Below, in pieces: positions 1 to 60,128 of a stretch of DNA of 60,128 nucleotides. This stretch comes from an uncultured Chloroflexia bacterium (GTDB taxonomy: Bacteria; Chloroflexota; Anaerolineae; JAAYZQ01), in NCBI GenBank assembly GCA_963700285.1, contig CAVOXA010000003.1:1-60128 (forward strand). Direction: 5' to 3'. Under the pieces are notes generated by a model. The model was not told the origin of the DNA. It saw only the letters and a list, made by a program, of their open reading frames with translations, and did not search any database. Each line of letters begins with the position of its first letter. Position 1 is the stretch's first letter. Made by a program: the position numbers and the translations under genes.

Positions 1-438
1 GACCTCCCGAAATGAGGCACTGATGACACCATCTGATGCCCCCGTACCAGAGCGTTCGACAACCACGATGGCATAGCCGTGGTCAAGCAGGCCCTTGAGC
101 CAGCTCTCGCGAAAGACCATGTCCCCAATATGACCATCCTGGGTAAACCTGGCCCGGAGCTGGAGGGAGGTCCTGGCCACCCAGCTCAAGGTTGCCAGCT
201 CATCCAAGAGGATCTTGCCATCCTCCACCATCTTGACCGCGCGGAGATAGGGAGTATGCATCAGCAGAACCGGCAGGGGTTCCCTTGCAGGACTTCCTCC
301 ACGTGTTGGAAGCAAGAGATCGTAGGCAAGTCTGGCGCCATCCGGACCCGCCAGATAGTCAGAGTGGCGTACGTAGGCATCGTAGACTGGCGGTGAATAG
401 CCCTGGTATTGGTTGAACCGCGATACTCTGGTGGTCAT
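1..438 (-). CDS. CocE/NonD family hydrolase, N-terminal part (runs off window start)
   Basis: Not in ORF track. My translation from ATG at 438 (GGAGG upstream): MTTRVSRFNQYQGYS...DGARLAYDLLLP...PLPVLLMHTPY...GYAIVVVERSGTGASDG, the typical CocE N-terminus. Confidence 0.8.
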   Translation of the reverse strand, partial: MTTRVSRFNQYQGYSPPVYDAYVRHSDYLAGPDGARLAYDLLLPTRGGSPAREPLPVLLMHTPYLRAVKMVEDGKILLDELATLSWVARTSLQLRARFTQDGHIGDMVFRESWLKGLLDHGYAIVVVERSGTGASDGVISASFREV

Positions 439-527
439 TGACCATTCCTCCCCTGCCGATGTGCATCGGGCTGTCACCTCTTAAAGAAGGCTCTGGCCGC
501 TGCGTCCATGCTATCGAGAACCTCGCT

Positions 528-2973
528 CTAGGTCAGGATGGCCTTTACCTGGACCTCACGGCGACCATCCTCTGGCAATGGTACGATGCTGCCCGGCAGG
601 CGCCGGCCGTCCACAGTAAGGGAAACCTCATTGCCCTGACCGGCACGCTCGACGGAGATGTGATAAGTGACTCCCCGAAACACACGGGAAACCTCAAAGC
701 CCGGCCAGTCCCTGGGAATAACCGGGACCACCTGCAGTCCGTCGAACGCAGGCCGGATGCCCAGGATCCATTGGGTGATGGCCACATAGTTCCAGGCGGC
801 CGTACCGGTCAGCCAGGAGTTCTTGGCCTCACCATGACTTGGGGCATCACGTCCGGCGATCATCTGGGCGTAGACGTAGGGCTCGCAGCGATGTATCTCG
901 CTGATTTCCTCCCGGGCTGAGGGATTGATGCGAAGGTAGAGGTCATGGGCATTTTCGCCATGACCGACCATGGCCTCGGCGATCATGATCCAAGGATTGG
1001 TGTGGCAAAAGATGCCAGCGTTCTCTTTGTAGCCCGGTGGATAGGACGAGATTTCACCCAGATTCAGATAGTACCGCGAGTAGGCCGGTTGATGCAGAAC
1101 GATGCCGTGGGGCGTGGCCAGGTGTTCATTGACAGAAACCAACGCTTTGCCGGCCAGGCCATCACCCATGCCAATGCCGGCAAGGATGCAAATGCCCTGG
1201 GATTCGATAAAGATCTTGCCCTCAATGGAATGGTGCGATCCGACCTTCTGTCCAAAATCGTCATAGGCGCGCAGGAACCACTCCCCATCCCAACCGTGCT
1301 CACGTACGGTCGCTGCCATCCCGGCCGCCTCGCCTTCCCAGCGTCGCGCCTCCTCTTCCAACCCACGCCACCGGGCAATGGCGGCCATCTCCTTCGCCGC
1401 CAGCACGAACAGGCCGGCGATAAAGACCGATTCCGCCACCTTGCCATCCTTGGTGACCGTGGTCTGGAAGGATTCACCCGGCGTGCTGGAGAAGGTGTTG
1501 AGATTCAGGCAATCGTTCCAGTCGGCGCGCCCAATAAGAGGCAGATCATGCGGCCCCAGCCTGTCCAGCGTGTAGCCCAGGCTGCGTTGCAAATGCTCGT
1601 ACAGCGGGCGCTCCGAGCCAGGCTGATTGTCGTAAGCTACCTGTTCTTCCAGAATGCTCCAGTCACCGGTCTCCTTCAGGTAGGCGGCTACGCTCAGGAC
1701 CAACCAGAGCGGATCGTCGTTAAAGTCACAGCCGACGGCGTCGTTGCCCCGCTTGGTGAGCGGCTGGTATTGGTGGTAGGCGCCACCCGTTTCCAGTTGA
1801 GTGGCAGCCAGGTCCAGGATGCGGTCGCGAGCCCGGTCCGGCACCATGTGGACAAAGCCTAGCAGGTCCTGGTTGGAGTCGCGAAAGCCCATACCGCGCC
1901 CGATGCCTGACTCAAAATACGAGGCCGAGCGCGACAGATTGAAGGTGACCATACACTGGTAGGCATTCCAGACATTGACCATGCGGTCGGTGTGCACGTC
2001 CGGCGTCCGCACTTGGAAGGCAGCCAGCAGTTCACCCCAACGGGTACGGAGGCTGTCAAAGGCGGCGGTTACGTTCTCGGCCTCCAGGTACTTGGTGATG
2101 ATGGGCTGTATCGTCTGCTTGTTGATCGTCTGTGAGCCAGAGGGGTTGAACTTCTGATCATCGGGATTCTCGTGATAGCCAAGAAGAAAGATGACCTGCC
2201 GTGTCTCTCCAGGGACCAGCGTCACCCGGACATGGTGCGAGCCAATCGGCGCCCAGCCGTGAGCCACCGAGTTGAAGGAGCGCCCAGCTTCGACGGCTGC
2301 AGGATTGTCCCAACCCCGGAAGGGCCCCAGAAAAGTATCCCGCTGCGTGTCAAAACCGTCCAACTCCTCAGAACAGGCAAAGTAGGCAAAATGGTTCCGG
2401 CGCTCCCTGTACTCTGTCTTGTGGTAGATCACACTCCCGACTACTTCTACCTCAGCAATGTTGAAATTACGCTGGTAATTGGTCGCGTCGTCCAGGGCAT
2501 CCCACAGACAGAACTCCACGCAGGAAAAGACCGACAGGCTGGAAGGCTTCGCGCAATGGTTGGTGAGACGAAGCTGCCAGATCTCGAGATCCTGACCCGG
2601 AGGCACAAAATAGTTGACTTGGGCACTCAAGCCCGCGGTAGGTAGAGCCGATGGTTGTATAGCCCAGACCGTGGCGACAGGTATAGTCCTCCAAGTCACA
2701 GCGGGTGGGCTGCCAGGTGGGGGACCAGAACTCGCCAGTCTCAGTGTCCCGGAGGTAAAGGTAGCGCCCTCCCACATCGAGCGGTACATTGTTGTAGCGA
2801 TAGCGCGTGATGCGCCTCAGACGCGCATCACGGTGGAAAACGTAGCCGCCGGCCGTATTGGAGATGAGGCCGACATAGTCTTCACTGCCCAGGTAATTGA
2901 TCCAGGGCAGCGGCGTATCGGGCCGTGTGATAACGTACTCGCGGTTCTCATCGTCGAAAAAGCCATAGCGCAT
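528..2973 (-). CDS. cbpA: GH94 cellobiose phosphorylase (one frameshift near 2620)
   Basis: [82 protein letters not shown]; joined from ORFs 2467-2973 and 528-2789. Confidence 0.88.
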
Positions 2974-3176
2974 GAGATTCCCTCAAAAGCGAAAGGTTGA
3001 TTCAGGCACCCATTATAGCCTGAACCTCATGGGTTTGTCCATCTCGGAAGTCAGGCACAAGTACCCTTCCACTGGCTGACCATCGGCGCAGCGTGACCGG
3101 AGGCCCCTCCACACAGGCTCTGGATTCTTGACCTCAGTGTGATAGACGGCGCACCTGAAGGCAGTGGACGGCGTCC

Positions 3177-4286
3177 TCAATCTATCATGTGCCCTTGCTG
3201 CTGGTACCGGCGAAACAACGCACCCCAGGCAGTGTTGGAACGCCAGCGACTGGCAACGCCCCTGTACTTGAGCGGCCAGTAAAGATAGTCCTGCTCGATC
3301 TCCCCTATCAGTGTGGGGACAATGACCAAGGGTGTCCGCAGGACCAGCTTTTGCAGTACGCGCGTTGGGCCGTACCATGCCAGCCAAGCCAGGAAACTGT
3401 GCGAATTGTGGCCCACCCGGAACCCCCAGTTTTCTTCAGACACATCGTCACCTGCCAGCTCAATGTCGCGCAGGTCGCCCACGCCCAACCCCTGTTCCTG
3501 GGCCAGGTGGATGTACTTGATACCCAACGGGTCAAAGCCCATCAGTTTCGCCGCCACGGCGTCGACTGCAACCTGGTCGGCTGAGGCGAGGATGATGTTT
3601 TTTACGACGGGCTGCACCATTCGGGGGCCAGCCCCATTGCCGGCAGTGGTACCATCCATCACAGCAAAGATCCCAGGATGTATTTCCTTCTGGATTGCCA
3701 GCAGATCCACCAGGGTCTCGTGGATCCAGGTGTGTGTGTAATGACGGTATTTGCTCAGCAGTCCCCCAAAGGCGTTTTTCATTGCCCCGGTGGTCACGGT
3801 GTACATGTGCGTCTTGACCGTCGGCAGGTGAACGATGTTTTTACCAAAAAAGTAGTCTGGCAGGTAGATTCCCTCGGGATAAATGTGATCTAGGGCCAGT
3901 AATTTGGCTTGGGGCCGGTAGGGAATCCAGGTCATATCTTCTTTGCGAAAGTTGTAAAGCACTGGCACGTCGTGATGCTGAAAGACTGGTAGGTAGCGGT
4001 TCAGATCCTCACCCTTGAAAGCATTGGTAACTACAGTCTGGTTTTGCACACACGCCACATCAGCAAAACCTGCCTGGCGCAGGGCCAGGATGGTACCTTC
4101 GAGCTGCCAGGGTGTGGTGTTGGCTCCAGGCATTGGAAAGTGCCAAGTGATGTTATCCTTCAAGATTGTAGTGGTATTGGACTGAAGCGCTTTCGCTCCT
4201 CCTGCGAGTTCAAACAGGCGTTGATAATCCTCAAGTACAGTCTCGGGCTGCGTGTACAGTACGGCCACTTTCGACTTTATCGACAT
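3177..4286 (-). CDS. DUF362 domain protein
   Basis: ILKDNITWH..PGANTTPWQLEG, HLPTVKTH..TTGAMKNAFGG, DGTTAGNG.GP, SADQVAVDA. Confidence 0.8.
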   Translation of the reverse strand: MSIKSKVAVLYTQPETVLEDYQRLFELAGGAKALQSNTTTILKDNITWHFPMPGANTTPWQLEGTILALRQAGFADVACVQNQTVVTNAFKGEDLNRYLPVFQHHDVPVLYNFRKEDMTWIPYRPQAKLLALDHIYPEGIYLPDYFFGKNIVHLPTVKTHMYTVTTGAMKNAFGGLLSKYRHYTHTWIHETLVDLLAIQKEIHPGIFAVMDGTTAGNGAGPRMVQPVVKNIILASADQVAVDAVAAKLMGFDPLGIKYIHLAQEQGLGVGDLRDIELAGDDVSEENWGFRVGHNSHSFLAWLAWYGPTRVLQKLVLRTPLVIVPTLIGEIEQDYLYWPLKYRGVASRWRSNTAWGALFRRYQQQGHMID

Positions 4287-4415
4287 TTGAACATCCTCGG
4301 TCGTTTTCTCTGAAAATGCTCAACAGATAGGCCTAGATGGCAGGCAGTGGAGCTAGCCACGCCCCAGAATCAACCAGCACAGCCAGCTTGCAGGATCTAT
4401 TCGCCTCAGGTGACA

Positions 4416-6719
4416 TTATTTAGCCTGGCCGTGAACCTGCGCCAGCAGCCCGTCCACAAGATCCTCGGGGTGCATGGGCAGCGCGCTTTGCTGCCACATC
4501 AGCACGCTCACCAGCGGCATATCGCCCATCATATCCATGAAATCCATGCCGATGGCGTTTTCGTCGCCATCGCCCTCGCCGAACATTTTGCGGCTCTGTT
4601 CTTCCATCTGGGCGTAGAAGGGCCCGAAGGCGACTTTCCCCCGCGGGTCAGCCATCCACTCGCGGATGGTGGATTCCCTGTCGAGAATGCAGGGCAGGTT
4701 CAGGGTCGATTCGAGCGTCACCGCCAGGGTGTGGCGAATATCGGCGGCGGAGGACGCGATCAGGATGTCGAACTCTCCATCCTCGGTGATCCATTGCTTG
4801 TATTCGGGATGATAGTAGGCAAAGGCTCGGAAGTCCAGCTTGATGGCGACCGATTTGGTCTCACCCGGCTGGAGTGCCACCTTGGCGAAACCTTTCAGCT
4901 CCTTTTCGGGCCGCACCAGACCCGATGCGCGGTCGTGGACGTACACCTGGACGATCTCCTTGCCCGCCATGTGGCCCGTGTTGGTGACATCCACCGTCAC
5001 GGTCAGCCCGTCTACATCCCGGAAGGTCTTCGCCGACACTTGGGCATTGCTGTAGGCAAAGGTGGTGTAGCTCAAGCCATGGCCAAAGGGAAAGAGCACC
5101 GGCAGCTCCTTGGCGTCGTAATAGCGGTAGCCGATGAACAGCCCTTCGCCGTACTGCACCTTGCCCGCGCCGCCCGGCCAGTTGAGATACGCCGGGGTGT
5201 CGGAGAGCTTGAGCGGGAAGGTCTCGGCCAGCTTGCCGCAGGGGTTGACCTGGCCAAAGAGGATGTCGGCCAGCGCCCCACCGCCCGCCTGGCCCATCAT
5301 CCAGCCTTCGAGGACGGCCGGAACCTCGTCGATCCAGGCGCTCATGGCCACCGGCGCGCCGTTATTGAGCACCACAACGGTCTTGGGCTGGGCTTTGGCC
5401 ACTGCCTGGATCAGCGCCACCTGCTGCACGGTCAGATCGAGGTCGGTGCGATCGTAGCCTTCGGATTCTTTGAAGGTGGGCAGCGCGATGTAGAGCAGCG
5501 CAACATCCGCGGATTGCGCCAGTCCCACGGCCTGGTCGATCAAATCCTGGCGGAAGGAGTCGTCCGCGGGATAGCCTTCGGCGTAGGTCAGTTCGGCGTC
5601 ACCGGCGCGAGACTGAAGCTCCTGGAAGGGCACGTCCACTCGGGTCGGGTTGATGTGCGAGCTGCCGCCGCCCTGGAAGTAAGCGGCTTTGGCGGAACGA
5701 CCGATGACGGCGATCTGCCGGTGGCCTTTCAGGGGCAGCAGGCGGCCCTGCTGCGGCAGGGCATCATTCTTGAGCAAGACCATGCCCTCTGCGGCGATCT
5801 TGCGCGCAAGTCTGTGATGCGCATCCACGTCGAAGGCGCCGCCCTTGGGGGTCTCCTGGGCCTTGAACACGATCCGCAAAATACGGCGGACCGATTCATC
5901 CAGGATCGCCTCAGCCAATTCGCCGGAGCGTACCGCTTCGACGACGGCCTTGACGCGCCGGTCCTGCGGGCCGGGCATTTCCCAATCCAGCCCGCCTCGG
6001 AGCGCGGCCACGCGGTCGCGCACGGCGCCCCAGTCGGAGACCACCAACCCTTCGAAGCCCCATTCATCCTTGAGGATCTTGGTCAGCAGGGTGTGATGCT
6101 CGGAAGCGAAGATGCCGTTCACCTTGTTGTAGGAGCACATCACCGTCCAGGGTTGGGCCTCCTTGACGGCCTTCTCGAAGGCGGGCAGGTAGATTTCGCG
6201 CAGGGTGCGTTCGTCCACCTCGGCGCTGATGCTGAAGCGCTGAAATTCCTGGTTGTTGACGGCATAGTGCTTGAGCGAGGTGCCCACGCCTTTCGATTGA
6301 ACGCCGTTGATAAAGCTGACCGCCATCTCTCCGGCCAGGTAGGGATCTTCGGAGAAATACTCAAAGTTGCGGCCCCCCAGCGGCGAGCGCTTCATGTTGA
6401 CGCCGGGGCCAAGCACGACATCCACATTCAGGGCGATGGCTTCTTCCGCCAGCGCCGCGCCCAGTTGGCCCATCAACTCCACGTCCCAGGTGGATGCGCT
6501 GCAGGAGGCCGTGGGGAAACAGGTGGCGGGCAAGCTTTGCAGGGCCATCGAGTGAATATCGGGTACACGTCGGACGCCGTGCGGGCCGTCCGCAACGATC
6601 ATCTCGGGCACGCCCAGGCGTTCCACCGGGGTGGTCGACCACGCGCTGGCGCCGGTACACAGGGCGGCTTTTTCTTCGAGCGTCATGCTGGCAATGATGG
6701 ACTGAATATCGTTGTTCAT
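4416..6719 (-). CDS. GH3 beta-glucosidase with Fn3-like C-terminal domain; no signal peptide
   Basis: DGPHGVR, GRNFEYFSEDP, KHYAVNNQE, VVSDWG nucleophile motif, ESEGYDR, YGEGLFIGYRYYD; ATG at 6719 with AAGGA upstream. Confidence 0.93.
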   Translation of the reverse strand: MNNDIQSIIASMTLEEKAALCTGASAWSTTPVERLGVPEMIVADGPHGVRRVPDIHSMALQSLPATCFPTASCSASTWDVELMGQLGAALAEEAIALNVDVVLGPGVNMKRSPLGGRNFEYFSEDPYLAGEMAVSFINGVQSKGVGTSLKHYAVNNQEFQRFSISAEVDERTLREIYLPAFEKAVKEAQPWTVMCSYNKVNGIFASEHHTLLTKILKDEWGFEGLVVSDWGAVRDRVAALRGGLDWEMPGPQDRRVKAVVEAVRSGELAEAILDESVRRILRIVFKAQETPKGGAFDVDAHHRLARKIAAEGMVLLKNDALPQQGRLLPLKGHRQIAVIGRSAKAAYFQGGGSSHINPTRVDVPFQELQSRAGDAELTYAEGYPADDSFRQDLIDQAVGLAQSADVALLYIALPTFKESEGYDRTDLDLTVQQVALIQAVAKAQPKTVVVLNNGAPVAMSAWIDEVPAVLEGWMMGQAGGGALADILFGQVNPCGKLAETFPLKLSDTPAYLNWPGGAGKVQYGEGLFIGYRYYDAKELPVLFPFGHGLSYTTFAYSNAQVSAKTFRDVDGLTVTVDVTNTGHMAGKEIVQVYVHDRASGLVRPEKELKGFAKVALQPGETKSVAIKLDFRAFAYYHPEYKQWITEDGEFDILIASSAADIRHTLAVTLESTLNLPCILDRESTIREWMADPRGKVAFGPFYAQMEEQSRKMFGEGDGDENAIGMDFMDMMGDMPLVSVLMWQQSALPMHPEDLVDGLLAQVHGQAK

Positions 6720-6740
6720 GTCATTCCTTCGTTGAGTCAT

Positions 6741-9331
<2,591 letters not shown>

Positions 9332-9348
9332 GTCGTTTTCCTGTGAAC

Positions 9349-10223
9349 TCACTTTTCTTTCCAAACAGCCTGTAAGGCTCGATAGTCCAGGAGGTATGAT
9401 ACCTTCTTCTCGGACGATATCTTTCGCCTGTTGAGACGTCAGAAAGTCAAAATCCGTCTGGCGGATATGATTGCCGCCAGGCTCTATCGCCAGCAATTCG
9501 GGACTGTCGAGGCCCGGATGCACCGCCCACTCACTCAGACCAACGGGCAGCTCGCGCAGAAGTTCAGCATAGTGAGCGGCTTTGTTGACCGGATCAAGGA
9601 GGTAGCTGTCCAAAACGTCGTAATCGTTGGTGGGGAACCCTCGGCTTTGCAGTTTTTCGATCCAGGATCGGCCGGAAACCCGGAGCGCCAGCCCATATTC
9701 TCTTGCCAGCCTCAGCATCACATCGAAAATATCCTCCCTACCGCCGATACGCAGAGAATGCCAGTCCAGGTGCGTAGGCTGAAGCCCCGCAGCCAGCACG
9801 ACTTCGATCTGCGCCCTGAATTCCATCTCCAGTTGATCGAGCCTGACCTGAGCCAGGAATTCGGGCATGTGCTCAAAGTCGTAGAAATACCCTGCCTGGA
9901 TCGAGCAGGGAGGGCACCTTTTCTCTGGCGGTCACCGGTCCCCAACGGTAATCGGCCGAATCAGAGATGGCGGTGAGGTGAATGCCAAAGGGTATTTCCG
10001 GATGGTCTGCGAGGAAATGCGTGGCGTGTAACATCCAGGGACACGGGACCATCAAGCTGGTGGAGCGGACGATGCCCTCCTTCAACGTGCCGAAGATGGC
10101 TTCATTCACCGCATGGCACATCCCAAAATCATCGGCGTTGACAATCAAAAGACGAGCATCGGCCGGATACCCCAGCAATTGGTTTGTTTGGCCGTTGGGC
10201 GCCATGCTCGTCTTCTTGTCCAA
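9349..10223 (-). CDS. YdjC/ChbG family carbohydrate deacetylase (frameshifted)
   Basis: LIVNADDFGMCHAVN, GIHLT, PTHLDWH, EWAVHPG. The 8759-9868 ORF is a frameshift chimera of this gene and GH2. Confidence 0.85.
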
Positions 10224-10267
10224 CCTTCCTTAGGTCTTCGCTCGAATCCAAAGTCAAGAGGAATGGA

Positions 10268-11081
10268 CTACACAGTTGAGAGATCCCACTCTTCGTAGAT
10301 CTTTGGAACATCATTGATCAGGCGTTGGGTGTATGGCTCTTTCGGATGCAGAATCACCTCATCGGCAGATCCGCTTTCAACAAATTTGCCATGCTCCATA
10401 ATGTATACGCTGTCAGAAACATAGTACGCCAGGCCAATATCATGGGTGATGAAAATAATCGTCATCCCGATTTCGTCACGCAATTGCATCAGCATATCCA
10501 GGATGGTGGCGCGTGAACAGGCATCGATCATCGAGGTCGGCTCATCGGCCAGCAGGATCTTTGGCTTCAGCAGGAAGATACGGGCAATCATCAAGCGCTG
10601 CATCTGTCCGCCGGAAAGCTCAAAAGGATACTTGTTGGTCAATTCCTCGAACTTCAGGTTGACAAAGCTGCACGCCTCTGCCATCATCTCTACTTTTTCC
10701 GCACGCGGAAGCCTTCGACCGCCACGCATGTGAATGCAATCCAACAGCACGGTATCAATCTTGCTGAAAGATGTTGTATGAAGAGAACGGATCCTGAAAG
10801 ATCGCCTGAATATTTTTCCAGTATTCCTTTTTCTTCTTGTGAGTCCTGATATCACGCTTCTTCCCCTGGAAGTAAATCTCACCCTCGGTAGGGTTGATCA
10901 ATCCCAAAAGCATCTTCGCCAACGTGGTCTTTCCGCTGCCCGATTCGCCCACGATGGAGATGACTTCACCCTCGTGGAAATCGAAATCCACATGATCGAC
11001 GGCAACCGTTCTCGTGCGGCCAAACCCAAATACCTTGGTAAGCCCTGTCCCACTCAAGCATGGACTTTTTTCACCGGTCAT
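10268..11081 (-). CDS. Opp/Dpp-type ABC ATP-binding protein (OppF-like, frameshifted)
   Basis: GESGSGKT Walker [25 protein letters not shown]. Confidence 0.88.
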
Positions 11082-12108
11082 TTTGATTAGCCTCCCTCGA
11101 TAGACCTCCCTCAGTGTCTCTTCCGATAGGATACAGCGGTAAGCGCGACCACCACCCGCATCGTAAAGCGGGACAGAAGTCACCCTGCATTCTGGCTGAA
11201 CATATTTGCAGCGTTCGGCAAAGCGGCAGCCCGCCGGCGGGTTTTTCAGATTCGGCGGCACCCCAGGAATGGCCGTCAGTTTGACATCCCGCAGACCTTC
11301 TTCGGGCACAATGATCGAGCCCATGAGACCCTTTGGCATAGGGATGGAGCGGATCAAACACGGCTTCTTTGGCGCGTGGCCTTCTCCACGATCTGCCCGG
11401 CGTACATGACCATGATGTCATCGGTCACGTTGTAAAGCAGCGGGAGTTCATGCGTGATGAAGATCATCGATTTGATGAAGCCATTTTCCATCAAACCCTT
11501 GAGCATCTTGATGACCATCTTCTGTGAAGTGACATCCAGCGCGGAGGAAGGCTCATCGGCAATCAGCACCTTTGGCGAGAGAATCACCGACACCGCGATC
11601 ACCGTGCGCTGTTTCATGCCGCCCGAAAGTTCAACGGGGTATTTTTGCAGCACTTCCGCTGGAAGCCCCAGGAGTCTCAAAAGTTTGCTCTGGCCAGGTC
11701 ATAGATATCTTTCTTGTTTTCGGTTGGATCATGCGCTTGAACGACATCCTCAATAAAGTGGATGATCTTCTGGGTGGGGTTGAGCGCGTTCATCGCCGCC
11801 TGGGGGATATAGGCAATCTCTGTCCCCAATATCGATTTGCGAACGTCATCAGGGTCCATTCCGGAGATATTGCGCCCGTCGATGATGATCTCACCACTCG
11901 TATAGTGCAGCGGAGGAAAGTAATAGCCCATCAGGCTGAGCGCCAGCGTCGACTTTCCGCAGCCGGATTCTCCCGCAATTCCCAGCGATTTCCCTTCTTC
12001 GACCTTCAGAGAAACGTGGTCAACCGCGTAAATATCTTCCTGAAACCGGGTGATATATTTTGTTGTCAGTTCTCTGACCTCTAAAATTACTTTTGACATG
12101 TCAATCAC
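11071..12108 (-). CDS. Opp/Dpp-type ABC ATP-binding protein (OppD-like, frameshifted)
   Basis: [40 protein letters not shown]-terminal Cys cluster. Confidence 0.88.
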
Positions 12109-13369
12109 CTACTCCCTCAATGCCGGATTGAATACCTGGTCGAGACCTGTATTCATCAGGTTCAGCGAGAACGAAATCAGAGCTATGACGATGATCACGG
12201 GAAAGTACGCCCACCATTTTCCCAGGATCTGCGCCTGGTAGATCATGGCCCAGTTCATCATCAACCCCAAGGTTGGCACTTCCGTGGTTCTGGGTCCCAA
12301 CCCAAGGATCGACAACCCGGCCTCCGCCAGGATACCCGCGGAAATTTGCAGGATCAGCGCCATAACGACATAAGAAGCGATATAGGGCAGAATATCGGCG
12401 AGGATGATGTGAACGATCGAGTGCCCGGATAGTTTCGACAGGTTGACATGGTCGCGATTGCGCAGAGAAATCACTTGCGCCCGCACGGCCCTGGCCGTCC
12501 ATACCCAGGAGGTAAACCCGATCACCACGGCGATCGTGACGGCACCGCGTTGTTCCTGCCCGATGCTGAAGGAAATCAGGATCAACAACACAATAGTGGG
12601 GATGACGGTAAAGAGATTGGTGACGAACATGATGCCGTCATCCACCAGGCCGCCGATATACCCGGCCAGCAATCCCAGGGTCAAACCGATCAAGGTTGCA
12701 ATGATACCGGCGACAAAACCGATCAGCAGCGATACGCCAGTGGCCGCGACCAGCTCCGTCAGCACATCCCTGCCAAAGTTATCGGTTCCCAGCGGCAACA
12801 CCCGTACATTCGCAACCTGGCTCGACATTCACATAATCAGATTGTTCGATGATACCTTTCTCCTCCAGGGCACCCGTTTCCGGATTTTTTGCCGCAATGA
12901 TCGCCCCCTCGGTCGACAGGAGTCCCTCAAGTGAGTTATCGAGCCTGATATAGTAATTCCGCTTGGCATTCGTCATCCCAGGGATCTTTGTCTTGGGATC
13001 ATAGTTGTTCACCCACTGATCCAGGAGCTTTTCGGTATCCGCGATATCGATCTCGTCTTCAGGAATCCCAGACCGCCACCAGCCATTCCTTCATGGCCAG
13101 GCGGTCCTCCTCGCTCAGCTTGCTGGCAATTCGCTTGGCAGCGGCATCATCCAAGATTGAGGGTATAGTGGGTAGTGAGAACCGATGCTGTCATATACAT
13201 TCACATAGATCCCGGGGGGAAAGAAAGTGCCCTGGCCGATGATCTCCAGTGGCGGGTATCGTCACGATCAGCGGATAGATGATCACGATCAGCAAAATCT
13301 GCCATAAAGATGGAAAAACCAACCACAAATTTACCGGAGCGAAAAATCTGTCGAAGGGTATGTCTTCAT
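12109..13369 (-). CDS. ABC permease OppC-like with long N-terminal loop insert (frameshifted)
   Basis: [27 protein letters not shown]; ATG at 13369 with AGGAG, first TM begins [13 protein letters not shown]. Confidence 0.85.
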
Positions 13370-13390
13370 AACAGCATCTCTCCTCAATCT

Positions 13391-14393
13391 TCAGATCTGC
13401 GCCGCTTTTATGCGCGGGTCAATAAAGCCATAGAGGATTTCGATGGTGAATGTCGCGATCAGCACCATCACGGTGATGATCAAGGTGGTCGCTGAGATCA
13501 GCGGATAATCCTCCCCCAATACAGCGGTCAGAGATCGTGGAACCAAGCCCCGGATAGCTAAAGATGATCTCTGCCACCAGCGCGCCGCCGACCATGGTGC
13601 CGATCGACAGCGCCAAACCGGTGACCTGCGGCAGCATGGCATTCCGAAATACATAGCGGAGGATCTTGCGGTCTTTGATGCCCATGAAACGGCTGTATTT
13701 TACATAGTCCGCATTCAGCTCATAGATGGCCATGGAGCGCATGCCAATCGCCTGACCGCCGATGATGATCAACACGATCGACCAGAATGGCAATTGGTAG
13801 TGGACAATCACGGACCATATGAATTCCCAGCTAAAGTTGGGGATCAGGTCAAACCCATATCCACCAGAGGTTGGGAACCATTCCAGGGTGACAGCAAACA
13901 CAACCAACAGAATGATGGCCATACCAAAGGCCGGCAAACTGCTGACAAAAATACTGACGGGCATGAGGACTTTGTCAAAGCCCCCCTTGCGATAAGCCGC
14001 CAGGGCGCCGAGGAAGTTGCCGATCAGCCAGCCAACGATGATCGCCGGTAACTGTAGGATCACCGTCCACCAGATGGAAGATGCGATAACGTCTGCCACG
14101 GTTCTGGGATATTGGCTGAACGAGAAACCAAAATCACCCCGCAGCACATTTCTCACATAGAGGAAGAATTGTTCGTGCATGGGTATGTTGGTGCCAAACA
14201 GCTCTGTGTATTGCTCGTAAATCGCTTGGACCCCGGTCGCATCGCTCATGCCTTGGGCCATCCTTGATACGATGGCTGCCACAGGATCTCCCGGCATCAG
14301 GCGGGGCAGGATGAAATTCAGGATGAATGCAGAAACCAATGTGATCAAGAACCAAACCAACTTATTGCCGAAATACTTCAAGTACCCTTTCAA
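13391..14393 (-). CDS. ABC permease OppB-like (frameshift near C-terminus)
   Basis: [32 protein letters not shown]; TTG start with GAGGAGG. Confidence 0.88.
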
Positions 14394-14483
14394 CCCAGCA
14401 CCTCCTCGCTGACATTTCGGATGGTGTGTGCGGTTTGACCGATCCCACATAACAAACATAGGATGATCCCCCTGAATTATAAC

Positions 14484-14523
14484 AAACAGCCATGTTCCGC
14501 GATAGCGCGGAACATGGCTGTTT
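14484..14523 (-). terminator. 18-bp perfect hairpin between the substrate-binding protein and permease genes
   Basis: AAACAGCCATGTTCCGCG-ATAG-CGCGGAACATGGCTGTTT. Confidence 0.75.
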
Positions 14524-14538
14524 TCATTGACCTATTGT

Positions 14539-16526
14539 TTACGGGTTAACAAGCTCCAGGTTATAGAGACATGCGATACTCCAACCATCCGTACAGTCCA
14601 GCGGCGGGACCGGCGGGTCGGTGCCATCATCCTCGTGCGGGAAGTTGGTCCAAACCGTCTCGTTCACCGCGTGGAACGATCTGCGGACGGTACATGAGCG
14701 TGAAGGAGGGAATATCGGTCAGGTAGATCCTGACCAATTCCGTGTACATTTCCTTCAGCTTGTCGGGATCGGTTTCACTGGGGATCGCCTTGATCAAGGC
14801 ATCCACCTCAGGATTGCTGTACTGACCCCAGTTGCCGTTCCAGTTGCTCGCCATGCCCACACATTCAGAGCTGAGCAGGTTGCGGATACGTCCCCAGGGC
14901 TGGGTGGGGCCAGCGCCGTCACTCCACATCATGAAGATGTCATAGCCCTCGGGCAGAGGCGCATCCGATTTGGTGACAACGGTCTGATATACGGACCATT
15001 CAGGGTAGTTGGTGGTGATGTCAATGCCGATCTCTTTCCCGGCGGCAGCAACCACTTCGATCGCCGCCTGCCAGTCGGACCAGCCATTGGGGCAGGTGGC
15101 GACATAGCTGAGCTTTTGACCGTCGTATTCGCGCCAGCCATCGCCATCGGTATCGACAATGCCGGCTTCATCCAGCAGTGCCTTGGCGCCTTCGATGTCG
15201 TTGCCGGCCCACTGCAGGTCCGCGACAGCATCGTGGTCGTACAGGGCCTGCTCACCAGGGGTCGGGTTCATCAGCGAGCGCGGAACCTGGTCGAAGGTAG
15301 CCGATTGGTTGGTCATGGCGTTGGCAATGATGGTGGGATAGTCAACCGCCATGGCAATGGCCTTGCGCACCGCAACCTGGTCCAAACCAGGGGAATTCAG
15401 GTTGTAGAAGGCGGTTGGCAGGCTGGCGCCAATGCCATAGGGAGCCTCGGGCAGGTAGGTGGAGATGGGCAGCCCATAGTTCAGCCACAGAAGCTGAATA
15501 TTGGAGTTGAACTGCTGGCTGACATCCACCTCACCTTTTGCCAAAGCAGCAGAACCGGCGGCGTTATCCTTGAAGATCGTGTGCGCCAGGTACTTGGGAA
15601 CAGGCAGCTTGCCCCACATGCTGGCATCCTGGCCCCAGTAGTTGTCATCACGAACGTAGACAACCTTCGTATCGTCAGCGAAGTATTTGTGATAGGGACC
15701 GGAGTAAACGACGTCTTCCGCGGTATCCGCCATCAACGCGGTGGCATCGCCACCGACGCGCTCTTCCAGGGTCTCGGTCCAGGCTTTCTGGATGACATAG
15801 TTGCTGCTCAGGTAAGCAGCGACGATCAGAGGATTGACCGCTTTGCCATCCTCATCCAGTTTGGCCTTGACCACAACCGTCTGGGCATCAACGGCTTCGA
15901 TGGTGTCGATGTAATCCGCGTTGGCAGCACCGGTCAGGGGTGTTGTACTTGACATGGGTGGCCCAGGTATAGGCGACATCTTCCGCGGTCACCGGGGTGC
16001 CATCGCTCCACTTTGCGGCCTCTTTGAGCTTGAAGGTGATCTCGGTCCGATCATCGTTCCACGCATAATGACCATCAGCCAGCAGAGGATACACCTGGCC
16101 ATCGAGCATGTTGTACAGGTACGGGGTTTCAAACATGATGACGCGGGCGCTGTCCTGCTGATTGGCGATCGCCATGGCATTGTTGTTGCTGTTGGAGTAA
16201 GGATTCCAACCCACAACCGAACCCCACTGTTGACCATTGAAGTACAGGGTTTCGTTGCGGGGCAGAGCAGTAGGGTCTTCCTCCACGACCGGCGTGACCT
16301 CAACCTCAACGGTCTCGACGACGGTGACTTCCTTCTCGACCTCGACCTCAACAGTCTCGACGACGGTGACCTCTTTCTCGACCTCGACGGTCTCGACGAC
16401 GGTGACTTCCTTCTCGACCTCCACCGTCTGGATGACGGTCTGGGGCTCGGGCGCCGGACCGCAGGCCGCGACCAAGAGCCCCAACATGCTCAGAACGATC
16501 AGAATGGATAGTGTCTTGAAACGCAT
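14539..16526 (-). CDS. Family 5 ABC substrate-binding lipoprotein, likely binding oligosaccharides (frameshifted)
   Basis: Lipobox VAAC; [19 protein letters not shown] resembles Thermotoga cello-/manno-oligosaccharide binders (recalled, not aligned); [13 protein letters not shown]; AGGAGG RBS. Confidence 0.85.
16303..16426 (-). repeat. Coding tandem repeat ([12 protein letters not shown])x3 linker after the lipobox
   Basis: Visible in ORF 15888-16544. Confidence 0.85.
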
Positions 16527-16704
16527 TTTCTTTTCCTCCTTCATGGATTCATCTCACTGCGATTTTCACTCAATCCTACCAACAACAGATCGTACGATTC
16601 ACTCCCGTGATCACCTCCTTTCCGCTGAAAACGACCGCACATTCGGTCTTGCATCAACCCTCACCCGGCTCCGTGGATTGTCTTTTCAGCTTTTCTCCCT
16701 CCTT

Positions 16705-17707
16705 TCACACCTCCGAATTCTCTTTGATATACTCGACGAGCTCATCCACCTGCGTGTAGGCAAGGCAGGTGACGGTATCAGCAGCCCCGTAGTAGACTGC
16801 GATGCGTCCGGTCTCTGCGTCGGTAAGGGCTGCACAGGGAAAGACAACATTGGGCATATCGCCGACACACTCGTAGATCTCCTGTGGAGAGAGCAGGTAG
16901 GGCGCCGCCCGGTAGATCACCTTCCAGGGCTCGTCGAGGTCGAGCAGAGCCGCGCCCATGCTGTAGACAAAACCGTTGCACGACGTCAGTACGCCGTGGT
17001 AGATCATCAGCCAGCCTTCGCGCGTCTCGATGGGAATCGGACCAGCGCCGATCTTGGTACTCTGCCAGGTCCACGGCTTGGTCCCCATCACGTAGCGGTG
17101 GCACCCCCAGTGGCACATGTCGGGGCTTTCGCTGTAGAAAATGTCACCGAAGGGCGTGTGTCCTGTGTCACTGGGGCGGCTCAGCATGGCATATTTGCCG
17201 TTGATCTTTCGCGGAAAGAGTACACCGTTCCGGTTGTAGGGCAGGAAAGCATTCTCCACTTGATAGAACTGTCTCAAAATCGTAGGTATATCCAACGCCG
17301 ATGGTGGGACCGTGATAGCCGTTACACCAGGTCACATAATACCGATCCTCGATCCAGCAGACGCGAGGATCATACTGATGCTCGAATCGTTTGAACTCGG
17401 GGACATCGGTGATGAGTTCAACAGGGTGTTCTGCAATAGCCCATTCAACGCCATCCACGCTCTTGCCGCTGTGAATTCGCATTTCGCGTATCTTGTTGTC
17501 CACACGAAAGACCCCGGCGAACCCATCCTCAAAAGGAACGACAGCACTGTTGAAAATGCTGTTGGAGCAGGGCACCAGGTCCCGTGGGATGATGGGGTTG
17601 CGGCTTGAGCGCCACACCACATCGGCACAGCCATGCGGCCTAGCCTCCCAGGGTATGCTGGGCAATGTGGACCCTGTCGTCGCTGCAATGACGCTCAAAT
17701 CATCCAT
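16705..17707 (-). CDS. GH130 beta-1,4-mannoside (manno-oligosaccharide) phosphorylase, GH130_2-like (one frameshift near 17270)
   Basis: [66 protein letters not shown]. Confidence 0.92.
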
Positions 17708-17889
17708 GCTACGGTTTCCTTCAGTATGCTGCAAGCCTGCTTTGGCCTGCAGTTCCCTAGATTGTTCAAACCAAAGCCCGCTCAACCAACTGCGGACATA
17801 CTACCGCTGTCACCGGACTCACTTTGGGATGGTTGAAACGGTTACGAGTACGTGTGCTGACAGCCCACCCACACCATCACGGGTGATCC

Positions 17890-18915
17890 TTATTGCAGCG
17901 CCCCACACGACTCCCGTACTATTAGCTTTGAAGGCAGCAAAATCCTGTGAGCAGGGGCAGGCTCATCTGGCGGATTCTCCAGCAGACTTAGCAGCAGATC
18001 GGCAGCCATGGAGCCCAACTGCTCGATGGGTTGGCGCACGGTAGTCAGGGCCGGCTGCAAGGCCGAGGCTACGGGGAGATCGTCGAATCCGACAAGAGCC
18101 ACGTCCTCGGGGACGCGCAAGCCCGCTTCCTGGATTGCCTTCAACGCGCCCAAAGCCATGGTGTCGCTGGCGGCAAAGATGGCGGTGACTGATTGGGACA
18201 GCAGACGCCGCGCTGCCGCTGCGCCACTTGCCTCAGAAAAGCTGCCCTCGACGACCAGGGCCTCATCCACTGGCAGACGCTGTGATTCCAGAGCCTGCTG
18301 GTACCCGGCCAACCGGTCCTCACCGCTAGTCATATTCAGGGGGCCCGTTATCGTGGCAATGCGGCTGTGCCCCAGGCGCGCAAGGTGTTCGACCGCCATC
18401 CGCGAAGAGGCGACGTTGTCGACATCCACATAGCTAATCCGGTCATCTGGGTGCCGTCCTACCATAACAAAGGGGACGCGGTCAAGCAAGAGTCGCGTGA
18501 TGAGCGGGTCGTCCACTCGTGTCGAGGCCACCACAACGCCATCCAGGTGACCACTGCGGACGACGCGCCTGTACATCTCCTCTGGCCCAGCCGGGTCGTT
18601 GAACAGGGACAGCATAAGGAAATAGCGATGGGAATTGCAGATCTGGGTGATTCCACACAACAGGTGAGAGAAGAAGGGATCGGTGAATAGGGTAGTCACT
18701 GCTTCAGGGATGATCACACCTACGATGCGGGTTCGGCGTGTGACCAAGCTTCGAGCTGCGGCGTGAGGCTGATATCCGTTCTCGCGGACGACCTGCCAGA
18801 CGCGCTCCCGGACAGGTTCGCGGACATTGGGGTGGCCATTGACCACCCGTGAGACGGTCGAGCGTGAGACACCGGCCAGTTTTGCAATCTCTTCTAGGGT
18901 AGGTGATGTGTTCAC
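17890..18915 (-). CDS. LacI family transcriptional regulator
   Basis: [42 protein letters not shown]. Confidence 0.95.
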
Positions 18916-18931
18916 CCCGTATCCTCCCCCT

Positions 18932-19049
18932 TGGGAGCGCTCTCAAAAAGCTTTCTGACCCGCCCTTTGCGGGGCTCATAACGGTCATCTCGGCTCTGTT
19001 GTGGGAGCGCTCTCAAGCAGAGTATATCACAGACATTGCGGTTTGTCAA
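18932..19049 (-). promoter_or_regulatory. Sigma70 promoter plus two LacI-type operators
   Basis: Minus-strand TTGACA(19049-44)-17-TATACT(19026-21); TGGGAGCGCTCTCA at 18932-18945 and 19002-19015. Confidence 0.85.
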
Positions 19050-19077
19050 GAGGTTTATAGTAAAAGTTTGGTCAGCT

Positions 19078-21479
19078 TCATCCCAAAACGACTTCTACCA
19101 TGTTCTGATCGCCAAGCAGGTCCGCCGGGACCAGGTTGCCGGCCAGCGGTTCGCCGTTCAGGGTCAGCGTTTTGACGCCGCTGCAGACACCGCCCGGATT
19201 CCTGACCTCAATCTTGGATCGTCCGCTCCCGGAAGCGGCGCGTGGCCTTGAATCCGCTCCAGGTGCTGGGGATGCAGGGGTCAATGCGCAGGCCATCCAG
19301 CTCGGGCCGCAGTCCCAGGATGTACTGCGTAGCGCTGTAGTAGGCCCAGGCCGCCGCACCGGTCAGCCACGAAGTGCGGGTATTGCCTGGACGGGGTGAA
19401 TAGGTCGAGTAGGTCGTCTGCCCCTGCACATAGGGCTCGATCTGGCGGATCTCGGCGCGGTCATTGTAGGCAGCCGGCATGGAGGCGCGGTAGTACTCGT
19501 AGGCCCGGTCGCCATTGCCCAGCATGCACTCGGCCATCACTCCCCAACCCTGGGTGTGGTTAAAGATGCCGGCATTCTCCTTGACGCCAGGGTTAAAGAC
19601 CACGGCGCGCATGACGTCGATGGGCGTCTTGACAAAGGGCGGAGCGCACAGCATCAGGCCGTACGGGGTAGCCAGGCGCTCCTGGACGGTCTGCCATGCA
19701 GCGGGAGGCCTGTTCAGGCGTGGCTGCGCCGCTGATCACCGCCCAGAGCTGGGTGTTCAGGTAGACCTGCCCCTCCTCATATTCGCGCGTGCCATAGACC
19801 GTGCCATCCTCGCCGATGGCCCAGATGAACCAATCTCCATCCCAGGCGCAGGCCTGGATACTGGCATCCAGGATTTCGCGCTGAGCGAGCGCCCAGGCAG
19901 TCTCCTTCGGTTTGCCCAGCCGTTCGGCGATCTCGGCATAGATCGTCAGGCCCAACCGCACCTGAAAGGCGACAAAGAGGCTTTCTCCGTAGTAGCCGAG
20001 CCGCAGGCAGTCGTTCCAGTCGGCGGACAAGCCACAGGGCAGGCCGATGCTTGCCGGTGCGCTCCAGGTTGAATTCCAGGGCGCGGCGCAGGTGGCCCAG
20101 GACAGTGGCTTCGCCCTGATCGGCGTAGGGCAGTACCTTGTTGTAGAACTCCAGGTCGCCTGTTTCGCCCACATAGACCGGGATCGCGTTAAAGAACCAC
20201 AGGCAGTCATCAGAGCGATACTCTTCGGGATCGAGGCCGCGTTCCGTGTCCAGGACGATGCTCGAACGGCCGGACGACCGGCATTGCTCCACCGTTGGAC
20301 AACTGACCAGTCAGCAGCAATTCCAGGCGTGCCCGGGCCTCATTAGGGATAGCGGCAACCACGCCAAGGATGTCCTGGACCGAGTCGCGGAACCCCAGTC
20401 CATCGCGCTCTCCGTTGTAGACCAGGCTGGCCGCCCGCGACCAGGCGAAGGTGATCAGGCAGTTGTACGAGACCCCAGACGTTGATCGTGTGATTCATCT
20501 CCTCGTCCGGTGTTTCCACCACCAGGCTGCCCAGCCTGGCGTGCCAGTTGTCCTGGAGTTTCTGCAGTTCCGTGCCGGCTCGCTCCAACGATCCGTACTC
20601 GACCACCGCACGTCTGCCCACCGAGCGAGCATCACCGATCCCCAGCATGACGAGCAGTTCGCGGCTCTCGCCCGGCTGGAGAGTCAGGTCGGCCTGTAGG
20701 CTGCCGCAGGCGTTATCGCCGTAGGCATTGCTGTTGGTGCAGTGACCCTTGTTCGACCGCCAGCGGATTGTGATAGCTGCGGTATGGGCCGAGAAAAGTA
20801 TCGCGGCTGGTATCGTACCCAGCCAGCGATTCGCCAACCAACGCCATCCAAGCGTGACAAGCGATATCATGGATAGAGAAGCCCTCGGTGTCCTCCGTCA
20901 GGTTATCCTGAATGGCAATCCGCAACAATCCATCCACTAGCTCACCCCGCACGATAAAGAGCGAGTATTGGAGATTGACCCGGTCCTGGTATGTGTCCCA
21001 CTGGTTGGTGAATTCGCAGAAGGTGAAGGCCGAGATCTCGCGCGCCCGGTCACTCTCGTTCGTCACCTTTAGCCGCCAGTACTCGAAGGTCTGCCCTAGC
21101 GGGACAAAGTAGGTGGCCTCGCTGGCGATCCCCGCGTAGCGCGACTCGAAAACAGAATAGGCCAGTACCGTGACGGCAGATGGACTGATACTGGTCGAGT
21201 GGCTTGCCCACGGGTTGCCAGGAGGCTGACCAGTAATCGCCGCTCGCGACAGTCGCGCAGGTAGAAATAGCGCCCTGGCTGGTCCATCGGGACACTGTTG
21301 AAACACAGACGCAAGAAACGCCCGCGCGCTCCCGACCGGTAGAAGCCATAGCCTCCTGCGTTGTTGGTGATAATGGCCCCATACTCAGTGGAGCCCAGAT
21401 AGTTGCTCCACGATTGCGGGGTATCGGGCCTGGTGATCACATACTCTTTCGCATCGTCGTCAAAGTAGCCGAACTTCAC
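19078..21479 (-). CDS. Second GH94 phosphorylase, cellodextrin/chitobiose phosphorylase-like (many frameshifts)
   Basis: [66 protein letters not shown]. Confidence 0.85.
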
Positions 21480-21592
21480 GGGTAACTCCTGCCAGACCGT
21501 CTGGACCAGGCAGCATCTTGTGGCTTGATCGTCATCAGAGCATCCTCAACCCTTTCAGCAACTCCTTCATTGGAAAGGTTCTCCTGTGTCCC

Positions 21593-21621
21593 ATTATACT
21601 GGGGGCTGCGAAAAGGGACAA
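21593..21621 (-). promoter_or_regulatory. Putative sigma70 promoter for the second GH94
   Basis: Minus-strand TTGTCC-17-TATAAT. Confidence 0.6.
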
Positions 21622-21937
21622 TTGAGTCGGCGGCTCAGACCCGTAACGCCCTACACCACCAGCACTTGTGCGCAGGCTTGTATACGAGGCAGATCCGTCC
21701 GGCTCTAACCAGGGTGCTTCCAGGGCACGTTCAACGACGCTCCGCAATGTCCGCCCTCGCTGGCGGAGGTTGCGGGTAGCCAGAAGGTCCGCGACCACTT
21801 TCTCACAGGAACGCACACAGCTGTGGTCCCGGAGGTTCTGGGCGGCGAAGCCATCGCCTCGACCTGAATAAGGGTACCGGCCCAGGCCAGGGTTACGCCG
21901 AGCGCGGCTGATATGGCGGTCAGGCCAGCATTCGTTT

Positions 21938-21966
21938 TTGACGAAAGGCCCCTTCTACATTACAAT
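21938..21966 (+). promoter_or_regulatory. Putative sigma70 promoter of rplY
   Basis: TTGACG-17-TACAAT. Confidence 0.7.
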
Positions 21967-22065
21967 AGGGAGCTGTGTGCAAGAAGCGCGCAGGGTTCTG
22001 AACCTCGCCTGAAAGCAACCCGCGGCTTGTACATTGATACGACATTGTGGTGTGGGAGATATAGT

Positions 22066-22722
22066 ATGGAACGAGTTGAACTAAGGGCACAGAGCCGGAC
22101 AATGACCGGCAAGAAAGTAAAACAGCTGCGGGAACACTTTATGATCCCCGCTGTTATTTACGGGCCAGACACGCTTGCCAAGAGCATTCAGATAGAGGAG
22201 CGCGATCTGTCAAAAGCACTGCAGCAGGCAGGCTCGACGGCACTGATTGATCTAAGGATCGACGACATAAGCAAACCCAATGTCGTTCTTGCCCGCGATA
22301 TCCAGCGTGACATCCTCACCAGCCGCTTCCAGCACGTTGACTTTTACCAGGTCCGGCTCACAGAGAAGGTAAGAACGTCCCCTCGTCTGGAGATCGTGGG
22401 CGAGTCACCGCTTGTCAAGGCGGGATCCGCAGTTTTGGTTCAGATTCTGAACCAGGTGGAAGTCGAGTGCTTGCCAACCGATCTTGTCAACTCCATTCCG
22501 GTGGACGTTTCCGTGCTGGTACACCTGGATGACAGCATCAACATCAGCGACCTGGTTGTCCCGCCAGGCATCACGATTTTGGCCGATCCGGACGACACCG
22601 TCGCCAGCGTGGTACCGCCGCGCGCGGCACTCGCGGAGGAAGCCGAGGTGGTGGAGGAGGTTGAGGTCGAAGGCTTCATTGCGCCTTATGACGAGGGCGA
22701 GGAAGCAGCTCAAGAAGACTGA
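22066..22722 (+). CDS. rplY: 50S ribosomal protein L25/general stress protein Ctc
   Basis: GKKVKQLR...IPAVIYG, HVDFY, VEVECLP..L..I.VDVS.L, acidic tail. Confidence 0.95.
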   Translation: MERVELRAQSRTMTGKKVKQLREHFMIPAVIYGPDTLAKSIQIEERDLSKALQQAGSTALIDLRIDDISKPNVVLARDIQRDILTSRFQHVDFYQVRLTEKVRTSPRLEIVGESPLVKAGSAVLVQILNQVEVECLPTDLVNSIPVDVSVLVHLDDSINISDLVVPPGITILADPDDTVASVVPPRAALAEEAEVVEEVEVEGFIAPYDEGEEAAQED

Positions 22723-22740
22723 ACCTGTAGTGGACGCTAG

Positions 22741-22783
22741 AAAGGATCACGCCAGGGCTGCCGTGGCGTGATCCTTTTTCTTT
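22741..22783 (+). terminator. Intrinsic terminator after rplY
   Basis: AAAGGATCACGCCA-9nt-TGGCGTGATCCTTTTTCTTT. Confidence 0.8.
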
Positions 22784-22801
22784 GTCACCAAGGAGTAGTT
22801 C

Positions 22802-23350
22802 GTGGAGATCGTCGTAGCCATGACGGGCGCTTCTGGAGCGGTTATCGGCGTCCGGCTGCTGGAGGCGCTGGACGGGCAGGGTGTCCATACCGTCCACCTG
22901 ATCGTTTCCCACGGGGCATGTGCCGTGCTCGCCCATGAAATCGGGCACGACCCGAGCTTGCCAGCGACCCATCGCTGGAGTGCGGACGATCTCACTGCAC
23001 CCATCGCCAGTTCATCCCGCGGCCCAGAGGCGATGGTCATCGCACCTTGCTCCATGAAGACTCTTTCAGCCATCGCCCACGGATATGCCAGCGATCTGAT
23101 CATCCGTACTGCCGAGATCATGCTGCGCTTAAACCGGCCCCTGGTGCTCATGCCCCGCGAGACACCTCTGTCCTTGCCTGCCATCGAAAATATGCGCCTG
23201 GCCAAGCTGGCTGGGGCCATCATCCTGCCACCCGTAGTAGCCTATTATCCCCAACCGCAAACGGTAGAGCAGATCACCGATTTTTTCGCGGGCAAGGTGC
23301 TTGATGTCTTGGGCCTTCAGCACAGCCTGTATCGACGGTGGAGGGAATAA
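22802..23350 (+). CDS. ubiX: Flavin prenyltransferase UbiX
   Basis: VAMTGASG, APCSMKTLSAIAHG, PRETPL, ENM..L; AGGAG RBS. Confidence 0.95.
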   Translation: MEIVVAMTGASGAVIGVRLLEALDGQGVHTVHLIVSHGACAVLAHEIGHDPSLPATHRWSADDLTAPIASSSRGPEAMVIAPCSMKTLSAIAHGYASDLIIRTAEIMLRLNRPLVLMPRETPLSLPAIENMRLAKLAGAIILPPVVAYYPQPQTVEQITDFFAGKVLDVLGLQHSLYRRWRE

Positions 23351-23352
23351 CC

Positions 23353-24714
23353 ATGAACCTGAGGGAGTTCCTGGCCTGGTCGCGGGACAAGGAGCAATTG
23401 ATGACCATTCCCCAACCAGTCGACCCGCATCTGGAGATGGCCCGCGTCATCCACGCCATGGAGGGCCGGCCGTTGCTGTTCACCAACCCACAGAGGCCTG
23501 GCTGGAAGGTGGCAACGGGAGTCTGTGCCAGACGGGAGCACTTTGCCTGGGCACTGGGCTGCGACGTGGCTGGCATCGTACCCCAATTGGCCGAAGCCCT
23601 GAATCATCCCACCGAGCCCCCCTTGGTAGCCGATGCGCCCTGCCAGGAGGTGGTGGACCGCGAGCCCGACCTGGACGCCCTCCCACTTCTCCGACACCTG
23701 TCTGGCGATGGCGGGCCCTACATCACCGCTGGCATTGCGGTCATCCGCGACCCCGACTATGGCCGCAACGTCAGCTTTCACCGGTTGATGCAGGTTGGCC
23801 CCCGGGCCTTTACTGCCCGCATCGTCGAGGGCCGGGGAACGGATACTGCCTGGCGCAAAGCTTTGGCTGCCGGGCAGGACCTGGAGGTGGCCATTTGCCT
23901 GGGCGTACCCATCCACGTTCTGCTGGCGGCAGCCATGAGCCCGGCCAAAGGGGTGGACGAATTGTGCCTTGCCCATGCCCTGGCCGCGACGCCCCTCGTT
24001 CGCTGTGCGACGGTCGATCTGGAGGTGCCAGCCGAGTGCGAGGTTATTCTGGAGGGAAGGATCACCGGGCGTGAGGCCGACGAGGGACCGTTCATCGACC
24101 TGACCGAGACCTGGGACGTGATCCGCCATCAGCCGATCATCGAGATCGATTGCATGACGCACCGGCAGTCACCCATCTATCACGCCCTGCTGCCTGGTGG
24201 CCTGGAACACAAGCTGCTGATGGGCTTGCCCCGGGAGCCCACCATCTTTCGAGCCGTAGCAGAGGTGGTCGACTGCCTGAATGTGAGCATCACACCCGGC
24301 GGGATGAGTTGGCTCCACGCCGTGGTGCAGATTTCCAAGCGCAACCCCGACGACGGCCGGCAGGCCATGGAGGCCGCCTTCCGGGGACATGGTTCACTGA
24401 AGCACGTGGTCGTCGTAGATGATGACGTCGATCCCTTCGATCCGGCAGCCGTCGAGTGGGCCATCGCTACCCGCTTCCAGGCGGACCAGGACCTGATGGT
24501 CCTTCAGGATCAGCCCAGCAGCAGCCTCGATCCTTCGGCCAGGCAGATACCGGGGCAGAAAGCCCGCACGGCCAAGATGGGATTGGACGCCACAATTCCT
24601 TGGGTTGACAGCGCCGGCTGTCCTCTAAGCCTAGCAAAGCGAGATGGTTTTCGCAAGGTACCCTACGATGGCGTGGATCTCTCCCAATACATTTCAGGCC
24701 CGGAACAGATTTGA
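23353..24714 (+). CDS. UbiD family decarboxylase, likely trans-anhydromevalonate 5-phosphate decarboxylase
   Basis: DGGPYITAG, N.SFHRL, EGPF.D, EH..L, KHVVVVDDDVD, WAIATR, SSLDPS, KMGLDAT; substrate inferred from neighbours. Confidence 0.85.
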   Translation: MNLREFLAWSRDKEQLMTIPQPVDPHLEMARVIHAMEGRPLLFTNPQRPGWKVATGVCARREHFAWALGCDVAGIVPQLAEALNHPTEPPLVADAPCQEVVDREPDLDALPLLRHLSGDGGPYITAGIAVIRDPDYGRNVSFHRLMQVGPRAFTARIVEGRGTDTAWRKALAAGQDLEVAICLGVPIHVLLAAAMSPAKGVDELCLAHALAATPLVRCATVDLEVPAECEVILEGRITGREADEGPFIDLTETWDVIRHQPIIEIDCMTHRQSPIYHALLPGGLEHKLLMGLPREPTIFRAVAEVVDCLNVSITPGGMSWLHAVVQISKRNPDDGRQAMEAAFRGHGSLKHVVVVDDDVDPFDPAAVEWAIATRFQADQDLMVLQDQPSSSLDPSARQIPGQKARTAKMGLDATIPWVDSAGCPLSLAKRDGFRKVPYDGVDLSQYISGPEQI

Positions 24715-24755
24715 CAGGAAGGCGCCCGTTTCAGTCATGATTTCTGCGATGAGAG

Positions 24756-26060
24756 ATGCGCATGAAGACCGATAACCTTCGCAAGCGCAAGGCATCAAGA
24801 TTACTTCTCACTAGCGAAGAACAGGCCATGTGGTCCGGTGAGGCCGGGCCTGGTGTGCGAAAGGCGATGGAGATCGTGGTCGCTCTGGGCCAGATCTATG
24901 GCGCCGCCGATCTGGTACCGGCGGCCAGTGTTCAGGTATCCGGCGTCAGCTATAAGAACCTGGGCGACGCCGGCCTCGAGTTTCTGGAAGAATGGGCATC
25001 CCAAGGCGCCCGAGCTCGGGTGCCCGCTACCCTAAATCCAGCCGGTATGGACATGGTCGAGTGGCGCAAGCTCGGATTCAGCCAGGGATTTGCCCAGCGG
25101 CAGAAGGCCGTCATTGCCGCCTACGCGTCTTTGGGCATCGTGCCAACCTGCACCTGCACGCCTTACCTGGTAGGCTACAAACCACAGTTTGGAGAGCATC
25201 TGGCCTGGGCCGAATCTTCGGCCGTGAGTTACGCCAATTCTGTCCTGGGTGCACGGACAAACCGCGAAGGGGGACCCAGTGCTCTGGCGGCAGCGATCAC
25301 CGGGCGGACGGCACGCTACGGCTTGCACCTGGATGCGAACCGGCGGGCGACAGCCATCATCGACGTTCGCTGTGCTGTGACGTCGGATGCCGATCTGGGC
25401 GCCCTGGGTTACCTGGTGGGCCAACGGGTCAAGAATGGCGTCCCCTACTTTCGGAATCAGGGCGTGGTAGATTGGGAGAATCGCAGGCTGGGGAACTGGG
25501 GGTTAAAGACGCTGGGAGCGGCAATGGCAGCCAGTGGCGCGGTAGCCCTGTATCACGTGGAAGGGATAACGCCGGAGGCAAAGGTTCGGGGCGTGCTCGC
25601 ACCCGGCGCCCAAACCCTGATCGTAGACAGCCTGGCGCCCGCCTACGACCAACTTGATGGTCCCTCCGAGGCTGTGGATCTCGTGAGCCTAGGCTGCCCG
25701 CACGCCTCCCTGGGCGAAATTGAGGCCATTGCCGATTACCTGGAGGGGCGGCAGGTCAAGGCTACCCTTTGGATAACCACGGCGCGAGCCACACGGGATG
25801 CAGCCAGCGAGGCTGGGTTGGTGAGTCGTATCGAAGCCTCGGGCGGCTGGGTGGTGCCCGACACGTGCATGGTAGTTGCTCCCGTAGCCGATCTCGGGTA
25901 CCGCACACTGGCCACCAATTCGGCCAAAATGGCCTTCTACACGCCCTCCCACAGCGGGCTCTCGGTACGCTTTGGCCCCATTGAGCAGTGTCTTGAAGCC
26001 GCCAGGACAGGCAAGTGGCCCAACCCGCGCGTTACACATCACGAATCACGGATCACGTAG
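24756..26060 (+). CDS. Aconitase X catalytic (DUF521) subunit, likely phosphomevalonate dehydratase large subunit
   Basis: VSGVSY..LGDAG, TLNPAG, CTCTPY, WAESSA, GARTNREG, GCPH, DTCMVV, TNSAK; candidate Fe-S Cys ligands present; exact start uncertain. Confidence 0.88.
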   Translation: MRMKTDNLRKRKASRLLLTSEEQAMWSGEAGPGVRKAMEIVVALGQIYGAADLVPAASVQVSGVSYKNLGDAGLEFLEEWASQGARARVPATLNPAGMDMVEWRKLGFSQGFAQRQKAVIAAYASLGIVPTCTCTPYLVGYKPQFGEHLAWAESSAVSYANSVLGARTNREGGPSALAAAITGRTARYGLHLDANRRATAIIDVRCAVTSDADLGALGYLVGQRVKNGVPYFRNQGVVDWENRRLGNWGLKTLGAAMAASGAVALYHVEGITPEAKVRGVLAPGAQTLIVDSLAPAYDQLDGPSEAVDLVSLGCPHASLGEIEAIADYLEGRQVKATLWITTARATRDAASEAGLVSRIEASGGWVVPDTCMVVAPVADLGYRTLATNSAKMAFYTPSHSGLSVRFGPIEQCLEAARTGKWPNPRVTHHESRIT

Positions 26061-26061
26061 C

Positions 26062-26448
26062 ATGGAACTCATAGGACGAACCATCAAGAGCGGAACCGCC
26101 AAAGGCGTCGCCCTCGTGACATCCGAACCCATCGGATTCCTCGGTGGGGTAGACCCGGAGACGGGTCTCGTCATTGAACCTGGGCATCCCCTGGAGCGGC
26201 AGTGTGTTACCGGCAGGGTGCTGGTCTTTCCCACAGGCAAGGGCAGCACGGTAGGCTCTTACACCCTTTATCGCATGGCCAAGGCTGGCACGGCACCGGC
26301 CGCCATTATCAATGCCGAAAGCGAAGCAATTGTGGCTGTGGGAGCGATCATCAGCGACATTCCCATGGTAGACCAGGTGGACATCGCCCAGATCCGGACC
26401 GGCGACCAGGTGTCCATCGATGGAGATCGCGTGGAGATTAGCCGATGA
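26062..26448 (+). CDS. Aconitase X swivel (DUF126) subunit, likely phosphomevalonate dehydratase small subunit
   Basis: FLGGVDPETG, GKGSTVGSY (catalytic Ser motif), APAAII. Confidence 0.9.
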   Translation: MELIGRTIKSGTAKGVALVTSEPIGFLGGVDPETGLVIEPGHPLERQCVTGRVLVFPTGKGSTVGSYTLYRMAKAGTAPAAIINAESEAIVAVGAIISDIPMVDQVDIAQIRTGDQVSIDGDRVEISR

Positions 26449-27299
26449 CGCCAAGCAGTACAGGCCGGCTGGTTTTCGTAAAGCTAGGCGGTTCGGTGAT
26501 CACCGACAAGACCCAGCCCGAGATGGATCGACCGGAAGTAATCAGCCGTCTCGCAAACGAGGTCGCGCGTGCGCTGGCTAACCGGCCTGACCTGCGGTTG
26601 GTGCTGGGACACGGCAGCGGATCGTTTGGGCACGTTGTCGCCCAGCACTACGGAACACGCCAGGGGGTACGCGGAGCAGCCCAATGGCAGGGCTTTGCCG
26701 AGGTAGCTTTGGTCGCATCGCTGCTGAATCGCATTGTGACCGAGGAATTCCTGGAAGCTGGCGTTCCAGTTTGGTCGCTCCAGCCGTCTGCTATGGCCTG
26801 GTGCCGCGCCGGCGAACTGATATCGTTACCTACCAGGCCTGTGGAACACGCGCTGTCCGCTGGGTTGGTCCCCCTTTTGTATGGCGACGTGGCCCTTGAC
26901 GAGGTACAAGGAGGTACAATCATCTCCACTGAGCAGATCTTTGCCTACCTGGCTCGCCAACTCCGCCCGGCCCAGATCGTGCTGGTGGGGGCGGTGGATG
27001 GAGTGTATGACCGGGATCCATTGCGCGACCCATCAGCCAGCCCCATAGCAGAGATCTCGGCCGCGAACTGGGAAACGATACGCGGCTCCCTGGGCGGCTC
27101 TCATGCCACCGACGTGACCGGTGGGATGCATTCCAAGGTTGCAGAGATGATGAGCTTGGTCCAAGAAGTACCAGGGCTCACGGTACACCTGGTCTCAGGC
27201 GAGCGGCGCAGTGCCCTGGAGACGGCCCTGCTCGAACCTGCCAGAGCTGCGGGAGGGACCATGATCCGCTGGAATGACCAGGTGGGCATCGGAAGGTAA
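26445..27299 (+). CDS. ipk: Isopentenyl phosphate kinase
   Basis: KLGGSVITDK, HGSGSFGH with the IPK-specific His, YGDV, DVTGGM..K; ATGA overlap with upstream gene. Confidence 0.92.
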   Translation: MTPSSTGRLVFVKLGGSVITDKTQPEMDRPEVISRLANEVARALANRPDLRLVLGHGSGSFGHVVAQHYGTRQGVRGAAQWQGFAEVALVASLLNRIVTEEFLEAGVPVWSLQPSAMAWCRAGELISLPTRPVEHALSAGLVPLLYGDVALDEVQGGTIISTEQIFAYLARQLRPAQIVLVGAVDGVYDRDPLRDPSASPIAEISAANWETIRGSLGGSHATDVTGGMHSKVAEMMSLVQEVPGLTVHLVSGERRSALETALLEPARAAGGTMIRWNDQVGIGR

Positions 27300-27309
27300 T
27301 CCAGCTAAC

Positions 27310-27338
27310 TTGCCCGGACACCCAAAAGGTGCTATGAT
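27310..27338 (+). promoter_or_regulatory. Putative internal promoter upstream of mvaD
   Basis: TTGCCC-17-TATGAT with extended TGn. Confidence 0.55.
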
Positions 27339-27362
27339 ACCGGCAAAGGCTGGAATACAAGT

Positions 27363-28349
27363 ATGTCGAAAGGCAAGGCGACCGCGGTCGCAAACCCGAA
27401 TATCGCTTTCATCAAATACTGGGGCAAGGCCAACGATGCCCTGAACCTGCCTGCCAATCCATCACTTTCGATGAACCTGGCAGCACTGACGACCGTGACG
27501 ACTGTCGAGTTTCGGCCAAGATTGCCCAGCGACATGGTGACCATCGACGGTCAGCCGGCAACGGGCCATGCTCTGGAGCGGGTAGTTCAGCACCTTGATC
27601 GAGTCCGGGCACTGGCCGGACTCGATGAAAAAGCCCAGGTCGTCAGTCAGAATGACTTTCCGGCTGGGACGGGGTTGGCCTCATCAGCATCCGCCTTTGC
27701 GGCCCTGTCACTGGCAGCGACGCGGGCAGCAGGGATTCAGTTGTCGGAAGAAGAATTATCGCGCCTGGCGCGATTGGGATCTGGGTCGGCCTGCCGGTCG
27801 GTGCCTGCTGGCTTTGTCCTATGGGACGGGGATCGCGATGCTACATCGTTTGCCCGTCAGGTAGCGCCCCCAGATCACTGGGATTTGTGCGATCTGGTTG
27901 CCATCGTCAGCCACCAGCACAAACAGGTGGGCTCGCACCACGGACACGAGCTCGCATCGACCAGTCCATTCTACCCAGCCCGGTTGGATGCCGTGCCAGA
28001 ACTGCTGGCAACGGTCATGTCGGGCATTCAGCAGCGTGATCTGGCGACCGTGGGATCCGCCATTGAGGCCGATACCCTGGCTATGCACGGGGTGATGATG
28101 ACCTCAGATCCTTCGCTCTTGTACTGGGAAGACGCGACTGTGGCCGTGCTGCAAGGGGTGCGAGCTTGGCGCCAATCGGGTCTGGACGTCTTTTTTACGC
28201 TGGATGCTGGCCCCAATGTCCACTGCTTCTGTGAAGGACGCGACGTCGCTGAGGTTGAGGCACGATTGCGCGACCTGCCAGGCGTCCGAGATGTACTGCT
28301 TAGCGGTCCGGGTGGTGGTGTGCGGCTTGTGGAATACTATTTGTTCTAG
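27363..28349 (+). CDS. mvaD: GHMP-family (di)phosphomevalonate decarboxylase
   Basis: NIAFIKYWGK, GLASSASAFAAL, RLGSGSACRS, FTLDAGPNVH. Confidence 0.93.
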   Translation: MSKGKATAVANPNIAFIKYWGKANDALNLPANPSLSMNLAALTTVTTVEFRPRLPSDMVTIDGQPATGHALERVVQHLDRVRALAGLDEKAQVVSQNDFPAGTGLASSASAFAALSLAATRAAGIQLSEEELSRLARLGSGSACRSVPAGFVLWDGDRDATSFARQVAPPDHWDLCDLVAIVSHQHKQVGSHHGHELASTSPFYPARLDAVPELLATVMSGIQQRDLATVGSAIEADTLAMHGVMMTSDPSLLYWEDATVAVLQGVRAWRQSGLDVFFTLDAGPNVHCFCEGRDVAEVEARLRDLPGVRDVLLSGPGGGVRLVEYYLF

Positions 28350-28366
28350 ATAGGCAAAAGTCATAC

Positions 28367-29023
28367 TTGGAGGCTCTTGAGTTGGAGTATAGCGAAAAGG
28401 TCATGGACCACTTTATGAATCCCCGCAACGTGGGGGTTATCGAGGATGCTGACGGCGTCGGCCGGACGGGCAACCCGACCTGCGGCGATCTTATGGAGAT
28501 GTCGATCAAGATCCATGAGGGCGTGATCACGGACATCAAGTTTCGGACCTTTGGCTGCGGGGCAGCCATCGCTACGAGTTCGATGGCCACTGAGTTGATC
28601 CTGGGCAAGACAATTGACGAAGCGTTAGAGATCTCAAATCGGGCCATCGCCGAGGCACTGGACGGACTACCACCGATCAAGATGCATTGTTCAGTTCTGG
28701 CTGCTGATGCCCTGCGGGCCACGCTGGCCGATTATTACACCCGCCAGGGCCAACTGGAAAAAGCCGCTGCACTCACCGACGATAGAGTGGCCGAGCCCGT
28801 GGACGCGGAGGAGGCGCGCGAGCCACTGCATTGGGACGACTTTTCCAGAATGGTACGGGCTCTGAATTCCGCCTATCCAGATACGGATCCCCTGGACCTG
28901 AGCACAACCAAGCTGTTCAAAATGGTCCTGAAACTGCCTGGCTTTGATGACAACCCGGGGGTGGCCAACGAGGAGCACTTGGAAAAGCTGCAGATGGCCT
29001 GGCACGATGTTCAGGCTGGCTAG
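28367..29023 (+). CDS. iscU: Fe-S scaffold IscU/NifU-N fused to a C-terminal IscX-like domain
   Basis: YSEKVMDHF.NPRN.G, CGD, FGC..AIA.SS, LPPIKMHCS; tail LHWDD...YPDTDP...FDDNP...NEEHLEKLQMAW. Confidence 0.88.
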   Translation: MEALELEYSEKVMDHFMNPRNVGVIEDADGVGRTGNPTCGDLMEMSIKIHEGVITDIKFRTFGCGAAIATSSMATELILGKTIDEALEISNRAIAEALDGLPPIKMHCSVLAADALRATLADYYTRQGQLEKAAALTDDRVAEPVDAEEAREPLHWDDFSRMVRALNSAYPDTDPLDLSTTKLFKMVLKLPGFDDNPGVANEEHLEKLQMAWHDVQAG

Positions 29024-29047
29024 GGAAAGGTTTAGGGAATAGATGCT

Positions 29048-30325
29048 GTGGTAACGGTTCTGTCACTGGTAATCGCACTGAGTGTCGTCGTATTTGTGCA
29101 TGAATTGGGGCACCTGCTCGCCGCCAAGCGCGCAAAGGTGGTCGTCGAGGAGTTTGGCTTCGGCTATCCGCCCCGCGTGTTCACCTTTTGGCATAGCGAA
29201 GGTGACATTGTCATCGGCGGGAGAAAAATCGTGATCCCCCGTGACTTTCAGTTGCCAAAAGGCCTGCAAGCTCGATCTCTCGTGGTCTACCAGACTGGTA
29301 CCGACAAGAAGGGCCGCGAGGTATTGACCCACGTTGAGGAGGTCGAACCCGAGGATGCAGCCATCGAATCAGCCAGTTATGTAGAGCGGCTAGATCCAGG
29401 TACACTCTTCTCTGTCAATGCGATCCCCTTTGGGGGCTTTGCCCGCATGCTGGGCGAAGAAGATCCGACCTTCCCTGGCAGCCTGGCCAGCAAGAGCAAG
29501 ATCACGCGAATCGTGGTGCTGGCCGCCGGAGCAGGCATGAATCTGTTGATGGCGGTAGTCTTTTTTTCCCTGGCACTTCGTTTGGGAGCACCGGCTGTCG
29601 CGCAGCCGGAGAATGCGGTGGTTAACGCAGTAACCCCAGGTTCGCCTGCTGAGACTTCGGGCCTGTTGCCCAGGGACGTGATCTTGCGCGCCGATGACCG
29701 GGAAATTGAGACAATCGCCGACCTGCAGGAACATACTCAGGCCCACCTTGGAGCCCCTGTGGCGCTGACTGTACTGCGCGACGACGGTACACAGCAGATC
29801 ACGGTCGTACCTCGCATCTCTCCGCCAGAGGGTGAGGGACCGATGGGTATCAGTCTGACTCCACGCATGGCCGTCAAGCAGTATCCATGGCCTGAAGCCA
29901 TCTGGCTGGGGATAAAACAAACAGCAGGCTATATCAGCCTCATCATCACCCTGCCCGTCCAGATCATCAGAGGTCTGATCCCAGCCGACCTTGCCCGGCC
30001 CGTGGGCCCAGTGGGAGTAGGGCGGTTGGTGGGCGATGCAGTACAGTACTCGCTGGACAGCGGATGGTGGTTTCCAGTGATGCAGATGATGGGTACCTTG
30101 AGCGTGGCCCTGGCTGTTACCAACCTACTGCCACTGCCTGCGCTGGATGGCGGACGTATTCTCTTTGTCATTGTAGAAGGCATTCGAGGTCGCCGCATAG
30201 ATCCGGCCAAAGAGGGCCTGGTACACCTCATTGGTATGTTGTTGCTGGTAGGCCTGATGCTATTCATTACCTGGCAGGATTTGATCAACCCAGTGCCCTC
30301 TTTGGACTGGGGCAGTTTCTTCTAA
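29048..30325 (+). CDS. rseP: M50 intramembrane zinc protease with PDZ domain
   Basis: HELGH, FGFGYPP, IPFGGF, AG..MN, GPVG, NLLPLPALDGG. Confidence 0.93.
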   Translation: MVTVLSLVIALSVVVFVHELGHLLAAKRAKVVVEEFGFGYPPRVFTFWHSEGDIVIGGRKIVIPRDFQLPKGLQARSLVVYQTGTDKKGREVLTHVEEVEPEDAAIESASYVERLDPGTLFSVNAIPFGGFARMLGEEDPTFPGSLASKSKITRIVVLAAGAGMNLLMAVVFFSLALRLGAPAVAQPENAVVNAVTPGSPAETSGLLPRDVILRADDREIETIADLQEHTQAHLGAPVALTVLRDDGTQQITVVPRISPPEGEGPMGISLTPRMAVKQYPWPEAIWLGIKQTAGYISLIITLPVQIIRGLIPADLARPVGPVGVGRLVGDAVQYSLDSGWWFPVMQMMGTLSVALAVTNLLPLPALDGGRILFVIVEGIRGRRIDPAKEGLVHLIGMLLLVGLMLFITWQDLINPVPSLDWGSFF

Positions 30326-30414
30326 CTCACAGCGTCCAGGACTGTAACATGCATCTCACATCACAAGACGTGTCGCTATAGTGGAGTCCAGTTCACCGGC
30401 GACGAGGCAGTCCA

Positions 30415-31311
30415 GTGAAAAAGTGTAGCCGTTGTCGCACCGAGGTCCAGACCGGACAACTCGTCTGTCCCCATTGTGGCAAGCCCCAGCGACACCCCCG
30501 GAGCATTCGCTGCCGGCACTGTGGCACGGTCAGTAGCCGGGCCTTTGAGGTATGTCCCAGTTGCGGCGAACCCCTGCGGCATGACTGGCTCCGGCCGCTG
30601 CTAATCGGAGCCGGCTTTGTGGTCGCGATCGCGTTCTTGTTCCTGGTGATTCCCTGGCTGCAACAGCGTCTGGAAGGCTTCCGGCCTCCATTGGCAATGG
30701 GCACAGTCCAAGCTGTCGCTAGCGAAGTTCCGATCCTCGTCCTTGTCGAGGTACCCACTTTGACGTCCACCCCGACTGCAACAAATACCCCCATACCCAC
30801 CAGCACCCCTACCACTACACCGACACCCAGCCTGACACCTACCTTGACGCCGACAGTCACGCCAACTGAGACGCCCACGCCTGCGCCAACCTGGACACCC
30901 ACGCCTACGGTAACCCGTGTGCAGCCATCGCCGACGCCGACAGAAACCCCGACGTCTGCGCCAACCGTCGCCCCGCCAACACCGTTCAGACCTGAAGACG
31001 GCGCCTTGTTCAGCGGGGAAAATGCCAAGATCGAGTTGGCATGGACCAGTGGACACACGCTGAAGCCTGATGAATGTTTTCTGGTGACGGTACGCTGGAC
31101 CGAACGAGGAGTTCGGACAAGTACGCAGGTATGCATACAGGCAACATCCTGGTTCGCGGATGGGTCGCTCCATCTTCGGGCAGACCAGGAGACCGATCGA
31201 GTATACGATTGGAGCGTACAGCTTGCTCGGGAGGAAACCGACGAGAACGGCCAGGAGACTTTTGCCTCTTTTAGCCCTTCAAGCGACGAACGTTCCTTTC
31301 ACTGGCGGTAG
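30415..31311 (+). CDS. Double zinc-ribbon, single-TM protein with Pro/Thr linker and beta-rich C-terminal domain
   Basis: Four CxxC, a hydrophobic segment, a TPTxT stretch and a Trp-rich tail. Confidence 0.75.
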   Translation: MKKCSRCRTEVQTGQLVCPHCGKPQRHPRSIRCRHCGTVSSRAFEVCPSCGEPLRHDWLRPLLIGAGFVVAIAFLFLVIPWLQQRLEGFRPPLAMGTVQAVASEVPILVLVEVPTLTSTPTATNTPIPTSTPTTTPTPSLTPTLTPTVTPTETPTPAPTWTPTPTVTRVQPSPTPTETPTSAPTVAPPTPFRPEDGALFSGENAKIELAWTSGHTLKPDECFLVTVRWTERGVRTSTQVCIQATSWFADGSLHLRADQETDRVYDWSVQLAREETDENGQETFASFSPSSDERSFHWR

Positions 31312-31340
31312 GCGCCCTCCGGCTCAGGATTCAGAGAACA

Positions 31341-31394
31341 CAGACAGCAGCCCCGCATCAGGCAGAAATACTCTGAGAGCGGGGCTGCTGTTTG
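31341..31394. terminator. Hairpin between convergent genes
   Basis: CAGACAGCAGCCCCGC...GCGGGGCTGCTGTTTG. Confidence 0.65.
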
Positions 31395-31434
31395 TGTTGG
31401 TACCGGAAAGCGCTGCGGCATCATTGGACCCGGG

Positions 31435-32082
31435 TCATATCTCGCGAACGTCAACGATCTCGGCCCCTTCAATCTGGGACAAGTTGGACAGCAATACCTC
31501 GCGGTCAACATTCCTGACCTTGACAACCAGGCCAGCTTTGATGGGGTCTTGGGCCAGAAAAGTTCCGCAAGCGACAATATTGCCGCCTTGCCCTGCCACG
31601 GCCTGGGCAACTAGGGCCAGCTCACCTTCCCGATTTGGTACCTCCATGGTTATGCGCAAGCCCTTCTCCCGGGCGGCAAACAACTCCATGAAGGTCCGGA
31701 ACACATCGCTTTCGGTGACAATGCCCACCAGCCTTCCATCCCGCAGTACAGGCAGGCAACCGATCTTGTGATCCAACATCAAGTGGGCTGCTTCCTCGAT
31801 GGGAGTATCCTCGGAGGTGGTGATCACGGTTTTCACCATGACATCCTTCACCTTGACCCTGGTCAGGAGGGAATGAATCTCCCACACACTTAGCAAAGTT
31901 GCCTCTGATGGTTCGGCCTTCAGCAGGTCATCTTCGGTGACAAGGCCCACCATCTTGCCCGTCTTGTCCACTACCGGAAGATGCCGGATATTCTGCTGCT
32001 GCATGTATTGGTGCGCGCCCGATAGAGATTCACCTGCCGAAACGGTCAGAGGATGTTTGATCATTCGGTCCTTGACTAACAT
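31435..32082 (-). CDS. CBS pair plus ACT domain protein (AcuB-like)
   Basis: IRHLPVVD, IGCLPV, GIVTESD, NREGELA ACT loop. Confidence 0.9.
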   Translation of the reverse strand: MLVKDRMIKHPLTVSAGESLSGAHQYMQQQNIRHLPVVDKTGKMVGLVTEDDLLKAEPSEATLLSVWEIHSLLTRVKVKDVMVKTVITTSEDTPIEEAAHLMLDHKIGCLPVLRDGRLVGIVTESDVFRTFMELFAAREKGLRITMEVPNREGELALVAQAVAGQGGNIVACGTFLAQDPIKAGLVVKVRNVDREVLLSNLSQIEGAEIVDVREI

Positions 32083-32266
32083 TGACTGTATCCCCCCTAT
32101 TCTATTAGGCTTGGCTTCAGTACTATTGTAAAGCCAAGGTTACAATATGTCAAATGCTGACCGCGACGTGGGTCGAGGCTCGATCAAATCTCACAGAGGC
32201 TGTACCCGGATGAGCACAAGTCCCTTCCAGTGCGGATGCTTTCACATCCCAAACTTGATATCTCAC

Positions 32267-32308
32267 AAAAAAGCCCCGCTGGCAACCGAAACCGGCCTCA
32301 GCGGGGCT
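32267..32308 (-). terminator. Intrinsic terminator after the LysM gene
   Basis: AGCCCCGCTG...CAGCGGGGCT followed by a T-tract on the minus strand. Confidence 0.7.
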
Positions 32309-32400
32309 CATGATTTTCCGTTCAGGACAAGAGCCCACGCCGCCCTTGGAACCTACAGAACAGGTCACCAAGCAGGGGGCTCAACCGACACTGGTACGTA

Positions 32401-33594
32401 CTACCTGGCACACTCCAATCTGATGGCATCCAGGTTGACGTCCAGCTCTTTTCCTACCGTGCCCCATTTCTTCCAGGCGCGGATAAAGATCGTGATCTTG
32501 CCCGACGGAGCCAGAAATGTCGTGCTATAGTTTTCCATAGTCCCGGGCGCCTCGCGGGGGTACACGTCGTCCCACGGGATGGTGACCCAGTTCTGCACGT
32601 GTTGCCAGTTGGTGCTGCCATTGGCAGTGTAACCCCACTGGACACGGTAGGCATCGTCATCGCGATCCTCGTCCTCAGCCAGCGCCCGCAACATGCCGCT
32701 CATGGACAGCTTGTACTTTGCCCCTGGGACCAGCCCGTGTACGGTCTGGAAGATACCGGCGTAGCGATCAGGATCTGAACCATCCCGGCAGAGCGTGGTC
32801 TTGCAAAAGCTAGCGATTTCGATCAACTGCGAGTGCTTTCCTTGAGCAACCACTGGCGCCCAGGTTTCATCGTAGAAACCGTAGGTCACCTCGCCGCCAT
32901 TCTGGAAGGCACCCCAACCGTTGCCCACGTCTCCGTTTGCCACTCGATGGAAGCCGTCCTCAAAGCCGCCGTTCTGCACGAAAGGCCTGTCTACACACTT
33001 GGCGTGGGAAATGTACTTGCAACGGCCCTCCGCGTCGCATACGATTGTATACCCCCCCGCAGGTGGCATGCCTGCTGGAGGCTTGGCTACGGGAGGCTTG
33101 GCTACGGGAGGCTTGGCTACGGGAGGCTTGGGCGCCGGCTTCACGCACTTTGTCGGGACCTTGAGCTTCTGGCCAACATAGACTTTGTTGGCATTCTTGA
33201 GCCCATTGGCCTTGGTAATGGCCTTGATAGTGGTACCATACCGCTGAGCGATGATCTTTACGTATTCGCCGCGCTTGACGACAACGACTTTCGTGCAGGC
33301 ATAGGTACTGCCACTTGACGAAGATGATGGATTGGCTGCAGCACTACTCTTTGTGGGAATACACAAGCGCTGACCACGATAGACCAAATTCGCATTCTTG
33401 ATGTTGTTCGCGCGTACTATGGACGACGCGCTGACGCCATACTTGCGCGCAATCTGGGTCAAGTTCTGACCGCGTGAGACCTTGTGCCAGGTCTTGCAGC
33501 TAGCAGCAGAGGCGCTGCCGGACGCAGTTGCTGGCAAGACAAACACGGACAGCAGAGCGATGAGGACCAACACGCTGATCATTCGGCTTTTCAT
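32401..33594 (-). CDS. Secreted protein with two LysM domains, Pro-rich linker and C-terminal CBM-like domain
   Basis: Signal peptide; HKVSRGQNLTQIARKYG..ANNIKNANLVY.GQ.L and a second copy; NGGFE start of beta-sandwich; AAGGAG RBS. Confidence 0.88.
   Translation of the reverse strand: MKSRMISVLVLIALLSVFVLPATASGSASAASCKTWHKVSRGQNLTQIARKYGVSASSIVRANNIKNANLVYRGQRLCIPTKSSAAANPSSSSSGSTYACTKVVVVKRGEYVKIIAQRYGTTIKAITKANGLKNANKVYVGQKLKVPTKCVKPAPKPPVAKPPVAKPPVAKPPAGMPPAGGYTIVCDAEGRCKYISHAKCVDRPFVQNGGFEDGFHRVANGDVGNGWGAFQNGGEVTYGFYDETWAPVVAQGKHSQLIEIASFCKTTLCRDGSDPDRYAGIFQTVHGLVPGAKYKLSMSGMLRALAEDEDRDDDAYRVQWGYTANGSTNWQHVQNWVTIPWDDVYPREAPGTMENYSTTFLAPSGKITIFIRAWKKWGTVGKELDVNLDAIRLECAR
33077..33131 (-). 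repeat. 15-bp coding tandem repeat (KPPVA) x3+
   Basis: GGAGGCTTGGCTACG x3 plus a partial copy on the plus strand. Confidence 0.9.
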
Positions 33595-33651
33595 CGGTTT
33601 AACTCCTTTCAACACCAAAAGGGCTTAGAAACTCAGATTCCGATTTACCAT

Positions 33652-33680
33652 ATTATACTGCAAAACTTTTTGTTTGTCAA
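33652..33680 (-). promoter_or_regulatory. Consensus sigma70 promoter of the LysM gene, AT-rich upstream
   Basis: Minus-strand TTGACA-17-TATAAT. Confidence 0.85.
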
Positions 33681-33967
33681 GTCGCTCCCTGGTCGTTTCT
33701 CGTGTTGTTAATCTTTATCTACCGATTACATATCTTCTAATCACATCACATTTGTTTTCTAAATTTTATTCCCGTATCAATCTGATATTAACGCAAATCA
33801 AGTGTTTCTTCACGTTAGTGGCGTCCAATCAGGGGATTCTCCGATACAGATGTGAAGAACAACAAACGGCCGCATCCTGTTGGTCACAGGGACGGCCGTC
33901 GTCTATGTTGGGAGCCGCGAGTGCCACGTTGAGACCAGGCCGGGTCGAGGTCTGCGCTACGCAGCAA

Positions 33968-34294
33968 CTAGAGAGGAGTTGGCGCCTCTATGCCACTCAA
34001 ATCCACCACCGAGTCATACGATCCGTATGGATTCTCCTTGTGATCGTCGGCGTGCCAATCGTTGAGCCACTCCTTGCCATCTACCAGATAGCGAAAGCGA
34101 TACTGCTGGCCCTGACTCAACTGGACGGTCGCCCGCCAATTGGCATCGGATCGGGTACGGGTCATGGGCGTGGCGGTGGTGTCCCAATCATTGAATTCAC
34201 CCACCAGATTGACACGCTCGGCCCACATGGTCGAAGGCAACTCAAAAGTAACTGCTACAAGCCCATCTTTGCCAACTGGTCCCTTGGTAATCAT
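33968..34294 (-). CDS. Stand-alone isoamylase early-set/CBM48-like glycogen-binding protein
   Basis: VTF.LP, V.LVGEFNDW, YRFRYLVDG.EW.ND, NPYG. Confidence 0.88.
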   Translation of the reverse strand: MITKGPVGKDGLVAVTFELPSTMWAERVNLVGEFNDWDTTATPMTRTRSDANWRATVQLSQGQQYRFRYLVDGKEWLNDWHADDHKENPYGSYDSVVDLSGIEAPTPL

Positions 34295-34329
34295 GGCTTT
34301 TCCTCTATCTACATAGTAGGCTGAGAGCC

Positions 34330-34358
34330 ATTATAACCCAATCGACGGGATGTGTCAA
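34330..34358 (-). promoter_or_regulatory. Consensus sigma70 promoter
   Basis: Minus-strand TTGACA-17-TATAAT. Confidence 0.8.
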
Positions 34359-34690
34359 TATGGGGGATTGACCCCCAGCAATTCTCAACAAAGGGAGATA
34401 GTGTATACGGGTGGAGGAATGACTTGGTCGTGGTCGCGCGAGATCGGGGGGACCAGATGGCAAAGCGGCTGTCGGAACTCCGGCCGACGCCACAGATTTC
34501 GAATTGCTGGAAAGCGCTCAGATGCGAATTGAGCTTTCTTTCTGAGTTGACTCTGGAGGGCCCTTGCCATATAATAGCTGAGATTCGGTCGAGGTTCGTA
34601 AGCTAACAGGTACGTGGAAAGTACTGCAAGAGAGATCACGACCTCAAAAGAGACACTCGATCTTGACGTTGGAGGAAGATTTGTGGGGCC

Positions 34691-35371
34691 ATGGCCGATC
34701 TATATGGTATTGACCTCGAAGCGTTCAGCCTGGCACGGTTGAGGGAAACCCTGGAACGGGGCGAAGTGCTGCCCGGGCGCCAGGTCCTGAAAGAAGAGAT
34801 CCCGGAGCGGTTTGCGGTGCTGCAGGCCATGGGCATCGACAATCTGAAAGCGTTGATCGATGCCCTGAAGACCAAAAAGCTCATGGAGGCATTCTCGCGG
34901 GATTCTGGGCTGCCCATGGACTATCTCGCCATCTTGCGCCGGGAAGCGAATAGCTACGTGCCCAAACCGGTGAACTTGGGATCCTTTCCTGGCATTGATC
35001 GTGGGAACGTGGAAAGACTGGCGGGCCTCGGAATCAAGAACTCGAAGCACCTCTTTGAGCGTGGACGGACCAAAGGCGACAGAGCTGACTTGTCCGAGCT
35101 GGCCGGGGTGCCCGGCGACGATCTGCTAGAATTGATCAAGCTATCGGACCTGGCACGAGTCAGCGGCGTGGGGCCGGTCTTTGCGCGATTCCTATTCGAG
35201 GCGGGGGCCAGCACCGTGGAGGAACTGGCGGCTTGTTCGCCAGAAGAGTTGTCCGAGAGATTGGTGGTCATCGTCCTGGAGATGGGATACACAGAGGCCA
35301 TGGTCCCTTTGAAGGATGTCAGGCACTGCATCGACGCAGCAGGAGCACTCCCAAAGGCAATCGAGTACTAG
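34691..35371 (+). CDS. DUF4332-like helix-hairpin-helix protein
   Basis: FPGID, SDLARVSGVGP..A..L.EAG..TV.ELA. Confidence 0.75.
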   Translation: MADLYGIDLEAFSLARLRETLERGEVLPGRQVLKEEIPERFAVLQAMGIDNLKALIDALKTKKLMEAFSRDSGLPMDYLAILRREANSYVPKPVNLGSFPGIDRGNVERLAGLGIKNSKHLFERGRTKGDRADLSELAGVPGDDLLELIKLSDLARVSGVGPVFARFLFEAGASTVEELAACSPEELSERLVVIVLEMGYTEAMVPLKDVRHCIDAAGALPKAIEY

Positions 35372-35620
35372 CGAGTGTTTTTCCTGTATTCCGGTTTGCC
35401 CTGGGCCGGGGTTGGATGGGTGTCACCCGAGAGCATCGCCGCAGACGCTGCCTGGTTAATATAACAGAAGGATGGGACCTGGACGGGTGAGCAGGCAAGA
35501 GTCTATTGCTCTTCGATGCCAGTCAAATTGACGCCCATGGGCTAATACGGGGTAGAATCCTTTGGGAAAGTATCCCCCACGGCGGTGATAGAGTGAACAG
35601 ATTGTGGAAAGAGAGTAAAG

Positions 35621-36397
35621 ATGTCTGAACCACTGCGCAAGTACCTTAGTTTTGCGGTCGAAACCGCCCATCTTGCCGGCCGGGCGACCCTGGGCTATTA
35701 CCAGACCGGCCTGCGGCCGGACATGAAAGCCGACCAGTCGCCGGTCACTGTCGCCGACCGGCAGGCGGAGGAGATCATCCGCAGCCGCATCGAGATCCAC
35801 TACCCGCAGCACGCTATCATCGGGGAAGAGTACGGATTGAAGGAGGTGGCGGGAGCTAGCCACCGCTGGTACGTTGACCCCATCGACGGTACCAAATCCT
35901 TCGTCCAGGGAGTACCTCTCTACGCTGTGCTCATCGGCCTCGAGATCGAGGGCACGGTGGAGGTGGGCGTGGCCTATTTCCCCGCGCTGGATGAGATGAT
36001 TGCCGCTGCCAGCGGCCTGGGGTGCTGGTGGAACGGCCGCCCGGCAAGGGTCTCCAGCATCCCAACCTTGGCCCAGGCCGTCGTTGCTTTTACCGATGTA
36101 GCCAGCTTTTCTGCCTACGGCCGCGCCGAGGCCTGGGCGCGCATCATGGAGGCTAGCTATTACCGCGCCGGTTGGGGCGATGCCTACGGCTACCTGCTGG
36201 TCGCCACCGGCCGCGCAGAGCTCATGCTAGATCCCATCATGAATGCCTATGACTGCGGCCCCTTTCCTCCGATCCTGAAAGAGGCGGGCGGCTATTTTGG
36301 CGACTGGCAGGGCAACCCGACCATCCACGGCAACGAGGCCATGGCCACTACCCAACAGCTGCTCCCTGAGGTACTGGCTCTGATAAGGGAGGGGTAG
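35621..36397 (+). CDS. hisN: Inositol monophosphatase family, histidinol-phosphatase-like
   Basis: SPVTVADR, GEE, VDPIDGTKSF, WGDAYG. Confidence 0.8.
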   Translation: MSEPLRKYLSFAVETAHLAGRATLGYYQTGLRPDMKADQSPVTVADRQAEEIIRSRIEIHYPQHAIIGEEYGLKEVAGASHRWYVDPIDGTKSFVQGVPLYAVLIGLEIEGTVEVGVAYFPALDEMIAAASGLGCWWNGRPARVSSIPTLAQAVVAFTDVASFSAYGRAEAWARIMEASYYRAGWGDAYGYLLVATGRAELMLDPIMNAYDCGPFPPILKEAGGYFGDWQGNPTIHGNEAMATTQQLLPEVLALIREG

Positions 36398-36560
36398 CCA
36401 ACCAGGTTACTCTTTGGCTCCCCCAACGTCAGCGCTAGCGGAACACCGACCACCCAGGCGAGCCCCCTCCAGCCAAGCGTGTGATCAGCATAACTCTAAA
36501 GGTTTGTTGTCGTGCCCTTCTTACGCTATAATGCGGACTACCTCACACAAGGGGGAAACC

Positions 36561-38603
36561 ATGAAGGACCTTCGACATATCTGCGAATTGATCTGGCAGA
36601 CACTATCCGGTGATGCGGCCTGGCAGTCCGTCTCCGATCTGAGCCGCTTCCACCGCATCCAGGCCAGCCCCGGCTACCGCCAGGCGGCCCAGTGGGTCCA
36701 CCAGCGCCTGCTCGAGGCGGGATTGGACTCGGAAATCCTCTCCTATGCTGCCGACGAAGAGACACAGCTTCTGGAGCTGGACCAGCTTCCAGGAGTGGGA
36801 CTGCATCAACGCCACGCTGCACCTGATCGCCCCCGAGGAGCAGGCTGGCGAACTGGCCAACTTCCGGGCCAATCCCATCTCTGTTATCCAGCGCAGCGCG
36901 CCCTTTGAGGGCGAGGCTGAGGTCGTGCTGCTGAAAGACGGCAGGACGAGAGCGACTACGACGGCCTCGACGTGGCAGGCAAGGTTGTGCTCACCTGTGG
37001 GGACCTGCGCCGCGTCTGGGAACTGGCCGTCGTACAGCGGGGCGCCATCGGCCTGCTCTTTGACGGCATGCGGCCCGTGCCGCCGGTGCGACCCGAGGGC
37101 GATCTGGCCGACATCCGCCAGTACACCTCTTTCTGGTGGCTGCCGGGCGACGCGCATTGCTTTGGCTTTGTCCTGACTCCCCGCCAGGGCCAGGCGCTAC
37201 GCCGCCTGCTGGCGGGAGCACGAAGAACCAGTGCATGCCCGGGTCAAAGTCGATAGCCGCCTTTACGATGGCACCATGGAGGTCGTCTCAGGCGACCATC
37301 CCCGGCAAGCACAGACGAGCGAGATCGTCGTCGTGGCCCATCTCTGCCACCCCATACCCTCGGCCAACGACAATGCTTCGGGGGCGGCCGCAGCCTTGGA
37401 GGCGGCCCGGGCGCTGCAGTCGCTGGTATCCAGCGGCCAGTTGCCGGCCCCCAAGCGTACCATCCGCTTCCTGTGGCTGCCAGAGATGACCGGCTCCTGT
37501 GCCTACCTGGCCGGGCGCGAGGACGACCTGGACCAGATGGTGGCTGGCATCAACCTGGACATGGTGGGCGAGGACCAGAACCAGACGGGCAGCTCCTGGC
37601 TCATCGAGCGCCCGCCCGAGGCTGCCGCCTCCTTTGCGCCCGACCTGCTGGCCCGCTTGCGCGACGAATTCCCCAAGATGAAGGGCATGACCGGCGTCTC
37701 GCCCAGCCACACCGGCATGGGCGCCTATCCCCTCTACCGCCAGGCCGAGGTCCCCTTTTCCGGCGGCAGCGACCACTTTATCCTCTCCGATCCCGCTGTC
37801 GGCGTGCCCACGCCCGATGCTCATCCAGTGGCCCGACCGCTTCTACCACACCTCGGCCGATACGCCCGACCGCACCGATCCCCACAGCCTGGCCCGCTCC
37901 GGGACCCTGGCGGCGGCCTACGCCTACTGGCTGGCCAGCGGCCGGCACTGAGGAGGCGACCTGGCTGGGCTACGAGATGGCTGGCCCGCTTCAAGGCCAG
38001 AGTGGTCGAAACCGCCCAGACAGCCGTGACAGAAGCTCAGGATCGAGCAGATGGCGAATCTCTGGCCCGGATCATCCTCGACCTCGATCGCCGCCTGGCC
38101 TACCTGCTGGACCGACAGAAGGCAGCCCTGGCCACGCTGGAACGGTTGGCACCCGTCCGATTGCCTGGTAGAAGAGCTCCAGGCCGAAGCCGAACAGGCT
38201 GTACGGCGCGAACTGGCCTGGGCCAGGGGCGGCGTGGACCTACACGCGGCCACTCTGGGCCTCGACCGCCTGCCCATCATCCCGCCCCGCGTGATTCCTG
38301 AAGAGGAGCAGCAAGCAGCGGGGCTGATACCGATGCGCCAGGTCCGAGGACCCATTCCGCTGCAGCAGTACTTGCACCGCCTGGACGATGAGGACCGCCA
38401 GGCTTGGCGCCAACTGCTCAAGGAGCGCAAGGGCTGGGGCGCATCACACATTGACAGCTCTGGCCCTCTACTGGGCCGATGGCGCCCGATCCCTACTCGG
38501 ACATCGCCGACCTGGTGGAGTTGGAGACCGGGAGCCGGGATGTGAGTACTGCTTGCTCGCCTACTTTCGCCTTCTGGAGAAACTGGATTTCGTCAGATTA
38601 TGA
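36561..38603 (+). CDS. M28 peptidase-like/DUF4910-like protein (many frameshifts)
   Basis: FHRIQASPG, AHLCHP..ANDNASG, LPEM.G, INLDMVG, GGSDH across frames. Confidence 0.75.
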
Positions 38604-38692
38604 GTTCGCTGTATCGAGTTCGATGTTCGAAGTGCGATGTTCGTAGGCAGGCATCGTGAAAACGATCGAGCTATGCAGTTGAAGGAGAACCT

Positions 38693-39691
38693 ATGCAGAT
38701 TCTTGTGACCGGCGGCGCGGGCTATATCGGCAGCGTCGTCGTGGAGGAGCTGATCCGCCAGGGCGACGAGGTCACCGTGCTGGACAATCTGATCCAGGGA
38801 CACCGGGCGGCCGTACATCCCCAGGCCGAGTTCGTCCTGGGGGACCTGGCCGACCGGCAGGCTCTGCAGATCTCTTTGCCAGCCACAGCTTTGAGGCGGT
38901 CATGCACTTTGCCTCGCACACTGCTGGTCGGCGAATCGATGCGAAAAGCCCTTCATGTACCTGGGCGACAACGTGATCAATGGACTCAACCTGCTGGAGA
39001 CCATGGTCGACCACGGCGTCCGCCGTTTCATCCTGTCATCCACGGCCGACTCTGTTTGACCAGCCCGAGCGGATCCCCATCGATGAAGGGGAGCAGATCG
39101 TTCCCGGCAGCCCCTACGGCGAGTCCAAGTTCATCCTGGAGCGGGTACTGCACTGGCTGGACCAGCATCCACGGCCTGCGCTACGCGGCTCTGCGCTACT
39201 TTAATGCCGCCGGCGCCACTTCTGAACGGGGCGAGGACCATAGGCCCGAAACCCACCTCATCCCCCTGGTGCTCCAGGTGGCCCTGGGCCAGCGGAAACA
39301 GATCCAGATCTATGGCAACCGACTATCCCACCCGCGACGGGACCTGCGTGCGCGACTATATCCACGTGCTCGACCTGGCCCAGGCCCACATCCTGGCCCT
39401 GCGCGCCCTGGACGACGGCAGCCGGACCTACAACCTGGGCAACGGCCAGGGCTATACCGTCCGCGAGGTCATCGAGATGGCCCGCGAGGTGACCGGCCAC
39501 CCCATCCCGGCCGTGGCAGGTCCCCGGCGACCCGGCGATCTGCCAGCGCTCGTCGCCAGCTCGGACAGGATCCGGAGAGAGCTGGGCTGGCAGCCCCGCT
39601 ACCCCGATCTGCGCGACATCGTCCAGAGCGCCTGGGACTGGCACCGGGTGCATCCCAAGGGCTACGAGCCAAGCCTTCCACCCAGGGGTAG
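38693..39691 (+). CDS. galE: UDP-glucose 4-epimerase (frameshifted)
   Basis: [49 protein letters not shown]. Confidence 0.92.
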
Positions 39692-39696
39692 CCTGC

Positions 39697-40854
39697 ATGC
39701 GCATTGCCATCAACGCCTGGTTCTCTGGATCAGCCTGGCACCGGCAGCGGCCAATACCTGCAACGGCCTGCTGCCGGGCCATGCCACCGGCGGTGGGACC
39801 TGAGCACCAGTTCCTCCTCGTCAGCCCCACCAGGCGTACCTGAGCGCCAGATCCCGGGGCTCCAACTCGAGTGTCTGGCCCATTCGAGGCAGCAGCGGTG
39901 GCGCAGCAGGCTGGGCAAGGTGCTATTCGAGCAGTTCTCCTTTCCCCGTGCCTGCCGCCAGTGGGGAGCGGACGTGGCCCACGTCCCCTACTGGGGCTCA
40001 CCCTTGCGGCCAGCGGTTCCCACGGTGGTCACCATCCACGACCTGATCCCACTGCTGCTGCCCGCCTACCGGGGCGGGCCGCTGGTACGACTCTACACCC
40101 GCCTGGTGGCAGCCGCCGCCCGGCAGGCCGCCCTTGTTCTCACCGACTCTCTGGCCTCCAAGCGTGACATCGAGCAGCACCTGGGCCTACCGCCCGAACC
40201 GGTGCGCTGCATCTATCTGGCCGCCGGCGAGCAGTTCAGCCCGGAGCCGGAACCCGACGACGAACCCATCCGCGCAGATCTATGAGCTTCCCCGAGCGTT
40301 ACGTGCTCTACCTGGCCGGCCACGACGAACGCAAGAACGTGGAGGGCGCTGGTCGAGGCCTTTGCCACCGTGGCCCAGGCGGACGACGACGTGACCCTGG
40401 TCATCGGCGGGCAAGCTGCCCGATCGGGACAAGCCACCCTTTTACGATCCCCGGCCCCTGGTGGAGGCGCTGGGCATCGGCGACGACGTGCTCTTTGCCG
40501 GCTGGGTGGACGAAGCCCACAAACCTGCCCTTTACCGCGGCGCGGCCTGCGCCGTCTTTCCCTCGCGCTACGAGGGCTTTGGGCTGCCAGTACTGGAAGC
40601 GCTGGCCTGCGGCACGCCTCTGATGACGTCAAATACCAGCTCGCTGCCGGAACTGGTCGGCGATGCCGGCTTCGCCCTCGACCCCGACGACACAGATGGC
40701 CTGGCCGGCGCCATGCTCGCCTGCCTGGTGGACGAGCCGCTGGCCGCCGAGCTCCGCGTCGCGGGCCGAAGCAGGCCGCCCGTTCAGCTGGGCGCAAACG
40801 GCCCACGAGACGCTGGCTGCCTACGAGCAGGCCAGCAGCTCAGGAGAGCGCTAG
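39697..40854 (+). CDS. GT4 glycosyltransferase (frameshifted)
   Basis: [38 protein letters not shown]. Confidence 0.88.
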
Positions 40855-40857
40855 CCC

Positions 40858-41962
40858 ATGCGCGTCTTGATGCTGTCCAAGGCCTGCATCGTCGGCGCCT
40901 ACCAGAAAAAGCTGGAGGAGCTGGCCCGCTTGCCCTGACCTGGACCTGACCGTGGTCGTGCCACCCTACTGGCGCGACGAGCGGGGGGTGACCCGATCTG
41001 GAGCGGCAGCACACGGCCGGCTACGACCTGGTCGTCGAGCCCATGGCCTTCAACGGCAACTTTCACCTGCACTTTTATCCCGGACTGGGCAAGCAGATCC
41101 GCCGCGTACAGCCCGACCTGGTTCACATCGACGAGGAGCCCTACAACCTGGCCACGGCCCACGCCCTGTGGCTCTCCCGCCGCGCCGGGGCCAGGAGCCT
41201 CTTCTTCTCCTGGCAGAATATCATGCGCCGCTACCCGCTGCCTTTCCGCTTGCTGGAGCGCTACGTGCTGAACCACGCCGACTATGGCATCGTCGGCAAC
41301 CAGGAATCGGCCGGGGTTTGGCGGGCCAAGGGCTACCAGGGCCCCATGGCCGTGATCCCCCAGTTCGGCGTGGATCCCGAGGTTTTCAGCCCCGGGGCCC
41401 CCGGGAAACTGGACGGGGCTTTATCGTCGGCTATGTCGGACGGCTGGTTGAGGAAAAGGGCGTGGATCTGCTGCTGGAGGCTCTGGCCGGACTGGAGGGC
41501 ATGTGGCGGGCCTACATCCAGGGCAGCGGCCCAGCTCGGGAATCTCTGCAGGCTCAGGCCCGCGACCTGGGCATCGCTGGCCGGGTGACCTTCGACGAGT
41601 GGATCCCCTCAGCCCAGATGCCGGGCTATTACCGGCAGTTGGACGCCATCGTGGTTCCGTCGCGCACGCGCCCCAACTGGAAGGAGCAGTTCGGCCGGGT
41701 GTTGGTCGAAGCCATGGCCTGCGGCGTGCCCGTCATCGGCTCCGATTCGGGCGAGATCCCCAACGTCATCGGCGACGCCGGTCTGGTTTTCCATGAGGAC
41801 AATGTAGGCGAGCTACGCACGAACCTGACCCGGCTTCTGCGCGACCTCGACCTCCGCGCGGATCTGGCCCAACGGGGCCGGGAGCGTGTTCTGGCCCACT
41901 ACACCCAGGCGCAGATTGCCACAGAAACCTACAAGGTCTATCAGGCTGTATTGGCTACTTAG
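40858..41962 (+). CDS. GT4 glycosyltransferase (frameshifted)
   Basis: MRVLMLSKA, HIDEEPY, VGRLVEEKG, EQFGRVLVEAMACG. Confidence 0.88.
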
Positions 41963-42015
41963 GTTGGGGCAGGGATTCGAGGTGTTTGGGGAGCCATGTT
42001 CCTTGAAATTCCAAC

Positions 42016-42071
42016 TTGACAAGTCTCTCACGATATGCTAGAATGTGGAATATACCCAAGATAGTTAGGCG
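42016..42071 (+). promoter_or_regulatory. Sigma70 promoter with downstream imperfect palindrome
   Basis: TTGACA-17-TAGAAT (TGn extended); TACCCAA-N5-TTAGGCG at 42053-42071. Confidence 0.7.
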
Positions 42072-42185
42072 TGTAGCGTCCACAGACCACGGAGTGACCG
42101 GTATCCGGGGTGACGACCAACGCAGACAATGCCCACAAGTAGTAGGGCAAGACACACCAGAGCTTGGAAATCGGAGGTGATCACC

Positions 42186-43790
42186 ATGTCATACCACGAC
42201 ACAGTCAGCGCTCTTGCCGAAGACGCGGAGCAACTGGAGCAGGTCTATCAGGCGGCGCTCAAGGCTGGCGAAACGGACGCCTTCAAACAGGCTATTGACG
42301 ACAGCCACACGTCCGCACCCGAGAACCTGCTCTACGCTGCCTGGTTCTACCGGCTGAAGTACACCGCTGCCCAGGCAAAAGGCTACGCCATCGCCTGGGC
42401 CTGGGTCATTCCCCTGGCAGTCATCAACGGCTTGTTGTTCTGGTGGCTCTCGGACGATCGTTTTATGATCACCATCGAGGGCTTTCGGGGGACTGACAGA
42501 GACTTTATGCCCGCGATCGTCTTGCTGGCCGCGTCTCTCTCCGCCGTAGTTTGTGCTGATCTATCTCACGGCCGTCGGCCGCAAGCACTGGCGTCTGAGC
42601 GCACTCATCGGGATCCTGCTTCTCGCCGCCGGCGCGTATGTGCTCTTGACCTACCCGCAAGCGGGCACTGTGCCATTCCAGGAGCAATACCTCACTCTGA
42701 TGGCTATGCATCTGCCCCTCCTGGCCTGGGCGGGTGTGGGTGCGTTCTTGATCGCCAGACATCGCGATCCAGCCAATCGCTTCAGCTTCCTGATCAAATC
42801 GCTGGAGGTATTCATTCTGGGCGGACTGTTCGTCATTGCCGGAGGCTTGTTCACCGCGATCACCATCGGCCTATTTGACGCTCTCGATGTTGACATTCCC
42901 AGAGCTGGTGCAGCGGTTGTTCATCGCCGGTGGTGTGGGGCTGATCCCGGTGGTGGCCACGGCCGTGATCTACAATCCAACCGTGCCCCCTGCCGAGCAG
43001 GCATTTGACGAAGGTTTGAGCAAGCTGGTGGCCTTGCTGATGCGCATCCTGCTCCCCTTGACGTTGCTGGTGCTGCTCGTCTATCTGGCCTTCATCCCCT
43101 TCAATTTCCGGGCGCCTTTCGACAACCGCGACGTGCTGATCATCTACAACGGCATGCTCTTCGCCGTGGTTGCTCTACTGGTGGGCGCGACCCCGGTGAG
43201 CCTGGCCGGCATCTCTCCGCGCCTGGCGCGCTGGTTGCGCCTGGGGATCATCGCCGTCGCGGCCCTGGCCTTGATCGTCAGCCTCTATGCCTTGGCCGCC
43301 ATCCTCTACCGTACCGCCCTCGACCGGCTCACGCCCAACCGTCTGACCTTTATCGGCTGGAACGTGGTCAACATCGGCCTGCTCTTCCTTGTGCTCCTCT
43401 TTCAGGCGCGGGCCAAGGCGGGGCAGTGGCTGCACGGACTTTATCGCGCCTACAGCGCCGGAACCGTCGCCTATGCCGTCTGGACGCTGGCGATGATCCT
43501 GGCCATTCCCTGGTTGTTTGGCATCAATCAGGGTGAGGTCGAGGCCCTACCCGAGGCGGTGCAAGAGATCGTCTACGAGACGCCCACTCCGATCCTGCTC
43601 AAATGCTACAGACAGCCCGCACATCTACCTTCTCGATCAGGGCGAGAAACGCTGGATCGAGACCATCGAGACGTTCGACGACCGCGGCTATGTCTGGCGG
43701 GATGTCCGGCACGTTCGATGCGACGATCTGCGCAGCATTCCTGATGGCGTGCCAATCCCCGCGAATGCCGGCCCGCCGCCGCAGCCGTGA
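42186..43790 (+). CDS. Polytopic membrane protein (DUF4153-like) with C-terminal small domain (frameshifted)
   Basis: GGAGG RBS; many TMs; R..L..YN.ML.AV, LTPNRL..IG.N; joined from four ORFs. Confidence 0.65.
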
Positions 43791-43814
43791 TGCCGTGACG
43801 GGCAAGCGACTATG

Positions 43815-43854
43815 AGCAAAAGAGGCCGAGCAGGGGGCTCAGCCTCTTTTTGCT
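43815..43854. terminator. Bidirectional terminator
   Basis: AGCAAAAAGAGGC...GCCTCTTTTTGCT between convergent genes. Confidence 0.8.
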
Positions 43855-43938
43855 GGACCGTACTCCGATTCCAGATCGCAGAGCGCGGCAGAGGCCGGCA
43901 GGCAAGCCAAGGGGCGGTGGATGCCAGGCTACCAGGGC

Positions 43939-45678
43939 CTATGGATTGAACAGACCCCCATATTCCTCCGCCATCTTGTGCTCGGCATAAGGCACAAAGG
44001 GCACTCCCGGCCGGCCGGTGGCCAACTTGTTGCGATGGTAGAGGATAAAGGTCTGCACCCCACCCGATAGCGAGTACACACGCTCAAAGCCGCACTGGAC
44101 CAATACCCGCAGAGCGACGTAGCTGGTGAATCCCACGCGGCAGTAGAGATACAGTGGCCTGCGGCCCATCGACTCTCTCAGTTCTTCGATTCGATCCCGA
44201 AGCTCGGTCAGCGGAATGTTGATGGCTCCGGGGATGTGCCATGCCTCAAAGTTTGCCGGGGGACGTACGTCGACTACCATCCCGTCCTCAAGGACTTCCG
44301 GGTAGTCATCGGCGTACCACTGGGCCAAGTCGCCCCGGAGCAGGTTGCAGGCCACAAAGCCGGCCATGTTCACCGGATCCTTGGCCGAGCCATAGGGCGG
44401 GGCGTAGGCCAGCTCCAGGTGCTCCAGGTCGTGCACGGTCATGCCAGCGCGGATGGCGGTGGCAAAGACGTCGATGCGCTTGTCCACTCCGTCAAAACCA
44501 ACCACCTGCGCGCCCAAGATGCGGCCGTCATCGGGCGTGAACAGCATTTTCAGGTGCATGGGGTGCGTGCCCGGATAGTAGCCAGCGTGCCCGTTGGGGT
44601 GGATATAGATCTTGCGGTGGTCGATGCCGAGGCGATGGAGGGTGGCTTCGGTTGCCCCCGTACCCCCGGCCGTCATGTCAAACACCTTGACTACCGATGT
44701 GCCCTGCGTGGAGCGGTAGGCGCTGCCTTTGCCAAAGATGTGGTCGGCAACGATGCGCCCCTGGCGATTGGCAGGACCAGCCAGAGCAACAGCGGCAGGT
44801 TCGCCCGTGACGGTATCGGTCACCTGGACCGCATCCCCTGCGGCATAGATGTCGGGGTCCGAGGTGCGCATGTACTCGTCCACCTTGATGCTGCCCCGAA
44901 CCCCAAGCTCCAGGCCGGCCTCGCGGGCAAGGGAGGACTCGGGAAGAACCCCAATGGCCAGGATCACCAGGTCGGTGATAACCCGTGTCCCATTTTGCAG
45001 CTCGACCTCAACCCGCCCCGAGACGTCATGGAAGGCAGCCGCCGCGGAGCCCAGGTGCATCTCGACACCATAGCTCTCCATGTGGTAGATGAGCGCCCGG
45101 TCCATCTCGTGGTCAAGGGGCGGGATGATCGACTCTTCCAGTTCTACCAGCGATACGCGCAGGCCACGCTGGCGCAGCGTCTCGGCCATCTCCACGCCGA
45201 TGTAGCCACCGCCTACGACTACCGCGCTCATAGCTCCGGCATCCACCTCGGCCTTGATGGCATCCATGTCGGGGATATTGCGCAGGGTATAGATCTGGGG
45301 GTGATCGATGCCCGGGATCGGGGGCCGCAACGGACGCGCACCAGGGGTAAGAACCAGCTTGTCGTACGACTCCCAAAATTCCTGGCCGGCGTTTCGGTTC
45401 CGGACGAGGATCCGTTTCTCCTCCCGGTCGATGCTCAGAACCTCGTGCTCGGTGCGGACGTCGAGATTCAGCCGGCTCCTCAGGTCATCGGGAGTGACCA
45501 CCAGCAACTGATCGCGGTCTTGGATGGCGCCACCGATGTGGTAAGGCAACCCACAGTTGGCAAAGGAGACATAACGATCTTTCTCCAGGACGACAATCTC
45601 GGCATCCTCGGCTAGCCGCCTGGCCCGTGCCGCGGCTGACATGCCGGCGGCCACCCCACCTACGACTACAATCTTCAT
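43939..45678 (-). CDS. CoA-disulfide reductase-rhodanese fusion (CoADR-RHD/Npsr-like)
   Basis: GGVAAG, SFANCGLPY, GGGYIG, LAYAPPY, DVR, YCRVG rhodanese Cys. Confidence 0.92.
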   Translation of the reverse strand: MKIVVVGGVAAGMSAAARARRLAEDAEIVVLEKDRYVSFANCGLPYHIGGAIQDRDQLLVVTPDDLRSRLNLDVRTEHEVLSIDREEKRILVRNRNAGQEFWESYDKLVLTPGARPLRPPIPGIDHPQIYTLRNIPDMDAIKAEVDAGAMSAVVVGGGYIGVEMAETLRQRGLRVSLVELEESIIPPLDHEMDRALIYHMESYGVEMHLGSAAAAFHDVSGRVEVELQNGTRVITDLVILAIGVLPESSLAREAGLELGVRGSIKVDEYMRTSDPDIYAAGDAVQVTDTVTGEPAAVALAGPANRQGRIVADHIFGKGSAYRSTQGTSVVKVFDMTAGGTGATEATLHRLGIDHRKIYIHPNGHAGYYPGTHPMHLKMLFTPDDGRILGAQVVGFDGVDKRIDVFATAIRAGMTVHDLEHLELAYAPPYGSAKDPVNMAGFVACNLLRGDLAQWYADDYPEVLEDGMVVDVRPPANFEAWHIPGAINIPLTELRDRIEELRESMGRRPLYLYCRVGFTSYVALRVLVQCGFERVYSLSGGVQTFILYHRNKLATGRPGVPFVPYAEHKMAEEYGGLFNP

Positions 45679-45981
45679 GGCAAACCCCTTCTGCTCGGTC
45701 TTGGCTGCGTGAAAGGTCACTTCCCAGCGCCACCATTCTATCACATCTCACCCATCGGACAAAGCAGTGAAGCCGGCGGGCCTTTTCTCCGCTCAAGAAC
45801 TGGTCCGGCTGGCCCCTTGCCATCGGGCCAGCGGGTCTGTAGGCATTCTGTACTCTATCTTGTCGCAGGTTGCGGGGACCCGAGCCGTCGTTACAAAGCC
45901 CATTTGAAAGGACATGAGCGGAGATCAGTCCTTCAGGGAAGTCAAGGCCAAACAGATCAGGATCGAGGAATCCTTTTGATC

Positions 45982-46010
45982 TTGACATGAATTCATTTTC
46001 ATGATATAAG
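45982..46010 (+). promoter_or_regulatory. Promoter with inverted repeat in the spacer
   Basis: TTGACA-17-TATAAG; CATGAA-N6-TTCATG at 45986-46003. Confidence 0.65.
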
Positions 46011-46044
46011 TAGATAAAATCACAGCACTGAGGATGGTGAGGCA

Positions 46045-46293
46045 ATGATACGCATGGGAAAGGAAACGAAACTGACTTCGGCAGAGGTCATCGCCAGGAC
46101 TGTAACGTTCTTTGGACCTGAGGGGCTGGGCCTTGAGGTTGAAGCGCAGTCTCCTTGCTGCGCCCGCCTCGTAGGTGGCGGCGGCTATGTGTATGTCGAG
46201 ACTAATGACGACTCAGAATCTGGAGGTGTGGAAGTCATCCTCGAGGGCAGGGAATGGGAGGCCCAGATCAGGCAATTCATTGGCAAGGTGTAG
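46045..46293 (+). CDS. Small hypothetical protein with a CC pair
   Basis: 82-aa ORF with promoter and GAGG upstream. Confidence 0.7.
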   Translation: MIRMGKETKLTSAEVIARTVTFFGPEGLGLEVEAQSPCCARLVGGGGYVYVETNDDSESGGVEVILEGREWEAQIRQFIGKV

Positions 46294-46351
46294 CTTTGCA
46301 CTTAACTAGAACCTTCGCAAGGGTTTGGGGTTGCATGTTGGATGGGCAACC

Positions 46352-48265
46352 ATGAAAACGAGAACTGGACTGGTCCTCCTGGCACTCCTTGGCGTCGGAC
46401 TCTACCAATACCGCCGCACTCTCCTGGCCCGCCTGTTGAAGCTGCCACCGCCGCACTATGCGGTGCACGTCCAGCGCGATATCCCAATATTCATGCCCGA
46501 TGGCATCGCCCTGTTCACCGATCACTACTCGCCGATAGCATCCAGCGCTGCCAGCGGTAGAACCGGCGGGGATTTCCCCACCATCCTCATCCGCACACCC
46601 TATGGCCGGGGGAAAGAGATCGCCCTGGGGGGCGGCTATGCCCTGAGCGAGCTCCCGGCGCAGCGGTTTGCAGAACGGGGCTACCACGTGGTCGTCCAGG
46701 GAGCCCGGGGCTGCTACGACTCGGAGGGTGAGTTCAGTCCCCATGTCAACGAGGCGGCTGACGGCCAGGCCACGGTAGACTGGATCGCCCAGCAACCCTG
46801 GTTCAACGGCCGCCTGGGCACGTGGGGGCCCAGTTATCTAGGCTACACCCAGTGGGCCGTGGCCGCCGCCGCTCCGGAAGCCCTAAGCGCGATGGTGGTC
46901 ATGGTCGCCAGCGCTGAAAACCATACCGTCAGCCACCCCGACGGGGCCTTTGGCCTGGAGACACGCCTGCGCTGGTCACAAGGCGTCTATATCCAAAACA
47001 GAATGCACCGCCGGCCGCTCCGCCAGCAGATCGTCCACCGTTTCTCCGGTGAGGAGGAACGCCGCCTGCAAGCTGCTTTCAGCCACCTGCCCCTGCTCGA
47101 CGCGGATGTCATCGCCGCCGGCGAGCTGGTCCCCTTCTACCGCGACATTTTGACCCACAACCAACCTGACGAAGCTTATTGGGCGGCTAGGGACCACCGC
47201 GATGCCGTCGCCAGGGTCGCCGCGCCAGTACACCTCATCGGCGGCTGGTACGACTACTATCTGCGGGGGCTGCTGCGTGACTATGCCGCGCTCAAGGCCG
47301 CTGGCCGCCAGCCCAGTCTGACCATCGGTCCCTGGCACCACGCCCATCCCAGTGGGTTGATGGCCGGCCTGCGCGAGGGGCTGGCCTGGTTCGACGCCCA
47401 CCTAAAAGGCCAGCCCTCGAACGCAGCGAAGGACCAGCCCGCCAGGAGGGGGGAGCGCACCAAACATCTTTTGAGCCAGAAGCCAGTACGCATCTATGTC
47501 ATGGGCGCCGAGGAGTGGCGCGAGTTGGACGACTTTCCCCCACCGGCTCGCAGCACCCGCTTCTTCCTCCAGCCAGAGTCCGGGCTGGCCACAGACCTGC
47601 CCCCAGCCGAATCGCCCCCCGACCTCTACAGCTACGATCCCACCGACCCCACCCCGGCATTGGGCGGCGCGCTGTTGGCCCTGCGAGGTGCGGGCCCCCA
47701 GGACAATCGTCCCCTGGAGAGCCGGTCCGATGTCCTGTACTACACCTCAGCGCCGCTGAAACAGGACATCGAGGTCATCGGCCCGGTGCGCCTGGAACTC
47801 TATGCCCGATCCACCCAATCCCATACCGATTTCTTTGGCCGGCTGTGCGACGTGGCCCCTGATGGACGCTCTACCAACATCTGCGACGGTCTGTTGCGCG
47901 TTGATCCCGGCCAGCCCCATGGCAGGTCCACGACAAGCTCAGGACACTGCCTGCGGCTTGAGATCGACCTGTGGGCCACCGCCCATCGCTTCCGGCAGGG
48001 ACACCGGCTACGCCTGCAGGTGTCCAGCGGCGCCCATCCCCGCTGGAGCCGCAACCTGGGCACCGGCGAGCCCCTTGCCACGGGCGTCAGCATGTGCTTT
48101 GCCCACCAAACCATCTACCACGACAAGGCCCGTCCCTCCGCGCTGGTCCTGTCGGTGGTGGCAACCCGCGCAAGTACCCAACACAATGGCCCGCCGCAAC
48201 GTGTCGCGCCCAGAGACCAGCCCCAGAGTCCCGGAAGAAACAGGGCCGAGGAGGAACCAAAATGA
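46352..48265 (+). CDS. CocE/NonD family hydrolase
   Basis: IRTPYGR, GPSYLG nucleophile elbow, GGWYD, IGPW.H, HRLRLQVSSG. Confidence 0.93.
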   Translation: MKTRTGLVLLALLGVGLYQYRRTLLARLLKLPPPHYAVHVQRDIPIFMPDGIALFTDHYSPIASSAASGRTGGDFPTILIRTPYGRGKEIALGGGYALSELPAQRFAERGYHVVVQGARGCYDSEGEFSPHVNEAADGQATVDWIAQQPWFNGRLGTWGPSYLGYTQWAVAAAAPEALSAMVVMVASAENHTVSHPDGAFGLETRLRWSQGVYIQNRMHRRPLRQQIVHRFSGEEERRLQAAFSHLPLLDADVIAAGELVPFYRDILTHNQPDEAYWAARDHRDAVARVAAPVHLIGGWYDYYLRGLLRDYAALKAAGRQPSLTIGPWHHAHPSGLMAGLREGLAWFDAHLKGQPSNAAKDQPARRGERTKHLLSQKPVRIYVMGAEEWRELDDFPPPARSTRFFLQPESGLATDLPPAESPPDLYSYDPTDPTPALGGALLALRGAGPQDNRPLESRSDVLYYTSAPLKQDIEVIGPVRLELYARSTQSHTDFFGRLCDVAPDGRSTNICDGLLRVDPGQPHGRSTTSSGHCLRLEIDLWATAHRFRQGHRLRLQVSSGAHPRWSRNLGTGEPLATGVSMCFAHQTIYHDKARPSALVLSVVATRASTQHNGPPQRVAPRDQPQSPGRNRAEEEPK

Positions 48266-48687
48266 GCGAACCCGTCATTGCCCAGACAGTCTTTGCTTTT
48301 GCCATAGATCCGTCCCTGGGCTTGCTCCGCCGGTGGTACGAATGCTTTGAAGCATTGGTCGCGGATCAAGACTTCCGAACAGAGTCATGCGTGGATGACC
48401 TTCACCAGATTTTTCTGCATCAGGCCGTCTTGAGTGCTCTCCTGGCAACCGCGGTTGAGCCTGCGCGGATCCGCGTCCTGCCGCCCGCCTACAACTATCC
48501 GTATAACCTGCACCAGGCTGTACCCTTTGACCGGCGCGCCGCCTCGCTCAACGCTCTTGTGTGCATCACTTACGCAGATCGCTCCCTGGATCCGAATGTG
48601 GTGGACGACATCGACATTCACGAGCCCCTGGGCTCGTGGCTGGCCCTCCATGTTACGCCCAATGACTCGTTGGCACAGATCCGATGA
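48262..48687 (+). CDS. Hypothetical protein, possibly a truncated glycosyltransferase-like C-terminus
   Basis: ATGA overlap with cocE; HQAVLS..LPPAYNYP motif. Confidence 0.5.
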   Translation: MSEPVIAQTVFAFAIDPSLGLLRRWYECFEALVADQDFRTESCVDDLHQIFLHQAVLSALLATAVEPARIRVLPPAYNYPYNLHQAVPFDRRAASLNALVCITYADRSLDPNVVDDIDIHEPLGSWLALHVTPNDSLAQIR

Positions 48688-48741
48688 GCGGGACGTTGGC
48701 ATGCTGGCGAGGAGCCATGGATCTATGAAAGCGAATTGGAG

Positions 48742-49320
48742 ATGTCGATGAACACTGCTGAAGCCCATGTCATTGCCGAACGGGCCGGCGTCGTTCTGCG
48801 CCACGCCACCGGCAGCGACTTGCAGCGCCTGGGCGAGATCACCATCATCTGCTACGAGCCCATCGCCGCCAGCTTTATCGACATCGTCGGCCAGGAATTC
48901 TACAGGGGTACCCGCATCAACCCCGAGTCGGATTGGAGGGCTGACAAGATGAAACAGGTTCGGGATGCCCACGAACGGCATCCTGACCGGGTATGGGTCC
49001 TGGAAGAGAAAGGGTACGTCTTTGGCTTTGTCACCTTTGGAATCGTCGCCGAGCGGAACATGGGCTTCCTGGACAACAATGGCGTTCTGCCTGAGTATAG
49101 GGGCAAAGGCTGGGGCACTTTTATGTACCGCCATGTCCTTGAGCACTTTCGGAACGAAGGCATCCGATTCGTTTGGGTCGAGACCGACCTGGATGAACCG
49201 CATGTTCCGGCGCGGCGCGCATACGAAGCCGTTGGCTTTGACCGGCAGCAACGCATCGTGATCTACCGCCAGGACCTTGCGCGACGCAACCCCGGTTCGG
49301 ACCTGATCCCTGAGGATTAG
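48742..49320 (+). CDS. GNAT N-acetyltransferase
   Basis: V.PEYRGKGWG motif A, PARRAYEAVGF. Confidence 0.88.
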   Translation: MSMNTAEAHVIAERAGVVLRHATGSDLQRLGEITIICYEPIAASFIDIVGQEFYRGTRINPESDWRADKMKQVRDAHERHPDRVWVLEEKGYVFGFVTFGIVAERNMGFLDNNGVLPEYRGKGWGTFMYRHVLEHFRNEGIRFVWVETDLDEPHVPARRAYEAVGFDRQQRIVIYRQDLARRNPGSDLIPED

Positions 49321-50117
49321 GGCTGGGGTGGCGTCCCGGCATCCTCCGGAATCGGCGCTCCGTCTGGCAGATCCCGCAGGTAACTACACGAAACAAAGCG
49401 CACGTCCTCCCACACGTGCCCTTCGGACACAAAGGTGTCAATGTCCTGGATCCAGCGCTTCTCCCCCTGCTCCAACCGGTAGATGTGGGGGCTCGTCCGG
49501 CACTTGAGCAGGACGTGAATCGGCGCCCCCTTCGCAAACCTGGCCAGGTACTCGTCCTCGACTACGTGCACGTCCTCCCAGGTCAAGCCCATATGCTCAA
49601 AAGCATCCAGGCTGCTGATCCAGCGCAGCTTGTCCTGTTCCAGGACATAGATCTCGGGGCCGCTGCCCTTCAGGACCAGCCCATCGCGGATGATGAGCGA
49701 GGCGGTCTCGGGCATGATACGTGCCAGGCTGACGCCGTAGCGGGTCACCGGGACGTTGACCAGGAGAAGCAGGATGGCAACCAGGATGGCCAGCCGGCCC
49801 AACATTTTGCCCATGTCGATGCTCGGCTGCCGGGGCGGCGGCTCCCAGCCCTCCTCGCCGGGCCGGGGTTCCCGTATCGACTTTGGAGGCACTGCCTTTT
49901 TCGTTGTCGCAGGGCGAGGCGCGGTCTGGCGCTGCTCGGCTACCCGGCGCTCCTCACCGGGAGGGGGCTCGGGACGAGGCGGTGGAACCGGGGCAGGTGT
50001 ACCCTCCGGCCCCTTGGACCTTTGCACTTTCTGGCGCTCAACCAGAGCATCCAGCAATAGGTCAAGGATCTGGTCTGTCGTGGAGCGTTCGTCTCCAGGG
50101 ATTTGGCTAGACATCAT
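49317..50117 (-). CDS. Single-TM protein with Pro-rich N-terminus and two tandem ~60-aa modules
   Basis: TM LAILVAILLLLV; repeats LKGSGPEIY..RWI and LKCRTSPHIY..KRWI. Confidence 0.8.
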   Translation of the reverse strand: MMSSQIPGDERSTTDQILDLLLDALVERQKVQRSKGPEGTPAPVPPPRPEPPPGEERRVAEQRQTAPRPATTKKAVPPKSIREPRPGEEGWEPPPRQPSIDMGKMLGRLAILVAILLLLVNVPVTRYGVSLARIMPETASLIIRDGLVLKGSGPEIYVLEQDKLRWISSLDAFEHMGLTWEDVHVVEDEYLARFAKGAPIHVLLKCRTSPHIYRLEQGEKRWIQDIDTFVSEGHVWEDVRFVSCSYLRDLPDGAPIPEDAGTPPQP

Positions 50118-50123
50118 GATCTC

Positions 50124-50813
50124 CTATCGCACCACAAAGAAGCCGAGGACCTCGCCCAGGCTGGCAGAAATATTTGTGTAGAAATTGCCGCCCAGTTGGC
50201 GGAATAGCTCGAACTGCATACTGGGCGCGCCGATAAAGGGTCGCAGCGTCCAGGCCATCTGGCTTCCGACAAAGGCGTAGACGATGACCCAAGCCCACAT
50301 GACCCAGCGGCGGGCGCTACCCCCATCCTTCCCCGAAGCGGACACGATCTTCATGCCCTGGTTCAAAAAGATCACGCCAATGATGCCACAGACGGCAAAG
50401 ATCACCACGTTGAGCAATTTGAAAAACTGGTAGTTGCTCGTGGTCAGCAGGAAAAAGACCACAATGGGTGCAAAGCTGAGGAGCAACACGGCCGTGACCG
50501 TGATGGCGGTCAAAATGAGGGCAAAGTTTTGGGTCAGGCTCTGATTGGAACCAAAGAGCACGTTAAAGAAGTAGAGCGTTGGCGAGCAGATGATCAGCGT
50601 CGTGAGGAAGAGAAGGGGCAGCTTGACAGCCGAACTCAGCGTCTGCCACAGGCTGTGCGTCGAGCCCAGCACGGCCCCGTACAGGGCCAAGAACAGGATG
50701 CTGGAGATGAGCATGGCCCGCATCTTTTCGCTGAGCCCCACCCCATCGCGGACCTCGATGAAAAAGTGATGGCGGTTGCGCAGAATGGTTTCGATAACGG
50801 CTAGATCTTTCAT
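50124..50813 (-). CDS. Multi-TM hypothetical membrane protein
   Basis: KLPLLFL.TL.IC.PTLY, VGSQMAWTLRPF.G; AGGAG RBS. Confidence 0.8.
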   Translation of the reverse strand: MKDLAVIETILRNRHHFFIEVRDGVGLSEKMRAMLISSILFLALYGAVLGSTHSLWQTLSSAVKLPLLFLTTLIICSPTLYFFNVLFGSNQSLTQNFALILTAITVTAVLLLSFAPIVVFFLLTTSNYQFFKLLNVVIFAVCGIIGVIFLNQGMKIVSASGKDGGSARRWVMWAWVIVYAFVGSQMAWTLRPFIGAPSMQFELFRQLGGNFYTNISASLGEVLGFFVVR

Positions 50814-51271
50814 GGCTTGATCGTCTCCTTGGCTCGGGATAAAGCAACGTTCCTCAGTCGCATCTACTGGCACTATCCCTACAGGTCATGCAGCTTTGGC
50901 GGGGGACGTCGTGCGCCACATTGCGAGGGACTGGCGCGGGCGGGTGGACGCCCAGAGCCCAGACGCGCCACCAGGCCAGAGGGTGATACTCGGCTGCCAG
51001 GCGTCCCAATAGCCAGTTGGCCACCAGGTAGAACAGCAGAATAGTGCCGCTGGCTACCAGGCCAGCCATCCAATGGCGACTGCTGGTGACGGGGCTGAAG
51101 GACGAGGTATCCGGGACGACTGTGCCCATGTCGCGGTAGTAGCGGATACCCACTGGAAGTGGCCTCATCGCCCACCAGAAGAGGGAAGAACGCCACGCCG
51201 CACCTGGCTTCCCGTCCACTGCTGCGAGGTCACTCACTTCCATGCCCCTGCCGCCGGCAAACCAGGGGTCC

Positions 51272-51778
51272 TCACCAGCGCATCGCCGGAAGGGCGACAA
51301 AGACTACCGTCAGCCCCCAAAAGACGACCCAGGCCACCATGGCATAGCGCCAGCGCTCAAACTTGAGCAGAGGGATGAGCAGCGCCGCCAGGGCGACGAT
51401 CCAGAAGGCCGGACGGCCGAGGAGCTGGGGCCAGCCCAGGACGGTCCCATCTGGGGCAAAGGCCAGCCAGCGCAGGACCAGGGCACAGGCTACCGGCAGC
51501 CCAGCGGCGACGACGGCGTCAGCCGTACCCCAGCCCGCATGTGCCGCCTGCAGTTCCTGGCCGATCTGCTCTTCCACCCCAAAGCGGGCTGCCGCGAGGG
51601 CCAGTGCCTGTTCTGCGCCAAGTCCCTCAGCCTGGGCTTTGGCTACGGCTTCTTCCAGGTGGTCGCGGATCTCGGCCAGGACCTCCTGTTCGGTCTCACT
51701 ATCCAGATCCATCTGGGACCGAACCCGAGACAAGAGGTGGTCAATGCCCGGCCCAGGCGAACTCGAGCGAGCCGTCAT
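51272..51778 (-). CDS. HAAS/permease-prefix domain membrane protein
   Basis: EIRDHLEE...A.ARFG...IG.EL followed by three TMs; ATGA overlap with padR. Confidence 0.8.
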   Translation of the reverse strand: MTARSSSPGPGIDHLLSRVRSQMDLDSETEQEVLAEIRDHLEEAVAKAQAEGLGAEQALALAAARFGVEEQIGQELQAAHAGWGTADAVVAAGLPVACALVLRWLAFAPDGTVLGWPQLLGRPAFWIVALAALLIPLLKFERWRYAMVAWVVFWGLTVVFVALPAMRW

Positions 51779-52125
51779 GACGTCACCTCGACCCCGAGAA
51801 GCTGGTTCACGTGCTGGGACAGCGTGCGCCAGCCCTCCAATTCCTCGGTCAGGCGGCGGCGGCCCCCGTCCGTGATGGCATAGAACTTGCGGCGGCGGGT
51901 GCCCTCCTCGCCGTGCCATTCGGAACGCAGAAAACCTTTGCGCTCCATTTCGTGCAGCCGGGGGTAGATCAAGCCCTCTTTGAAGCGAAAGTAGCCCTCG
52001 CTTTGGGCCTCCAGCTCTTGGATGATCTCGTAGCCATACATGGGCCGTTCTGCGTGTGCCAAAAGGCTGAGTATGATGACGGTCGTAGTCCCCTTGCGCA
52101 TCTGTTCCTGGATAGTCATATGCAT
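51775..52125 (-). CDS. PadR family transcriptional regulator
   Basis: MYGYEIIQEL, EG.IYP.L..ME..G, RRKFYAIT..G; start may be 52119. Confidence 0.93.
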   Translation of the reverse strand: MHMTIQEQMRKGTTTVIILSLLAHAERPMYGYEIIQELEAQSEGYFRFKEGLIYPRLHEMERKGFLRSEWHGEEGTRRRKFYAITDGGRRRLTEELEGWRTLSQHVNQLLGVEVTS

Positions 52126-52128
52126 GCT

Positions 52129-52182
52129 TACCTTATAAACTTATGTATTAGTGAGTATAGCACATCTTGTCCGGGATGTCAA
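52129..52182 (-). promoter_or_regulatory. padR promoter with candidate operator
   Basis: Minus-strand TTGACA-17-TATACT (TGn), then TACATAA-N5-TAAGGTA. Confidence 0.75.
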
Positions 52183-52427
52183 GAAAGTTCTTCAGACTGC
52201 TGCAGTACGATTGCCCTACGGATCAGGCCTTTGGCCTTGACATTGATGCCGAGGCCGGGTTCCCAAGGATGCACAAAGGGGCTGAGGGAATTCCTCAGCC
52301 CCTGGGTCTGGCCCGCCCCAACATCGGAGGGCATCTCCAAAAGGTTGCATGGCCCAGGCCGCATCCGCCCCAGCCGGACTTGTGGCGATGGGGTGGGCCT
52401 GGGATCTACCCCCTGCCTACCCCCGGT

Positions 52428-53132
52428 CTAGTCCCGTCGCGAGAACCCTGTCAGCAGAAAGACATAGTAAAGCATCGTCGACAACGCCTGGGCCAGCGCT
52501 GCGATGTAGGTCAGTGCAGCCGCATCGAGTACCTTTTTGGTCTCCTGCAGCTCGCGCCCATCGGCCAGTTGATAGGTTCGCAAAAGTTCCAGCGCTCGCT
52601 TGCTGGCGTTGAACTCAACGGGCAGAGTGATCAAGGAAAACACAACGGTACCCATAAAGAGGAATAGACCGATCCAGGCGATCGTCGTCGAGCCCGTCAC
52701 CCCTGTAAGAAGAAAGCCAGCAAAAAAGATGAGTGGTCCCAGCCAGGAACCAATTCGGACTGCTGGTACCAGCCCCGACCTGAGTCGCAGTGGAGCATAG
52801 TTGGTAGCATCCTGCATCACGTGCCCAATTTCGTGGGCGACAATGCCCAGAGATGCGACCGAGCTGGTATTGGCCACCCCATCCGACAGCCGCAGGACAT
52901 TCTTGCTCGGGTCATAGTGGTCGCTGAGCTGGCCGCGCGCCTTCTCGATGCGGATATGGTCCAGCCCAAGACTGCGCAACAGGATCCGGGCCGTCTCATA
53001 GCCACTGAGTCCTCGCGCGTTCGGCTTGCGGCTGTAGCTGGCGTAGGCGGACTTTACCCGCATCTGGGCATAGAACGCCAACAAAAGAGCCGGTAGAGCA
53101 AAAATCAGATACCGTGGATCCCAAAGAAACAT
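52428..53132 (-). CDS. Neutral zinc metallopeptidase (YugP-like)
   Basis: LSDHYDP, AHEIGH..Q, TLPVEFNAS.RA, AAALTY. Confidence 0.92.
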   Translation of the reverse strand: MFLWDPRYLIFALPALLLAFYAQMRVKSAYASYSRKPNARGLSGYETARILLRSLGLDHIRIEKARGQLSDHYDPSKNVLRLSDGVANTSSVASLGIVAHEIGHVMQDATNYAPLRLRSGLVPAVRIGSWLGPLIFFAGFLLTGVTGSTTIAWIGLFLFMGTVVFSLITLPVEFNASKRALELLRTYQLADGRELQETKKVLDAAALTYIAALAQALSTMLYYVFLLTGFSRRD

Positions 53133-53303
53133 GCCTTCCTACCTCTCCACCATACAGACATCGATCCAGGGATCGATGTCTCGGGTCAAACCAGCGATGG
53201 CGCTTGCCCGACGAATCACACGCCCATCAATACTGTCAGTATCATAGCACAGCAGCGCCTTGTCTACAAGCCTTGTCCCTGACCAAGTTCTGACACTTGC
53301 TTG

Positions 53304-53519
53304 TCAGGCGCCATCTTCCCCTTGCCGACGGTACACCGTCTGCCGGACCATTGGATTGATCTGGTCTGGTACCGGCAGGTTATCATAGTCGCACCGGCAA
53401 GGGCCGCCATGGGCGCAGCCGAGACAGCAAAAAGCACGGCCATCCACGATCGTCGTCTGCCATCGGATCACGATTCCACAGGTAGCACACACCAGTTCAC
53501 TATTCATGGTCCAAGCCAT
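53304..53519 (-). CDS. Small Cys-rich, metallothionein/TRASH-like protein
   Basis: CATC-x16-CCLGCAHGGPCRC (7 Cys, 1 His); start may be 53507. Confidence 0.65.
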   Translation of the reverse strand: MAWTMNSELVCATCGIVIRWQTTIVDGRAFCCLGCAHGGPCRCDYDNLPVPDQINPMVRQTVYRRQGEDGA

Positions 53520-53560
53520 CCCTCTCTATCCAAGATACGAGCTGATTCTAGTAGACGATC

Positions 53561-53600
53561 GTTAGACCAATGCTAGAAATCTGTTAGAGTTGCGTTAGAG
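53561..53600. promoter_or_regulatory. Four direct repeats phased at 11 bp
   Basis: GTTAGA 53561, GCTAGA 53572, GTTAGA 53583, GTTAGA 53594. Confidence 0.65.
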
Positions 53601-54224
53601 TTTAGACGTTGGACAGCACGCGGAGGAAAAGGTTCTGGCCCGCTGGAGGGTCACCAGCCGGTACCTCTGCCTGCCGCTATTCAGCGAGAGGTGGATGTCA
53701 TCGCGGGGCCAGCATGGGAGAATACACTCCTGCCAGACAGTGGACGGGGGCTGGTTGCACAGAATGGCCAAATGCGTTATAATAGGGTTATCGCCATGGC
53801 CGTCCGCAACAGGCACATTGCAGCCATGTTGCTAGCGCTTCCGGGCGTACCCACGTGCTGATGCGCCCACCAATAGCCATTGTTTCGTTTTGCTTGTTGT
53901 AGGAATCGTCGCAGCCTCAGTCCCCTGTTGGCCTGCCAGAAAGAACCTGGTCTTGCCCGCCCTTCGAGGGGACCTTCATCGATGGAGACAAGCCACGGCC
54001 CGTGCGTGGTGCATCAAGCCAGGGCGCCAACGCCATCACGGTCGCTCAAGCAGAGGAGCCTATCGTTGCTCAATCCGGCGTTCGACGCTGCGTCGCGCGC
54101 TCAGAGCCAGGTTGTAATCCGAATTGTAATGCCAATGCGCTATACTAGCACTCGTGACTTGACACCCTTGTCGTACAGAAAAGGACTAAAAAGGGGGATT
54201 GGGGTCTTGTGAGGCTGTGATCTG

Positions 54225-54902
54225 ATGACGCTGAGAATTCTTTTTGTCGAAAAAGACATCACCACCGCCGACCTGTTGATGCCTAGCCTGGAGCGCAAGG
54301 GCTATAAAGTTTCCGTGGTACATACGCTGCGCCAGGCAGCCAGCCGGATCCGCGCCCTGTGTCCAGATCTGCTGATCATGGACATCGCATCTTTTGGCGT
54401 TCGGGGCTACAAAGTCAGTGACGAAGTCCGTGCTCGACTGGAAGGGGTGCCTACAATTCTCCTTCTCGAGAAGGGCCATGCCAGTGCTGGCAGCGCCGCA
54501 GAGGCGTTCATGACACCTCCCTTTACCTCCCGAAAGCTGCTCTACAGGATCAAGAAGGTGGCACAGCATCTGACCCGATGCGAGATCCGGGCCGGGCACC
54601 TCGCCGTGGATCCGCAAAGCCGTACTCTACGCAAGGGCGAGAAGGTCATGCACCTCCGTCCCAAAGAGGCCGACCTGCTGAACCTTTTCCTGGCCAGTCC
54701 AGGCAGGGTGATCAGCCGGCAAGAACTCATGAAGCGGATCTGGCAGACGGACTATGTGGGTGATACCCGGACGCTGAGCGTTCACGTTCGCTGGCTTCGC
54801 CTCAAGATCGAGGACGATCCCAACTCCCCATGCTACCTGCGTACCGTGCGTGGCGTGGGATACCGGTTCGAGGTACCAGAGTCTACCCCCCAACTAAAGT
54901 AG
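54225..54902 (+). CDS. OmpR/PhoB family response regulator with atypical receiver
   Basis: wHTH KE..LL, TRTLSVHVRWLR.KIE.DP..P..LRTVRGVGY. Confidence 0.92.
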   Translation: MTLRILFVEKDITTADLLMPSLERKGYKVSVVHTLRQAASRIRALCPDLLIMDIASFGVRGYKVSDEVRARLEGVPTILLLEKGHASAGSAAEAFMTPPFTSRKLLYRIKKVAQHLTRCEIRAGHLAVDPQSRTLRKGEKVMHLRPKEADLLNLFLASPGRVISRQELMKRIWQTDYVGDTRTLSVHVRWLRLKIEDDPNSPCYLRTVRGVGYRFEVPESTPQLK

Positions 54903-54919
54903 CGGCCCAATCCAACGAC

Positions 54920-54950
54920 AAACGGGACAGCACACACGCCTGTCCCGTTT
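54920..54950. terminator. Bidirectional terminator
   Basis: AAACGGGACAG...CTGTCCCGTTT between convergent genes. Confidence 0.75.
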
Positions 54951-55002
54951 TGATGTCGCACCACCTCTGACGAAAGGTAATGATTTGCCGCGGGCGGGCC
55001 GA

Positions 55003-56506
55003 TTAGTCCTTACTCCGTAGATGGGGGAAGAGAATCACTTCGCGCAGCGATTCCTGGCTGGTGAAGAGCATTGTCAAACGATCTATGCCCATGCCAAAGC
55101 CGCCTGTCGGCGGCATACCGTAACTCAGCGCGGCAACATAGTCCTCGTCCAAGGGATGGGCTTCCTCATCACCAGAGGCCAGAGCTTGGCTCGTAGCCTG
55201 GAAGCGCTCCCTCTGGTCCAGGGGATCGTTGATCTCGCTAAAAGCGTTGCCCAACTCGAAACCGCCGATAAAAAACTCAAAGCGTTCTACCGTACCAGGC
55301 TCGCCCGGCTTTCTTTTGGATAGCGGTGAGACCTCCACGGGATAGTCGTACAAGAAGGTGGGCTGGATCAAGTGGGGCTCTACATAGTTGACCAGCGTGG
55401 GATCGATCAGCTTGCCCCAACTGGCCTTGGGTTCTGGTGTGCCCCCAGTTTCGACAATGGCCCTGTACAGACTTGGCGCATCGCGATGATCTTCGTAGTC
55501 AATACCCATGACCTCGCGAACGGCATCGCGCAGCCGCCAGCGGCGCCAGGGCGGTGCCAGATTCGATCTCCTGCCCGTCCACAGAGATCTTGGTCGTTCC
55601 CAGCGCCTCCTGGGCCGCATAGGCCACCATCTCCTCGGTCAGGGCCATCACGTCCTGGTAGTCAGCATAGGCCGCGTAAAACTCGAGCTGGGTGAACTCG
55701 GGATTGTGCTTGAAAGACACGCCTTCGTTGCGGAAATCGCGGCCAATTTCATAGACTCGCTCAAAGCCGCCGACGATGAGACGCTTGAGATAGAGTTCGT
55801 CCGAGATGCGTAGATAGAGCTGCTGTTTGAGCTGATTGTGATAGGTGACGAAAGGCCGGGCCGCCGCCCCGCCATAGATCGGCTGCAGTACGGGGGTTTC
55901 GACTTCGAGAAAGCCTCGCTCGTCCAGGAACCGGCGGACCGCAGAGACGATCCGGGATCGCACCCGGAAAATCTCGCGAACCTCTGCGTTGACCGCCAGA
56001 TCCACGTAGCGCTGCCGGTAGCGCAGCTCCTTGTCGCCGAAAGCATCAAATACTTGACCGTCCTTCTCCTTGACCACAGGCAGAGGGCGCAGGGCTTTGG
56101 ATAGGACGCGCAGCTTTTCCACGCGGACGCTGGCCTCACCGGTACGGGTATAAAACAGCTGCCCCGTTGCCTCCACAAAGTCGCCCAGATCCAAATCGCC
56201 CTTAAAGATCTCGTACATCTCATCGGCCACCACATCGCGTCGCAAGTAGAGCTGGATGCGGCCCGTGCCATCTTCGATGTGGGCAAAGGACGATTTACCC
56301 ATCACTCGGATGCCCACCAAGCGTCCTACGACGCTGACAAGGATGGGGTCAGCCCCTTCTGGGGCTGCTTGCAGAGCAGCCATCACATCGGCTGCCGTAT
56401 GGGTCCGGTTGGCTCGCGCCGGGTAGGGGTCAATGCCTGCCTCGCGCAAGCGTTCTAGTTTGAGCCGGCGTTGCTGTTCCTGGTCACTCAGTCGTTCTTC
56501 GGCCAC
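55003..56506 (-). CDS. lysS: Class II lysyl-tRNA synthetase (one frameshift near 55550)
   Basis: YRQRYVDL, FLEVETP, GGAAARPF, FRNEG..HNPEFT, YGMPPTGG.G.GIDRL, EVILFP. Confidence 0.96.
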
Positions 56507-56578
56507 GGGGCTCTCCTCGATCCTCGATCATCAAGTTGCCAACATGAAGAGGCAAAGCGCTTGCACCCTGCCAGAACC

Positions 56579-57043
56579 TTACTCGATCTGGAGGATCTCC
56601 ATTTGGACGTGTCCTCCTGGTGAGTCATAGGCTACCCTGTCGCCTGCCTTGTGACCCAACAACGCCTTGCCCAGAGGCGATTCATTGGAAATCCGACCGG
56701 CGCCAGGGTTGGCCTCGGCTGAGCCTACGATGGTATAGGTCTCGGGCTCAAAGCCTTCCTCAAGCACCGTGACCCGCGCGCCAAGCCCTACATTATCGTT
56801 GCTTCGATCCGACTCGATGATCACCGCGTTCTTGAGGATGGCATCAATGGTCATGATCCGCCCTTCGAGAAAAGCTTGTTGGCGCTTGGCCTCCTCGTAG
56901 CCAGCGTTCTCCGAGACGTCACCGTCCATCTTGGCTTCGTGGATATCTCTGGCAATTTGAGGCCGGCGCACGGTCTTTAGGAACTCGAGTTCCTCTTCTA
57001 GTTTCTGAAGACCTTCGGGGGTCAGAAAATTCTCGTTCGCCAT
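56579..57043 (-). CDS. greA: Transcription elongation factor GreA
   Basis: LT.EG..KL.EEL, GDVSENAGY, ISNESPLGKAL. Confidence 0.97.
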   Translation of the reverse strand: MANENFLTPEGLQKLEEELEFLKTVRRPQIARDIHEAKMDGDVSENAGYEEAKRQQAFLEGRIMTIDAILKNAVIIESDRSNDNVGLGARVTVLEEGFEPETYTIVGSAEANPGAGRISNESPLGKALLGHKAGDRVAYDSPGGHVQMEILQIE

Positions 57044-57343
57044 GATTCTCCTTACACCTCACCAAACATCATTTACTTACATCCAAGATACCAAAAAGAG
57101 CACCTGAGACAGTTTGCCTCAGGGCCCCTGTGGAACAAAAAACTGAGAGACCGGCTCTCAGTCCATCATTTGGATACATTATACCTCAAAAGGCGTTCTT
57201 CTCAAAATCTCAAGGTGCGTCTTCCACTCGCATACGCTGTGGGTTTAGATTGAAGGATTGGTTGCTTCGAGGAACCAATCTTGACCGAAGGGAGATGGTC
57301 GGGTACAATCCGGTGGTAGCAAGTAAGAATGGCAGGGGGCGCC

Positions 57344-58024
57344 ATGACCGACGATCGCCAGGTTCTACAGACCAAGACCGCAGAGGTCCACCGCCGGCTG
57401 TTGGAAGCCTACGGCGAGCCTCTGTGGCGGCCTCACATGGACCCGGTCTCCGAGTTGGTCAGCACCATCTTGAGCCAGAACACCAACGACATCAACCGTG
57501 ACGTGGCCTTTGACCGCTTGGTGGCCCGGTTCCCCAGATGGGAACTGGTCCGCGACGCGGACGTTGAGGAGGTTATTGAGGTCATTCGCCCGGCCGGCCT
57601 GGCCAACCAGAAAGGGCCGCGGATCCAGGGCGCGTTGCGCATCATCACCCAGGAACAGGGCGAACTGACCCTCGATTTTCTGGCAGAGTACCCGGTGGAA
57701 GAAGCGAAAACATGGCTGTCGTCCATCAAGGGTGTGGGTCCCAAGACGGCGGCCATCGTCCTGCTCTTTTCGTTGGGGCGCCCCGCCTTCCCCGTGGATA
57801 CCCACGTGCATCGGGTGACCAAACGGCTGGGGTTGATAGGGCCCCGGACCACACGTGAAAAGGCCCATGTCGATCTGGAAACACTCGTGCGGCATGAGGA
57901 CTACTATGCCTTCCACCTCAACCTGATCCGCCACGGCCGCCAGGTGTGTACTAGCCGCAAGCCCCACTGCTCCGACTGTAGCCTGACAGACCTGTGCGAT
58001 TACTACCAGATTGAGGGGCAGTGA
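57344..58024 (+). CDS. nth: Endonuclease III (HhH-GPD, 4Fe-4S)
   Basis: LSQNT.D, GVGPKTA, PVDTHV.R, C-x6-C-x2-C-x5-C. Confidence 0.93.
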   Translation: MTDDRQVLQTKTAEVHRRLLEAYGEPLWRPHMDPVSELVSTILSQNTNDINRDVAFDRLVARFPRWELVRDADVEEVIEVIRPAGLANQKGPRIQGALRIITQEQGELTLDFLAEYPVEEAKTWLSSIKGVGPKTAAIVLLFSLGRPAFPVDTHVHRVTKRLGLIGPRTTREKAHVDLETLVRHEDYYAFHLNLIRHGRQVCTSRKPHCSDCSLTDLCDYYQIEGQ

Positions 58025-58112
58025 CGCAGCTTGTCTGATAGGCCACGACCAAGCAGAGCCCAACCCAAAGAGCCGGCGCCATCTTCTTGTCGGTTTTTGG
58101 CGCCAAAAGGGA

Positions 58113-58141
58113 TTGACAACATACCCCCTGGGGGGTACAAT
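58113..58141 (+). promoter_or_regulatory. Sigma70 promoter with CsoR/RcnR-like G/C-tract operator
   Basis: TTGACA-17-TACAAT; TACCCCC-TG-GGGGGTA at 58122-58137. Confidence 0.75.
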
Positions 58142-58260
58142 GGGCACCGGGTTCGGCGTTGCAGAGAGCTTTCGCCTTCTGTTCGCCACCGCGAGAGATC
58201 CGTCCCGTGTGACCTTGAAGCATCCAATCGCCCGGACTGATCAGAAAAGAGTCATACAAC

Positions 58261-59028
58261 TTGGCTGAAATCAACTATGTCGGTCATGCCACAGTCATTA
58301 TAGACATCGGGCAGATCCGCGTACTCACAGATCCCATACTCCGGGACCACGTCCTTTTTCTGCAGCGCCACGGCAGCAGCGCCGCCCTGGACCTGCTGGA
58401 TGAACGCCCACCTGACATCGTGCTCCTGTCCCATCTGCACTACGACCATGCCGATCTACCTTCGTTGCGACGACTGCCATCCAACACAATGGTCATTGCC
58501 CCACGAGGCAGCGGCAAATACCTCCAGCGCTGGGCCGGTGTCCACGTCCACGAAGTTGTCGAAGGGGACAAGGTCCAGGTAGCCGATGTCGAGATCAGCG
58601 CAATGCCCGCCGAGCACGGTTGGGGGGTGTCGGTCCCCCGGCCCATGACAACCTGCCTGAGCTATGTCATGGAGAATCGCCTGTCGATCTATTTTGCCGG
58701 GGATACAGATCTCTTTCAGGGCATGCACGAGGTGGGCCAGGAATTCGACCTGGACATGGCCCTCTTGCCCGTGTGGGGCTACAGCCACCGGGTGGGTGCG
58801 GGGCACCTCACGCCATTGACAGCCGCCCAAGCCTTGACAAGGCTCGAGCCACGTGTGGCCGTGCCCATACACTGGGGTTCGTTCCGCCTTGCAGGCCCGC
58901 ATACTGTCTGGGATGCGGTGGACTATTTAAAGCACCCACCTCGCGCCTTTGCCGAGCACGCTTTGCGCATGGCTCCCCAGACTGAGGTACGCGTACTCCA
59001 GCCTGGTGAGTGGACGACGCTGAACTGA
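58261..59028 (+). CDS. MBL-fold metallohydrolase (UlaG/NAPE-PLD-like)
   Basis: GHA, TDP, SHLHYDH, AEH, FAGDT, PIHWG. Confidence 0.9.
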   Translation: MAEINYVGHATVIIDIGQIRVLTDPILRDHVLFLQRHGSSAALDLLDERPPDIVLLSHLHYDHADLPSLRRLPSNTMVIAPRGSGKYLQRWAGVHVHEVVEGDKVQVADVEISAMPAEHGWGVSVPRPMTTCLSYVMENRLSIYFAGDTDLFQGMHEVGQEFDLDMALLPVWGYSHRVGAGHLTPLTAAQALTRLEPRVAVPIHWGSFRLAGPHTVWDAVDYLKHPPRAFAEHALRMAPQTEVRVLQPGEWTTLN

Positions 59029-59133
59029 GGGCATCTTGACCCTTGGTGACGCAGATCGCCCTCAGGGCGAGGGCCGGAGCATTTTCGAATAGATTCTTGA
59101 GGGCATTTCTGCCCGGATGCTTGGGGCGAGCCG

Positions 59134-60128
59134 ATGACCTTGGAACGACGCCTACTGAATATCGCCCTCATTTTTACCACCATCGTGGTGGTCGGCGGCG
59201 TCGGCTATATAGTCATTGAAGGTTGGTCATGGATAGACGCCTTCTACATGGCTGTCATCACGGTGACCACCGTCGGCTTTGGCGAAGTCCATCCCCTAAC
59301 CTCAGCCGGGCGGCTCTTTACCTCGGCCTTGGTTGTCCTGGGTGTGGCCGCCATCACCTATTCCTTCACTGCTTTGGCCAACTATTTGATCGCCGGCGAG
59401 CTTGGGGACGTGCTGGAGGAGTTCAGGATGAAGCGCAAGATAGAGGCTTTGCACGGACACTATCTCGTCTGTGGTTTTGGCCGCGTCGGACGGCAGGTAT
59501 GTACCCAACTGGAACAGGAAGGATGCTCCTTCATCGTCATTGACAGTGAGAGCCATGCAATCGAACAGGCCAAGGCTCTGGGCTATCCGGCTGTGGAGGG
59601 TGATGCCGGCAACGATGAGATACTGCACCAGGCAGGTATCCTCCAGGCCAAGGGCCTGGTCGCCGCAGTGGAGAGCGACGCAGCCAACCTATTCGTGGTA
59701 CTCACCGCCCGGACGCTCAAGCCGGATATCTATGTCGTCGCCCGTGCCGACTCTGAGGACAATGAAAGAAAACTAGAGATCGCCGGCGCCGACCGCGTAC
59801 TCTCGCCATACAGCCTGGGAGGGCGCCTCATCGCCCAAACGCTTCTCCGCCCCGATGTGGTAGATTTCCTGGAGGCGGTGATGTACGACGACTCGTTGCA
59901 TCTCTTTCTTGAGGATCTGGCGGTCGAAGCAGGGTCCACTCTGGCAAACAGCACAGTCGGTGAGGCACGGATCCGCGAGACAACAGGGGCCAATATCCTG
60001 GGTCTCAAACATGGGGACGATGTCTTGGTCTCCCCCGGTACAGATCACCCCCTGCACCCCGGCGATATACTCGTCGCCCTGGGCACGCGCCAACAACTGG
60101 AGGACTTGGAAAAGCTACTCCAGGCATC
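59134..60128 (+). CDS. Potassium channel with RCK (TrkA-N/TrkA-C) domains; stop codon beyond window
   Basis: Not in ORF track. My translation: two TMs, TVTTVGFG filter, CGFGRVG Rossmann motif, GAD.V.SPY..GG. Confidence 0.92.
   Translation, partial: MTLERRLLNIALIFTTIVVVGGVGYIVIEGWSWIDAFYMAVITVTTVGFGEVHPLTSAGRLFTSALVVLGVAAITYSFTALANYLIAGELGDVLEEFRMKRKIEALHGHYLVCGFGRVGRQVCTQLEQEGCSFIVIDSESHAIEQAKALGYPAVEGDAGNDEILHQAGILQAKGLVAAVESDAANLFVVLTARTLKPDIYVVARADSEDNERKLEIAGADRVLSPYSLGGRLIAQTLLRPDVVDFLEAVMYDDSLHLFLEDLAVEAGSTLANSTVGEARIRETTGANILGLKHGDDVLVSPGTDHPLHPGDILVALGTRQQLEDLEKLLQA

Follow-up and report, generated by a model that had tools for sequence, protein, structure and literature searches.

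E. coli IscX is a weakly binding, dispensable protein that has mainly been interpreted as a CyaY antagonist, and three-domain NifU consists of a U domain, a ferredoxin-like domain and an Nfu domain. In E. coli, IscS, IscU and IscX form a ternary complex, and the basic surface of IscS used by IscX also serves CyaY and ThiI (PMC2854127). The E. coli IscX-IscS Kd is ~14 uM, and IscX rescues from CyaY inhibition (PMC5801593). Fe2+ raises the affinity of IscX for IscU (PMC8593673, citing Kim 2014). The MIS system was described as MisS and the IscU-like MisU without additional components (PMC13066941, describing Garcia et al. 2022), and both the function of IscX and the origin of the iron used in Fe-S assembly are regarded as open questions (PMC8593673; PMC13066941).

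We analyzed a 60,128-nucleotide stretch of DNA (the window) from an uncultured Anaerolineae genome (GTDB lineage JAAYZQ01; its family is here called f1; 89% complete), in which an IscX domain follows a U-type scaffold in one protein. The fused domain passes the IscX family cut-offs, is 38% identical over 61 residues to E. coli IscX (YfhJ; PDB 2BZT and 1UJ8), has three predicted helices and keeps the E. coli W5, D7, F42, D44, E51, E55, W61 and D63 positions. Unlike E. coli IscX, it is fused behind a scaffold outside an isc operon, has no CyaY found for it to oppose and carries half the net negative charge (-5 in the window protein, with a mean of -5.8 in 120 homologues, compared to -11 in E. 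coli IscX and values from -8 to -14 for the free IscX proteins of Anaerolineae). The C-terminal acids of its surface are retained and the helix-1 acids are gone, with Arg at the E. coli E10 and E13 positions in 120/120 and 118/120 fused homologues, respectively. Helix-1 acids are kept more often in a second Anaerolineae family with the fusion (f3) than in f1, where they are replaced by Arg.

The system resembles MIS in its TIGR03419-type IscU-like scaffold, its group I desulfurase and the lack of any dedicated chaperones found, and differs from MIS as described in that its MisU incorporates an accessory factor of ISC and the misU gene lies apart from misS. Because IscX is fused to the scaffold, we consider this system a variant of MIS rather than a plain member. 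It also recalls three-domain NifU in having a U-type N-domain with an extra C-terminal helper in one chain, but the appended domain here is IscX, which has no Cys and no cluster. Our preferred reading, to which we assign a probability of about 50%, is that the fusion is a housekeeping MIS-type scaffold whose tethered IscX domain would aid assembly, probably by holding Fe2+, independently of CyaY.

The misU-iscX fusion gene and its distribution

Positions 28367 to 29023 (+) of the window form a single stop-free ORF, which the first-pass annotation had interpreted as a natural scaffold-IscX fusion within an intact region. Our analysis confirmed this interpretation, as both domains lie in this one ORF and each of the 120 best homologues, which are 79-93% identical and come from many independent assemblies, has the two Pfam domains as well. 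The mevalonate-fusion-rseP block is intact. The gene has the following parts, with residues numbered by the 213-aa protein.

28382 to 29023 (+): misU-iscX fusion gene, 213 aa, TTG start
28369 to 28373 (+): GGAGG, ribosome-binding site 8 nt ahead of the TTG; relatives have comparable motifs in front of this start
28385 to 28750 (+): U-type scaffold domain, residues 2-123, PF01592 and TIGR03419 above cut-off
28751 to 28825 (+): acidic linker of 25 residues, fixed in length, with invariant Ala128 and Pro139
28826 to 29008 (+): IscX domain, residues 149-209, matching PF04384, TIGR03412 and PDB 2bzt/1uj8, pN/pS 0.21

In the 218-aa reading from 28367, to which Pfam match coordinates refer, NifU_N scored 165.3 bits (cut-off of 22; residues 7-128) and Fe-S_assembly (IscX, PF04384) scored 61.2 bits (cut-off of 25; residues 154-214). 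The tail also exceeded the curated cut-off of TIGR03412 for IscX (58.8 versus 40.4 bits), and a PDB sequence search with the tail returned only the E. coli IscX chains 2bzt_A and 1uj8_A (E ~8e-9). The by-eye match of the tail to IscX/YfhJ is therefore upheld by these profile matches.

Judged from the sequence, TTG 28382 is more likely the start than 28367, which we rejected because the GGAGG spacing and the 213-aa length of the homologues (93 of 120) favor the TTG. The same start position is used in all 16 related loci inspected, as TTG or GTG in 11/11 f1 loci and as ATG in 5/5 f3 loci. TTG is the start codon in the window and in 10 of the 11 f1 loci (GTG in one), which suggests that low translation has been kept in f1.

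The linker, previously estimated at ~30 residues, is 25 residues long in 120/120 homologues and has a mean net charge of -6.7. We rejected an assembly artifact or a read-through of two genes, since 120/120 homologues share the architecture with fixed spacing, and the presence of the same fusion in many independent assemblies served as a test for linker read-through in any one assembly. Four public sequencing runs contributed short pieces from other strains only, without cover across the linker. Elsewhere in the window, at 19000-21500 and 36400-39800, several genes appear frameshifted, probably due to assembly errors.

Four full-length genome matches of the fusion are all labeled Anaerolineae. 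A full-length, stop-free fusion was detected in 21 of 23 f1 genomes, with the other two being 75% and 81% complete. The fusion is also present in 5 of 5 f3 genomes. In a class sample of 301 genomes, with a threshold of E <= 1e-35 for MisU-type U domains, IscX was found in 69 genomes and U in 114; 53 contained IscX only, 98 contained U only and 16 contained both, which were fused in 14 (9 f1 and 5 f3). IscX, which had been described as mostly proteobacterial, is thus not rare in Anaerolineae, and all 20 IscX matches in a 301-genome sample of the phylum belong to this class. Two of the best 150 of 12,132 matches in a 50%-identity library extend over both domains, and these are a full member and a fragment belonging to this family, and the best 120 of 220 longer IscX-matching proteins belong to the same fusion family, 118 with NifU_N on record. 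We found no fusion outside this family among these best 150 and best 120 matches, and others may exist in distant taxa.

In an IscX tree of 40 domains and 64 columns (two duplicate rows dropped), the fused domains from both f1 and f3 group on a single branch with a support of 99/100, indicating one fusion event, and this clade is on a long branch of 0.8 changes per site. The U-domain tree is largely unresolved and by itself is no proof of a single origin or of placement among MisU. Over 12 f1 genes (66 pairs), uncorrected pN/pS values, with pS near saturation, were 0.105 (U), 0.21 (IscX) and 0.42 (linker); by this comparison, the fused IscX domains are under purifying selection.

Public annotation already records both Pfam domains, and most entries are named 'NifU-like'. 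Each of the two domains belongs to a known family, whereas their combination in one protein and the placement of IscX within a MIS-type system are apparently new. No description of a scaffold-IscX fusion or of IscX in a MIS-type system was found in the literature searched, and the fusion is without mention in the available portions of PMC2854127, PMC8918507, PMC12353581, PMC10631705, PMC13066941, PMC6205161 and PMC11559095; the texts and supplements of Garcia 2022 and Kim 2014 may bear on priority.

Scaffold type and predicted desulfurase partner

The intact scaffold noted in the first-pass annotation from three Cys and LPPIK is present, and it includes Asp and His ligands as well: Cys34, Asp36, Cys59, His102 and Cys103, along with Tyr3 and LPPIK at 96-100. 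C34, D36, C59, K100, H102 and C103 are invariant in 120/120 close homologues and in 5/5 f3 proteins. In an alignment with E. coli IscU, the U part has no long insertion, and the best Foldseek matches of the AF2 model were IscU of IscS-IscU complexes, with all of the matches listed falling on the U domain. The U domain is predicted to assemble Fe-S clusters with a desulfurase. Position 105 of the U domain, which aligns to prokaryotic IscU position 108, is Val, described as the frataxin-independent type (PMC4440780).

The U part passes TIGR03419 for clostridial NifU/MisU (200.5 versus a cut-off of 187.9) and fails TIGR01999 for proteobacterial IscU (150.8 versus 192.4), TIGR01994 for SufU (77.9 versus 92.5) and TIGR02000 for three-domain NifU (152.5 versus 273.3). 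The earlier label "IscU" therefore holds for a U-type scaffold but not for the ISC type, as TIGR03419 places the domain in the MIS type. SufU was rejected as an identity because TIGR01994 is below and TIGR03419 above cut-off. Three-domain NifU was likewise rejected, with TIGR02000 below cut-off and neither a central [2Fe-2S] domain nor a C-terminal Nfu domain in the protein.

CyaY was not found in the window's genome (0/1) or in 22 relatives (0/22), and E. coli HscB and the ISC ferredoxin Fdx had no tblastn match in the window's genome at E 1e-3. Matches to HscA in this genome reached 39-41% only and were taken as DnaK-like. An ISC operon with HscA/HscB, ferredoxin and iscS-iscU together was not found in this 89%-complete genome. 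On these sequence criteria, the scaffold is MIS-type and not ISC.

Consistent with the earlier remark that no iscS is adjacent, no desulfurase match was detected on the window's contig. The genome encodes two group I desulfurases, of which MisS (G000:C1:1628298-1629458) scores 531.5 against the TIGR03402 cut-off of 530.75. MisS sits in an Rrf2-cysE-cysK-misS...mnmA cluster that includes misU in other Anaerolineae, and it is 66-78% identical to desulfurases near misU in relatives. A desulfurase is nearby at 0/27 fusion loci versus 76/88 stand-alone U loci. The best group I desulfurase keeps a C-terminal SPL tail and ExAH in 14/14 fusion genomes and 10/10 U-only genomes and in 0/15 IscX-only genomes, and the SPL tail is kept in one of two genomes with separate U and IscX. 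In E. coli, IscU contacts the desulfurase at this C-terminal region (PMC2854127), and retention of the tail and ExAH in fusion genomes indicates that the MisS-scaffold partnership persists.

SufB was detected, in pieces, in the genome of the window, as well as in 12/17 other f1 genomes and in 8/8 IscX-only genomes, and was not found in the draft genomes of 5/5 f3 and 5/17 other f1 members. The fusion is the only scaffold detected where SufB was not found, which points to a housekeeping job. The suf operon of the window's genome (G000:C1:1258000-1267500, with sufB and sufS in pieces) appears frameshifted, probably due to assembly errors.

R223/R225, R340 and R112 of E. coli IscS are important for its binding of IscX (PMC2854127, PMC5801593). 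None of the 41 aligned Anaerolineae desulfurases has the R223/R225 stretch, and the MisS of this genome does not keep R340 and R112 and has Arg at the M239 position. The loss of these residues counts against our preferred reading, as do the lower acidity of the fused IscX and its Arg at the E10 and E13 positions. The E. coli R220 position is Arg or Lys in 14/14 fusion-genome desulfurases, 6/10 from U-only genomes and 4/15 from IscX-only genomes, a comparison that is weak because it represents two clades. The basic R220 position and the clustering of MisS with mnmA would also suit a tethered IscX that covers the basic pocket of MisS upon docking and excludes tRNA-thiolation acceptors or damps MisS, without handling iron. 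Such a role has precedent in E. coli, where the IscX footprint overlaps that of ThiI and excludes TusA (PMC2854127) and a second IscX site on IscS is inhibitory (PMC5801593). Considering that the R223/R225 stretch is missing from the desulfurases and that the fused IscX has reduced acidity, we regard this role as unlikely.

The mevalonate neighborhood and free IscX

The fusion gene lies between an archaeal-type mevalonate block and rseP:

22802 to 24714 (+): homologues of ubiX and ubiD, part of an archaeal-type mevalonate block, from profile matches
24756 to 26448 (+): aconitase X, large (24756-26060) and small (~26062-26448), PF04412 and PF01989
26445 to 27299 (+): isopentenyl phosphate kinase (IPK), NF040647 above cut-off
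27363 to 28349 (+): MVD-like (diphospho/phosphomevalonate) decarboxylase, upstream neighbor, a non-Fe-S enzyme
29048 to 30325 (+): rseP, M50 protease, downstream neighbor, constant in 22/22 f1 loci

The fusion had been placed directly downstream of Fe-S-dependent mevalonate genes. A mevalonate gene does directly precede it, but this gene encodes the MVD-like decarboxylase, and AcnX-large, the large subunit of aconitase X (AcnX), ends 2.3 kb upstream. Intergenic gaps are 32 nt upstream and ~24 nt downstream of the fusion gene. A promoter scan gave one 10/12 promoter-like site at 21938-21966 (6 sites versus 2.7 expected) and a terminator scan was at chance level; only the short gaps suggest co-transcription.

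Other features of the block were also observed. The AcnX/UbiD/UbiX route and the MVD-like gene plus IPK, all within 22802-28349, represent two possible routes from phosphomevalonate to isopentenyl phosphate, and MVD is missing from the block in six loci where IPK abuts the fusion. A double zinc-ribbon membrane protein with a Thr-Pro-rich stalk (30415-31311, +) follows rseP in most f1 loci. In four of five f3 loci, a conserved protein of ~100 aa without a Pfam or NCBIfam match follows the fusion (L140:9690-9995 (+), L139, L142 and L143).

The large and small AcnX subunits likely form phosphomevalonate dehydratase. The archaeal-type dehydratase of A. pernix requires a [4Fe-4S] cluster (PMC10040528), and an archaeal-type mevalonate pathway has been reported for a Chloroflexota bacterium (title cited in PMC12547664), making AcnX a plausible client of the fusion scaffold. 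A stronger version of this idea, raised in the first-pass annotation, is that the fusion is a dedicated scaffold for the [4Fe-4S] cluster of AcnX. In f1, the fusion lies between IPK or MVD and rseP in 22/22 loci, AcnX-large is in the block in 13 and AcnX-large was found in 13/14 fusion genomes of the class sample. However, kin share gene order, so that the 22 f1 loci are not 22 independent events, and rseP is an equally constant neighbor. Of the 19 informative f1 loci, 6 (each with at least 3.9 kb of upstream DNA; 3 further loci were too short) have no AcnX-large in the block, where IPK/MVD and rseP remain, and mevalonate genes are near 0/5 f3 fusion loci, 4 of which have at least 7.7 kb upstream. 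Furthermore, AcnX-large occurs in 169/301 class genomes and the fusion in 14, with 156 of the 169 AcnX genomes lacking the fusion, and in several genomes no scaffold other than the fusion was found. A special AcnX-maturation role thus has little support in these distributions, and we consider it very improbable. The mevalonate-fusion linkage looks like the inherited gene order of one family, and AcnX may well be one ordinary client.

The genomic context of free IscX in Anaerolineae raises a different possibility. Free iscX immediately precedes nuoB-nuoCD-nuoI in 34 of 36 loci examined (36 of 55 such genomes; L144, L145, L150-L169 and L023-L047), and mrp and SufR-like or ErpA-like genes are often close by. 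These 34 loci are in genomes without a MisU match, and the two exceptions are the two genomes with separate misU, whose IscX proteins are the class members nearest the fused clade in the IscX tree (unstarred). The iscX-nuoB-nuoCD-nuoI(-mrp) operon thus shares the class and the IscX family with the fusion, but its IscX is free and MisU was not found; in the fusion genome, IscX has left nuoB, leaving nuoB-CD-I without iscX in front, and joined MisU. Where MisU was not found and the U-binding tail of the desulfurase is lost, free IscX may have a scaffold-independent, complex-I-related job, judging from gene content. An ancestral local job of IscX may therefore face clients rather than the scaffold, which counts against our preferred reading.

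By extension, the fused IscX could address the loaded scaffold to acceptors such as the NuoB/NuoI core of complex I, replacing the missing HscA/HscB release step. In addition to the gene order, the desulfurases of IscX-only genomes lack the U-binding tail (0/15) and are non-basic at the R220 position in 11/15, HscB had no match in the window's genome and the charge on helix 1 of the fused IscX is reversed. The long branch of the fused domain counts against this proposal, as its partner may have changed. Since this proposal rests on gene order and E. coli data put IscX on IscS and IscU, we find it rather unlikely.

Three further arrangements were observed in Anaerolineae. One genome (G006, L146:53-4023) has a desulfurase, an MVD-like gene, a SufR-like regulator, free iscX and nuoI together, a single case that is possibly a trace of iscX nearing mevalonate genes. 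A second U fusion of ~209 aa joins NifU_N to PF01883 (FeS_assembly_P / DUF59-like; L181:6312-6938 (-) and L182-L188) and usually adjoins a group I desulfurase. A MisU at L193:6111-6647 (+) has a C-terminal double zinc-ribbon-like, Cys-rich tail, with PF12773 just below cut-off.

The tethered IscX domain and its proposed role

Structure prediction of the fusion protein alone, suggested as a check in the first pass, gave helices at 154-164, 175-184 and 197-212 in the IscX part at pLDDT 84-94, and these helices along with the sequence matches would be consistent with a three-helix IscX fold for the fused domain. The AF2 model of the window protein (pLDDT 88.6, pTM 0.77) has an ordered linker, and the linker of the f3 model (pLDDT 83.0, pTM 0.69) is looser (pLDDT 63-64). 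Position 41 of the U domain is Ser in 118/120 fused proteins, position 108 is Ala in 120/120 and position 116 is Ala in 109/120, with small residues at all three positions in 5/5 f3 proteins as well, in contrast to 88 stand-alone U proteins with mostly Tyr/Phe at 41, Glu at 108 and charged residues at 116. These substitutions hint at a face buried by the linker or IscX.

A buried face and an ordered linker are what would be expected if the IscX domain and linker mainly packed on and stabilized the scaffold, with IscX-type activity lost. However, the surface acids at the D44, E51 and E55 positions are near-invariant in fused homologues (120, 119 and 120 of 120), the f3 linker is poorly ordered and packing is compatible with function. 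We therefore consider a purely structural appendage improbable. In our preferred reading, the fused IscX domain would bind Fe2+ and possibly the desulfurase. A complex prediction with two MisS chains and the IscX domain alone scored 0.00, which counts neither way on binding.

We return to our preferred reading of a housekeeping scaffold aided by its tethered IscX. MisS, encoded on contig C1, would pass sulfur to the U domain, and the tether would turn the weak interactions of IscX into a fixed 1:1 arrangement. The acidic core of IscX (E. coli D7, D43/D44, E51, E55 and D63 positions) would bind Fe2+ weakly and hand it to the U ligands, possibly while IscX rests in the basic pocket of MisS, and finished clusters would go to many clients, AcnX among them. 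A Rosetta-stone interpretation of the fusion, as first proposed, fits both the E. coli ternary complex (PMC2854127) and the Fe2+-enhanced IscX-IscU affinity (PMC8593673). We rejected a CyaY-opposing role of the fused IscX because no CyaY was found in the genome or in 22 relatives, so that the role known from E. coli cannot be its job here. The lack of a detected CyaY together with a tether under selection most simply suggests that a weak, direct, positive action on the scaffold has become fixed.

Some E. coli data count against this reading. IscX at a low ratio does not affect the formation of clusters, and its action on IscS does not depend on iron (PMC5801593); according to a review, in vivo work did not support IscX as an iron donor (PMC8593673). 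In addition, MisU without IscX in 98/301 class genomes implies that the IscX domain is not generally required.

The fusion blurs the picture of MIS as a system without accessory parts. A lineage without detected CyaY or ISC chaperones has kept IscX welded to the scaffold, providing a natural test case for the role of a protein whose function is disputed elsewhere. In a two-protein system of MisS and the fusion, deletion of a single domain of 65 residues is a direct test of IscX function, and the tethered construct is suited for solving a desulfurase-scaffold-IscX structure. More tentatively, the fusion could represent the one-chain scaffold and IscX of a minimal MIS-type machine, the sole scaffold found in some lineages, with IscX as a CyaY-free iron-feeding module recruited in Anaerolineae from the complex I operon. 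If this is true, IscX would have a direct, positive role in cluster assembly.
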